NCBI GenBank assembly: GCA_965230995.1 | Contig: OZ246398.1 | Location: 309,204 to 373,203, forward strand | Length of the DNA: 64,000 nt | Direction: 5' to 3' | Source: an uncultured Candidatus Saccharibacteria bacterium | GTDB lineage: Bacteria; Patescibacteriota; Minisyncoccia; Phycocordibacterales; G965230995 | Shown here: positions 1 through 64,000 of the stretch, one piece after another | Layout: the number at the start of each line of letters is the position of its first letter | Numbering within the stretch: position 1 is the stretch's first letter | Made by a program: the position numbers and the translations under genes | The notes under the pieces: model-generated | What the model was told of the DNA's origin: nothing | Database searches by the model: none | What the model saw: only the letters and a program-made list of their open reading frames with translations

Positions 1-10128: not shown

Positions 10129-11523
10129 ATGCAATGGAGAACAAGAAGGAAAGCTCTCATAGGTATTACGACTACCATAGTAGTTTTGTTTGTGATCAGT
10201 ATTCCAGTTTATGTTATTTTCTTTACTGGAGTGCCAACTTGTTTTGATGGTAAAATGAACGGTGATGAACGAAACATAGACTGCGGAGGAAAATGTTCTA
10301 TTGTATGTGATGCCGATGTCTTGCCTGTCATTGTAAAGAGCTCAGAAGTTTTCAAAGTCACAAACGGAATTTATAACGGCATAGCATTGATAGAAAACAA
10401 AAATATAGACTCGGGGGCTTTTGATGTGCCTTATAGTTTTAAAGTAATAGACGATGTTGGGCGAGTAATCGACGAGAGAAAAGGTGTGATAGATATTCCG
10501 GCTAATTCTAGCACTGCAATTTTTGCAGGCTCGCTTAGAATAAAAAACGAAAATGTAAAATTTACTACTGATGTCAAAGTTTCCTACAGCGATGCCTTGT
10601 GGACAAAAGATGGCCCTAAAAATCCAAATGTAAATGTGACAGTAGGAGCAATACAAAATGAAGACTCAAGACCTAGGATTGATGGAAATATTATAAATAA
10701 CGGTGAACAAAAAAGCCCTAAAGTAAATATTGTTGCTGTAATATCTGATGACGACGGATATCCGATTGGTGTATCGAGCACGATAGTCGATCCATTATCA
10801 AAAAACGCAAGCAAGCCAATATATTTTTCTTGGCCGGAACCATTTCTAGTTGGTAGTAAAATGTGTATGCCAGGAAGTGGCAGAAAAGTTTCTTCTTTTT
10901 TGGGTGATGTTGCAATTGTTATAGACAGGTCAGGTAGTATGGAATACGAATCAAAAAATCCTCCAGAACCTCTTCTTACTGTAAAAGTATCTGCGATTAA
11001 ATTCGCTCAAAGTATGTCTGGTACTGATAAGGGGGCACTGGTTACTTTTGCAGACGAAGCTGTTGTTGATATGGATTTGTCATCTGATTATGAATCTTTG
11101 ATATCAACAATAGATAATGTTGCCATTGGAACAAAAGGAATACAAAACACTAATTTTGGTGATGGAATTAAAAAAGCAGTTGAAGTTTTAACTGGTAATA
11201 ATTCTACAAACAAAAGAAAAGCAATTGTAATCCTCACGGATGGAATTGCTACAAGGCCACTATCAAATACAATCAAAAATTACCCCGAAGTTTTTGCAAA
11301 AGAACAGACAGATATTGCAAAAGGAAAAGATATAGAAATATATGTGATTGGACTTGGAAAAAATGTTAATGAATCTTTCCTAAAATCTGTCGCAAGTTCT
11401 GAACAGAATTATTATGGTGCTGATAGAAAAGAAGAGCTTTCTGGAATTTATGATTCTATCGCTACGTCAATTTGTAGCAAGAGACCGGCTATCGTAAAGA
11501 CTTATGTGGTCGAGATGAACTAA
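10129..11523 (+). CDS. membrane-anchored protein with a C-terminal von Willebrand factor A (vWA) domain
   Basis: An N-terminal TM helix (IGITTTIVVLFVISIPVYVIFF) is present. A MIDAS-like DVAIVIDRSGSM motif is followed by LVTFADEA and AIVILTDGIAT. Confidence 0.7.
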   Translation: MQWRTRRKALIGITTTIVVLFVISIPVYVIFFTGVPTCFDGKMNGDERNIDCGGKCSIVCDADVLPVIVKSSEVFKVTNGIYNGIALIENKNIDSGAFDVPYSFKVIDDVGRVIDERKGVIDIPANSSTAIFAGSLRIKNENVKFTTDVKVSYSDALWTKDGPKNPNVNVTVGAIQNEDSRPRIDGNIINNGEQKSPKVNIVAVISDDDGYPIGVSSTIVDPLSKNASKPIYFSWPEPFLVGSKMCMPGSGRKVSSFLGDVAIVIDRSGSMEYESKNPPEPLLTVKVSAIKFAQSMSGTDKGALVTFADEAVVDMDLSSDYESLISTIDNVAIGTKGIQNTNFGDGIKKAVEVLTGNNSTNKRKAIVILTDGIATRPLSNTIKNYPEVFAKEQTDIAKGKDIEIYVIGLGKNVNESFLKSVASSEQNYYGADRKEELSGIYDSIATSICSKRPAIVKTYVVEMN

Positions 11524-11524
11524 T

Positions 11525-12664
11525 ATGGGTTTTTCAAGGAAACTTAGTCTGCTCGCTTCGTTCGATTGGTGGCTAATATCATCTGCTTTTTTGATTTCTT
11601 GTGCCGGGCTTGTCACAATGAATTCATTTGTGGGGAACAGTTATTTTTTTGAAAAACAGCTCGTAATTGTCTTGGTTGGTTTTGCGCTCGCTCTGGGAAT
11701 TAGTTTTATAGATTTCAGATTTCTTCGAAGAACTTCGATTGTGGTTATTGCGTATTTTATCGTTGTCTTGCTTTTGGGATTTCTGCTTTTGTATGGGCAA
11801 GTCGTAAAGGGTGCCAAGGGTTGGATAGATTTAGGTTTCTTTTCACTTCAACCATCAGAACTGGCAAAGCTTGCTTTGATTTTGCTCTTGTCAAAATATT
11901 TTGCTCGTAGACACATTGAGATTGCAAATATTCGCCATATTATATTGTCGGGATTTTACGCTTTTGTTTTGTTTATATTGGTATCTTTGCAACCAGACTT
12001 TGGTTCTGCTGTCATTATATTTTTAATTTGGTTCGGTATGGTGCTGGTATCTGGAATTTCCAAAAAGCATCTTTTTTTGGTGTTTACAATTTGCGCTCTA
12101 ACTTTCGGTTTCCTTTGGACTGGAGTTTTCGAGGATTATCAAAAGGCAAGAATTAGGACTTTTATACACCCGCTCGCTGATGTGAGAGGGGCAGGCTACA
12201 ACGCTTTGCAATCTACTATTGCTGTCGGGTCAGGAGAGGTTTTGGGCAAAGGTGTTGCCTATGGTACACAATCAAAATTACAATTCCTCCCAGAATACGA
12301 GACAGACTTTATCTTTGCTGCTTTTGCCGAAGAGTGGGGTTTTGTTGGTGTTCTGGCTCTGTTTATTTTGTATGGGATAATTGTATTTAGATCAGTAATG
12401 ATTGCAATGCGAGCTCATAGTAATTTCGAAGCCTTGTTTGCTCTGGGTTTTGCTATTTTTATCATAAGCCATTTCACAATACACGTTGGAATGAACATCG
12501 GAGTTCTACCTGTCACAGGTATTACGATTCCTTTTATGAGCTATGGTGGAAGTCACATAATAGTCGAGTGTCTAATGATTGGAATACTTTTGGGTATGCG
12601 AAGATACGAAAGACCCGTTCATAGGCAGGCCTTCCAAAACGAAATTTTGGATATAAATAATTAA
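11525..12664 (+). CDS. SEDS-family peptidoglycan glycosyltransferase (FtsW/RodA)
   Basis: A multi-TM protein carrying the GWIDLGFFSLQPSELAKLALILLLSKYF motif typical of FtsW/RodA. Confidence 0.8.
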   Translation: MGFSRKLSLLASFDWWLISSAFLISCAGLVTMNSFVGNSYFFEKQLVIVLVGFALALGISFIDFRFLRRTSIVVIAYFIVVLLLGFLLLYGQVVKGAKGWIDLGFFSLQPSELAKLALILLLSKYFARRHIEIANIRHIILSGFYAFVLFILVSLQPDFGSAVIIFLIWFGMVLVSGISKKHLFLVFTICALTFGFLWTGVFEDYQKARIRTFIHPLADVRGAGYNALQSTIAVGSGEVLGKGVAYGTQSKLQFLPEYETDFIFAAFAEEWGFVGVLALFILYGIIVFRSVMIAMRAHSNFEALFALGFAIFIISHFTIHVGMNIGVLPVTGITIPFMSYGGSHIIVECLMIGILLGMRRYERPVHRQAFQNEILDINN

Positions 12665-13797
12665 TAGTATATTTTCTTTGTCTCTTCGATCATTTTTTCC
12701 ATCGAGAATTCTTTTGTAGAAAGTTCATAGAGAGCCTCGCCAAATTTTGTCAGGTCCTTTTTGTGTTCGAGGGCATATCTAACTGCGTGAAAAAATTCAC
12801 TTGGTATTTTTGGTTTTATGAGAAGACCTGTCTCTAGATTTTTTATTATTTCCGGTATTCCACCGACATCTGTTGCTATAACGGGAGTTCTAGAAAAACC
12901 AGCTTCGATTAGTGTGTATGGAAATGCTTCTGTTCTGGATGTTAGGGTAAATATATCAAAAGCCTTCTGATATTTCCTCGCGTCACTTATAAAACCTAAA
13001 AATTTTATTTGCTCTTCTGCTCCGAGTTCTTTTACAAGTTTTTGCAAAGATTCTTTTTCTTCACCATCTCCAATTATATAGAAACCAACATCTTTTCTGT
13101 CTCTAAGCAACCCGCTTATGCCTTTGATTGCAATATCGAGACCTTTGTTTTTGTGTAGTTCAGATATTGTTCCGATCCAAATCTTGAATTTTGAATCTTT
13201 GTCTAATTCTCGTCTCGCATTTGCTTTGGATAGTAGGGGAATTGGAAAAATTCCATTATGGATAACTTTTATTTTTTTTGCGACTGATTCTATGGCAGAC
13301 ATATCTCGTTTGGTCTTTTCCGAGACTGCTATTGTAGTATCAGTGAGAGCGACTGTGATTGTGTGTAGAATATAATAAAAAATCTTTTTAAAAATATGTC
13401 CATCTTCGTTCGATGCCCAGCCGTGAGCGGTAAAAATTATTTTTACTTTTTTATCTTTGCCAAAAGTCAGGTTGTATATTCTAGAAGCTAACGCTCCGAG
13501 GAAACCAACTTTTGAACTATTTAAATGGATAATGTCCGGAGCTTCTTTTTTAAGAAGAAAAAACATTTCTTTTAGTACAGAAAAATCAGAACTGATGTCG
13601 ATATCTCTTTTGAGATTATTTAATTCGATTGTGCGGATATTTTTTTCTGCAAGCTTTTCAGGCAGAGTTTTGCCTTGGCCATAAGCGACAGCTACATCAA
13701 AATCTGCCATTAAATTTGAAGCAAGATCAAAAACATATCTTTGCGCCCCGCCAAAATTTCCTTTTGTAATAACAAAAAGGACTTTTTTATTTGCCAT
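12661..13797 (-). CDS. glycosyltransferase family 4 (GT-B)
   Basis: N-terminal ...FVITKGNFGGAQRY... and a C-terminal EX7E-type region EAFPYTLIEAGFSRTPVIATDVGGIPEII. Confidence 0.8.
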   Translation of the reverse strand: MANKKVLFVITKGNFGGAQRYVFDLASNLMADFDVAVAYGQGKTLPEKLAEKNIRTIELNNLKRDIDISSDFSVLKEMFFLLKKEAPDIIHLNSSKVGFLGALASRIYNLTFGKDKKVKIIFTAHGWASNEDGHIFKKIFYYILHTITVALTDTTIAVSEKTKRDMSAIESVAKKIKVIHNGIFPIPLLSKANARRELDKDSKFKIWIGTISELHKNKGLDIAIKGISGLLRDRKDVGFYIIGDGEEKESLQKLVKELGAEEQIKFLGFISDARKYQKAFDIFTLTSRTEAFPYTLIEAGFSRTPVIATDVGGIPEIIKNLETGLLIKPKIPSEFFHAVRYALEHKKDLTKFGEALYELSTKEFSMEKMIEETKKIYY

Positions 13798-13877
13798 ATA
13801 TCATAAAATTGTAACAAAAAATGACTATTTTTTCCACCTTGTGTTTCTTTTTGCTTTAAGTAGTATAATTACCACAT

Positions 13878-15230
13878 ATGTCAATGATTAATAGGAAGGA
13901 GATTCTCGTGCTTTTTGTGGGGGATATTGTTGTCTTTTTTATCTCTCTGTTTATTACTCTTTATGTTAGATATGGTTTAAACATATCAGAAAAGACTTTT
14001 GTAAGTCACCTTTCTTCTTTCTCTATTCTATTTTTGGTATGGATAGTTGTTTATTTTATCTCTGGGCTTTACGATAAACACACTACAATACTAAAAAACA
14101 AATTACCGTCGATTCTTTTTAATGTCGGTCTAATTAATACTGCAATTGCTGTTCTGTTCTTTTATTTAATTCCATATTTCGGAATTACTCCAAAGACAAA
14201 CCTTTTTGTATATCTGCTTTTTTCTTTTGTACTGATGTTGTTTTGGAGAATTAAAGGATTTGAAATTGTTTCTAAAAAAAGAAAGCACAAAGCAATTGTA
14301 ATAGGAAGCGGAAGAGAAATGCAGGAGCTCATAAAAGAAGTGAACGACAATTCACGATATGATTTGCATTTTATTTCTTCAGTTGATATTGAAAATATAG
14401 ACAATATTGATTTTCAAGAAGAGGTTTTGAACCGTATCTATTCAGAAGAAATCGGTGTGATTGCTGTTGATTTGCGAAATGAAAAAGTTTCGCGTATTTT
14501 ACCAAGTCTATACAATCTGATTTTCTCTCGCGTTCAATTCATAGATATGCACAAATTGTACGAAGATATTTTTGATAGAGTCCCATTATCGCTTGTAAAA
14601 TATAGCTGGTTTTTGGAAAACATTTCACTTACACCAAGAATCGCTTATGACTTTCCAAAGAGAATTATGGATATAATCGTTGGCGGTTTGCTCGCTCTCG
14701 TTTCTCTTGTTGTTTATCCTTTTGTCATCATCGCGATTAAATTAGAAGACGGAAAAGAAATTTTTTCTGTTCAAACCAGAGTTGGTAAGAACAACAAAGA
14801 AATAAAATTAATCAAATTCAGATCGATGGCATTTACAGATGGGGGAGATTGGGAAAAAAATGGTAGAGAAAATTACGTTACAAAAGTAGGTAGCTTCATA
14901 AGAAAAACCAGAATCGATGAATTGCCACAATTATGGAATGTGCTTTTAGGAGATGTTTCTTTGATTGGACCTAGACCAGAATTTTCTAATGCGGTAAAAA
15001 AATACACCGAAGACATACCATATTACAATATTAGACATTTGATCAAGCCTGGACTTTCAGGTTGGGCGCAAATGAAGCATGACAAACATCCTCATCATGG
15101 AACAGATGTTGTTGAGACAAAAAACAAACTTTCTTATGATTTGTTCTATATTAAAAACAGATCTTTTTCTCTTGATTTAAAAATTGCACTGCAGACAATT
15201 CAAATAATGATTCTCGTAAAGGGTAGGTAA
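13878..15230 (+). CDS. polyprenyl-phosphate sugar phosphotransferase (bacterial sugar transferase, WbaP/PglB-like initiating enzyme)
   Basis: An N-terminal TM region is followed by the conserved C-terminal motifs KLIKFRSM...DELPQLWNVLLGDVSLIGPRPE. Confidence 0.85.
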   Translation: MSMINRKEILVLFVGDIVVFFISLFITLYVRYGLNISEKTFVSHLSSFSILFLVWIVVYFISGLYDKHTTILKNKLPSILFNVGLINTAIAVLFFYLIPYFGITPKTNLFVYLLFSFVLMLFWRIKGFEIVSKKRKHKAIVIGSGREMQELIKEVNDNSRYDLHFISSVDIENIDNIDFQEEVLNRIYSEEIGVIAVDLRNEKVSRILPSLYNLIFSRVQFIDMHKLYEDIFDRVPLSLVKYSWFLENISLTPRIAYDFPKRIMDIIVGGLLALVSLVVYPFVIIAIKLEDGKEIFSVQTRVGKNNKEIKLIKFRSMAFTDGGDWEKNGRENYVTKVGSFIRKTRIDELPQLWNVLLGDVSLIGPRPEFSNAVKKYTEDIPYYNIRHLIKPGLSGWAQMKHDKHPHHGTDVVETKNKLSYDLFYIKNRSFSLDLKIALQTIQIMILVKGR

Positions 15231-15307
15231 AAATTGACTTTTGCTTTCTAATGTGTTAAAGTTTTAATAGGACAAAACAAAAGTAAACCACAACGGAGGC
15301 TGATTCC

Positions 15308-15928
15308 ATGGCTGACGCTTTTTCTCTCCATAACGAATATGTAATGGAGAAGATTACCGAACGAGATTGGCAGTTCTACTATCGGGTAGATTGCTATCTT
15401 CGGAGGATTGCACGGTTCTTGATTTCGGTCCCCAAGGAGAAGATGCCATTTGGAAACTGTCATGTTATCTCCATTGCAGTTTCTCGGATTGAGCCCGAGC
15501 TCAAGGTTGAACATGGCTACCTGCTCGGACTCTCGAGGGAGGCAGACGGAACCATGATGTTACAGCCAAAGCAACATTCGTGGCTCGTGACACCTGACGG
15601 GAACATCATTGACCCATACCCTGTATGCATTGCCACAAAAGGCATCATCATGGTGTGTGCAGTCGGCGACGAAGCCTGTTGGGGGGGGGCGGGATGTATC
15701 ACCCCAGCAACGAGATTCGAAATTGGCTCGAGTCCTCGAGGCTTTGGTGGCGACGCGCAGAAGTTTGTCGCCAGATCATTTGTGGAAAGAAACCGGAGGA
15801 CATCGGCAAACATCACTGATAGTCTTCCGAAGATACTGAGCGCCACCTGGGAGGGGCGCTCTTTGTTTTTTCATTTTTCTTTAATGTTGCTTTTTGTTTG
15901 TTGCGGGTATAGACTTGCTTTTGTATGA
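15308..15928 (+). CDS. hypothetical protein in GC-rich island C, possibly a Cys-His hydrolase. Its 3' end is uncertain.
   Basis: ggagg lies 7 nt upstream of the ATG. The hairpin gcgccacctgggaggggcgc plus T-tract at ~15842-15875 falls inside the annotated 3' end, and a G9 homopolymer sits at 15681-15689. Ordered motifs: GNCHVIS ... EHGYLLG ... QHSWLVTPDGNIIDPYP. Confidence 0.4.
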   Translation: MADAFSLHNEYVMEKITERDWQFYYRVDCYLRRIARFLISVPKEKMPFGNCHVISIAVSRIEPELKVEHGYLLGLSREADGTMMLQPKQHSWLVTPDGNIIDPYPVCIATKGIIMVCAVGDEACWGGAGCITPATRFEIGSSPRGFGGDAQKFVARSFVERNRRTSANITDSLPKILSATWEGRSLFFHFSLMLLFVCCGYRLAFV

Positions 15929-17265
15929 AATACAGAATTTATTCTATAGTATTATTCGTTTTGGCGGGATTTCTTGCCTTTTTTATTTATTCATCGGAGA
16001 CAGGGGGGTATTTTTCAAAATTTAAGTTCAAGCTCGGTCTAGACCTCGCTGGTGGAACAGAATTAATTTACAAAGCAGATGTTAGTGCTATCGAGGATGA
16101 TCCGAGCGATGCAATGTCTACCTTGCGAGACGTCATCGAGAGGAGAATAAACATTTTTGGAGTTTCTGAACCATTGGTCCAGGTCGAAGAGGCTGGGCTC
16201 GTGTCTGGAAACAGGGAACATCGATTGATTGTTGAACTTCCAGGTGTGACTGACGTTAAAGAAGCTATTGCACAAATTGGAAAGACACCTCTTTTGGAAT
16301 TTAGACTCCAAAAAGAAAATGCAGAGGAGATCATAAAGCAAAATCCAAATGCTGGTGAAGACGAGATTTTTTCTCAGACTGGTTTAACTGGTCAATATCT
16401 ATCTAGAGCATCTGTGCAGTTTACTCAGTCAAGACAGGGTGCTTTCGGTGAACCTTATGTTTCTTTGGAATTCAATAGTGAGGGAAAAGAAAAATTTGCT
16501 GAAATAACGAGAAATAATGTTGGTAAAGTTCTCGCTGTCTTTCTAGACGGTAGCCCGATTTCAACACCGGTTATTCGAGAAGAAATTACCGGAGGGCAAG
16601 CGCAAATCTCTGGAGGATTTTCTGTTGATGAAGCAAAAGAGCTTGTAAGAAATCTAAATTATGGTGCATTACCAGTTCCAATTTCACTTGAGAGTACACA
16701 AACAGTTGGAGCAACACTTGGTGGGGAAGCGTTCAATATGGGAATTAATGCTGGACTTTGGGGACTTTTGCTTGTGATTGTATTCCTATTGTTCTGGTAC
16801 AGACTTCCTGGTTTTGTCGCCGTGCTTGGTTTGTTTATGTATATAGTCATTTCTCTTTCGTTGTTTAAATTAATTCCAGTCACACTTACCGCTGCTGGTC
16901 TTGCTGGATTTATTCTGTCTGTCGGTATGGCAGTCGACGCAAACATTTTGATTTTTGAAAGAATGAAGGAAGAAATGAGAAAAGGAAAGGAGATAAAAGA
17001 TTCCGCAAAAGAAGGATTTGCGAGAGCTTGGACTTCGATAAGGGACTCAAATATTTCAAGTATCATAACCGCAATCGTTTTGTTCTGGCTTGGAACTTCG
17101 AGCGTTAAAGGCTTTGCTCTTACTCTCGGAATTGGAGTTTTGGTTTCTATGTTTAGTGCAATCACGGCTTCGAGAACATTCCTGTTTGCTATGGGATTGA
17201 AAGAAAGCAAAATTGGCAGATTTCTTTTCTCGGCTGGCATTATCAATTCACATAAAAACGACTAA
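15925..17265 (+). CDS. secD: protein translocase subunit SecD
   Basis: GLDLAGGTELIYKAD..., a periplasmic domain and C-terminal TM helices; immediately followed by secF. Confidence 0.88.
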   Translation: MKYRIYSIVLFVLAGFLAFFIYSSETGGYFSKFKFKLGLDLAGGTELIYKADVSAIEDDPSDAMSTLRDVIERRINIFGVSEPLVQVEEAGLVSGNREHRLIVELPGVTDVKEAIAQIGKTPLLEFRLQKENAEEIIKQNPNAGEDEIFSQTGLTGQYLSRASVQFTQSRQGAFGEPYVSLEFNSEGKEKFAEITRNNVGKVLAVFLDGSPISTPVIREEITGGQAQISGGFSVDEAKELVRNLNYGALPVPISLESTQTVGATLGGEAFNMGINAGLWGLLLVIVFLLFWYRLPGFVAVLGLFMYIVISLSLFKLIPVTLTAAGLAGFILSVGMAVDANILIFERMKEEMRKGKEIKDSAKEGFARAWTSIRDSNISSIITAIVLFWLGTSSVKGFALTLGIGVLVSMFSAITASRTFLFAMGLKESKIGRFLFSAGIINSHKND

Positions 17266-17266
17266 C

Positions 17267-18178
17267 ATGTTCATCATTAAATACAGAAATATATTCTTTG
17301 CTATCTCAAGTGTTCTTGTGATCGCATCTATCGTCTTTATGTCTGTTTGGGGTCTTAATCTCGGAATTGATTTTACTGGGGGATCTATCGTAGAAGTGAC
17401 ATACAAAAATGAAAGACCAGATATTGAATTGGTTAGGGCAGAAATAGCCAAAGAGGGAATTGAGGGTGTGTCTGTGAGACCAACAGGGGATAAAGGATAT
17501 ACAATTCGTTCAAAACAAATTGACGAGGCAAAGAAAGAAAGTCTAATATCAAAAATATCTTTTGGTAAAACAGAAGATTTAACAGTGGAGAGGTTTAACT
17601 CAATTGGTCCTGTTGCCGGAAAAGAACTACAGAGAAAATCTTTCTATGCGATAATTGTAGTAATCATTGCAATTCTATTCTTCATTGTCTTTGCATTTAG
17701 AAAAGTATCAAAACCAGTTTCTTCTTGGAAATACGGACTTGCAACTATAATTGCTCTTGTTCACGATGTGATTGTGCCGACTGGAATATTTGTGGTTCTT
17801 GGGCGCTACTTTGGAATGGAAATCGATTTGCTATTCGTGGCGGCTCTGCTTTCTATTATGGGATATTCTGTCCACGACACCATTGTTGTCTTTGACCGAG
17901 TCAGAGAAAACTTGCTTCTAAATATTGATAATAGAAAAAAGGAATCATACGACGTGACAGTCGGAAAGGGTCTTATGCAAACAATGGGACGTTCTATAAA
18001 CACGTCTCTAACCACAATATTAGTTCTCGTTGCACTATTTATTCTGGGTGGAGAAGCCACAAAGAATTTTGCTCTGATATTGCTTATAGGAATGCTTATT
18101 GGTGCCTATTCTTCAATATTCCTTGCTAGCCCACTTTTGGTTTTGTTTCAAGGTAAGGGAGAAAATAAAGCAAAATAA
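17267..18178 (+). CDS. secF: protein translocase subunit SecF. The start is refined to the ATG directly after the secD stop.
   Basis: N-terminal GLNLGIDFTGGSIVEV, followed by TM helices typical of SecF. Confidence 0.85.
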   Translation: MFIIKYRNIFFAISSVLVIASIVFMSVWGLNLGIDFTGGSIVEVTYKNERPDIELVRAEIAKEGIEGVSVRPTGDKGYTIRSKQIDEAKKESLISKISFGKTEDLTVERFNSIGPVAGKELQRKSFYAIIVVIIAILFFIVFAFRKVSKPVSSWKYGLATIIALVHDVIVPTGIFVVLGRYFGMEIDLLFVAALLSIMGYSVHDTIVVFDRVRENLLLNIDNRKKESYDVTVGKGLMQTMGRSINTSLTTILVLVALFILGGEATKNFALILLIGMLIGAYSSIFLASPLLVLFQGKGENKAK

Positions 18179-18199
18179 AGATATTTTTAAACAGATATT

Positions 18200-18236
18200 T
18201 AAAACAAAGGCCACGCTTCGCGTGGCCTTTGTTTTT
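18200..18236 (+). terminator. terminator after secF
   Basis: aaacaaaggccacgcttcgcgtggcctttgttttt. Confidence 0.6.
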
Positions 18237-18275
18237 ATGGCTCTAAATATAGCTTAAAATCACTATGTAATGGTC

Positions 18276-18303
18276 TTGACTATAAAACGGTTCTGTATAT
18301 AAT
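18276..18303 (+). promoter_or_regulatory. candidate promoter for 16S (TTGACT-16-TATAAT)
   Basis: ttgactataaaacggttctgtatataat; the gttctgtatata core is shared with the 23S promoter. Confidence 0.45.
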
Positions 18304-18533
18304 GATGCCTACCGTTGTTTGAAAGCAACGAAGTACATTGAAAAATAAAGAACGTATTTAATTATACGTGCAAGTCACAGAATATTTTAAAATGATTTCT
18401 GGAAAATTGATCAAATCAATTCTCCTGACTAGGACGCGGAAAAATTTTTCGCATATAGCTGAAGTAAAATAATAACAAGGTAACTTGTTCCTTATTTTGT
18501 TTCGTTCACTCTTTACACAAAACCATTAGGTTT

Positions 18534-20025
<1,492 letters not shown>

Positions 20026-20329
20026 AAAACGTTAGTGCTTCTCTACAGGAGCACTAACTGAGAGGTCGGTATTGTGTATCTCGATCGAGTACATAATAGC
20101 CATCTATATGATGGAGATGAGAAAACATCTTTCAAAAATCTATACAGTTCGGAAAGACGAATACTGTAGTGAACGAAACAAAATAGGGAATAAAGCAAAA
20201 AACCGCCATAGGCGGTTTTTTGCTACCTATATATACTTGCTTTTTGCACTTGTTGTGGTATAATACATATTGAAGCCGCCTGGCGTTTCAGGCGACGTAG
20301 TTTCAGGCCCAAACCACAAGGAGTGGGTC

Positions 20330-20827
20330 ATGAAGAGCTTAATGTTGGTGGTAGCAGTGTTGCTTTGCCTCCCCGTCCGTGCGAATGGGGAACTGAGCAA
20401 ACGGATCTCGAGTGAGAGCGACTGGGCGAATGCGTTTGCCCTGATCCTTTCCCTCGAGAGCTCTGGTGGGGAGAAGAACCTCATCGGAGACAAGGGGGAA
20501 TCGTTTGGGTCTTTCCAGATCCAGGACGGGTACTTGCAGGATGCCCTGACGTGGGCGCGCAAGAATCCGTTGGATGAGAACGCCAAGGCGCTTCTCTACT
20601 GGGACAAGAAGCTGAGTGGGCTTACTCCGCAGAAGCTTCTTGGTGCACCGACGACCATCCCATGTAGTATTGTGAGGTGCTATATGGCGAGATGGGCTGG
20701 CCCCCAGCCGACTCTCGAAACGGTTCTCCGTACTCACAACGGTGGACCGAAAGACCCGAAAAAAATCAAAAAATGGGTTGATAAAACTGATCCATACATT
20801 GCGAGGGCAAAGGAGGCCCTCCGGTGA
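20330..20827 (+). CDS. secreted lytic transglycosylase (GH23; VirB1/IagB/P19-like small SLT-domain protein) in GC-rich island D
   Basis: aaggag lies 7 nt before the ATG, and the signal peptide is MKSLMLVVAVLLCLPVRANG. SLT motifs are present: ESSGGE...GESFGSFQIQDGY, ...RCYMARW... and RTHNGGP (AYNxG-like). A hairpin plus T-tract terminator lies at ~20840-20895. Confidence 0.5.
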   Translation: MKSLMLVVAVLLCLPVRANGELSKRISSESDWANAFALILSLESSGGEKNLIGDKGESFGSFQIQDGYLQDALTWARKNPLDENAKALLYWDKKLSGLTPQKLLGAPTTIPCSIVRCYMARWAGPQPTLETVLRTHNGGPKDPKKIKKWVDKTDPYIARAKEALR

Positions 20828-20957
20828 TCTGGACCGTAGCGTGAATCAGGCCGGCACTGTGGTATCCCAAGCGGGAACACGGTGCCGGCCATGACTTTTT
20901 ATACTTGTAACATTGCAGTTTTTTTGGTAGCTTTATGTAGTAGTTTGAAAGTAAACG

Positions 20958-20996
20958 CGCGTGTAGCAGAGCTGGTGATGAGCATTCGACTGACTT
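20958..20996 (+). pseudogene. partial 5' copy of tRNA-Ile (acceptor, D arm and anticodon-stem 5' half only)
   Basis: gcgcgtgtagcagagctggtgatgagcattcgactgac matches the intact tRNA-Ile up to the anticodon stem, then diverges. Confidence 0.4.
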
Positions 20997-21061
20997 CTTA
21001 CAGAAGCTGTACACCTTTTGGAGAAGATGCATTGTTCTTTTAAAATTATAGTTTGTTTCGT

Positions 21062-21135
21062 GCGCGTGTAGCTCAGCTGGCTAGAGCATTCGACTGATAC
21101 TCGAAAGGTCCCAAGTTCGACTCTTGGCACGCGCA
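21062..21135 (+). tRNA. tRNA-Ile (anticodon GAU)
   Basis: Cloverleaf: acceptor gcgcgtg/cacgcgc; D arm tagctcagctggctagagca; anticodon stem ttcga/tcgaa with loop cTGATAc; T arm ccaag-ttcgact-cttgg; discriminator A. No encoded CCA. Confidence 0.85.
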
Positions 21136-21187
21136 CAAAGTAAATTATAATAATTAGCTTTCCATTTATTTTTTTCAGTGTGTTTTT

Positions 21188-30998: not shown

Positions 30999-32325
30999 GT
31001 TCTTCTTATTTATTTTTTGTTTTGTCTCTCTTTCATTGCCTTTTTCTTTTGTAAAGGCTTTGCAAATTACAGAGATAATGTATGACCACGAAGGAACAGA
31101 TACAAAAAGAGAATGGATTGAGATTTTTAATGATACAGATTCTGGATTAGATATTACCTCTTTCAAATTAAGAGAGGCAGATAGTAACCATTTAATCAAA
31201 GAATACAGAGGAGGAAAGATTGTCCCACAAAACGGTTTTGCTATTATTGCAGATAGTCCTGCCGATATTATTTCAGAAATTCCAGAGAATACTGTCATAT
31301 TAGACAGTGTTTTTTCACTCTCAAATTCTGGTGAAGAACTAGCACTTTTAGATGGCTCAAATAATCAGATTTTTTCTATATTTTATGACCCAACTATAGG
31401 CGGAAATGGTAATGGAAAAACATTACAAAAAATTGATGATGTTTGGGTGGCTAATATTGCAAGTCCAGGTTCTCAGAACGACGTTGCAGATAATAGTCAG
31501 TCAGATATTGACGATACTGATATTGCTGCGGAACCAGAAAAAGAATTGGGCACTACAAATTCAGCGATAATTAAAAAATATGATGATAACTTTAATCTAA
31601 TATTTAATATCCCAGAATTCGTTTATGTTGGTGAAGGGGCGCTGTTTGCAACTAATGCAGTTGATCAATACGGGGACATCATTCCTTTCGTCAATTATTC
31701 AATCAATTTTGGTGATGGATTGTATAGCATGGAGAAGGAAGTCGCTCATATATACAAAAAAACCGGAACTTATCTTTTGTTTGCTGAGGCAAAAACAGAC
31801 TCAAATATTGATTTTGTTAAACAAAAAATAGTCGTGAGGGAATTTCCGGTGGAATTATTGCAAATTGATAATGATTTTTTCCTATCTAATAACAGCAGTT
31901 TTGAATTTAATATTTCTGGTTTTGCTGTGAGCTCAAAGGGGAGAGTCTATAAATTTCCGCCCAATACTTTTTTGGTGCCAAAAGGAAAAATTATTCTCTC
32001 TTCTTCAATTTTAGGTTTTAATCCAGAAAATGATATTTCTGTTATTACGAGCTACGGTAATATCATTTTGTTAAGCCAAAAGACAGAAAACAAAATTTTA
32101 AATACAAAAACAGCAAGTGTTGCCTCTGGGGCAAAAATGAAAGTCTCCGACGAAGAAGAAAGAGACATAGAAAATACTGATATAACCACCGTAAAAGAAG
32201 CCGAAAAACCCTCTCAAACCATTTGGTTTGTGGTGTTTGGATTGATTCTGGCCTGCGGACTTATCCTATTGTATTTTGTCCAAAAGAAGCATAATCTTAT
32301 AGATGAGATAGAAATAAGCTCGTAA
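30988..32325 (+). CDS. secreted lamin-tail-domain (LTD) protein with a C-terminal TM anchor
   Basis: Signal peptide MVDKFFLFIFCFVSLSLPFSFVKA. LTD signature LQITEIMYDHEGTDTKREWIEIFNDTDSGLDITSFKL. C-terminal TM IWFVVFGLILACGLILLYFV. Overlaps the upstream ATPase by 11 nt. Confidence 0.6.
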   Translation: MVDKFFLFIFCFVSLSLPFSFVKALQITEIMYDHEGTDTKREWIEIFNDTDSGLDITSFKLREADSNHLIKEYRGGKIVPQNGFAIIADSPADIISEIPENTVILDSVFSLSNSGEELALLDGSNNQIFSIFYDPTIGGNGNGKTLQKIDDVWVANIASPGSQNDVADNSQSDIDDTDIAAEPEKELGTTNSAIIKKYDDNFNLIFNIPEFVYVGEGALFATNAVDQYGDIIPFVNYSINFGDGLYSMEKEVAHIYKKTGTYLLFAEAKTDSNIDFVKQKIVVREFPVELLQIDNDFFLSNNSSFEFNISGFAVSSKGRVYKFPPNTFLVPKGKIILSSSILGFNPENDISVITSYGNIILLSQKTENKILNTKTASVASGAKMKVSDEEERDIENTDITTVKEAEKPSQTIWFVVFGLILACGLILLYFVQKKHNLIDEIEISS

Positions 32326-33545
32326 TGAAAAGAGTTTTAATTTTTTCGATAACTTACCACCCATATATAGGCGGGGCGGAGGTTGCAATAAAGGAAATTA
32401 CCGATAGGATACCGGATGTACATTTTGATTTGGTCACGCTTAGATTTGCAAGTTCAGTCCCTTATTTTGAAAGAATAGGGAACGTAAACATATACAGAGT
32501 CGGTTTTGTAAAAAAAGGAGAAGTACAGAATCTAAAGATAAAATTTCCTCTTTCTCTAAACAAAAAGTTTTTCCCCATATTCGCTTTTTTGCAGGCGATG
32601 AAGTTGCATCGAAAACATAAATATGATTTGGTCTGGGGAATGATGGCAAACTATGCCGGACTTGCAGCTTTGCTCTGGAAAATTTTTTATCCAAATATCC
32701 CATATCTGCTCTCACTCCAAGAAGGCGACCCAATAGAAGTTATAAAGAAAAGGGTAAAATTTGTACATCCACTTTTTGCGCAAATATTTAGAAAGGCAGA
32801 TAGAATACAGACAATCTCAAATTTTCTAAAAAGTTTTGCTCTGGATTTTGGATACAAAGGGCAAATGTCAGTTGTACCTAATGGTGTTGATATAAAAAAA
32901 TTTGGAGCGCATTTTGATTCTTTTGCAATTGAAAACGTTCGCAACCAGATTGGAAAACATCATATAGAAAATGATATAAACATAAATGGGCAGAACATAA
33001 TAGCAATTACAGTTTCAAGATTGGTCAAAAAAAACGGGGTGGATACTTTGATAAAAGCGATGAAATATCTGCCGCAATCAGCTAGGCTTGTAATAATAGG
33101 AGAGGGGCCGATGCTTATGGAATTAAAAGAATTGGCAGATGATGTTGCCGAAGATAGGGTAATGTTTCTCGGTAATATGGACCATTCAAAAATCCCTTTG
33201 TACTTGAAAGCATCAGATGTTTTTGTAAGACCTTCTAGGTCAGAAGGCTTTGGGAATGCTTTTGTAGAAGCAATGGCCTCGGGTATTCCTGTTGTTGCAA
33301 CTAATGTCGGAGGTATTCCTGATTTTCTTGTTGATCCAATATTCTCTGGTAAGGAAAAAGCCACAGGGCTATTTTGTGATGAAAATGATCCAAAAAGTGT
33401 TGCAAGTAGTATAGTGAGATTGGTGCGTGATAACGAACTTAGGCATGCTATAGTAGAAAACGCAAAAAAAATGGTATCAGAAAAATACGATTGGGATATC
33501 ATTGCAAAAGATATGAAAGATATTTTTGAAGATTTAATGAAATGA
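32325..33545 (+). CDS. glycosyltransferase family 4
   Basis: EGFGNAFVEAMASGIPVVATNVGGIPDFL. Confidence 0.8.
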   Translation: MKRVLIFSITYHPYIGGAEVAIKEITDRIPDVHFDLVTLRFASSVPYFERIGNVNIYRVGFVKKGEVQNLKIKFPLSLNKKFFPIFAFLQAMKLHRKHKYDLVWGMMANYAGLAALLWKIFYPNIPYLLSLQEGDPIEVIKKRVKFVHPLFAQIFRKADRIQTISNFLKSFALDFGYKGQMSVVPNGVDIKKFGAHFDSFAIENVRNQIGKHHIENDININGQNIIAITVSRLVKKNGVDTLIKAMKYLPQSARLVIIGEGPMLMELKELADDVAEDRVMFLGNMDHSKIPLYLKASDVFVRPSRSEGFGNAFVEAMASGIPVVATNVGGIPDFLVDPIFSGKEKATGLFCDENDPKSVASSIVRLVRDNELRHAIVENAKKMVSEKYDWDIIAKDMKDIFEDLMK

Positions 33546-34636
33546 ACGCAAAAAAAATAAAAATTCTAATTGCAACAGGTATATATCCACCATCAATAGG
33601 TGGGCCAGCTTCATATTCAAAACTGCTTATGGAAAAGTTACCAGAAAAGGGTTTTGATGTTTCTTTGATTACTTTTGATTCTGTTAGAAAATACGGAAAG
33701 GGCTTAAGCCACTTATTGTTTTTTCTGATGGTCATATTGAAAGGATTTAGATGCGATATTGTATATGTCCAAGACCCAGTTAGTGTTGGTTTGCCAGTAT
33801 TTTTTGCGACTAAAATAATAAGAAGAAAATACATACTAAAGGTAGTTGGAGACTTTGCTTGGGAACAGGGCGTCTCTCGTTTTGGTGTTAAAGATTCTCT
33901 TGATGATTTTGTAAAAACAAAACAAAATAATATTTATGTTAGATTTTTACAAAAAATAGAAAAAATTGTTGCAAATAATGCAAAAGAAATAATAGTGCCA
34001 AGTAAATATTTGAAAGGAATTGTGCAGAGTTGGGGAGTCTCGGGCGAAAAAATTACAGTCATATACAATGCCTTTAAAAAACCAGAATTTGAAAAAGAAA
34101 AAAGTAATAAAAAAGATTTTGTTATTGTTTCAGTTGGAAGACTCGTGCCTTGGAAGGGTTTTGACAAATTAATTGATGTTGTAAACAGTTTATCTTCTGA
34201 GATAAAGAATATAAAATTAAATATTATCGGTAGTGGTCCGCTTTATAATGATCTCAAAAAAAGAGAAGACGATAATATAAAAGTACTTGGGGTAATGTCA
34301 CAGCTAGAGCTCTATAAAGAAATATCTAATTCGGATCTGTTTGTCCTAAATACTGGGTACGAGGGTTTTTCGCATCAGTTGCTCGAAGTAATGTCTATTG
34401 GTGTTCCTATAATTACAACAAAGGTTGGGGGAAATACTGAGTTAATATCTAATAATCAAAGCGGTATTTTGGTTGAATATAACAATGTTACAGAGATTAG
34501 AGATTCGATATTAAAGATTTACAGTGACAAAGATTTTGCAGATAAAATATCAAAAGAAGGGTTAAGGGTTGTCTCTCAATTTAGCGAAGAAAAAATGCTG
34601 TCGAACCTCTCAGTCGTTTTTGAAAAAAACATATGA
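33542..34636 (+). CDS. glycosyltransferase family 4
   Basis: EGFSHQLLEVMSIGVPIITTKVGGNTELI. Confidence 0.8.
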   Translation: MNAKKIKILIATGIYPPSIGGPASYSKLLMEKLPEKGFDVSLITFDSVRKYGKGLSHLLFFLMVILKGFRCDIVYVQDPVSVGLPVFFATKIIRRKYILKVVGDFAWEQGVSRFGVKDSLDDFVKTKQNNIYVRFLQKIEKIVANNAKEIIVPSKYLKGIVQSWGVSGEKITVIYNAFKKPEFEKEKSNKKDFVIVSVGRLVPWKGFDKLIDVVNSLSSEIKNIKLNIIGSGPLYNDLKKREDDNIKVLGVMSQLELYKEISNSDLFVLNTGYEGFSHQLLEVMSIGVPIITTKVGGNTELISNNQSGILVEYNNVTEIRDSILKIYSDKDFADKISKEGLRVVSQFSEEKMLSNLSVVFEKNI

Positions 34637-35700
34637 ATATCCTAATGTTTTCTGGAGAAAAAAGAATAAGTGACATAAATAGCGATTCTTTTGCTAGGAT
34701 GTCTTCATATGCAAGTGGGGTAGATAAAATTGCAATTTTTATTCCATCAAAAGGCAAAAGTTTTTCTATTGGTAATCTTTCTGTGTTTGTAAGTGGTACT
34801 AACAACAAAATTATTTCTTTTGCCTTAATGTTGTTTTCTTCGCTCTACTTTATTTTAAAAGAAAAAAGGCTAAAAAACACATATGCAGTCACCTGTCAGG
34901 ATCCCTTTTTCTTTGGGTTGCTTGGATTTATTGTTTCAAAAATATTTAAATTATCACTTGAAATTCAGGTACACACTGATTTACGTTTTGCTCTGGACGG
35001 TGACATGTTAAAGAGAATTCTAGCCAAACTGACGCTAAATACAGCAAAAATTGTCAGAACTGTAAGTGAGAAATCAAAAAAAAGTCTGATTGATTTTTCA
35101 CCTGTTTGCAAAAACAAAACATATGTTTATCCAATTGCTGTTTATAAAAAAAGTTTTCCAAAAGCTGTCTTTAATGAAAAAGAAAAAAATATCCTTGTTG
35201 TCTCGAGATTAGAAAGCGAAAAAGATGTTGATAAATCGCTTAGGATTTTTAGAAAAATTTTGGAGATAATTCCTAATGCCAATTTGAGAATTGCTGGATC
35301 TGGGAGTGAGCTAGATCACTTGAAACATATGACCTTTAAATATGGAATCTCAGACAGGGTTTCTTTTTTGGGTTTTGTTTCTGATATTTTTGAAGAATAT
35401 AAAAAATCAAGCATTTTGCTCCATACATCAAAATATGAAGGTTTTGGATTGGTTTTTGTCGAAGCAGGATCGTGTGGTCTGCCTATTGTTTCGACAGATG
35501 TTGGAATTGCGAAAGAGGTTGGTGCGATAATTTTAGACGATAGCGAACACGTTTCTTCGGAAATAATATCAGTCTTAACAGAAAAAAGGATATGGACAGA
35601 AAAGTCTAAAAAAGTAAAAAATAATTCTTTGCAATTTATAATGGACGCAGATGAATATTCAAAAGGCATAGTTTTAAAGTGGAAAGAATTTTTAATATGA
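34633..35700 (+). CDS. glycosyltransferase family 4-like
   Basis: EGFGLVFVEAGSCGLPIVSTDVGIAKEV. Confidence 0.7.
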   Translation: MNILMFSGEKRISDINSDSFARMSSYASGVDKIAIFIPSKGKSFSIGNLSVFVSGTNNKIISFALMLFSSLYFILKEKRLKNTYAVTCQDPFFFGLLGFIVSKIFKLSLEIQVHTDLRFALDGDMLKRILAKLTLNTAKIVRTVSEKSKKSLIDFSPVCKNKTYVYPIAVYKKSFPKAVFNEKEKNILVVSRLESEKDVDKSLRIFRKILEIIPNANLRIAGSGSELDHLKHMTFKYGISDRVSFLGFVSDIFEEYKKSSILLHTSKYEGFGLVFVEAGSCGLPIVSTDVGIAKEVGAIILDDSEHVSSEIISVLTEKRIWTEKSKKVKNNSLQFIMDADEYSKGIVLKWKEFLI

Positions 35701-36746
35701 AATTACTCATCATTACTCAAAAGATAGACAAAGAAGATTCGATTTTAGGTTTCTTTTATCGCTGGATAATTGCTATTTCTAAGCATTTTGAAAAGGTTAC
35801 TGCTATATGTCTATTTCAAGGGATTATCCAAGACGATATGTCTGCAAAAGTTCTTTCTCTTGGAAAAGAAAGTGGTTTAAATAGAATTTCATACATTTTA
35901 AATTTTTATAGATATATTTGGAAAGAAAGAAAAAATTACGATGCTGTTTTTGTCCATATGAATCAAATATATGTAATTCTTGGTGGATTGATTTGGAAAA
36001 TGCTGGGAAAAAAGATTTATTTATGGTACGCACACGGACACGTCAGTTTCAGTCTAAAAATTGCCCATTTGTTTTGTGATGGAGTAATAACTTCTACAAA
36101 AGAAGGTTTTAGATTAAAAAGTAATAAAAAACACATTGTAGGTCAGGGGATTGAATTAGAAAATGATCAATATTTTGAGAGGTCATTTGATGGGGTAATC
36201 AGAGCAATGTCGCTTGGTAGAATTTCTCCGGTTAAAGATTTGGCAACATTTATAGTTGGCTTTGAAAGATTGCTAAAAGAAAATAGAATTTCTGAAATTG
36301 TAATAATTGGTGGTACAGAAACTGAGGATCAAATTTTATATAAAAAATATCTTGAAAACCTTGTTTTCGAAAGAGGACTGGTAGGTAAGGTAAATTTTAC
36401 TGGAGCTGTTTCTTATGATAACGCAAGAAAGATGCTTTCCTCGGGGCAAATATTTGTAAATACTTCTCTTACAGGCAGTTTGGACAAATCTGGGCTAGAG
36501 GCTATTGCATCTGGTATGCCAGTTTTTACTTGTAATCCATCATATAGAGAATTGTTCGGTGAATATGCTGAGGTTTTTATGTTTAATGAAAAAGATTCTG
36601 AGGATTTAGAAAAAAAGATTTTAATTTATTTATCTCTACCAAAAGAAATAAAAACAGAGATATCCAAAAAATTGAGAGATGATTTATCACAAAAACACTC
36701 GCTCGCGGGTCTATCAGAAAGGATTGCGGATGTTATCAAATCCTAA
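35679..36746 (+). CDS. glycosyltransferase (GT-B, GT4-like)
   Basis: GSLDKSGLEAIASGMPVFTCNP. Confidence 0.6.
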   Translation: MERIFNMKLLIITQKIDKEDSILGFFYRWIIAISKHFEKVTAICLFQGIIQDDMSAKVLSLGKESGLNRISYILNFYRYIWKERKNYDAVFVHMNQIYVILGGLIWKMLGKKIYLWYAHGHVSFSLKIAHLFCDGVITSTKEGFRLKSNKKHIVGQGIELENDQYFERSFDGVIRAMSLGRISPVKDLATFIVGFERLLKENRISEIVIIGGTETEDQILYKKYLENLVFERGLVGKVNFTGAVSYDNARKMLSSGQIFVNTSLTGSLDKSGLEAIASGMPVFTCNPSYRELFGEYAEVFMFNEKDSEDLEKKILIYLSLPKEIKTEISKKLRDDLSQKHSLAGLSERIADVIKS

Positions 36747-37693
36747 TATCTAGCAACCTTCCAGTATTTGTTTTGGAAGAAAGAAGATTTGTCTTTGTAG
36801 TAATCCCAATCTATATCTGATCTGTGGCAAACTATATGAGGTATATTTCCGTAATAAGAGGCAAAGCTTCCAAAATTTGAATCGCTACCGATTATTATAT
36901 CTGTGCCAGATAACATAAATAGTTCCGTTGCAGGATCTCCTTCGCCCAGAACATAACACAAACCTTCAAAAAATTTATTTTCAATTTTTGAATCTGATGT
37001 TATATAAAAACAAGTTTTTTTTCTATCGATTCTAAATTTTTCTATAAATTCGTCGATAAAAGTTCTCATATGGCCTTGGTCAACAAAAAACTTTCCTCTT
37101 TTGTATGATCGGTATTCTCCTTGTCTTATGTGGACGCCGATTACGTTTTCGTATTTTGATCTGAGATCAGTTAATTTCCTTTGTACATTTAACTGAATTT
37201 TTTTGTTTGGAGAGAAGAAAGAAATTATTTCTCTGCGATATTTTTCCATTCCAACAGGATTTCTGAAAGTTCTTTTATCAAAAGCAAAAATTTTTTTCTT
37301 TTCAAGTACGTTTATTTCTCTAGCTTCAGAAGATGGTGGAAGAATAAAAACACCTTCTCTGTTTGTCTCGTCTGACAAAAGAATTCTTTCTTTGAAAATA
37401 AGTTTCATCAAAGAAACATAAACTTTGTAGAGAAGACGGAAAAATTTTGGTATTCTGTCGAATTTTCTCCCTCTGTATTTTGAAAAGGGGAGAAAAAAGA
37501 TTGTCTTTATAAATAGGTTTTTTGGAACCAAATTAGGAAAAAATTCGAAATATTCAAAAAAACTATAGTTCTCACAAGCCATCTTTCTTTCGAGACAATA
37601 TGCATATACAGACGCAAAATTCCATAGCTGGCTACCTAATTCGCCACCTGGGTGTGCAAGTATAATCGCTTTTTTAGCTATATTATCCACCAT
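36743..37693 (-). CDS. GT11-like alpha-1,2-fucosyltransferase-family protein
   Basis: IGVHIRQGEY resembles the GT11 HxRRGDY motif, and the C-terminal GSDSNFGSFASYYG resembles the GT11 STFSxW motif. Confidence 0.45.
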   Translation of the reverse strand: MVDNIAKKAIILAHPGGELGSQLWNFASVYAYCLERKMACENYSFFEYFEFFPNLVPKNLFIKTIFFLPFSKYRGRKFDRIPKFFRLLYKVYVSLMKLIFKERILLSDETNREGVFILPPSSEAREINVLEKKKIFAFDKRTFRNPVGMEKYRREIISFFSPNKKIQLNVQRKLTDLRSKYENVIGVHIRQGEYRSYKRGKFFVDQGHMRTFIDEFIEKFRIDRKKTCFYITSDSKIENKFFEGLCYVLGEGDPATELFMLSGTDIIIGSDSNFGSFASYYGNIPHIVCHRSDIDWDYYKDKSSFFQNKYWKVARY

Positions 37694-37782
37694 AAACCAA
37701 CACTATAACATTAAAACTTATTTTTTGTAATTAATTTAGGTGTTAAAAATTACTTATTCATATATAATCTATAAACAACAAT

Positions 37783-38511
37783 ATGCAGTCAAAAGAGGTC
37801 AAAAAAAGATATAACAAAGACGTAAAAAACAAATTTAAAGGTGATTATGAATATAATCGCTGGTTTAAAGATAAAATTCTGATTTCTGGTTACGAGATGA
37901 CTAGAAAAACTATCGAAGATAGATTACCTGTCTCAGAAAATATAAATGATGTCCTAGAGCTAGGGCCCGGTGCTGGGACATGGACAAAGAAGCTTGCCCA
38001 AAAATACAATCAAGCGACTTTTGATTTGGTTGATATTTCAACAGAGATGTTGTTGCTCGCAAAATCTAATGTCGGATCAGGAAATATCAATTTTTTTGAA
38101 TCAGATTTTTTAGAATTTAATTCTAATAAAAAATATGATTTATTTTTTTCATCGAGAGTGATTGAATATTTTGATGATAAAAATGATCTTATTAAAAAGA
38201 TATTCTCATTTCTCAAAAATGGTGGTGAGAGTTTTATTATTACAAAAATGCCACAATACTGGAGATACAAAATGTTTTTTAAATTAATTCCGGAAATGCA
38301 TAAAAAACAAATTAAACCGAAAGATCTTGTGTCTATAATAAAAAATAACGGAGGCAGTAATATTTCAGTTTATCCTGTTGTGATGACTTTTCCGATTTTA
38401 AAATCTGTTATTGTAAATAAAATTATTTTTGAAACATTTCGCAGGTTTAGATTAAATTTCATAAGTTCACTTTTATGCGAATCGTACTGTGTTAAATTTT
38501 CAAAAAAATGA
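37783..38511 (+). CDS. class I SAM-dependent methyltransferase
   Basis: Motif I: VLELGPGAGTWTKKLAQ. Confidence 0.6.
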   Translation: MQSKEVKKRYNKDVKNKFKGDYEYNRWFKDKILISGYEMTRKTIEDRLPVSENINDVLELGPGAGTWTKKLAQKYNQATFDLVDISTEMLLLAKSNVGSGNINFFESDFLEFNSNKKYDLFFSSRVIEYFDDKNDLIKKIFSFLKNGGESFIITKMPQYWRYKMFFKLIPEMHKKQIKPKDLVSIIKNNGGSNISVYPVVMTFPILKSVIVNKIIFETFRRFRLNFISSLLCESYCVKFSKK

Positions 38512-39089
38512 TTATTGAGCTATATGGGTTACCGGGTTCTGGCAAGACAACGTATGCCGAAAATCTTGCAAGAGAAAAAGGTATTGAAATCATAAGAATA
38601 AAGAAAAAAACAGACTTAATCTTTTTTAATTTTCTTTTTCTTTTTATGTTTCCAATAAAATTTTTTATATTGTTTTTTTACGTCTTGATTAATTCGACCA
38701 ATATAAAAATGTTTTATTATAAATTTATGAATACTTTTTTGCATCATAATGCAAAATATATAAAAGCTGTTTTTTTCAGGAGAGATACTGATGTTATTAT
38801 AGATCAGGGGCATTTTCAAAATATTATTTCTGTATTTGAAAAAAACCTATCACAAAAAAGTTTAAAAAAATATTTAAATTTTTTACCGAAAAAAAATAAC
38901 TTAGTTATTTTTGATATTCCGCAAAATATTCGATTCGAACGTCTCAGTAAGCGTGATTTTGTAATGAGAAGTGACTTCAATCAATCATATAGGCAAAAAT
39001 GGTTTCAGGTCATTGAATATAATGACAGTCTGCTTAAAAGTAATCTAAATCTTTTAAAAAACAGTTTTGTACTAAAGAAAAATAACTAA
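38508..39089 (+). CDS. P-loop NTPase/kinase-like hypothetical protein
   Basis: N-terminal Walker A, ELYGLPGSGKTTYAENLA, followed by a hydrophobic segment. Confidence 0.4.
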   Translation: MIIELYGLPGSGKTTYAENLAREKGIEIIRIKKKTDLIFFNFLFLFMFPIKFFILFFYVLINSTNIKMFYYKFMNTFLHHNAKYIKAVFFRRDTDVIIDQGHFQNIISVFEKNLSQKSLKKYLNFLPKKNNLVIFDIPQNIRFERLSKRDFVMRSDFNQSYRQKWFQVIEYNDSLLKSNLNLLKNSFVLKKNN

Positions 39090-39091
39090 AA

Positions 39092-40258
39092 ATGAAACTT
39101 ACCTATATTGTAAATTCTCGAATACCTACAGAAAAAGCACATGGATATCAGATATGTAAAATGTGCGAAGAATTTTCTTCTGCGGGTGTTAATGTTGAAC
39201 TGGTAATTCCAAATAGGTTAAACATTATAGAGGAGGATGTTTTTAGCTTTTATGGTTTCAAAAAAAACTTTGAAGTTAGAAATATAGACATTATCGATTT
39301 CTTTAAATGGAGAAAGTTTTTTGGTAGCAGGATATGTTTTTATATATCTAGTTTATTGTTTTTTGCTAAGTTACTTTTTTTAAAAATAGAAAATAATTCA
39401 ATAATCTATACTAGAGATGTGTTTATTACGTTTATATTTAGCATAAGGGGATATACAACAGTTTACGAATGTCATGATTGGTTTTCAAAAAGTAAATTTT
39501 TATCGCTTTTTTTATTAAAGAAATGTAATTTTATTATTACAACGAATAGATATATTAAGGAACAATTTGAAAAAAATAATTTTAAAACCGTTTTGGTCGC
39601 TCCCAATGGTGTAGATATTGATTTGTTTGATATTAAAATAAATAGGGAAGAAGCGATTAAAAAAATTTCCCTTGAAGAGAAAACAAAAAAAGAACTCACA
39701 GGCGGAAAGCTGTTAATGTATACAGGAAGCTTTACTACTATGCATCAGGATAAGGGAATAGATGATATATTTAGGGCTCTTAAAATAATTAATGATAAAA
39801 ATATAATCTTTTGTGCGGTTGGGGGTAGTGATAAAGATATAAAATATTACAATGAAATTGCAATGAATATGTCACTGCCTGCAAAAGTTTTTTTATTTGG
39901 GAAAAAAACACAAAGAGAACTGGCTTTATTTCAAAAAATTGCAGATATATTACTTATGCCGTTTCCTAAAAAGGCTCATTATGAATATTTCATGGCCCCA
40001 CTCAAGATGTTTGAGTATATGGCAAGTAAAAAACCAATAATAGCTTCTAAGTTACCATCTATTTTGGAAGTTCTAGATGAAAAAAATTCTTTTCTTGTAT
40101 CCTCCGGTAACCCAGAAAATCTCGCACAGGAGATTATGTATGTATTAAAAAATGTAGATGAAGCAAATTCTAGAGCTGACTTGGCATTTAGGAAAGTATC
40201 AGAACTTTACACTTGGAGAGAAAGAACAAAAAATATTTTATCTTTTATAAAAAAATGA
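39092..40258 (+). CDS. glycosyltransferase family 4-like
   Basis: GT-B C-terminal region FEYMASKKPIIASKLPSILEVL. Confidence 0.6.
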   Translation: MKLTYIVNSRIPTEKAHGYQICKMCEEFSSAGVNVELVIPNRLNIIEEDVFSFYGFKKNFEVRNIDIIDFFKWRKFFGSRICFYISSLLFFAKLLFLKIENNSIIYTRDVFITFIFSIRGYTTVYECHDWFSKSKFLSLFLLKKCNFIITTNRYIKEQFEKNNFKTVLVAPNGVDIDLFDIKINREEAIKKISLEEKTKKELTGGKLLMYTGSFTTMHQDKGIDDIFRALKIINDKNIIFCAVGGSDKDIKYYNEIAMNMSLPAKVFLFGKKTQRELALFQKIADILLMPFPKKAHYEYFMAPLKMFEYMASKKPIIASKLPSILEVLDEKNSFLVSSGNPENLAQEIMYVLKNVDEANSRADLAFRKVSELYTWRERTKNILSFIKK

Positions 40259-42150
40259 AAGAATATCTCATTTATTTTATCTGTATATTAGTCGATTATT
40301 TTTCTCTAAAAAGAAAAAATGGTATTCCTGTTTTAATGTACCATTCCATAGGAGGAAAAAACATTAAAAAAGAGATAGTTCTGGACAAAGAAATATTTGA
40401 GCTTCAAATAAAAACTCTCTTTGATAAAGGATATAAAACCATTATGCCTGGGGATTTGTTTTGTTCACAAAAAAACGAAAAAAATATTATGATCACATTT
40501 GATGATGGTTATAAAGATAATATTGATATTGCCTTTCCTATACTAAAAAAATATGGATTTAAAGCTACTGTTTTTGTTGCGACAAGCAGTATCGGATCTC
40601 CTGGAAAAATGACAATTGATGATTTGAAGTTTCTTTCTAAAGAAGGTTGGGGGATTTCAAACCACACAGAAAATCATCAAAAATTGACCTTGATTTCAGA
40701 CAAAAAAGTAATTGAAGACGAATTCTGTGTAGCAAAGGATAAGATTATAAATATAACCGGGAAAGAAAAAGAGGCTTCTGTATTTGCGTATCCAAATAAC
40801 AGGTACAATGATGAAGTTGTTAAAATATTGAGTCAAGCTGGAGCCGTGATTTGTTTTGCTGGTGGAGAAGGTTTTTTACAATCTGTTGAAAAGCAAAGAT
40901 ATTTTATACCTAGAATTGATGTGTCAAAAAATATTTCATTAACAAAATTTAAGACATTACTTTGTCCGTCTTTCCATTTTTTGAGAAGGATATTCCATTC
41001 TTCTAAAATTATAAGTTTTTCTAAAAAACATCCATTATTTTTTGCTATATCTATTATTCTAATTGTTCGTATAGGTATATTTTTTCTAACATATTTTGGT
41101 TTTCCAGACTTAGGAGGCAACGAAAACGGTTATATTGTTAGATTAAACGGTGATGAATTAGACTATTTTAAATCAGCAAAAGCTCTGCTTGGTTTTAATT
41201 TTATTGCTAACTCTTTTCCTATTGGTTATGCAATATTTTTAGCTCCATTTGTTTGGATCTTTAATGCGGAATCATTGCCAGAGATATTAAAACCAGTGGT
41301 AATTATTCAATCAATCATTTTTTATTCAGCAGTAACACTGATTGTATATAATATTGCAAAAAAAATATTTCAAGAAAAGATAAGATCTATAATAGTTTCT
41401 GTAATATTTTTATTTTATCCATATCTTTTTTATTTTTTCTTTAATTTTTTTGCAGGAAATTCTGACACAATTTTGAACTTTAAAATAACCAGATTTTCTC
41501 AGTTGATGTTTTTTCCAGTGCTCTCTGACCCGCTTTCAATGTTACTAATGGTGTCTTCTTTGCTTTTAATGTTGAACATATACAACAAAAAAAGACCAAA
41601 GACTTCAGCATTGCTTGGTTTTATTTTGTCTTGGGCAGTTATTACAAGATTTCAGAATGCAATCATTGGTCCAGTCTTTGCTATTATCTTCCTTTTTAAA
41701 AAACAATATAAAAACTTTATTTATTATGCTGTCGCGTCAGTTCCTTTGTTATTGTTTCAATTATATGCTAATTTTGATGGTAGTGGATCGCCTTTTAAAA
41801 CAGCTTATGGTGGTCAGTGGGAACAAAGCTTGGGCGCTCCGGCGGTAAGTATAACCTACCCATTAAAAATAATTGAATACGCCTTAAATTATAGCCCTTT
41901 GCTGCTTCTGCCTGTTGTTTTAGGAATGATTTTAATGCTCATTGGTGCGTGGGGTGCTATAAAAAAAAGTGGGGGAAAGGGTGTTATTGTAGCAGTCTAT
42001 ACCTTTTCTATTTTGGGTTTTATTAGCCTTCTTGCCCCAACCTTTCTTAATCCTAGGTATTTCCTGCCGATAATTCCTCTAATAATCATTTTTACTTATT
42101 TAGGAATTGAAAAGATATATATATTAATAAAAGAAAAATATGAATCCTAA
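40255..42150 (+). CDS. polysaccharide deacetylase (NodB homology) fused to a multi-TM C-terminal domain
   Basis: MITFDDGYKDNIDIAFPILKKYGFKATVFV followed by ~10 hydrophobic helices. The start is set to the ATG overlapping the upstream stop (ATGA). Confidence 0.6.
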   Translation: MKEYLIYFICILVDYFSLKRKNGIPVLMYHSIGGKNIKKEIVLDKEIFELQIKTLFDKGYKTIMPGDLFCSQKNEKNIMITFDDGYKDNIDIAFPILKKYGFKATVFVATSSIGSPGKMTIDDLKFLSKEGWGISNHTENHQKLTLISDKKVIEDEFCVAKDKIINITGKEKEASVFAYPNNRYNDEVVKILSQAGAVICFAGGEGFLQSVEKQRYFIPRIDVSKNISLTKFKTLLCPSFHFLRRIFHSSKIISFSKKHPLFFAISIILIVRIGIFFLTYFGFPDLGGNENGYIVRLNGDELDYFKSAKALLGFNFIANSFPIGYAIFLAPFVWIFNAESLPEILKPVVIIQSIIFYSAVTLIVYNIAKKIFQEKIRSIIVSVIFLFYPYLFYFFFNFFAGNSDTILNFKITRFSQLMFFPVLSDPLSMLLMVSSLLLMLNIYNKKRPKTSALLGFILSWAVITRFQNAIIGPVFAIIFLFKKQYKNFIYYAVASVPLLLFQLYANFDGSGSPFKTAYGGQWEQSLGAPAVSITYPLKIIEYALNYSPLLLLPVVLGMILMLIGAWGAIKKSGGKGVIVAVYTFSILGFISLLAPTFLNPRYFLPIIPLIIIFTYLGIEKIYILIKEKYES

Positions 42151-43108
42151 AAAACTACTCATCATCATTCCTGCCTATAACGAGGAAGAAAAAATAGTAG
42201 AAACTATAAAAAATATTCCTAAACAGATAAAAGGTATTGATATTATACATACAACAGTAATTGATGATGGTTCAACTGACCGTACGGCTTCTGAAGTGAA
42301 GGAAAAAACAAATGCAGAAATAATTTCATTTGGTAAAAACAAAGGCCTAGGATTTGCTTTTAGGAGAGGACTCGATATAGCAATTGAAGGTTCCTTCGAC
42401 ATTATGGTAAATATTGATGCAGATGGACAATTTGATCCTGGTGATATATCTAAAATAATTGAACCAATTCTAGATAATAGAGCCGATTTTGTGACTGCTT
42501 CCAGGTTCAAAGATCCTAAAATGAGTCCAGCAGGAATTCCAAAAATAAAAAATTGGGGAAATAAAAGGGTTGCAGAGATTGTTAATAGGTTAACAAAAAA
42601 TAATTTTTCTGATGTATCCTGTGGTTTTCGTGCATATGGAAAAGAAGCAATACTCAGTCTAAATCTTTTTGGTGATTTTACATATACTCAGGAAACATTT
42701 CTCGATTTGTCATTTAAAAATTTGAGAATCGAAGAGGTTCCCGTCAATGTTTTGTATTTTAATAATAGGAAATCTAGGATTGTAAAGAATATTGGAAATT
42801 ATGCTTGGAATATATCAAAGATAATATTAAAAATTTACAGAGATTATAACCCACTACGTTTTTTTAGTGTCATTGGGCTTTATGTTTTTTTGCTAGGTGC
42901 CATCCTTGATATCGCTGTTCTGATACATTTCTTTTGGTTAGGTTCTTTTACTCCATACAAATCAGTCATATTAATAGGTGGTTTTCTAAATTTTGTTGGT
43001 TTTATTTTCTTTGTCTTTGCTTTTATGTCGGATATGTTATATAGAATGAGAATAAACCAGGAAAAAATATTATATTATGAAAAAAGAAGACTTTTTGAAA
43101 AAAAATAA
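42140..43108 (+). CDS. GT2 polyprenyl-phosphate glycosyltransferase (DPM1/GtrB-like) with C-terminal TM helices
   Basis: LLIIIPAYNEEEKIVETI...TTVIDDGSTDRTA, a DxD-type GT-A fold, plus two C-terminal TM helices. Confidence 0.75.
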   Translation: MNPKKLLIIIPAYNEEEKIVETIKNIPKQIKGIDIIHTTVIDDGSTDRTASEVKEKTNAEIISFGKNKGLGFAFRRGLDIAIEGSFDIMVNIDADGQFDPGDISKIIEPILDNRADFVTASRFKDPKMSPAGIPKIKNWGNKRVAEIVNRLTKNNFSDVSCGFRAYGKEAILSLNLFGDFTYTQETFLDLSFKNLRIEEVPVNVLYFNNRKSRIVKNIGNYAWNISKIILKIYRDYNPLRFFSVIGLYVFLLGAILDIAVLIHFFWLGSFTPYKSVILIGGFLNFVGFIFFVFAFMSDMLYRMRINQEKILYYEKRRLFEKK

Positions 43109-43697
43109 TAGCGGTGAATTTAGTAGGAAATATACTGAGACTAATTTTATCACAAGGAAACTCATAGAAAACTTTTATCTTGCAATAAAAAATATTGCAC
43201 CAAAGGATGATGTAAAAAAAGTCCTCGAGGTCGGATGTGGTCACGGTTTTTCAACAAAATATATTAGAGAAATATTTAGAGGGGCAACAGTTGAGGCTTC
43301 TGATTATCAGGATTATCTAATAGAGGACGCTAAAATAAACAATCCAGATATAAATATCTCAAAGGAATCTATTTATGAACTAAATAGGTTAAAAGACAGT
43401 TTTAATCTCGTGTTGTCACTTGAGGTAATGGAACACTTGGAAGATCCTGAAAGGGCGCTTGAAGAGATAGAGAGAGTAACAAATAATTATTGTATTTTAA
43501 GTGTCCCAAATGAACCATTATGGAGATTTTTAAATGTCCTCAGGGGTAAATATTTAAAAAATTTTGGCAATACGGAAGGTCATATTAATCATTGGTCAAA
43601 AAAATCTTTCATTAAATTTGTAGAAAAACATTTTGATGTTGTAGATGTGAAGACGCCACTACCGTGGATTGTAATTTTGGCTAAAAAAAGAAAATGA
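43077..43697 (+). CDS. class I SAM-dependent methyltransferase
   Basis: VLEVGCGHGFSTKYI... and LSLEVMEHLEDP. Confidence 0.65.
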   Translation: MKKEDFLKKNNSGEFSRKYTETNFITRKLIENFYLAIKNIAPKDDVKKVLEVGCGHGFSTKYIREIFRGATVEASDYQDYLIEDAKINNPDINISKESIYELNRLKDSFNLVLSLEVMEHLEDPERALEEIERVTNNYCILSVPNEPLWRFLNVLRGKYLKNFGNTEGHINHWSKKSFIKFVEKHFDVVDVKTPLPWIVILAKKRK

Positions 43698-44068
43698 TAA
43701 AACAGATGGTTAGATATGGTGCTGTTACGGTTGCCAGTTATATAATACTAATGTCTGGTACATTTTTTCTCGTAGAGTTTTTAAAAATGTCTTCGACATT
43801 GTCCTTCTTTCTCGTTACAACAGTTGTTTACATTGGGGTGTATTTTTCTAATGTTAAATTTGTATTTAATAAAGCTTCAAATAAAGAAACAATTATAAAA
43901 TTTATTTTGTACCTCGCTGTGTTTTGGGGGCTAAGCAATTTATTTTACAGCTTTCTTGTCCATACTCTAAAAATTTACTATATATACGCAATGCTATGTA
44001 ATGTAATCATTTTGGGACTAGTAAGATTTTTTGTGCAGAGAAAATTAGTTTTCAATAAAGACATATGA
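43694..44068 (+). CDS. GtrA-family small membrane protein
   Basis: About 124 aa with 4 TM helices, MIKQMVRYGAVTVASYIIL...; adjacent to the GT2 gene, as in GtrA/GtrB pairs. Confidence 0.6.
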   Translation: MIKQMVRYGAVTVASYIILMSGTFFLVEFLKMSSTLSFFLVTTVVYIGVYFSNVKFVFNKASNKETIIKFILYLAVFWGLSNLFYSFLVHTLKIYYIYAMLCNVIILGLVRFFVQRKLVFNKDI

Positions 44069-45126
44069 AAGTCTGTTACTTTGGGGATTTTGATCCAGAA
44101 TATTCAAGGAATAAAGTCATAATTAAAGGACTTCAAGAAAATGGGATAGAAGTAATATTTTGTAATACACAAGGAAAAAATATTCTTAAAAAGATTTTTG
44201 ATTTATGGAAAAAAAGTAGGAAAGAAAGACAAAAATGCGATATTACTTTTGTTGGATACTCAGATTCAAGATTTTTGGTTCTGCTTGCAAAGATGCTCGG
44301 TCATAAAAATGTTGTTTGGGATGCATTCTATTCTCTATATGATTCATGGGTATTTGATAAAAAAATTGTTGGAAAATATGCACTGAAAGCCTTTTTTTAC
44401 TGGTTTCTTGATTGGTTTAATTGTATTTTATCAAAAAAAATTCTATTAGATACAAGCGAGCATATAAGATATTTTTCAGAAACTTTTCATATAAGTAAAA
44501 ACAAATTCGTGAGAGTTTTTGTTGGTTCAATAGCAAATACAACATTGAATGATAAAAAAAATGATCAGACAAATATTTTTCGAGTGTTTTTTTATGGAAA
44601 GTTTATACCTCTCCAGGGAGTTGAATATATAATTAAATCAGCACATATTTTAGAGAACCAACCCGACATTCATTTTCAAATATTGGGATCGGGACAAACA
44701 TATGAAGAGAATATAGAGCTTGCTCGAAGTCTTGGAGTAAAGAATATTGAATTTATACCAAAGGTTAATTATAAAGAATTGCTCGTGTATATAAGTAAAG
44801 CCGATATTTGTCTTGGAATATTTGGTAATACAGAAAAAACAAAAAGAGTCATACCAAACAAAGTATACGACGCAATGGCAATGGAAAAACCAGTTATAAC
44901 TGCAGATACAAAAGCCATAAGAGAGCTTTTTACTGACGGTAAAGACATATCTCTCTGCAATATTGCAGATGCAAATGATATTGCCCTAAAGATTCTTGAA
45001 TTGAAAAAAGATAAAGAAAAAATGTTTAGAATAGCAAAAAATGGACATATTTTATTTATAGAAGAACTTTCTCCTAAAAAGTTGGTAGAAAATATGCTTT
45101 TAGAAATTGGTGATATTATTGTTTAG
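44065..45126 (+). CDS. glycosyltransferase (GT-B)
   Basis: Size, position in the locus and a Rossmann-like C-terminal half; weak motif support. Confidence 0.5.
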   Translation: MKVCYFGDFDPEYSRNKVIIKGLQENGIEVIFCNTQGKNILKKIFDLWKKSRKERQKCDITFVGYSDSRFLVLLAKMLGHKNVVWDAFYSLYDSWVFDKKIVGKYALKAFFYWFLDWFNCILSKKILLDTSEHIRYFSETFHISKNKFVRVFVGSIANTTLNDKKNDQTNIFRVFFYGKFIPLQGVEYIIKSAHILENQPDIHFQILGSGQTYEENIELARSLGVKNIEFIPKVNYKELLVYISKADICLGIFGNTEKTKRVIPNKVYDAMAMEKPVITADTKAIRELFTDGKDISLCNIADANDIALKILELKKDKEKMFRIAKNGHILFIEELSPKKLVENMLLEIGDIIV

Positions 45127-45129
45127 TGT

Positions 45130-46167
45130 ATGAAATCTTATAAAAATTCCAAAAAAGTAATTTTTCTTGCTCCACATCTTAAATTATCCGGTGGAGTAAG
45201 TATCTTGGTCCAATATGCAGAAGAACTGACCGTTTTAGGTTATGAAGTCTATGTTGTTGTCGTAAATAAAAATTCTTTCCGTAGAAAATTAGCGAACCTC
45301 TTAAATTACAAGCCGAGCTGGATGAGAAACAAAAAGATTAAAATAATAAGAATATCTTCTGTTGATGATATAAAAAAAATTGGAGGGGATCAGTATTCTT
45401 TGGTGGTATCTGATTCTGCGCAGGCAAAAATTATTTCGAAAATGGCTAGTGAAGTGGTCTATTTTGTCCAACATGACGAAAGACTTTATCATAATAATAT
45501 TGTAGATGTTGCGTTTACATATAATCAGCCTTTTAAATATGTTGTAGTAGCGAATTGGTTGGGTAAAATGTTAAAAAAAGAATTTAATAGGGAATCACTG
45601 CTTTTACTTAACCCAATCGATAGAAGTGTTTTTTACCACAGAGATATCAAACGAAAGGATGAGGATATCAGAATATTGCTTTTACACCATGATTTTGTAT
45701 GGAAGGGTTCAAAAGAAGGGGTACAGATTATTAAAGAATTAAAGAAAAAATACCCTCAAATAAAACTTATAATGTTTGGTGTTCGAAGCAAAATAGATAC
45801 TTTTGGTTGTGATGAATATTATTATGGACCAACAGGTGATAAATTAGCGGAGATCTATTCTAAGTCAGACATATACCTATGCCCATCTTGGGATGAAGGC
45901 TTTGGTCTTACAAGTCTCGAAGCTATGTCATGTGGGTGTGCTGTTGTTACATATAACAACGGAGGTTCTCGTGACTTTGCTTTTGATAATAAAACCGCTT
46001 TGGTCGCAGAAAGAAAAAATATTGTTGAATTGAAAAGCAAACTGGAAAAACTGGTTACTGACAATAAATTAAGAAAAGAAATATCGCTTAACGGAATTAA
46101 TTTTTGTAAAAGTCTCCCAACAATCAAGGAGCAAGCTAAAAAATTAGAAGATTTTATATTTAGTTAA
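45130..46167 (+). CDS. glycosyltransferase family 4
   Basis: EGFGLTSLEAMSCGCAVVTYNNGGSRDF. Confidence 0.75.
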   Translation: MKSYKNSKKVIFLAPHLKLSGGVSILVQYAEELTVLGYEVYVVVVNKNSFRRKLANLLNYKPSWMRNKKIKIIRISSVDDIKKIGGDQYSLVVSDSAQAKIISKMASEVVYFVQHDERLYHNNIVDVAFTYNQPFKYVVVANWLGKMLKKEFNRESLLLLNPIDRSVFYHRDIKRKDEDIRILLLHHDFVWKGSKEGVQIIKELKKKYPQIKLIMFGVRSKIDTFGCDEYYYGPTGDKLAEIYSKSDIYLCPSWDEGFGLTSLEAMSCGCAVVTYNNGGSRDFAFDNKTALVAERKNIVELKSKLEKLVTDNKLRKEISLNGINFCKSLPTIKEQAKKLEDFIFS

Positions 46168-46303
46168 TATTAGTCTGACAATGTTCATAATAGAATATGA
46201 AATTTTTTTACAATAAAAGTCTGATATTGTCTATTTTTGTTGATTTTAGGTAAAATTTGATCTTATCTAGAAAAGATCTTGGATAATGATATAATCCCTT
46301 TGT

Positions 46304-48133
46304 ATGAATATTTTGGGAATATCATGTTTTTACCACGACAGCGCAGCATGTCTTGTTAGCGATGGAAAGATTGTATCGGCAGCGCAAGAAGAGAGGTTTA
46401 CACGAAAAAAACACGATCAGGATTTTCCCAAAAAATCTATAGAATTTTGTTTAAAAGAGGCGGGAATTAGTATGAAAGATGTTAACTATATTGTATTTTA
46501 TGATAAACCTTTTCTAAAGTTTGAGAGAATACTTGAAACTCATCTGCGAACTGTGCCGAGAGGTTTGCTCCTGTTTGTCAAAAGTATTCAGGTTTGGATT
46601 AAAAAAAAGTTATGGATTCCGATTGTGATTGCAAAAGAGACTGGCTATACAGGAAAAATATTATTTACAGAACATCACATATCACATGCGGCCTCTGCTT
46701 TTTTTCCTTCGCCGTTTCAGGATGCCGCGTTTCTTGTTGCTGATGGTGTTGGAGAATGGGCAACTACATCTTTTGGTGTTGGTTCAAATAATAAAATAGA
46801 AATAATTTCTGAAATACTTTTTCCTCACTCTATAGGTCTGCTTTATTCTGCTTTTACCTACTATTTGGGCTTTAAAGTTAATTCTGGTGAATATAAAGTT
46901 ATGGGGCTTGCACCATACGGTAATCCAATTTATGTCGATAAAATTTACAAGAATCTTATTGATGTAAAGGATGACGGATCATTTTCTTTGAATATGAAAT
47001 ACTTTGACTACACACACGGTCTCACAATGACAAACAAGAATTTTAATAAACTTTTTGGTGGAGAGCCGAGAAAACCAGAGACAAAAATATCCCAAAAAGA
47101 AATGGATATTGCCAGATCTCTCCAAGAAGTAACCGAAGAAATAATGCTAAAGATTTCTCGCCATATATACAAAAAAACTGGAAAGAAAAATTTGTGTCTA
47201 GCCGGAGGTGTTGCTTTAAATTGTGTTGCAAACGGTCGTATTCTAAGAGAGGGTCCGTTTGATAATATTTGGATACAGCCCGCCTCTGGCGATGCGGGAG
47301 GGGCACTAGGGGCGTCTTTGTATGTCTGGTATCAATATTTAAATAACCCACGCCATGCAGATGGGGTAAATGACACCCAAAAAGGTTCGTTTCTTGGCCC
47401 AGAATACAGCGATATGGATATTCTAAAGAGCCTAGAATCTTTTGGTGGTGTTTCGGATTTAATTAAAGACGAAGATTTGCTATGCCAAAAAACTGCTCAC
47501 TTAATTGAAAAGGGTAATGTTGTCGGCTGGTTCCAAGGGAAAATGGAATTTGGGCCGAGGGCTCTCGGAAGTCGTTCAATTTTGGGTGATCCGCGTTCTT
47601 CGGAAATGCAGACAAAAATGAATTTGAAAATAAAATTTAGAGAAAGCTTTAGACCTTTTGCGCCATCAGTACTGGAAGAAGAAGCTTCAAAATATTTTGA
47701 AATAGATCCTAAACACAATTCACCATTTATGCTTGTTACGGCGAATGTCTTAAAGGAAAAAAGAATGCCTATCAAGAAAGAAGACGAAGAAAGATTATCT
47801 GGTTTCAAAAAATTAGAACTTATTAGATCTATAATTCCAGCAGTCACTCATGTTGATTATTCAGCGAGGCTTCAAACTGTTTCAGAAAAGACTAATTATA
47901 GGTATCATAAATTAATTAAAAGTTTTTATCATCTAACAGGTTGTCCTCTTGTAATAAATACATCATTTAATGTAAGGGGGGAGCCTATAGTCTGTACGCC
48001 TGAAGATGCTTTTAAGTGTTTTATGAGAACTGATATGGACTATCTTGTTATTGGTAATTATATTTTAGACAAGAAGAAACAAAAGGAATTTAATGATAAG
48101 GTTGATTGGAAAAAAGAATATGAATTGGATTAA
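46304..48133 (+). CDS. carbamoyltransferase (NodU/CmcH family)
   Basis: N-terminal MNILGISCFYHDSAACLV...AAQEERFTRKKHD and central ...GGVALNCVANGRIL.... Confidence 0.85.
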   Translation: MNILGISCFYHDSAACLVSDGKIVSAAQEERFTRKKHDQDFPKKSIEFCLKEAGISMKDVNYIVFYDKPFLKFERILETHLRTVPRGLLLFVKSIQVWIKKKLWIPIVIAKETGYTGKILFTEHHISHAASAFFPSPFQDAAFLVADGVGEWATTSFGVGSNNKIEIISEILFPHSIGLLYSAFTYYLGFKVNSGEYKVMGLAPYGNPIYVDKIYKNLIDVKDDGSFSLNMKYFDYTHGLTMTNKNFNKLFGGEPRKPETKISQKEMDIARSLQEVTEEIMLKISRHIYKKTGKKNLCLAGGVALNCVANGRILREGPFDNIWIQPASGDAGGALGASLYVWYQYLNNPRHADGVNDTQKGSFLGPEYSDMDILKSLESFGGVSDLIKDEDLLCQKTAHLIEKGNVVGWFQGKMEFGPRALGSRSILGDPRSSEMQTKMNLKIKFRESFRPFAPSVLEEEASKYFEIDPKHNSPFMLVTANVLKEKRMPIKKEDEERLSGFKKLELIRSIIPAVTHVDYSARLQTVSEKTNYRYHKLIKSFYHLTGCPLVINTSFNVRGEPIVCTPEDAFKCFMRTDMDYLVIGNYILDKKKQKEFNDKVDWKKEYELD

Positions 48134-48545
48134 AGAAATATCAGATAATATAAAGGAAATTAAATACAAAAAAAGTGAAGTCAGGAATTTTACTTTTCTT
48201 TTTTGTGGCTTCTTTGTCGCGATAATTTCTTATGTGTATTTTTTAAAAGATTTATTTTTGTACCCACTTGCTATATTGCTAGTTATTTTTGTGGTTGGTG
48301 CTATTTTTCCAAAACTCTTGTTCCCAGTTTATTTTGTTTGGATATCTTTTTCTGTTGTACTCGGATATTTTGTGTCAAAAATAGTACTTTCTTTGCTGTT
48401 CTTTTTGCTCGTAGTTCCGATCGGGATAATTATGCGTATTGTAAAAGGTGATTGGTTAAATTTTTCACCTGATAAAAACAAGGAAAGTTATTGGAATAAA
48501 CACGAGAGTGATACCGACAAAGATTCTTTGGAAAAATTGTCGTAA
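48093..48545 (+). CDS. small multi-TM protein (SxtJ-like companion of carbamoyltransferases); start likely at 48120
   Basis: Three to four TM helices. It overlaps the end of the carbamoyltransferase gene. Confidence 0.4.
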   Translation: MIRLIGKKNMNWIKEISDNIKEIKYKKSEVRNFTFLFCGFFVAIISYVYFLKDLFLYPLAILLVIFVVGAIFPKLLFPVYFVWISFSVVLGYFVSKIVLSLLFFLLVVPIGIIMRIVKGDWLNFSPDKNKESYWNKHESDTDKDSLEKLS

Positions 48546-48566
48546 AGACGTATTATAATTATATAT

Positions 48567-48725
48567 ATGAATAAATTTAAAATAGTACTGGATTTCTTAA
48601 AATTTTTAAAAGGTAGAAAAAAATATTGGTTATTACCAATGGTTATTGTCTTTTTACTTCTAGGAATACTTTTGATAGCCGTAGAAGGAAGTGCTGTTGC
48701 GCCATTTATATACACTCTATTTTAG
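48567..48725 (+). CDS. 52 aa single-TM protein (DUF5989-like companion)
   Basis: MNKFKIVLDFLKFLKGRKKYWLLPMVIVFLLLGILLIAVEGSAVAPFIYTLF. It falls below the ORF-track length cut-off. From memory this small family co-occurs with NodU-type carbamoyltransferases. Confidence 0.4.
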   Translation: MNKFKIVLDFLKFLKGRKKYWLLPMVIVFLLLGILLIAVEGSAVAPFIYTLF

Positions 48726-48758
48726 TTTGAACAATTAGGTATTAGCATTATATAACCA

Positions 48759-49937
48759 ATGGAAAAAATTAAAAAAAATGTTGGGAATATCATTTTGCTA
48801 ATAGTAAGTGTCTTTATAGCTATCCTCGTTTCAGAAATTTCTCTTAGAATAATTTTACCAAAAATTGAAAATGAAAAATTTTCAATAGGTGAGGGCGATA
48901 AAGTACTGATTCCTGATAATATTATTAGTCACAGACTTCGTCCGACACCACAATTTGGTATTGATGAAAATGGTTTTAAGAATAAAGAAGTTTTAACAAC
49001 ATACGATATTGTCGCTCTTGGTGATTCTCATACATATGGAGAATTTGATGGTGTGTCCTGGACTGATTATCTAAAAGAAAAGACCGATAAAAATATTTAT
49101 AATATAGGTGTCTGGGGTTATGGTACTGCCCAATATCGTTACCTTATCGACAAGGCCTTAGAATTTAAACCAAAAGTTATTGTTATTGGTTTTTATATGG
49201 GTAATGATGTTTATGACACGTACGACATTGTTTATAGATTTGATAAATGGAATTCTTATCGAAAAGAAGACGTCGATTCAAAACCTGTTGTTACTACAGC
49301 AGAACACGGTAGACAAGATGTTTTATTTTCATCTTTAAGACTTTTTATAAGAGATAAAATCGTACTCTATAAATTTTTAAGTGACAGAACTAGAATTATT
49401 AGAGAAAAATTAGGCTTGGCAAAACCATATTATATTGGCACCACAGATTGGACAAACACTGATTCTGGTTCAAGTCTTATATATGATGATATAGATGAAA
49501 TAAAAACTTTTTTTAGAAACGGGGAGAGAATACGAGGAGTTGATTTAAATGATCAAAACACAAAAGAAGGCTTGAGACTTACAGAGTTATTTTTATCCGA
49601 GATAAATAAAAAGGTTGTAGATTCGGGTAGTAAATTGTTAGTTGTTTTTATTCCAACAAAACAATCTGTTTATAAGGAGAAGGTTGGAGAAAAAGGTCAA
49701 AACAATGCTATATTTCAAGCAATTGTAGAAAATGAAAATATAATAAAGAAAGAAATTGAAAATTCAGCAAAAGAAAATGGTTTTAAGACGCTCGATATAT
49801 TAGATTATATGCAAGAATCTTTGGAAAAAAATATTCGCCTATATCCTGACAGTATAGATGATCACCCAAATAGTGTTGGCTATATTAAATATGCAGAAGC
49901 AATGCTACCGTCTATATTTGATTTGTTTAAAAAATAG
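48759..49937 (+). CDS. N-terminally anchored SGNH/GDSL-type hydrolase-like protein (possible polysaccharide O-acetyl esterase/transferase)
   Basis: An N-terminal TM helix and a block-I-like VALGDSHTYGE motif. Confidence 0.45.
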   Translation: MEKIKKNVGNIILLIVSVFIAILVSEISLRIILPKIENEKFSIGEGDKVLIPDNIISHRLRPTPQFGIDENGFKNKEVLTTYDIVALGDSHTYGEFDGVSWTDYLKEKTDKNIYNIGVWGYGTAQYRYLIDKALEFKPKVIVIGFYMGNDVYDTYDIVYRFDKWNSYRKEDVDSKPVVTTAEHGRQDVLFSSLRLFIRDKIVLYKFLSDRTRIIREKLGLAKPYYIGTTDWTNTDSGSSLIYDDIDEIKTFFRNGERIRGVDLNDQNTKEGLRLTELFLSEINKKVVDSGSKLLVVFIPTKQSVYKEKVGEKGQNNAIFQAIVENENIIKKEIENSAKENGFKTLDILDYMQESLEKNIRLYPDSIDDHPNSVGYIKYAEAMLPSIFDLFKK

Positions 49938-49952
49938 TATCAATATAAATAT

Positions 49953-51794
49953 ATGCCAAAAGTTTCTGTAATCATTCCAACATTTAATAGGCCAGAACTA
50001 CTTTTGTTTGCAGTAAAATCAGTTTTAAATCAAACCTATGATGATTTTGAGGTGATTATTGTAGATGATGGTGTAGAAAAAAGAGCTGACAAAATTATTT
50101 CTGAAATAAAAGACCCGAGGGTTAGGTATATTCAACACGAAAGAAGCCTTGGAGGGGGGTCTGCTCGAAATACAGGAATAAAAAATGCAAGAGGTCAATT
50201 TTTAGCCTTTCTTGATGATGATGACGAGTGGGTAAGAGAAAAACTTTCTATTCAGATGAAGAGTTTCGAAAACACTCCAAAGGAAGTCGGTTTTTGTTTT
50301 TCTGGTGTTAAAAATATTTTTGACGATCACATTTCAGTGTCTAAAGTCTATGATGGGATCGTTGATTATTACGAGACTTCGCTTACCAGATTTAAGGGGG
50401 TTCTCACTGTAACCCTAATTGTGAAAAGATATGTTTTTGATGATGTGGGGTTTTTTGATACCACATTACCGAGCCACCAGGAGGCAGAGCTAATTATAAG
50501 AATATCAAAAAAATATAAGGGGCTTGGTATTAATCAACCTCTTGTTAACGTGTTGATGAAATCTGGGCATAGTCAGATTGGAAAGAATTTAGATAGAAAA
50601 ATTAAAGGGAGGGAGCTCACGATTGAAAAACATAAACAGGAAATAGAAAAATATCCAGAAAAACTTGCTAAACATTATTTTTGGTTGGCTCTATTACATA
50701 GAGATAATGGCAATATGAAAAAAGCTATAGAGTTATTAAAGATGGCAATGAAAACCAAATTTAAGTTAAGATACTTCTTACATTTCGTAAATTTATATTT
50801 TTTTAAAAAAAATATTGAACTCAAAAAAAATAAAAGATTAGGAGTTGCTTTTGTAGTGGGCAGTTTTCCGGAGATTTCAGAAACATTCATAATAAATCAA
50901 GTTGCCGATCTATTGAGAAGGGGTACGGATGTGAATGTTTTTTCTCTTAAATATGGTAATACAGAAAATATCTCAGAACGTTATTATGAACACAGCATGA
51001 AAGACAGGTGTTTGTATTTGTCGATGCCAGAAAATTTATTGAGAAGGTTTTTTGTTGCTTTACCGAAAGCCATTTCTATTCTCGTTCGTAGACCTCGTGT
51101 ATTTTTCAGAATATTTAATATAAAAAAATATGGTAAAAATTCTTTGTCGCTAAAAATTTTATTTTGGGTATACCCGTTTGTTGGTAGAGAGAACGATTTT
51201 GATTTGATTCACTGTCATTTTGGAACAGTTGCAAATAAATTCCTTGTCATAAACGAAATTTTAGGCTGGGATAAAAAAATTATTGTGACATTTTACGGAT
51301 ACGATGTCAGTCATATATTTAAAGACAAGCCTTCTGATTACTATGACAATCTAAAAAAAATAGGTTCTTTGTTTTTTGTTATGTCACAAAATATGAAGGA
51401 ACGAGTCGTCTCTTATGGTTTTCCTGAAGAAAAAGTCGAGGTGTTACCTGTTAGTATTGACGTACCAGCATATGATTTCAAAGAAAGAACAAAAAAAGAA
51501 ACAGGGGAACTAAAAATAATTTCTGTTGGACGTTTTGTAGAAAAGAAGGGTTTTGACGATCTGTTGAAAGCTATCGCAATAGTAAAGGAAAAGATTAATA
51601 AAAAAATAACTTGTGATATTGTCGGTGGAGGTGAAATGGAAAATGAACTTCGTAACCTCACATTACAGCTTGGTCTCGAAGAAAATGTAAATTTTAAAGG
51701 ATATATGAAAATTGAGGACATTATAAAATTATTTGAGGAAAAGGATGTCTTTATTCAACCTTCAAAGACTGCTCGTAATGGTGATATGGAATAA
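49953..51794 (+). CDS. bifunctional glycosyltransferase: N-terminal GT2 plus the C-terminal GT4 domain up to the middle of its EX7E region
   Basis: GT2 region VSVIIPTFNRPELLLFAVKSVLNQTYDDFEVIIVDDG. The GT4 region runs to ...ARNGDME, then a stop codon. Confidence 0.6.
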   Translation: MPKVSVIIPTFNRPELLLFAVKSVLNQTYDDFEVIIVDDGVEKRADKIISEIKDPRVRYIQHERSLGGGSARNTGIKNARGQFLAFLDDDDEWVREKLSIQMKSFENTPKEVGFCFSGVKNIFDDHISVSKVYDGIVDYYETSLTRFKGVLTVTLIVKRYVFDDVGFFDTTLPSHQEAELIIRISKKYKGLGINQPLVNVLMKSGHSQIGKNLDRKIKGRELTIEKHKQEIEKYPEKLAKHYFWLALLHRDNGNMKKAIELLKMAMKTKFKLRYFLHFVNLYFFKKNIELKKNKRLGVAFVVGSFPEISETFIINQVADLLRRGTDVNVFSLKYGNTENISERYYEHSMKDRCLYLSMPENLLRRFFVALPKAISILVRRPRVFFRIFNIKKYGKNSLSLKILFWVYPFVGRENDFDLIHCHFGTVANKFLVINEILGWDKKIIVTFYGYDVSHIFKDKPSDYYDNLKKIGSLFFVMSQNMKERVVSYGFPEEKVEVLPVSIDVPAYDFKERTKKETGELKIISVGRFVEKKGFDDLLKAIAIVKEKINKKITCDIVGGGEMENELRNLTLQLGLEENVNFKGYMKIEDIIKLFEEKDVFIQPSKTARNGDME

Positions 51795-51796
51795 AT

Positions 51797-52078
51797 ATGA
51801 ACACAATAATATCTCAAGCACTTGCAACCGGACTACCGGTTATAACCACAAAACATAGCGGGCTTCCTGATCAAGTTATAGATCAAAAAAATGGTTTTCT
51901 CGTTAACGAAGGAGACTATGTCAATTTAGCAGAAAAAATAATTGATTATGCAAAGCACCCAGATATCTGGAAAGATTTTAGTTTGTATGGAAGAAAACAT
52001 GTTCTAGAAAAGTATGACTCTAAAGCACTTATCGATAAACAGCTCTTTTTTTACAAAAAAGTTTTAGGAGATAAATGA
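51797..52078 (+). pseudogene. detached C-terminal fragment of the GT4 domain; frameshift or nonsense split of the upstream gene
   Basis: MNTIISQALATGLPVITTKHSGLPDQV is the expected continuation of the GT4 EX7E/nucleotide-binding region. It is in a different frame, 2 nt after the upstream stop. Confidence 0.5.
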
Positions 52079-52080
52079 AA

Positions 52081-53319
52081 TTATTTTAATTTCATAAAAA
52101 AATAAAAAGTAAGCATGCTGTTTGCAAAAGTTGCAAGGATAATTGCAATTATGGCTCCCATTATGCCAAAAGTTGGCAAAAGGATAGCAAGGAGAGCTAT
52201 TCTTATGATTGGAGAAATGGTCTGAAGAATATACAAGCTCTTTTTTTCTGCAAGAGCAATGAGGGGGTGGCTGAACATTCTGTACGGGAAAAAAAATAGA
52301 CTAATTGCAAATATTTGAGAGTAAATTACAGAACCAACATATTGTGGAAATATTATTTTAAATAGAAACGGAGCGAGAATAATATAAAGCACAATTGGAA
52401 AAATAAGAAGAAATGAAAATTTGAATATTTTTTTGGGGAGTGTCTTTTTTAAAATATCTATGTTTTGACTTGCGATTTTTGGGTAGGCAAGCATAGAAAA
52501 AGATTTTAAAAATGATAGAGATTGATTTATGGGGACAATTGCAAATGAATATATTGCAAGTTGAACCGGACCGATAAAATGCCACAAAAGTATCTTGTCT
52601 ATATTTTCAGAGACAACACTGAGAACATTCATCATGCTCATATGTTTTCCAAAAGAGACTAATTTTTCATCTTTTTTGTTATTTAGTTTGTATTTTCTAA
52701 ATATGTAGACAAAAAATAAAAGTTGCGCAAAAAATTGTGCCAAAAAATATGTTGTGACCAGGGCTATTGCGTTTGGCCAAATCAAGAGTGCGCAGATAAT
52801 TGAAATCGCAAGTAATAATTGGTTGGCTGAAGATAGAATAGATGCGGTTTTGAAAAGCTTTTTGCCCTCGAGGAACGGCCCGTAGACAATGCTTTCTGTT
52901 ATTGGAGAAAAAACAGAAGCAACAAGGAAAATTACCCCTAAAGTTGTGTTTTGGTTGTAAAAATAATATGCAGATATCACAAGACCAGATATAACCGCTA
53001 GAGAAGACCACTTTAGTTTTGCCCTAATTCCTTGCATCAGCGATCCTTCAAAACCAAGTACTGTAGATCTCGTGATTGATGAGTTAATTCCTGATAGAGA
53101 AAAGACACCAAGTATTCCAAATATAGAAAGAACATATTTATATAGAGCATAGGCATCTTTTGGTAGAATATTGGCATAAGCTATTGCAAGGCCAAGTGCA
53201 GTCAAAGACCCCACCACTTTGCTTATACTTAACCAGGAAAAACCCTTTGCAAGGTATAGCATATCGGTTTTTGACCATTTTTCGCTCCACTTGAGTAATC
53301 TATAGACCGTCGTTTTCAT
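52081..53319 (-). CDS. polysaccharide biosynthesis flippase (Wzx/MOP superfamily)
   Basis: A ~12-TM protein with a typical Wzx N-terminus, ...LAKGFSWLSISKVVGSLTALGLAIAYANIL.... Confidence 0.7.
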   Translation of the reverse strand: MKTTVYRLLKWSEKWSKTDMLYLAKGFSWLSISKVVGSLTALGLAIAYANILPKDAYALYKYVLSIFGILGVFSLSGINSSITRSTVLGFEGSLMQGIRAKLKWSSLAVISGLVISAYYFYNQNTTLGVIFLVASVFSPITESIVYGPFLEGKKLFKTASILSSANQLLLAISIICALLIWPNAIALVTTYFLAQFFAQLLFFVYIFRKYKLNNKKDEKLVSFGKHMSMMNVLSVVSENIDKILLWHFIGPVQLAIYSFAIVPINQSLSFLKSFSMLAYPKIASQNIDILKKTLPKKIFKFSFLLIFPIVLYIILAPFLFKIIFPQYVGSVIYSQIFAISLFFFPYRMFSHPLIALAEKKSLYILQTISPIIRIALLAILLPTFGIMGAIIAIILATFANSMLTFYFFMKLK

Positions 53320-53422
53320 TGTGGTTTGAATTGTATATTATATGACTCCTTTTTGCGAGTCTTTAGGTGACATTTATATTCTTTGTGCTATCTTTATATC
53401 ATATAAATTTGAAGGGCTTTTT

Positions 53423-54298
53423 ATGCAGAAAAAAAACAAAATTGGCTTTATTGGTCAGGGATGGATTGGAAAAAATTATGCTGATGATTTTGAGAGTCGT
53501 GGATTTGATGTAATCAGATATTCTCTCGATCCACTTTATGTAAAAAATAAAGATAAAATTTCAAATTGTAAAATAGTTTTTGTTGCGGTTCCGACTCCTA
53601 CCACTCCAAAAGGTTTTGATGATTCGATTTTAAAGGAAGCAATCAAAGTTACAGGGAAAGACAGTACTGTAGTTATAAAATCTACAATGCCAGTTGGAAA
53701 AACAATTGAGATTCAAAATATATATAAAGATAGATTTATAATGCATTCCCCAGAATTTCTTGTTGAGGCAACTGCACGATTCGATGCTTCGAATCCAGAA
53801 AGGAACATAATCGGTATTCCACAGAAAACAAAAACATATATTACTAGAGCAAAAAAAGTTCTCTCTGTATTGCCAAAAGCGCCATACACAAAAATTTGTT
53901 CTTCGAATGAAGCAGAGCTAATTAAATACGCCCATAATGTTCATGGATATATACAAATAATATTTACGAATATGCTTTTTGATTTGGCATCTAAATCAAA
54001 TATGGACTGGCAAACACTGCAAGAATCATTTAAAGCAGATAGGATGATGTGTCATTACTATCTCAATCCAGTACATAAAAGCGGGAGAGGTGCGGGTGGA
54101 CATTGTTTTGTGAAAGACTTCGAGGCTTTTGTAGATATGTACAACAGTTTGAATGATAGTTTTGGAACAAAAATATTAGAGTCTGTGCGTGATAAAAACC
54201 TTACTTTGCTTTTAGGTACAAAAAAAGATATGGATATTGTAGAAGGAGTGTATAGCAAAAACAAAATACAAAAAATCTTAAAAAGCAAGAAATCATAA
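53423..54298 (+). CDS. short UDP-glucose/GDP-mannose dehydrogenase-family protein, apparently lacking the C-terminal UDP-binding domain
   Basis: Rossmann IGFIGQGWIGKN plus HSPEFLVEATARFDASNPERNIIG, compared with the NPEFLREG...P.R..IG motif. Confidence 0.5.
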   Translation: MQKKNKIGFIGQGWIGKNYADDFESRGFDVIRYSLDPLYVKNKDKISNCKIVFVAVPTPTTPKGFDDSILKEAIKVTGKDSTVVIKSTMPVGKTIEIQNIYKDRFIMHSPEFLVEATARFDASNPERNIIGIPQKTKTYITRAKKVLSVLPKAPYTKICSSNEAELIKYAHNVHGYIQIIFTNMLFDLASKSNMDWQTLQESFKADRMMCHYYLNPVHKSGRGAGGHCFVKDFEAFVDMYNSLNDSFGTKILESVRDKNLTLLLGTKKDMDIVEGVYSKNKIQKILKSKKS

Positions 54299-54370
54299 GT
54301 ATTTCAAGCCGACTTTCTCTCTATAAAATATTGGTAGTACAGAATAAATCTCTGTGGTATCATTTTAAAA

Positions 54371-56761
54371 ATGAATAATTTGGAAAAATACAAGGGTTTT
54401 GCTGTTTATGCGATATGGGGAGGGATTTTTATGTTGCTTTTGACTCCTTTTGTGGTAGTAAAATCAATGTACTTTCCTTATGTTGCGGGCAAGGGTTTTT
54501 ATTTCAGAATTATTGTTGAAATAATCGCAGTACTGTATCTTTTTGTGGTTGCGATAGACAAAAGCTTTCTTCCCAAAAGAAGTCTGACTTTATATGTCTT
54601 GCTCGGATTGTTATTATCGCTCTGTATCTCAAATATTTTTGGCCCTGATACATATAAAAGCTTCTTTTCCAATTACGAGAGAATGGAGGGATTTGTAAAT
54701 GTTGCCCATCTCGTTATTTTGTTTATTGTTTCCAATTCAGTTATTCAAACAAAAAAAAGTTGGGACTATATTTTGAATTTTTCTCTCATTACGTCTTTCT
54801 TAGTGAATGCCTATTCGGTACTTCAGTTAGCTGGGTATATAAAAATTAATCAAGGAGGCGTTCGTGTTGATGGACCTTTTGGAAACGCTTCGTATCTAGC
54901 AATGTACGCTTTGATACATATTTTTATAGCTCTGTATTTTGTATTTAGAAGCCAAACAGAACAATACAAAAAAATAATTTACATAGCACTCGCATTGTTT
55001 TCCTTCTATATATTGTTTATGACAGCAACGAGAGGTGCAATGCTCGGTCTTGTGTTTGGTTTAATTACGTCAGGATTGTTTCTCGGGATTAGGGTTCAAA
55101 ATAGGGAGACTCGTATTTTTGCTGGTATTGCACTGGCTGTAATCGTATTCTTGTTTGCCGGAGTTTTTATGTTTAAGGGTAGTAGCATAATAAAAAGTTC
55201 AGATTCGCTTACTAGGTTATCGAACATATCTCTTTCTGATTCGACGGCAATGTCACGTTTTACTATTTGGGGTATGTCGCTTGAAGGTTTAAAAGAAAAA
55301 CCAATTTTTGGTTGGGGGCAAGAAAATTTTAATTACGTTTTCAATTCGCATTACAAACCATCACTTTTTACGCAAGAAGAGTGGTTTGATAGAGCACACA
55401 ACCTAGTCTTTGATTGGTTTGTTACCGGTGGATTGTTTGGTGGAATTCTGTATTTGTCGCTTTTTGCTTGGGCAGTTTATTACATTTGGAAAAGAGAAGA
55501 TTTTGAAATAGGGGAGAAAGCTGTTTTGATCGGTCTTGTATGTGGATATTTTTTCCAAAATCTTTTTGTGTTTGATAACCCAACCAGTTATACATTGTTT
55601 TTCTTGTTGCTCGCATTTGTAACGGTGGGCAAAAATTTTGAATGGAAAGAAGAAAATGAGCGGGGTCAAATATCGGCTACAAGATATGCACTACTTTCAG
55701 TTTTTGCGCTTATATTCTTATACGTGTCTTTCGTTATAACAGTTAAACCTATAGTTACAAACATAACCCTCATAAAGACACTCGAGGAATATAACAACTA
55801 TCGAGCGTATTCTAATATAGCAAGCAGTATGTCCCAAAACCCCAGCAATCAGAATTTGGTTAGAGGTGATATTGTAAAAATATTGGAAAACAAATCCGTA
55901 CCCGATGAAATAAAAGCGATTCTTTCAAGGTTTAAAAAAGGAAACAAGACTGATAATCTCGGCAAAATATTATCTGAAGCATCACTTGAATCCGCAAATA
56001 CTATTCCAGAATTAATGCAAAAGATTATAAACCAAGATACTTTTGGCATAACAGAATCGAGAGAACAGTTTGCTCAACTTGCAGTGTCTGTTATTCGAGA
56101 AAAAGATTTTCCTGCAGAAGCGAAAGAAAAAATATACCAAATTTCAAAAGCAGAGATGTACAAACATATGGCACTTTCTCCGCTGAATGCAAGGAACTAT
56201 ATGATAGGTGGAATGTTTTTTGCAGAAACTGGAAATTTGCAATTATCAATAGAACATCTCAAAAAGGCACTAGAGCTTTCCCCACAAAAACAATCAATAA
56301 TGCTTCAGCTTGGTGCTATTTATGCACAAGCAAATATGATGAATGAAGCGGTTGAAATGTGGAAAAAAGCCTCTGAATTAGATGGCCGTTTTCCAACACC
56401 AAAAATTGCCTATGCAGGAGGTCTCCTAATAAATAATCAAAAAGAAGAGGCAATGATTATAATAAATGATTTACTTAAAAATGAATCAGATAGAAATGCT
56501 CTCTATATGAACGATCAATTTGCAAGGATCCTGCCTTTCGCAAAAGAATATAAATTGCTCGTTGATTTATTGAAATACAGAATAGAAAAAGATCCAGATG
56601 ATATTAACAGAAGGATGTCGCTAGTTGTCACATATTTTGATGCGAATATGAAAACAGATGCGATAAAAGAATTGGAAGAAATAAAAACAATTTTCCCTGA
56701 TTTTTCTACAACGGCTGATAAATACATTAAAGATATAAAAAACGGTAAAAGACCAGAATAA
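54371..56761 (+). CDS. O-antigen ligase/polymerase-family (Wzy_C) membrane protein with C-terminal TPR repeats
   Basis: About 12 TM helices with a large loop, ...MTATRGAMLGLVFGLIT..., and TPR-like repeats in the C-terminal 300 aa. Confidence 0.65.
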   Translation: MNNLEKYKGFAVYAIWGGIFMLLLTPFVVVKSMYFPYVAGKGFYFRIIVEIIAVLYLFVVAIDKSFLPKRSLTLYVLLGLLLSLCISNIFGPDTYKSFFSNYERMEGFVNVAHLVILFIVSNSVIQTKKSWDYILNFSLITSFLVNAYSVLQLAGYIKINQGGVRVDGPFGNASYLAMYALIHIFIALYFVFRSQTEQYKKIIYIALALFSFYILFMTATRGAMLGLVFGLITSGLFLGIRVQNRETRIFAGIALAVIVFLFAGVFMFKGSSIIKSSDSLTRLSNISLSDSTAMSRFTIWGMSLEGLKEKPIFGWGQENFNYVFNSHYKPSLFTQEEWFDRAHNLVFDWFVTGGLFGGILYLSLFAWAVYYIWKREDFEIGEKAVLIGLVCGYFFQNLFVFDNPTSYTLFFLLLAFVTVGKNFEWKEENERGQISATRYALLSVFALIFLYVSFVITVKPIVTNITLIKTLEEYNNYRAYSNIASSMSQNPSNQNLVRGDIVKILENKSVPDEIKAILSRFKKGNKTDNLGKILSEASLESANTIPELMQKIINQDTFGITESREQFAQLAVSVIREKDFPAEAKEKIYQISKAEMYKHMALSPLNARNYMIGGMFFAETGNLQLSIEHLKKALELSPQKQSIMLQLGAIYAQANMMNEAVEMWKKASELDGRFPTPKIAYAGGLLINNQKEEAMIIINDLLKNESDRNALYMNDQFARILPFAKEYKLLVDLLKYRIEKDPDDINRRMSLVVTYFDANMKTDAIKELEEIKTIFPDFSTTADKYIKDIKNGKRPE

Positions 56762-56766
56762 AGTAT

Positions 56767-57783
56767 ATGAATATTCAAAACAACATTCTACTCGCAGAAA
56801 AAACCACTTTTAGAATAGGTGGAATTGCAAAATTTTACACAGAAGTTTTTTCTCTAGAAGATTTAAAAGAAGCTATAAATTTTTCAAAAAAAGAAAAAAT
56901 ACCTTTCGTGGTAATAGGGGGCGGTTCTAATCTGCTCATAAATGATAAAGACTTTAACGGTTTGGTCATAAAAAACTCTATTTTAGGAATTGAATGGAAT
57001 GATCTTGGTGAAAAAATTTCCGTTTCCGCTTGTTCTGGAGAAAATTGGGATAATCTCGTTTCTCTCACTGTCGAAAGGGGGTTGTTTGGATTTGAAAATC
57101 TATCATTAATCCCTGGTTCTGTCGGGGCAAGTCCAATTCAAAATATCGGCGCATACGGGGCAGAAGTTAAACAGACAATAGAAAGCGTAGAAGCCTTTGA
57201 TACCGAAAAAATGGAAATTATTTCTTTTACAAACAAAGAATGTAAATTTGGTTATCGTGATTCTATTTTCAAAAAACCTGAAAATAAAAAATACATTGTT
57301 ACAAGAGTAAATTATATCCTTCAAAAAAGCGGAGATACATTCATTGGTTACACTGACCTTGCAGATTATTTTGTAAGAAGAGGAATAGCAAGGGCAACAC
57401 CAAAAGAAGTCAGGGAAGCAGTAATCTATATTAGAACAAATAAATTACCTGATATTAAAAAAGTTGGGACAGCAGGGTCATTTTGGAAAAATCCGGTAGT
57501 AACCAGAGAGAGATTTGATGAATTGAAAAAGATTTTTCCAGAAATACCAGGACACGCAACCGAAGGTGCAATGAAATTATCTGCTGGCTGGATAATTGAT
57601 AAAATATTAGGACTAAAAGGATATTGCATTGGTGATGCGTGCGTATCCGAAAAGCAGGCACTTGTTTTAGTAAACAAAGGAAAAGCTACTTATGAAGACA
57701 TAAATAATTTGGCAAAAAAAATTGAAACTGAAACAAAAGAAAAAATAAATATTTCACTCGAGAGAGAAGTAAGAGAAATTTAA
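56767..57783 (+). CDS. murB: UDP-N-acetylenolpyruvoylglucosamine reductase
   Basis: FAD-binding N-terminus TFRIGGIAKFYTEV...IPFVVIGGGSNLLIND. Confidence 0.85.
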   Translation: MNIQNNILLAEKTTFRIGGIAKFYTEVFSLEDLKEAINFSKKEKIPFVVIGGGSNLLINDKDFNGLVIKNSILGIEWNDLGEKISVSACSGENWDNLVSLTVERGLFGFENLSLIPGSVGASPIQNIGAYGAEVKQTIESVEAFDTEKMEIISFTNKECKFGYRDSIFKKPENKKYIVTRVNYILQKSGDTFIGYTDLADYFVRRGIARATPKEVREAVIYIRTNKLPDIKKVGTAGSFWKNPVVTRERFDELKKIFPEIPGHATEGAMKLSAGWIIDKILGLKGYCIGDACVSEKQALVLVNKGKATYEDINNLAKKIETETKEKINISLEREVREI

Positions 57784-57995
57784 AACACTGCAATAAAAAA
57801 TGCAGTGTTTTATTTTCAAAAAATTTTTTTGTTATCCACAATTATTTCAAAAAAATTATTGTATATGTTTTTCATATGTATGATAATTAACTCAGGTCGA
57901 GAAAAATAATTTTAAATTTTCATTTCAAAAAATAAAAAAATTATTTATTATCAATTAACTCATCTGCGCACAGTAATGTACGCATGAAAAAATAA

Positions 57996-58112
57996 ATGCC
58001 AGGAAAAAAGAAAAAGGCAGCAAAGAAGAAAGTTGTGAAGAAGGCAAAAAAGACAACAAAGAGAAAAGCTGCTCCTAAGAAGAAAAAGAAGGCCACAAAG
58101 AAAAGACGATAG
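57996..58112 (+). CDS. 38 aa extremely Lys-rich basic peptide (histone H1/Hc1-like tail)
   Basis: MPGKKKKAAKKKVVKKAKKTTKRKAAPKKKKKATKKRR. A terminator lies directly downstream at 58147-58175. No RBS was recognised. Confidence 0.3.
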   Translation: MPGKKKKAAKKKVVKKAKKTTKRKAAPKKKKKATKKRR

Positions 58113-58213
58113 ATCATTTTAGATTTTAGTTCTTTATGTCGGACGAAACGAAAGCCTCCCGTTGGGAGGTTTTCGTTTTTGTGCTATTATTGAACGCATT
58201 AAATAACGCATAT

Positions 58214-60688
58214 ATGTTCAAAATCTTAAAGAAAATCATTCCCGACCACAGTTCCCGAGAAATAAAGAAAATACGGCCAATTATAGCCAAAATAAACGAA
58301 TTAGAGCCATCATTTAAGGCTCTTTCAGACGAATCACTAAAAGCCAAGACTCTAGAATTTAAAACAGCATTATCACAGGGCAAGACTTTGGATTCTATAT
58401 TACCAGAAGCATTTTGTGCTGTTAGAGAAGCTGGCAGGAGGACTCTTGGACAGAGACATTACGATGTTCAGCTTATTGGAGGTATTGTTATGCACCAAGG
58501 TGGAATTGCTGAAATGAGAACGGGTGAGGGAAAAACTTTGGTTGCAACTTTGCCTGCATATTTGAATGCTCTCACTGGGCAAGGTGTTCATGTTGTAACA
58601 GTAAACGATTATCTTTCAAAAAGAGATGCGATATGGATGGGACAAATTTATTCTTTCCTCGGACTTTCTGTTGGAATAATAAATCACGAAGCATCATATC
58701 TTTATGATGAGAATGTAAAAGCAGATGAAAAAAGAGACGAAGTCGGAAGTTTTAAAGTTGTAGAAGATTTTCTGCGTCCATGTTCTAGAAAAGAATCTTA
58801 CGATGCAGATATTACTTATGGAACAAATAATGAATTTGGTTTTGATTATCTTAGAGACAATATAGAAACTGATGCAAGCAGAGTAAGACAGCGACCTTTT
58901 AATTATGCAATTGTCGACGAGATAGACTCGATACTTATAGACGAAGCGAGGACACCTTTGATTATTTCAGCTCCGACTGCTGAATCTGAAAGTCTATATA
59001 TGACATTTGCCGGAGTTGCGAGAGAACTAAAAGAAGGTGTCGATTTTGAAGTCGATGAAAAAATGAAGGCTGTGAGTTTGACCGATCAGGGAATTAGCCA
59101 TGCAGAAAAACTTTTAGGTGTGACGAATATCTATTCTGAAAAAGGTGTAAAATTTGTTCATCATCTCGAAACTGCAGTTAGAGCAAAAGCTCTCTATAGA
59201 AATGACAAAGAATACGTTGTTCGTGATGGTGAAGTATTTATCGTTGATGAATTTACCGGGCGTATTCAACCAGGCAGAAGATGGTCAGAAGGATTACATC
59301 AAGCAATAGAAGCAAAAGAAGGAGTAAAGATTCAAAATGAATCTAGAACTTATGCTTCTATTACCTACCAGAACTTTTTTAGGATGTACAAAAAATTATC
59401 TGGTATGACAGGTACGGCTATGACGTCATCAGAGGAATTTTACAAAGTCTATGGTTTAAATACGGTAGAAATTCCTACAAATAAAACAATTGCGAGAATT
59501 GATAATGATGATTTGATATTCAAAACCGAAATAGGCAAATTCAAAGCAATTGCAAAAAAAATAAAAGAACTAAACACAAAAGGTCAGCCTGTGCTGGTCG
59601 GTACCGTATCTATTGAAAGAAACGAATTGCTCTCTGACTTTCTATCTAAACAAGGTGTAAAGCATGAAATTTTGAACGCAAAAAACCACGCACGTGAAGG
59701 AGAAATTATCGCTCAAGCAGGAAAGAGAGGTGCTGTTACTATTGCTACAAACATGGCGGGGCGAGGTGTGGATATTAAATTAGGTGGAGCAGTAGCAACG
59801 AAAGAAGAATATGAAGAAGTAAAAAAACTCGGCGGTTTGTTTGTTTTGGGTACCGAAAGGCATGAAGCAAGGAGAATTGATAATCAGTTGCGAGGTAGAT
59901 CAGGTAGACAAGGTGACCCAGGAGAAACACAGTTCTTTGTTTCTACCGAAGATTCCCTTATGAGGGTTTTTGCATCTGATTTAATCAAGGGTCTTATGGA
60001 AAAACTCGGGGTGGCAGAAGACGAACCAATAAAAAATAAAATGATAACGAGCTCTCTCGAGAGAGCACAAGAGAGAATTGAAGGCTTTAATTTTGACGCG
60101 AGAAAGCATGTTTTGGAATATGACAACGTTATGAATCTCCATAGGCTTTCAGTTTACGAGAGAAGGAGAAAAATGCTTTTTGGCGAGAGAAAAGAAATAG
60201 AAGAGTATTTCAATTCAATCATTACCGATGCACTAGATGAATTAAAAGAAAATGTTTTAAAGAAAAAGTCTGAATTAGGTGATGATGTTTTCTTTGATGT
60301 TTTCCGAAAAGTTGTTTTACAAATGAACGATGCACTGTGGGTGGAACATCTTGAAACTATGGATTTTCTACGAAGCTCTGTTAACTTGCGTGCTTACGGA
60401 CAAAGAGATCCTCTTGTTGAATACAAAAAAGAAGGTGTACGCCTATTTAAAGATATGCAGGTTCGTCTTGCTGGAGAAGTATTGTCTTTGCTTCCTCAGG
60501 TAACCGTAGATGTAAAAGTTGAACAAGCTCCAAAAGTTGTTGAACACAGAGATGAAGGAGTTGGTGACGATAGTAATAAAGAAGAAAAAAAAGAGCAAAA
60601 AAACTCCTCAGAATATTCTGATGTCGGTAGAAATGATCCTTGCCCATGCGGAAGTGGAAAGAAATTCAAAAAATGCCACGGGGCATAA
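58214..60688 (+). CDS. secA: preprotein translocase ATPase SecA. The start is refined to MFKILKKI.
   Basis: DEAD-like motor motifs and the C-terminal zinc-binding CPCGSGKKFKKCHG. Confidence 0.9.
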   Translation: MFKILKKIIPDHSSREIKKIRPIIAKINELEPSFKALSDESLKAKTLEFKTALSQGKTLDSILPEAFCAVREAGRRTLGQRHYDVQLIGGIVMHQGGIAEMRTGEGKTLVATLPAYLNALTGQGVHVVTVNDYLSKRDAIWMGQIYSFLGLSVGIINHEASYLYDENVKADEKRDEVGSFKVVEDFLRPCSRKESYDADITYGTNNEFGFDYLRDNIETDASRVRQRPFNYAIVDEIDSILIDEARTPLIISAPTAESESLYMTFAGVARELKEGVDFEVDEKMKAVSLTDQGISHAEKLLGVTNIYSEKGVKFVHHLETAVRAKALYRNDKEYVVRDGEVFIVDEFTGRIQPGRRWSEGLHQAIEAKEGVKIQNESRTYASITYQNFFRMYKKLSGMTGTAMTSSEEFYKVYGLNTVEIPTNKTIARIDNDDLIFKTEIGKFKAIAKKIKELNTKGQPVLVGTVSIERNELLSDFLSKQGVKHEILNAKNHAREGEIIAQAGKRGAVTIATNMAGRGVDIKLGGAVATKEEYEEVKKLGGLFVLGTERHEARRIDNQLRGRSGRQGDPGETQFFVSTEDSLMRVFASDLIKGLMEKLGVAEDEPIKNKMITSSLERAQERIEGFNFDARKHVLEYDNVMNLHRLSVYERRRKMLFGERKEIEEYFNSIITDALDELKENVLKKKSELGDDVFFDVFRKVVLQMNDALWVEHLETMDFLRSSVNLRAYGQRDPLVEYKKEGVRLFKDMQVRLAGEVLSLLPQVTVDVKVEQAPKVVEHRDEGVGDDSNKEEKKEQKNSSEYSDVGRNDPCPCGSGKKFKKCHGA

Positions 60689-60738
60689 GTAAAATTCTTT
60701 TGTGTTGCTATAGAAAATTAAAGTTATAGAATGTAGAG

Positions 60739-61749
60739 ATGAAAGGAAAAATATTCCTGATAATTATTTTGATTTGCAGTATTTCCGCAGTGTCTTTTTT
60801 GTTTTTAAAATCTCCAGATAATCTAGAATCTACAGAAACTTTTGTTGCGGAAATTATTCCAAAAATAATTACAAAGGAAGAGCCAACGGCAAGATTGGTT
60901 TTTGGTGGTGACGTAATGCTTTCTCGTAGTATCGGCATAATAATGAAGAAAGAAAACAATTATCTATTACACTGGGAACCACTTTGCGAAACATTTAGCA
61001 GCGCAGATGTCTCGTTCATAAATCTAGAAGGTCCAATTTCAGACAAAGGAAAAAATGTCGGTAGTATATATTCTTTTAGAGCAGATCCGAAGACCATTGT
61101 TGGGCTGACTGATTGTGGAATTGATGTTGTGTCTTTTGCAAACAACCACGTCTGGGATTGGGGAAGGCAAGCTTTCGAAGACACTTTAAATAGATTAGAG
61201 GAAAAGAAAATATCGTATGTGGGAGCAGGAAAAAATCAAGAAGAAGCAAGAAATCCCATTATATATAATATTCGAGGTATAAATATCGCGTATCTTGCCT
61301 ATACAGACTTGGTCTCAGAATGGCTCCGGAGGCAAGACGCCAGTCCCGCTGTTGCAGGAATTGATTTAGAAAAAATTAGTATGGATATACAAAAAGCAAA
61401 GTCAGAAAAAGCAGATATTATAATCACATCATTTCATTTTGGAGATGAATACGAAACCGTACATAATTCATATCAAGAAAAAATTGCTAGAGCCGTGATT
61501 GACGCTGGTGCAAATATTGTTATAGGGCATCATCCTCACGTAGCTCAGGACATAGAGAGATATAATGATGGTATAATTTTCTATAGTCTAGGAAATCTTA
61601 TATTTGATCAAAACTTTTCCGAAGATACTTCTTTTGGATTAATTGCGGATATTGTTGTTTCAAAAAAAGGAATAGTTTCTGCAGAAAAAATAAAAGCAAA
61701 ATTTGATAAGAAATTTGTACCAGAGATTATTTCATCTGAGGAAATATAA
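60739..61749 (+). CDS. CapA/PgsA-family metallophosphatase-like protein (poly-gamma-glutamate/capsule synthesis family)
   Basis: LVFGGDVMLSRS, DVVSFANNHVWDWG and an ...YVGAG... motif; N-terminal signal/TM. Confidence 0.7.
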   Translation: MKGKIFLIIILICSISAVSFLFLKSPDNLESTETFVAEIIPKIITKEEPTARLVFGGDVMLSRSIGIIMKKENNYLLHWEPLCETFSSADVSFINLEGPISDKGKNVGSIYSFRADPKTIVGLTDCGIDVVSFANNHVWDWGRQAFEDTLNRLEEKKISYVGAGKNQEEARNPIIYNIRGINIAYLAYTDLVSEWLRRQDASPAVAGIDLEKISMDIQKAKSEKADIIITSFHFGDEYETVHNSYQEKIARAVIDAGANIVIGHHPHVAQDIERYNDGIIFYSLGNLIFDQNFSEDTSFGLIADIVVSKKGIVSAEKIKAKFDKKFVPEIISSEEI

Positions 61750-61775
61750 TTTTTTGTGATATACTTATCACCTAT

Positions 61776-62426
61776 ATGATTGCAGGTATTATTGATTTTA
61801 TAAGCAAAACACTTGTGCCGTTTGGTTTTTTTGGTGTGTTTGCTGGGTCCGTTATAGAAGAATTAATTGCTTTTATTCCATCGGCAATAGTTTCTATGGG
61901 GGCGGGGTATTTCTTTTTATCTGGTACTACAGGTCCTGAATTTGCTTGGAATTTATTTTTCTATGTTGTTTTGCCGGTTACACTTGGAATTATGATTGGT
62001 TCTCTGCCAATTTATTATTTTTGTTTTTATCTCGGAGAGCCATTTATTTTAAAATGGGGAAAATGGTTTGGTATAAAAAAAGAAGATTTAGAAAAAATGC
62101 ATAGGATTTATAGTAAAAGCAAATTCGATGAACTGCTCGTGTTTGTAAGTCGTGTAATTCCTTTTTTGCCTTCTGTTGCTGTGTCTGCATTTGCGGGTAT
62201 AACCAGAATACCAGTAAAAAGTTTTCTAATCGGGACATTTTTAGGAACGCCAGTTAGAGCAATATTTTTTGCTATCGTTGGATGGCAAATGGGAGCTTTC
62301 TATAATAAATACGCCGATTTGTTTGATTATTACGACAATGTTGCGTTAATCTCGATAATTTGCCTTTTTGTCATTTTTGTAATATATCGAAAATTGAAAG
62401 AAAAAACTTCAAAAAAAGTATTATAA
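61776..62426 (+). CDS. DedA/VTT-domain membrane protein
   Basis: ...GVFAGSVIEELIAFIP... and ...VSRVIPFLPSVAVSAFAGITRIP.... Confidence 0.6.
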   Translation: MIAGIIDFISKTLVPFGFFGVFAGSVIEELIAFIPSAIVSMGAGYFFLSGTTGPEFAWNLFFYVVLPVTLGIMIGSLPIYYFCFYLGEPFILKWGKWFGIKKEDLEKMHRIYSKSKFDELLVFVSRVIPFLPSVAVSAFAGITRIPVKSFLIGTFLGTPVRAIFFAIVGWQMGAFYNKYADLFDYYDNVALISIICLFVIFVIYRKLKEKTSKKVL

Positions 62427-62433
62427 TCATATT

Positions 62434-62811
62434 ATGAAATATGTAATTTATTTGGTTATCGCCTTGGTATTGATTGTTGGGGTGGCTTTTGGACTATCAA
62501 AAATCCCTCAAAAGCCTGGAAAATATGATGAATTTGCAAAATGTATTACAGATAGTGGGGCAAAATTCTACGGTGCTTTTTGGTGCCCACATTGTGCTGA
62601 TCAAAAAAATATTTTTGGAAAGTCTTCAAAATTATTACCTTATACGGAATGTTCTACTCCGGATGGAAAATTGCAACTAAAAATCTGTACTGATGCTAAA
62701 ATTGAATCATATCCGACTTGGGATTTTGTTGGAAAAGAAAGACAATTAGGTGTTTTTTCTTTTGAGAAACTTTCCGAATTTACTGGATGTAGTTTACCTA
62801 AAGAAGAATAA
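62434..62811 (+). CDS. membrane-anchored thioredoxin-fold protein with CxxC (VKOR partner / DsbA-like)
   Basis: An N-terminal TM helix and the active-site motif FWCPHC. Confidence 0.6.
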   Translation: MKYVIYLVIALVLIVGVAFGLSKIPQKPGKYDEFAKCITDSGAKFYGAFWCPHCADQKNIFGKSSKLLPYTECSTPDGKLQLKICTDAKIESYPTWDFVGKERQLGVFSFEKLSEFTGCSLPKEE

Positions 62812-62815
62812 AAAT

Positions 62816-63361
62816 ATGGAATTTATATACACAATTACAACTCCGCTTCTCTCATATCTCACTCTTGGATTAAATATATTCTCTTTATTTTTAATAATTG
62901 GAATAATTTTCCGCAAAAGCAGTTTGGGAATTTTTGTTCAAAACAAAATTGGTAAATATTCTCTTTTGATGGGGCTTGTGGTCGCTCTCGGTTCACTTGT
63001 TGGTAGCGTAGTATATTCAAACATTATCGGTTTTGATCCGTGCTCACTCTGTTGGTGGGAAAGGATTTTGATTTATCCTCAAATAGTTATTTTTACTGTC
63101 GGTTTGATTCTTAAAGACAAAAATTCTCTCGTGTACAGTATGGTATTTTCAATCGCAACAATACTCCTTTCTGGATATCACACCATAATTCAATTATTTC
63201 CTGGTGTTGGAAGTAGTTGTTCTGGAATCGGTGTGAGCTGTACAAAAGTATATTTCCTTTATTTTGGATACATTACTATACCCACAATGGCTCTTTCCGC
63301 AGGTGTATTTTTTTTCCTAGTCGCGGTATTATTCAAGAGGTTTAATTTAAACAAAAATTAA
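62816..63361 (+). CDS. vitamin K epoxide reductase (VKOR)-family membrane protein
   Basis: Four to five TM helices, DPCSLCWWERILIYPQ and a second Cys pair, SSCSGIGVSC. The start is set to MEFIYT after the upstream stop. Confidence 0.5.
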   Translation: MEFIYTITTPLLSYLTLGLNIFSLFLIIGIIFRKSSLGIFVQNKIGKYSLLMGLVVALGSLVGSVVYSNIIGFDPCSLCWWERILIYPQIVIFTVGLILKDKNSLVYSMVFSIATILLSGYHTIIQLFPGVGSSCSGIGVSCTKVYFLYFGYITIPTMALSAGVFFFLVAVLFKRFNLNKN

Positions 63362-63362
63362 T

Positions 63363-64000
63363 ATGCACAATCACATTTTAAAGTGGAAATATATTATTCT
63401 GCTTCTTGTCGTTATTGCAGTTGGTGTGATTGCGTTTATTATTTTTGGAAACAAAAAAGATAGCTCTCTTGATCTTATATCTGTAAAAAGAGGAGACATA
63501 TCCGAAATTGTCAGAGTTACAGGCAAAACTGTCGCAACAAAAGACGTATCACTTGGTTTTGAAGTCTCCGGAAGAATAAAACAAGTTACTGCAGAAGTCG
63601 GCTCGAAAGTAAAAAGCGGTGATTCTCTTGTTGTTCTCGACACAGAACAGCTTAGAGCTGAGCTTGCCATTGCTTCTGCTGGACTTGAAACAGATAGGGC
63701 CTCGCTTGCTGATGTTGTTGATGGAACAAGACCAGAAGAAATTGCCGTGAGTGAAGCAAAGCTTCTTAGTGCAGAAACATTGCTCGATGATGCTTATTTT
63801 CAGTTGAGAGATGCTCATCGCGATTCTTATACTAACGTTGATGACGCAATTAGGAATAGAACCGATCAATTTTTTACAAATCCAAATACAAATCCGCAAA
63901 TTATTTTTACAACTTCTGATTTTACTTTGGAACAAATTGTAGAAAGTGGAAGATTGGAAATAAAAGATGCACTCCTCAGGCTATCATCTAATTCAATAAA
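63363..64000 (+). CDS. membrane fusion protein (HlyD/efflux periplasmic adaptor family), 5' partial. It runs off the window.
   Basis: An N-terminal TM helix, then a biotin-lipoyl-like hairpin VTGKTVATKDVSLGFEVSGRIKQVTAEVGSKVKSGDSLVVLD, followed by coiled-coil. Confidence 0.6.
   Translation, partial: MHNHILKWKYIILLLVVIAVGVIAFIIFGNKKDSSLDLISVKRGDISEIVRVTGKTVATKDVSLGFEVSGRIKQVTAEVGSKVKSGDSLVVLDTEQLRAELAIASAGLETDRASLADVVDGTRPEEIAVSEAKLLSAETLLDDAYFQLRDAHRDSYTNVDDAIRNRTDQFFTNPNTNPQIIFTTSDFTLEQIVESGRLEIKDALLRLSSNSI

Follow-up and report, generated by a model that had tools for sequence, protein, structure and literature searches.

A probable slippage frameshift at a nine-G tract in a small, apparently acquired gene for a predicted thiol enzyme of a Patescibacteria-type genome

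Does the 206-aa open reading frame that precedes secD in this genome encode one protein, or has the run of nine G residues in its middle already moved translation out of the native frame and, if so, is the tract a lesion or a switch? The window (the whole stretch of 64,000 nucleotides that was analysed) holds the ORF within a GC-rich single-gene cassette located between a sugar transferase gene, which ends at 15230, and secD, which starts at 15925 (Table 1). The borders of this cassette are approximate, lying between 15231 and about 15290 on the left and at about 15862–15875 on the right. The initial annotation had described a GC-rich ORF preceded by ggagg and carrying a mid-gene run of nine G, and much of that description is reproduced here. 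Local GC is 0.52–0.58 in the gene against about 0.33 in its flanks, and the GC content of the native coding sequence (15308–15819) is 0.51 versus 0.357 in the remainder of the window. The run of nine G lies exactly where it had been placed; the motifs GNCHVIS, EHGYLLG and QHSWLVTPDGNIIDPYP are all present in the translation, and the two overlapping ORFs 15609..15839 and 15625..15819 both exist. The Shine–Dalgarno sequence is likewise real, at a distance of 8 nt from the ATG in place of the 7 nt originally given. The homologous locus L001 has comparable signals, with TTGACT-17-TATCTT at the equivalent relative position and AGGAGG 7 nt ahead of its ATG.

Table 1. Features of the cassette and conserved residues of the encoded protein (nucleotide positions refer to the window, residue numbers to the protein).
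Feature	Position	Strand	Remarks
GC-rich single-gene cassette (island)	15231..15875	+	Promoter, Shine–Dalgarno sequence, gene, terminator
Promoter-like TTGACT-17-TAAAGT, TG ahead of the second hexamer	15234..15262	+	9/12 matches, consensus match only
Shine–Dalgarno GGAGG	15295..15299	+	8 nt ahead of the ATG
Called ORF	15308..15928	+	206 aa, uninterrupted
Putative native N-terminal CDS part, M1–G127	15308..15688	+	Frame of the called ORF; 57% identity to homologue P0002
G9 homopolymer, putative frameshift point	15681..15689	+	Homologue has G7 at the equivalent place
Out-of-frame tail, residues 128–206 of the called ORF	15689..15928	+	Crosses the terminator and the spacer
Putative native C-terminal CDS part, GMYHPSNEIRNWLESSRLWWRRAEVCRQIICGKKPEDIGKHH and stop	15691..15819	+	-1 frame relative to the called ORF
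Intrinsic terminator, 7-bp GC stem and inner 3 bp	15838..15871	+	18 nt past the predicted native stop
C51			Cys in 143/145 ungapped members, Ser in 2
H52			145/145 ungapped members
G70			148/150 members
H90			150/150 members
W92			149/150 members
D102			135 Asp and 13 Glu among 150 members

A search of the 206-aa ORF against 5.8 billion proteins returned only the ORF itself (P0001, in NCBI and Logan data, with a longest contig of 742,714 bp) and a single homologue, P0002, a 170-aa protein encoded on a 1.5-kb Logan contig. The BLASTP alignment of the two has 57% identity and ends at about residue 140 of the window ORF. Past the common 'CWGG' the homologue reads NMYQPNTNVRIGIESERIWLRRAEVLRRILCGRKLSEHGKHR, and this part aligns to the frame 15625..15819 (GMYHPSNEIRNWLESSRLWWRRAEVCRQIICGKKPEDIGKHH and stop), with 21 of 42 positions identical. 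A HMMER profile search with the two-sequence alignment as query, run against 1.84 billion cluster representatives at 50% identity, collected 180 proteins at E ≤ 1e-3, 89 of them at E ≤ 1e-10. Almost all are 155–180 aa long, and most align to profile positions of about 140–165, corresponding to the C-terminus of frame 1 (15625..15819). The called ORF itself matches the family profile over residues 1–136 only; for its residues 128–206 neither BLASTP nor the profile search found a homologue. Since P0002 and the approximately 180 distant clusters continue in the 15625..15819 frame, the native stop is placed at the TGA at 15817–15819, upstream of the hairpin. The suspicion that the true C-terminus lies earlier than called was thus well founded, and the comparison with homologues proposed for locating it gave this position.

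Judged by these alignments, the called ORF is a chimera, in which residues 1–127 appear native and the last 79 spurious, and the predicted native product has about 169 residues, continuing in frame 1 beyond the tract. The putative native N-terminal part holds C51-H52, G70, H90-S-W-L and D102-P-Y-P. The DNA of the homologue (P0002/L001) reads TGG GGG GGC AAT ATG, which encodes W-G-G from an in-frame G7, while the window has TGG GGG GGG GCG GGA TGT with G9; the frame changes exactly at G9 relative to the G7 homologue, and the length of this intragenic tract therefore sets the frame. Removal of two G yields a 169-aa protein colinear with P0002; addition of one G (G10) inserts a Gly and brings the length to 170 aa. 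In a 150-sequence alignment 140 of 144 ungapped members keep Tyr130, which lies 3′ of the tract, and the spacing from the preceding aromatic residue (W125 here) to Tyr130 is 4 residues in 143 of 144. G7 gives this 4-residue spacing and G10 does not. With the G7 of the homologue and this constant spacing, G9 is most simply a +2 expansion, and the ancestral in-frame tract was most likely G7, according to one close homologue and the family spacing. The nine-G run had rightly been suspected as a frameshift site, and 15625..15819 is the one of the two overlapping frames that matters; it had also been regarded as part of an intact ORF liable to slip, but the gene is already out of frame. In comparison with P0002, pN/pS is 0.36 for the part preceding the tract and 0.40 for the part that follows it in frame 1, and the near-invariant family residues are all retained. 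Since the rest of the gene is undamaged, the frameshift appears to be recent.

The hairpin and T-tract noticed earlier within the called ORF are indeed there, the hairpin coordinates now being 15838–15861. It has the form GAGCGCC-A-CCU-GGG-AGG-GGCGCUC and is followed by TTTGTTTTTT at 15862–15871. In its 61-nt context the fold has a z-score of -3.6 and a free energy of -21.6 kcal/mol, a stability not matched by any of 200 shuffled sequences; a consensus terminator scan did not pick up the hairpin at 15838–15861. In L001, the homologous locus, a similar hairpin and T tract follow the stop. The shifted frame of the window gene reaches the terminator without a stop codon, and a transcript ending there would be a non-stop mRNA. 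The TGA of the read-through ORF overlaps the ATG of secD (ATGA, 15925–15928), and transcription past the terminator would let the shifted frame end exactly at the secD start codon; this overlap is probably a coincidence.

Curated models do not describe the encoded protein. In scans with Pfam, NCBIfam, PHROGs and PADLOC neither the window protein nor any of 71 family members gave a meaningful match, and none of them matched a curated family of Pfam clan CL0125. A profile search against PDB sequences gave noise and nothing else, namely a designed repeat protein in which no stretch reached significance by itself, and Foldseek found no match at E < 0.03 in PDB or BFVD. A structure prediction, which had been suggested as a check, was more informative. 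The AlphaFold 2 (AF2) model of the frame-corrected protein, built with 150 sequences, has a mean pLDDT of 93.3 and a pTM of 0.88, and the predicted fold is papain/transglutaminase-like. The pLDDT is 94–98 for residues 121–160, beyond the tract, and 76 over the last nine residues. With the two-sequence alignment only, the pLDDT was 45.6 and the model was unusable.

The helix at residues 51–61 begins at C51 (pLDDT about 97), and C51 of the predicted structure thus occupies the helix N-terminus, the place of the nucleophilic Cys in papain/transglutaminase-like enzymes. H90 lies in strand 83–94 and D102 in strand 100–102, in agreement with the His and then Asp, Asn or Glu carried by successive strands in such enzymes. 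The presumed catalytic set comprises Cys51, His90 and Asp102, with the invariant His52 adjacent to Cys51. This placement of C51, H90 and D102 points to a thiol acyl-enzyme mechanism, and the protein, predicted to be cytoplasmic, may act as an amidase, deamidase, protease or acyl-transferase. The earlier proposal of a papain-like thiol hydrolase is therefore borne out at superfamily level, whereas its NlpC/P60/CHAP assignment finds no counterpart in the profiles; only Gly (G70) of the EHGY motif used in that proposal is conserved across the family. Membership of NlpC/P60 or CHAP was rejected, as there is no PF00877 or PF05257 match, secretion signal or cell-wall context.

Proteins of the family are 155–180 aa long and solitary, without an obvious signal peptide. 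The named members are two proteins from metagenome-assembled genomes, of Candidatus Taylorbacteria and Paceibacterota, both Patescibacteria, and the family is possibly specific to the candidate phyla radiation (CPR). The gene stands alone, with an intergenic spacer on each side, and six neighbourhoods have nothing in common: YbaB–member–SecE-NusG, L2–member–hypothetical, SOUL–member, member–RNR, member–YceG and member–L21. In the standard S10 operon rpsS (S19) follows rplB. At 5001–5498 of the contig represented by L006 and L007 (JGI Ga0455669_00001624; ENA k141_1691986) a family member comes directly after rplB (L2), so the family lands inside core ribosomal-protein gene arrays; a hypothetical gene and then genes of RND, ABC and FtsX-type transporters follow on this Patescibacteria-type contig. 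A distant member with 28% identity (E = 2.7e-14) and the motifs 'INCHS...HSWVRTPDGNIIDPYP' is encoded at 680–1144 of a 1.4-kb freshwater-type metagenome contig (L002, Ga0102865_1039887) and was reached solely via a degenerate DNA pattern for DGNIIDPYP. This pattern had no genome matches, no viral matches and two metagenome matches, L002 and L003; L003 is probably a chance match and was rejected as a relative. A related-locus search of genome and metagenome contigs confirmed no relatives, and under an exact look-up neither P0001 nor the sugar transferase, in our own delimitation, had a record.

The composition and the synteny of the locus point to acquisition. In three low-GC hosts the gene is clearly richer in GC than its flanks: 0.51 vs 0.36 here, 0.49 vs 0.33–0.36 in L004 and L005, and 0.50 vs 0.44 in L001; in three others the GC of gene and flanks agrees. 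In a relative whose SecD is 72% identical (L012) a Bac_transf sugar transferase gene is followed by 72 bp and then SecD, with no gene between, and in another (L011, SecD 77% identical) nothing intervenes between the upstream gene and secD. The right-hand spacer can be recognised as a homologue of the stretch at about 15875–15924 in the window; the SecD relatives carry the label Minisyncoccota or Patescibacteria. Since syntenic relatives lack the gene, the island appears to be an insertion of about 0.6 kb with its own promoter-like site, Shine–Dalgarno sequence, gene and terminator. No convincing terminal repeats, direct or inverted, were found at its borders.

Some features of the surroundings are of separate interest. 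The window has a GC content of 36% and unlinked rRNA genes in an unusual order: 23S and 5S genes (4472–8441), the former with a group I intron at 6489–6772, are followed by some 10 kb of protein-coding genes, among them the locus under study, and then by the 16S gene (18534–20022). This arrangement is typical of CPR genomes. Along with the source contig of 742 kb and the labels of the SecD relatives, these features give the window the look of a Patescibacteria genome. Directly after the 16S gene there is a second GC-rich (about 0.49) self-contained cassette, 20230–20900, with a promoter-like TTGCAC...TATAAT, the Shine–Dalgarno sequence AAGGAG, an ATG at 20330 and a stop at 20827; it ends with a strong GGCCGGCAC...GTGCCGGCC hairpin and a T tract. 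The N-terminus of its product, MKSLMLVVAVLLCLPVRANG, resembles a signal peptide, and the protein has an 'ES..GSFQIQ' motif, which we take to be reminiscent of lytic transglycosylases or lysozymes; no Pfam match was found. Kinship of the studied gene with this GC-rich ORF (20270–20827) was rejected, the hhalign probability being 0.3%.

The tract itself is exceptional for the window, where it is the sole G or C run of at least 7. G runs of length 4, 5 and 6 occur 115, 24 and 3 times, respectively; there are none of length 7 or 8, and there is a single run of 9. Under an independent, identically distributed model 0.03 G runs of at least 9 are expected, so the observed one is well beyond chance. 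A and T homopolymers of length 6, 7 and 8 number 256, 114 and 34, with none of at least 9, and the decay of run lengths predicts about 10 or more such runs; apart from the G9 tract, the window contains no homopolymer of at least 9. Other CPR loci (L004, L005 and L009) do hold A/T runs of 9–14. The cutoff at 8 in the window may reflect selection against slippage-prone runs.

These observations are probably best accounted for by an acquired thiol-enzyme cassette that has recently undergone a slippage frameshift from G7 to G9, leaving the gene an early pseudogene or in an OFF state. In this reading a Patescibacteria-type genome would have received, between its sugar-transferase gene and secD, a horizontally acquired cassette with a gene of about 169 codons. 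The codons of the conserved W-G-G turn make up a G tract, to which replication slippage would have added two G, the most parsimonious course. Translation from the ATG would then depart from the native frame after Gly127, which would make a chimera of the 206-aa protein and leave the dominant genotype with the gene OFF. The shifted frame would drop the last β-strand (130–132) and two C-terminal helices (134–157) of the model, gain 79 unrelated residues and cross the terminator hairpin without a stop, so that the terminated transcript would be a non-stop mRNA. The frameshifted gene would be a pseudogene at an early stage or else be switched OFF by a slippage-prone tract able to revert, to G10 or G7. 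The event itself is an ordinary homopolymer slippage frameshift in an acquired accessory gene; reversible switching is possible.

A stronger version of the latter idea is that of phase variation, in which the tract frequently flips the enzyme ON (G7 or G10) and OFF (G8 or G9) within the population, the assemblies having captured an OFF majority. For other bacteria there is good documentation of poly-G phase variation (PMC8355987, PMC2831843). The G9 tract is intrinsically slippage-prone, and it is the sole such tract in a window where A/T runs never pass 8; its length also differs by two from the ancestral G7, so that at least two changes in length, or a single 2-nt event, must be assumed, and the remainder of the gene is intact. 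Against this, the two assemblies both have G9, and no in-frame allele is on record, the sole other tract length being the G7 of the 57% identical homologue. Nor is the tract a feature of the family: no G or C run of at least 5 was found in five other members at the DNA level (L004–L009). As it derives from the W-G-G codons of a GC-rich gene, it can be incidental. Frequent flipping in the population is accordingly rather unlikely, and about the same can be said of the wider proposal that the tract is a contingency switch of an acquired papain-like thiol enzyme whose OFF state would be cleanly silenced through non-stop mRNA. If true, CPR would gain its first described phase-variable locus, as far as the literature searched shows; no paper linking 'candidate phyla radiation' with 'phase-variable' was found.

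A quite improbable source of G9 is sequencing or assembly error, with a true tract in frame (G10 or G7) and an intact gene. Several platforms make errors in long G runs, no other damage is seen in the gene, and G9 is one base short of an in-frame G10. G9 is nevertheless given also by the independent Logan k-mer assembly (SRR14271367), which may share source reads with the NCBI assembly. The Logan sequence (L010, 5,643 nt) is 100% identical to window positions 12925–18567, G9 included; it was reached by an exact look-up of the window SecD and comes from a 10.5-kb Logan contig; a literature search on the run found nothing. That contig stops about 30 nt into the 16S gene, apparently as short-read metagenome contigs often do. 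A collection of about 15 billion proteins contains no in-frame allele of the gene. The interior of long, uninterrupted ORFs accommodates 113 of the 148 A/T runs of 7–8 nt, which indicates that the assembly handles homopolymers well. In addition, G10 would lengthen a turn whose length is constant in 143 of 144 members.

The full-length enzyme could in principle be restored from the G9 template by programmed recoding, either by a -1 ribosomal frameshift on G_GGG_GGG (15682–15688) or by transcriptional slippage. G GGG GGG matches the X XXY YYZ heptamer in the zero frame, though the match is purely formal, and a -1 shift would give W-G-G-G-G-M-Y... up to the native stop. This is very improbable indeed: there is no stimulatory RNA structure downstream (z = -0.71 for the 126-nt fold of 15675–15800), and the product would have an extra Gly in the turn of fixed length. 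The frameshift also lacks conservation, since the G7 homologue and every other recorded member are called as one ORF. Transcriptional slippage in bacteria is established mainly for A/T runs. It is scarcely credible that the called 206-aa ORF, although uninterrupted and present as a protein record in NCBI-derived data, is a real product with a divergent hydrophobic C-terminus, as its last 79 residues match nothing and are encoded partly by the hairpin, the T tract and the secD leader, and the conserved C-terminus is carried by another frame.

With the slippage frameshift as the favoured reading, the annotation is corrected: the 206-aa record appears to be a frameshift chimera, and the real product is predicted to have about 169 residues. 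The approximately 180 clusters (50% identity) of small solitary papain/transglutaminase-like proteins without a curated Pfam, NCBIfam, PHROGs or PADLOC model are a new finding, and the confident AF2 model, along with the candidate set C51-H52, H90 and D102, makes the family testable. The locus is also a concrete place to ask if ultra-small CPR bacteria switch genes by homopolymer slippage; a tract length uniform in reads would point to a young pseudogene on a small acquired island.

Among known systems, the closest include DUF2026 (PF09641; Atu2299/APC5867, PDB 2HLY), a family of unknown function. The structure 2HLY is classified as papain-like, with Ser replacing the nucleophilic Cys (PMC10318531). 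DUF2026 and the studied protein have 11% sequence identity, and none of the 71 members scanned gave a Pfam hit at E ≤ 0.1 to DUF2026 or to a papain-like family. Unlike DUF2026, with its Ser at the nucleophile position, the studied family has Cys in 143 of 145 members, followed by an invariant His. DUF2026 is reported from proteobacterial neighbourhoods of a defence-like kind, whereas the present family is solitary and its named members belong to Patescibacteria. The transglutaminase-like superfamily (Transglut_core, TglA 9CRN, factor XIII, TG2/TG3, PeiW and protein glutaminase) and the arylamine N-acetyltransferases are likewise among the closest systems. Neither gave a Pfam match, and Foldseek similarity was not significant; in contrast to both, the studied family has an invariant His after the Cys and a distinct helical N-terminus. 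NlpC/P60 and CHAP amidases share the broad papain-like superfamily and the Cys-His core with it.

As to the tract, the closest systems are poly-G/C contingency loci operating by slipped-strand mispairing (see PMC8355987 and PMC1891110). The poly-G/C loci of Campylobacter, Neisseria, Haemophilus and Bordetella resemble the present locus in that an intragenic tract of about nine G, rare against its genomic background, sets the frame. Here, in contrast, the tract is single, the gene is that of a predicted cytoplasmic enzyme rather than one of a set of surface or modification genes, and the host is of the Patescibacteria type.

Follow-up and report, generated by a model that had tools for sequence, protein, structure and literature searches.

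A divergent i-type-lysozyme/destabilase-family protein, probably an exported muramidase, encoded between 16S rRNA and tRNA-Ile in a CPR bacterium

The spacer between a 16S rRNA gene and tRNA-Ile in an uncultured Candidatus Saccharibacteria bacterium (contig OZ246398.1; the 64,000 nucleotides analysed are called the window) encodes a protein of 165 residues, P0001, that is probably an exported muramidase of the i-type-lysozyme (destabilase, PF05497) family, family identity and biochemical mechanism being judged jointly. The family is known and the system is not of a new kind; the locus is a well-supported curiosity. A sequence-only reading had described a secreted VirB1/P19-like lytic transglycosylase. 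A probably exported peptidoglycan glycosidase of lysozyme fold with a catalytic Glu-Ser pair survives from this description, whereas the SLT family assignment does not. The mis-annotation thereby corrected is instructive: a small protein with a Glu-Ser motif and a signal peptide need not be a VirB1.

The gene runs from ATG 20330 to TGA 20827 on the forward strand, as do all features described below. A mechanical ORF call gave 20270..20827 with a TTG start. The real start is taken as ATG 20330, since the TTG falls at about the transcription start; an AAGGAG motif (20318-20323) precedes the ATG with a 6-nt spacer, and the homologues begin at the equivalent ATG. The size, the GC-rich composition, and the AAGGAG had all been read correctly from the sequence, and the N terminus MKSLMLVVAVLLCLPVRA|NG, the internal LESSGGEKNLIGDKGESFGSFQIQDGY, and THNGGP are present exactly as quoted. 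The GC content of the ORF is 54.6%, versus 35.8% window-wide, and its GC3 is 0.657 when 39 long ORFs of the window average 0.274 +/- 0.057. On a CAI-like index it scores 0.437 versus 0.706 +/- 0.041 for 34 host genes (z = -6.6), the worst codon usage in the window. By composition the gene thus looks foreign. The ORF is nonetheless more than a chance reading frame, because it has homologues (at 36-53% identity), a dN/dS of ~0.18 against the copy in locus L006 (pN 0.32, pS 0.72), and an AlphaFold model with a pLDDT of 94.1. The same three observations rule out a spurious ORF in a GC-rich structural RNA, and the dN/dS places the gene under purifying selection. A diversity-generating retroelement was also considered, and no template/variable repeat pair was found.

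Family membership rests on profiles and predicted structure. P0001 alone matches nothing in Pfam (E <= 10), SLT (PF01464) included, nor in NCBIfam, and a PHROGs scan returned nothing useful. Its relatives number 41 among 1.8 billion representative proteins; 33 of these match Pfam Destabilase, and ten match SLT weakly. The profile of the whole 41-member family finds the leech destabilase 8bbu at 1.8e-26 and the bivalve i-type lysozymes 3ab6 and 2dqa at ~1e-19, and that built from the six closest relatives only finds 8bbu at 1.5e-7 and 2dqa at 2.6e-4. The transglycosylase MltE appears at 0.006 with the broad profile and is absent with the subfamily profile, which retrieves no transglycosylase at E <= 1. 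With single-sequence phmmer against the PDB the lysozyme matches are weak (0.37) but gave the first pointer to the family; the best match there, the designed repeat protein 8erw, is an artefact caused by low complexity around the signal peptide. Foldseek with the P0001 model returns destabilase or i-type lysozymes as all six best PDB matches, and its best BFVD matches include "Destabilase [uncultured Caudovirales phage]".

Among proteins of known structure, i-type lysozymes and destabilase (8BBU from leech, 2DQA from Tapes japonica, 3AB6 from Meretrix lusoria) are thus the best match to P0001 by both profile and fold. Common motifs are (L/V)ES, G-x-(F/Y)-Q-I, Y-M-x-R-(W/Y), and HNGGP. The THNGGP of P0001, formerly taken for an AYNxG-like element, carries the i-type signature HNGGP and is not a variant of the SLT motif. 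The catalytic Glu, an Asp close to it, and the HNGGP histidine are also common to P0001 and these enzymes; like them it is small and single-domain, and it is probably secreted. It differs from them in falling below the Pfam model when searched alone, in its bacterial rather than animal host, in a subfamily-specific helical insert of ~30 residues (about 79-112), and in an Asp register shifted by one. Animal i-type lysozymes possess 12-14 disulfide-forming cysteines. P0001 has 3, and the median of its relatives is 1, so that it belongs to the cysteine-poor prokaryote/phage branch and not to the animal type; the disulfide-rich animal scaffold is missing.

The predicted general acid is Glu43 (codon 20456..20458), conserved in 40 of the 41 relatives and aligned to Glu14 of the 8bbu chain (Glu34 of the destabilase precursor) and to Glu18 of 2dqa. 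Asp54 (20489..20491; 39/41) is the candidate second carboxylate, counterpart of destabilase Asp46. Six residues separate it from the G of GxFQI, versus 7 in the animal enzymes, and with this one-residue offset its spatial equivalence to the catalytic Asp is putative. His136 (20735..20737; 39/41), within HNGGP, is the counterpart of destabilase His112. Roles for destabilase Glu34, Asp46, and His112 have been described (PMC10126035). In the proposed mechanism, the extracellular lysozyme-fold domain would cut peptidoglycan along its MurNAc-GlcNAc backbone. Glu43 would supply the acid and Asp54 the second carboxylate, and the family of P0001 suggests a hydrolase rather than a lytic transglycosylase.

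It is very unlikely that P0001 is not mainly a muramidase at all, acting instead as an isopeptidase on gamma-glutamyl-lysine-type bonds like leech destabilase, or as a non-catalytic murein binder. P0001 does hold counterparts of the proposed Ser-His-Glu triad of destabilase (Ser58, His136, and Glu43), and the copy in locus L009 lacks the Glu motif although its reading frame is intact. Glu43 and Asp54, however, hardly vary among the 41 relatives, 17 of which have Ala in place of Ser58, and even for destabilase the isopeptidase site is not settled (PMC10126035). As to the L009 copy, its dN/dS of 0.43-0.59 indicates relaxed constraint. A second ORF in L007 matches the family weakly by hhalign (E 0.0018, probability only 15%); it was not adopted as a paralogue, given this weak similarity, and may be a degenerate second copy. 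Catalysis is not always retained, as judged from the dead but intact L009 copy and the possible degenerate copy of L007.

The VirB1/P19/IagB-type assignment, in which a lytic transglycosylase clears a passage through the wall for a type IV secretion system or pilus whose genes lie elsewhere, is now highly improbable. Small size, the apparent signal peptide, and the Glu-Ser motif would fit it, and glycosidases other than VirB1 may serve the T4SSs of CPR bacteria (PMC12102498). A type IV coupling protein domain is also found in an ORF 8 kb downstream (28821-30998; TrwB_AAD_bind, 8e-8), the only T4SS-related match among 27 ORFs scanned in the window (24 large ones and three from GC-rich islands, mostly between 8 and 61 kb). 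Unlike MltE, Slt70, VirB1, P19, IagB, and EtgA, however, P0001 has no SLT match and has a conserved second carboxylate, an Asp partner typical of hydrolases; it carries HNGGP where the SLT enzymes have AYNxG. No VirB4/B6/B8-type genes occur among the 27 ORFs, no secretion, pilus, or conjugation genes lie alongside, and the gene is found in eight loci syntenic with tRNA-Ile/16S and housekeeping genes, not secretion genes. The earlier statement that no partner genes are present is borne out, none having been found adjacent. As for its suggestion that homologues might sit in T4SS or prophage loci, a T4SS was never seen in the readable loci, and some homologues occur in phage-like contigs. Best homology to housekeeping MltE/Slt-type enzymes together with a host-like composition, the outcome that the sequence-only reading had named as counting against it, was checked for and is not observed.

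Typical members of the family do occur on phage-like contigs. Cellulophaga phages Calle_1 and phi38:1 carry members annotated as "lysozyme", and A0A6J5P067 is a "Destabilase" of an uncultured Caudovirales phage; all belong to the same family and have the same cysteine-poor scaffold as P0001. Metagenomes hold at least 2,388 clusters of cysteine-poor Destabilase-domain proteins, and nearly all of the 120 listed carry PF05497. These phage and prokaryote proteins share the conserved Glu, Asp, and His with P0001. They are 120-150 residues long, often lack a signal peptide, and are encoded among phage replication genes or small ORFs. P0001 differs from them by its insert, its putative export signal, and its chromosomal rRNA/tRNA locus, and in a neighbour-joining tree it falls in a separate long-branch clade, apart from them. 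This clade is divergent, cysteine-poor, and restricted to Minisyncoccia/Paceibacteria-like CPR genomes. Metagenome and viral scans recovered the already known loci again plus one distant phage member, and a subfamily alignment scan of GTDB species representatives, which missed even the source genome, returned no relative. The "invertebrate-type" lysozyme family has a large branch of cysteine-poor proteins, encoded by phages and uncultured prokaryotes, of which no description was found in the searchable literature, and CPR bacteria hold a still more divergent i-type clade that curated models miss.

The N terminus resembles a signal peptide (residues 1-18, MKSLMLVVAVLLCLPVRA, 20330..20383), with a predicted cleavage after VRA. 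Read by eye, it displays Lys2, hydrophobic residues 4-16, and VRA at positions -3 to -1. A hydrophobic N-terminal segment is present in every subfamily member, and some relatives resemble signal anchors. The window also has genes for SecA, SecD, and SecF. The segment would direct Sec export, and may then be cleaved after VRA or retained as a membrane anchor. A lipoprotein was rejected, as Cys13 lies outside any lipobox and is unconserved.

The gene lies between 16S and tRNA-Ile, as had been stated. Upstream, the 16S rRNA gene (18534..20022; Rfam SSU_rRNA_bacteria, 1346 bits, full length) is followed by a conserved trailer block (20076..20193) that is 90-97% identical to L009 and L006, versus ~68% in the adjoining spacer; it is presumably a pre-rRNA processing element. 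Next comes a hairpin resembling an intrinsic terminator (AGCAAAAAACCGCC ATA GGCGGTTTTTTGCT, 20194..20224; MFE -21.8 kcal/mol, z -5.5), whose stem is kept by compensatory changes (CCGGC/GCCGG in L006, TCGCC/GGCGA in L009). A putative sigma-70-type promoter was read at 20237..20264 (TTGCTT, 16 nt, TATAAT, with a TGn extended -10). A promoter scan did not list it, because its -35 matches only 3/6 bases. At the equivalent position, L006, L008, L009, L019, and L026 display TTGACT or TTGACA 16-18 nt from TATAAT-like hexamers, and the element probably acts as the gene's own promoter. The 5' UTR (20271..20329) folds into two hairpins (-26.2 kcal/mol, z -3.1) whose stems recur in L006 and L009 with altered sequence, and the Shine-Dalgarno AAGGAG sits in the loop of the second one (GGCCCA/UGGGUC). 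Past the stop codon, a GC-rich hairpin (GGCCGGCAC...GTGCCGGCC, followed by CTTTTTAT; 20849..20890; MFE -36.6 kcal/mol, z -5.6), with its outer stem kept in L006 and L009, may serve as a terminator or a 3' stabiliser. A degenerate copy of the tRNA-Ile 5' half (20957..20993), present in L006 and missing from L009, precedes the tRNA-Ile(GAT) gene itself (21062..21136; ARAGORN and Rfam). The sequences point to an autonomous unit, in which one terminator hairpin would close the 16S transcript, the gene would be expressed from its own promoter, and a second strong hairpin would intervene before tRNA-Ile; translation would begin at ATG 20330 behind AAGGAG. Cassette replacement by a distant allele was considered, because the window, L006, and L009 share 90-100% identity in the flanks and 36-53% in the proteins, and proved unnecessary. 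The unconstrained spacer has diverged about like the ORF (68% identity over promoter and 5' UTR, ~58% after the tRNA), so that functional RNA elements are the best reading of the conserved flank blocks.

Besides the window, the gene neighbours tRNA-Ile(GAT) in L006, L007, L009, L019, L026, L094, and L101. In these eight loci it adjoins the tRNA gene, lying directly upstream of it in seven, and it is directly 3' of 16S in at least five. The 16S of L094 is just 82% identical to that of the window, and in L007 the downstream order is that of the window (Na/Ca exchanger, pyruvate kinase, MurD, MurC). The gene has been kept by tRNA-Ile, usually right after 16S, through the deep divergence of the clade.

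A recent foreign origin is unlikely; on that reading the gene would be an island without a role in the cell, the remnant endolysin of a prophage or of an integrative element inserted at tRNA-Ile. Its composition (GC3 0.66 against 0.27 in the host; codon adaptation z -6.6), the typical relatives on phage-like contigs, and the partial copies of both tRNA-Ile ends that surround it would all fit such an origin. However, the same clade occupies the same place where 16S is only 82% identical and synonymous sites are saturated, which indicates that the gene is old and not recent. It is also under purifying selection, it has a putative signal peptide and promoter of its own, unlike a holin-dependent endolysin, and its location on the 5' side of the tRNA is not where a 3'-end integrant would be expected. 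Phage genes are absent from its flanks, both in the window and across the eight syntenic loci, and tblastn of P0001 against 50,697 phage and 72,556 plasmid records gave no match. The gene may plausibly derive from a phage long ago, since its more typical relatives are phage-borne.

As to function, P0001 is a concrete candidate for the cutting of murein, its own or a partner's, by an ultra-small, probably episymbiotic bacterium. We tentatively favour a dispensable, outward-directed use, in which murein from other organisms (host, prey, or neighbour) is digested or scavenged. The high dN, the L009 copy without the Glu motif, and the absence from several comparable lineages, all detailed below, give the gene an accessory character. 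Some cultured Minisyncoccia parasitise archaea that have no murein, and such hosts would argue against a host-directed role. Within the CPR, lysozyme and peptidase homologues encoded beside virB4 in a saccharibacterium, Ca. Southlakia epibionticum, are reported as essential for epibiotic growth, in work cited in PMC12102498. As far as that citation describes it, the Southlakia lysozyme and, probably, P0001 are exported CPR wall-degrading enzymes with a possible role at the symbiont-host interface; they come from different CPR classes, P0001 has no virB4 linkage, and the likeness drawn here is one of possible role.

The somewhat less likely alternative is a housekeeping autolysin that remodels the cell's own peptidoglycan in growth and division, its place behind 16S coupling expression to growth rate. 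The organism makes peptidoglycan, with FtsW/RodA, MurD, MurC, SecDF, and SecA encoded in the neighbourhood, and linkage to the rRNA/tRNA locus is conserved. Against an autolysin stands a patchy presence, the gene being missing from L010, L013, L014, L043, and L056, lineages of similar 16S distance. For one genome pair, its dN is 0.64 versus 0.14 for pyruvate kinase, a 4.4-fold excess. Furthermore, the L009 copy appears catalytically dead, the strong terminator-like hairpin with compensatory changes would insulate the gene from 16S, a putative promoter of its own follows, and its codon usage is, as noted above, the poorest in the window.

The main muramidase account leaves the GC-rich, host-rare codons of the gene, which persist across lineages, unaccounted for. 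A gene can persist for long in an rRNA/tRNA locus although its base composition differs widely from the rest of the genome, a small puzzle on how codons are used, or genes exchanged, in reduced genomes. A rather unlikely reading is that the position just upstream of tRNA-Ile(GAT), usually after 16S, is a long-lived slot. Small accessory envelope genes would be housed there and replaced again and again from a mobile pool of higher GC, probably phages; the near-invariant rRNA/tRNA flanks could then act as homology arms for exchange. Compared with this, a simpler account is that the gene descended vertically while selection favoured host-rare codons or a stable mRNA. In keeping with a slot, both tRNA ends are partially duplicated. 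Some lineages have the insert-bearing lysozyme clade at this place, with a typical-type copy in L026 and L019 (53% identical to a protein from a phage-like contig), and unrelated small membrane-protein-like ORFs in L010, L013, and L056. All slot ORFs are GC-rich relative to their hosts, although synonymous sites are saturated.

P0001, the 165-aa protein encoded between the 16S rRNA gene and tRNA-Ile, is a new, divergent member of the i-type (invertebrate-type) lysozyme/destabilase family in an unusual yet stable genomic place. The window is AT-rich (35.8% GC) and its rRNA genes are split and permuted: the 23S gene (3.76 kb, group I intron at 6489-6772) and the 5S gene occupy 4472-8441 on the forward strand, 10 kb upstream of the 16S gene (18534-20022, same strand), with protein genes between. 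The sole tRNA of the window, tRNA-Ile(GAT), lies at 21062-21136. The interval between 16S and this tRNA contains a single convincing ORF. Mechanical ORF calling gives 20270-20827 and opens with TTG; this codon falls at about the transcription start, and the true start is therefore the ATG at 20330, which has an AAGGAG six bases ahead and is equivalent to the first codon of the homologues. The sequence-only reading had described a GC-rich spacer ORF of ~165 aa preceded by AAGGAG, and this description held, all strings that it quoted being present in the product. The gene has a GC content of 54.6% and a GC3 of 0.657, vs 0.274 +/- 0.057 for 39 long ORFs of the window, and a codon-adaptation index of 0.437 vs 0.706 +/- 0.041 (index from 34 host genes; z = -6.6). 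The long antisense ORFs lying over it are of the kind that GC-rich sequence commonly produces.

P0001 alone has no match in Pfam, NCBIfam, or PHROGs, and among 5.8 billion proteins a word-indexed search returned solely P0001 itself and one relative at 53%. Searching 1.8 billion representatives exhaustively with phmmer gathered 41 proteins, 33 of which match Pfam Destabilase (PF05497) and 10 of which weakly match the transglycosylase domain SLT (PF01464). The profile of these 41 proteins matches the leech destabilase structure (8bbu) at 1.8e-26 and bivalve i-type lysozymes (3ab6, 4pj2, and 2dqa) at ~1e-19; MltE reaches 0.006 at most. The search was rerun with a profile of the six closest relatives, none of which passes Pfam, so as to avoid circularity: 8bbu (1.5e-7) and 2dqa (2.6e-4) were again found, and no transglycosylase appeared at E <= 1. 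Furthermore, the AlphaFold2 model of P0001, obtained with the 41 relatives (pLDDT 94.1, pTM 0.85), retrieves by Foldseek against the PDB six top structures that are, without exception, destabilase or i-type lysozymes, and its best matches among predicted viral structures include a "Destabilase [uncultured Caudovirales phage]".

The motifs LES, GxFQI, YMxRW/Y, and HNGGP of P0001 align with the animal enzymes. Glu43 aligns with the catalytic Glu of destabilase (Glu34, precursor numbering; residue roles from PMC10126035) and is kept in 40/41 relatives. Its candidate partner Asp54, the counterpart of Asp46, and His136, the counterpart of His112, are each kept in 39/41, and Ser58, the counterpart of Ser51, in just 23/41. 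These motif, profile, and fold matches make THNGGP, previously read as AYNxG-like, an i-type hallmark, and the earlier label of a VirB1/P19-like lytic transglycosylase is therefore unsupported; P0001 has neither an SLT domain nor a place in a secretion gene cluster, the two features that define VirB1-type enzymes. It differs from animal i-type lysozymes by its few cysteines (three; median one among relatives), by a helical insert (~residues 79-112), and by the register of its Asp, off by one residue. Homology, fold, and catalytic residues thus agree with the i-type lysozyme/destabilase family, the closest known, but the disulfide-rich scaffold is missing, and P0001 is therefore filed in a cysteine-poor prokaryote/phage branch.

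The wider family comprises at least 2,388 clusters, with PF05497 in nearly all of the 120 listed. Among the genomic contexts that were readable, typical relatives are found on phage-like contigs: one encodes dUTPase, family-B polymerase, RecA, and DnaB, a second small ORFs with TraR, Cpn10, and HSP20, and a third HNH, dNMP kinase, and PIF1. In Cellulophaga phages, the family gene is annotated as a lysozyme. In the loci read, no copy was seen in a T4SS locus, and tblastn of P0001 found no match in phage or plasmid collections. Another family context is L090, a gene-sparse 118-kb metagenomic contig of possibly eukaryotic rather than prokaryotic character, on which two Destabilase genes of 207 aa each (4101-4724 and 8001-8624) stand 3.9 kb apart. 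In the searchable literature, no description of prokaryotic or viral i-type lysozymes was found, except that a "destabilase" domain is named briefly for predicted phage lysins; databases already label such proteins.

The ORF is a real gene under purifying selection. Between the window and the homologous locus L006 (protein 53% identical), pN is 0.32 and pS 0.72, for a dN/dS of ~0.18, with synonymous sites near saturation. It evolves rapidly: between the window and locus L007, dN is 0.64 for the lysozyme vs 0.14 for pyruvate kinase (ratio ~4.4), and protein identities are 40% and 80%, respectively. In locus L009, the copy (257-718) has lost the catalytic Glu segment with its frame intact, and its constraint is relaxed (dN/dS 0.43-0.59). 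Between lysozyme and tRNA-Ile, L007 harbors an additional GC-rich ORF (929-1345). It bears a weak resemblance (hhalign E 0.0018, probability 15%) to the family's C-terminal half and may be a degenerate second lysozyme copy. Flanks that are 90-100% similar beside very different ORFs raise the question of cassette replacement; this is not required, the unconstrained spacer being about as diverged (68%, about 58% identity).

The gene is surrounded by signals of its own. After 16S come a conserved trailer (20076-20193) and a perfect 14-bp hairpin with a T-run (20194-20224; -21.8 kcal/mol, z -5.5), whose stem is preserved in L006 and L009 through compensatory changes. A putative promoter, TTGCTT, 16 nt, TGgTATAAT, is read at 20237-20264; the scanner missed it because its -35 is weak, and near-consensus TTGACA/T and TATAAT-like pairs occupy the same position in L006, L008, L009, L019, and L026. 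The 5' UTR is predicted to fold into two hairpins, the loop of the second presenting the Shine-Dalgarno sequence. After the stop codon, a 13-bp GC-rich stem (20849-20890; -36.6 kcal/mol, z -5.6) is conserved in L006 and L009. Thus enclosed by hairpins and equipped with a promoter, the gene would be insulated from the stable-RNA genes on either side and would give an autonomous transcript, as judged from these sequences and their covariation.

This location is conserved. Few members make up the close clade (36-53% identity): the window organism, L006, L007, L008, L009, L094, and the protein P0044. The window organism's gene also turned up on a 742,714-bp NCBI contig and on five short contigs in Logan. 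In every member with readable flanks, tRNA-Ile(GAT) adjoins the gene, directly downstream except in L094; it has the orientation of the gene in L006, L007, and L009 and is inverted in L094. The 16S end or the conserved trailer lies directly upstream in L001, L006, L009, and L094. The arrangement is old, since the L094 16S is just 82% identical to that of the window. P0009 (L101), a sister sequence sharing the insert, is encoded upstream of tRNA-Ile(GAT) without 16S. Two GTDB genomes found via pyruvate kinase have a typical-type Destabilase gene in the same place, in the order 16S end, terminator, promoter, gene, tRNA-Ile (L026) or gene, then tRNA-Ile (L019). In a rough NJ tree without support values, the window clade and P0009 are separate from the copies of L026 and L019, which fall among typical members, some of them phage-borne; this is compatible with two captures at one place, or with a single capture then acceleration. 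The gene is absent in five relatives with 84-87% 16S identity (L010, L013, L014, L043, and L056), some of which have other small ORFs in the spacer. L010 and L043 also carry large insertions within 16S, which in L043 is closely followed by a fragment of a group II intron. The genomes nearest to the window are MAGs that bear the labels Paceibacterota, Minisyncoccia, Taylorbacteria, or Parcubacteria, which places the window in a CPR/Minisyncoccota bacterium.

Lysozyme GC3 is high in every AT-rich host, despite saturated synonymous sites between lineages: 0.66 in the window (host genes 0.25-0.33), 0.61 in L094 (0.39), 0.61 in L026 (0.28), and 0.49 in L007 (0.28). In the GC-rich host L019, it is 0.59, lower than the host's 0.70. 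Unrelated ORFs of the same spacer in L056 and L010 are likewise GC-rich. Selection may maintain this composition, with host-rare codons keeping a dangerous enzyme at low levels or with an mRNA that resists nucleases; alternatively, the slot may be replenished from a pool of higher GC content. Other GC-rich islands (0.45-0.54 GC) occur in the window at 283-639, 15308-15928, 25503-25820, and about 47200-47600; the small ORFs in them match nothing in Pfam and are poorly adapted in codon usage (0.48-0.51 vs host 0.71). One island sits at the MurD/MurC junction, where L007 has a GC-rich stretch (7501-7800) with no detectable similarity.

P0001 would be exported via Sec, SecA, SecD, and SecF being encoded in the window, and Glu43/Asp54 would hydrolyse the MurNAc-GlcNAc bond. 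We tentatively favor an outward-directed, dispensable use, which fits the patchy distribution, the fast evolution, and the dead copy, as well as the family's record in animals (defence and digestion) and phages (lysis). A saccharibacterium is reported to need a lysozyme homologue for epibiotic growth, for which it is essential (PMC12102498). Since the window organism itself makes murein (MurC, MurD, and FtsW are encoded), the enzyme could instead remodel the cell's own wall, a somewhat less likely use; any other role appears unlikely.

Downstream, the order Na/Ca exchanger, pyruvate kinase, MurD, MurC is the same in L007 as in the window. A 725-aa ORF at 28821-30998, 88% identical in L007, matches the type IV coupling protein domain TrwB_AAD_bind at 8.3e-8; no further T4SS genes were seen among the window ORFs scanned, and cell-surface glycosyltransferases follow it. 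A 645-aa protein (40213-42150) contains a domain of the polysaccharide deacetylase family (1.7e-24), whose members can remove acetyl groups from peptidoglycan and make cells resistant to lysozyme; a link to the lysozyme is speculative.

The tRNA-Ile gene itself is flanked by partial copies: a degenerate one of its 5' half 105 nt upstream (20957-20993), present in L006 and absent in L009, and an exact 21-nt one of its 3' end 195 nt downstream (21312-21332). In L009, the tRNA directly abuts the sequence that in the window comes after this second copy. The copies look like footprints of small tRNA-regenerating insertions (att-like scars), with would-be inserts of just about 68 and 174 nt. The 145-nt segment 21188-21332 opens with the 5' acceptor sequence of tRNA-Ile, finishes with the 3' end of that tRNA, and has no Rfam match; it is found in the window organism only, the start of contig L011 having 21 nt in common. 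It folds very strongly (-71.3 kcal/mol, z -8.6, 0/200 shuffles) into an acceptor-like stem with branched arms, and could be either a structured RNA derived from a tRNA or a second tRNA that has degenerated.
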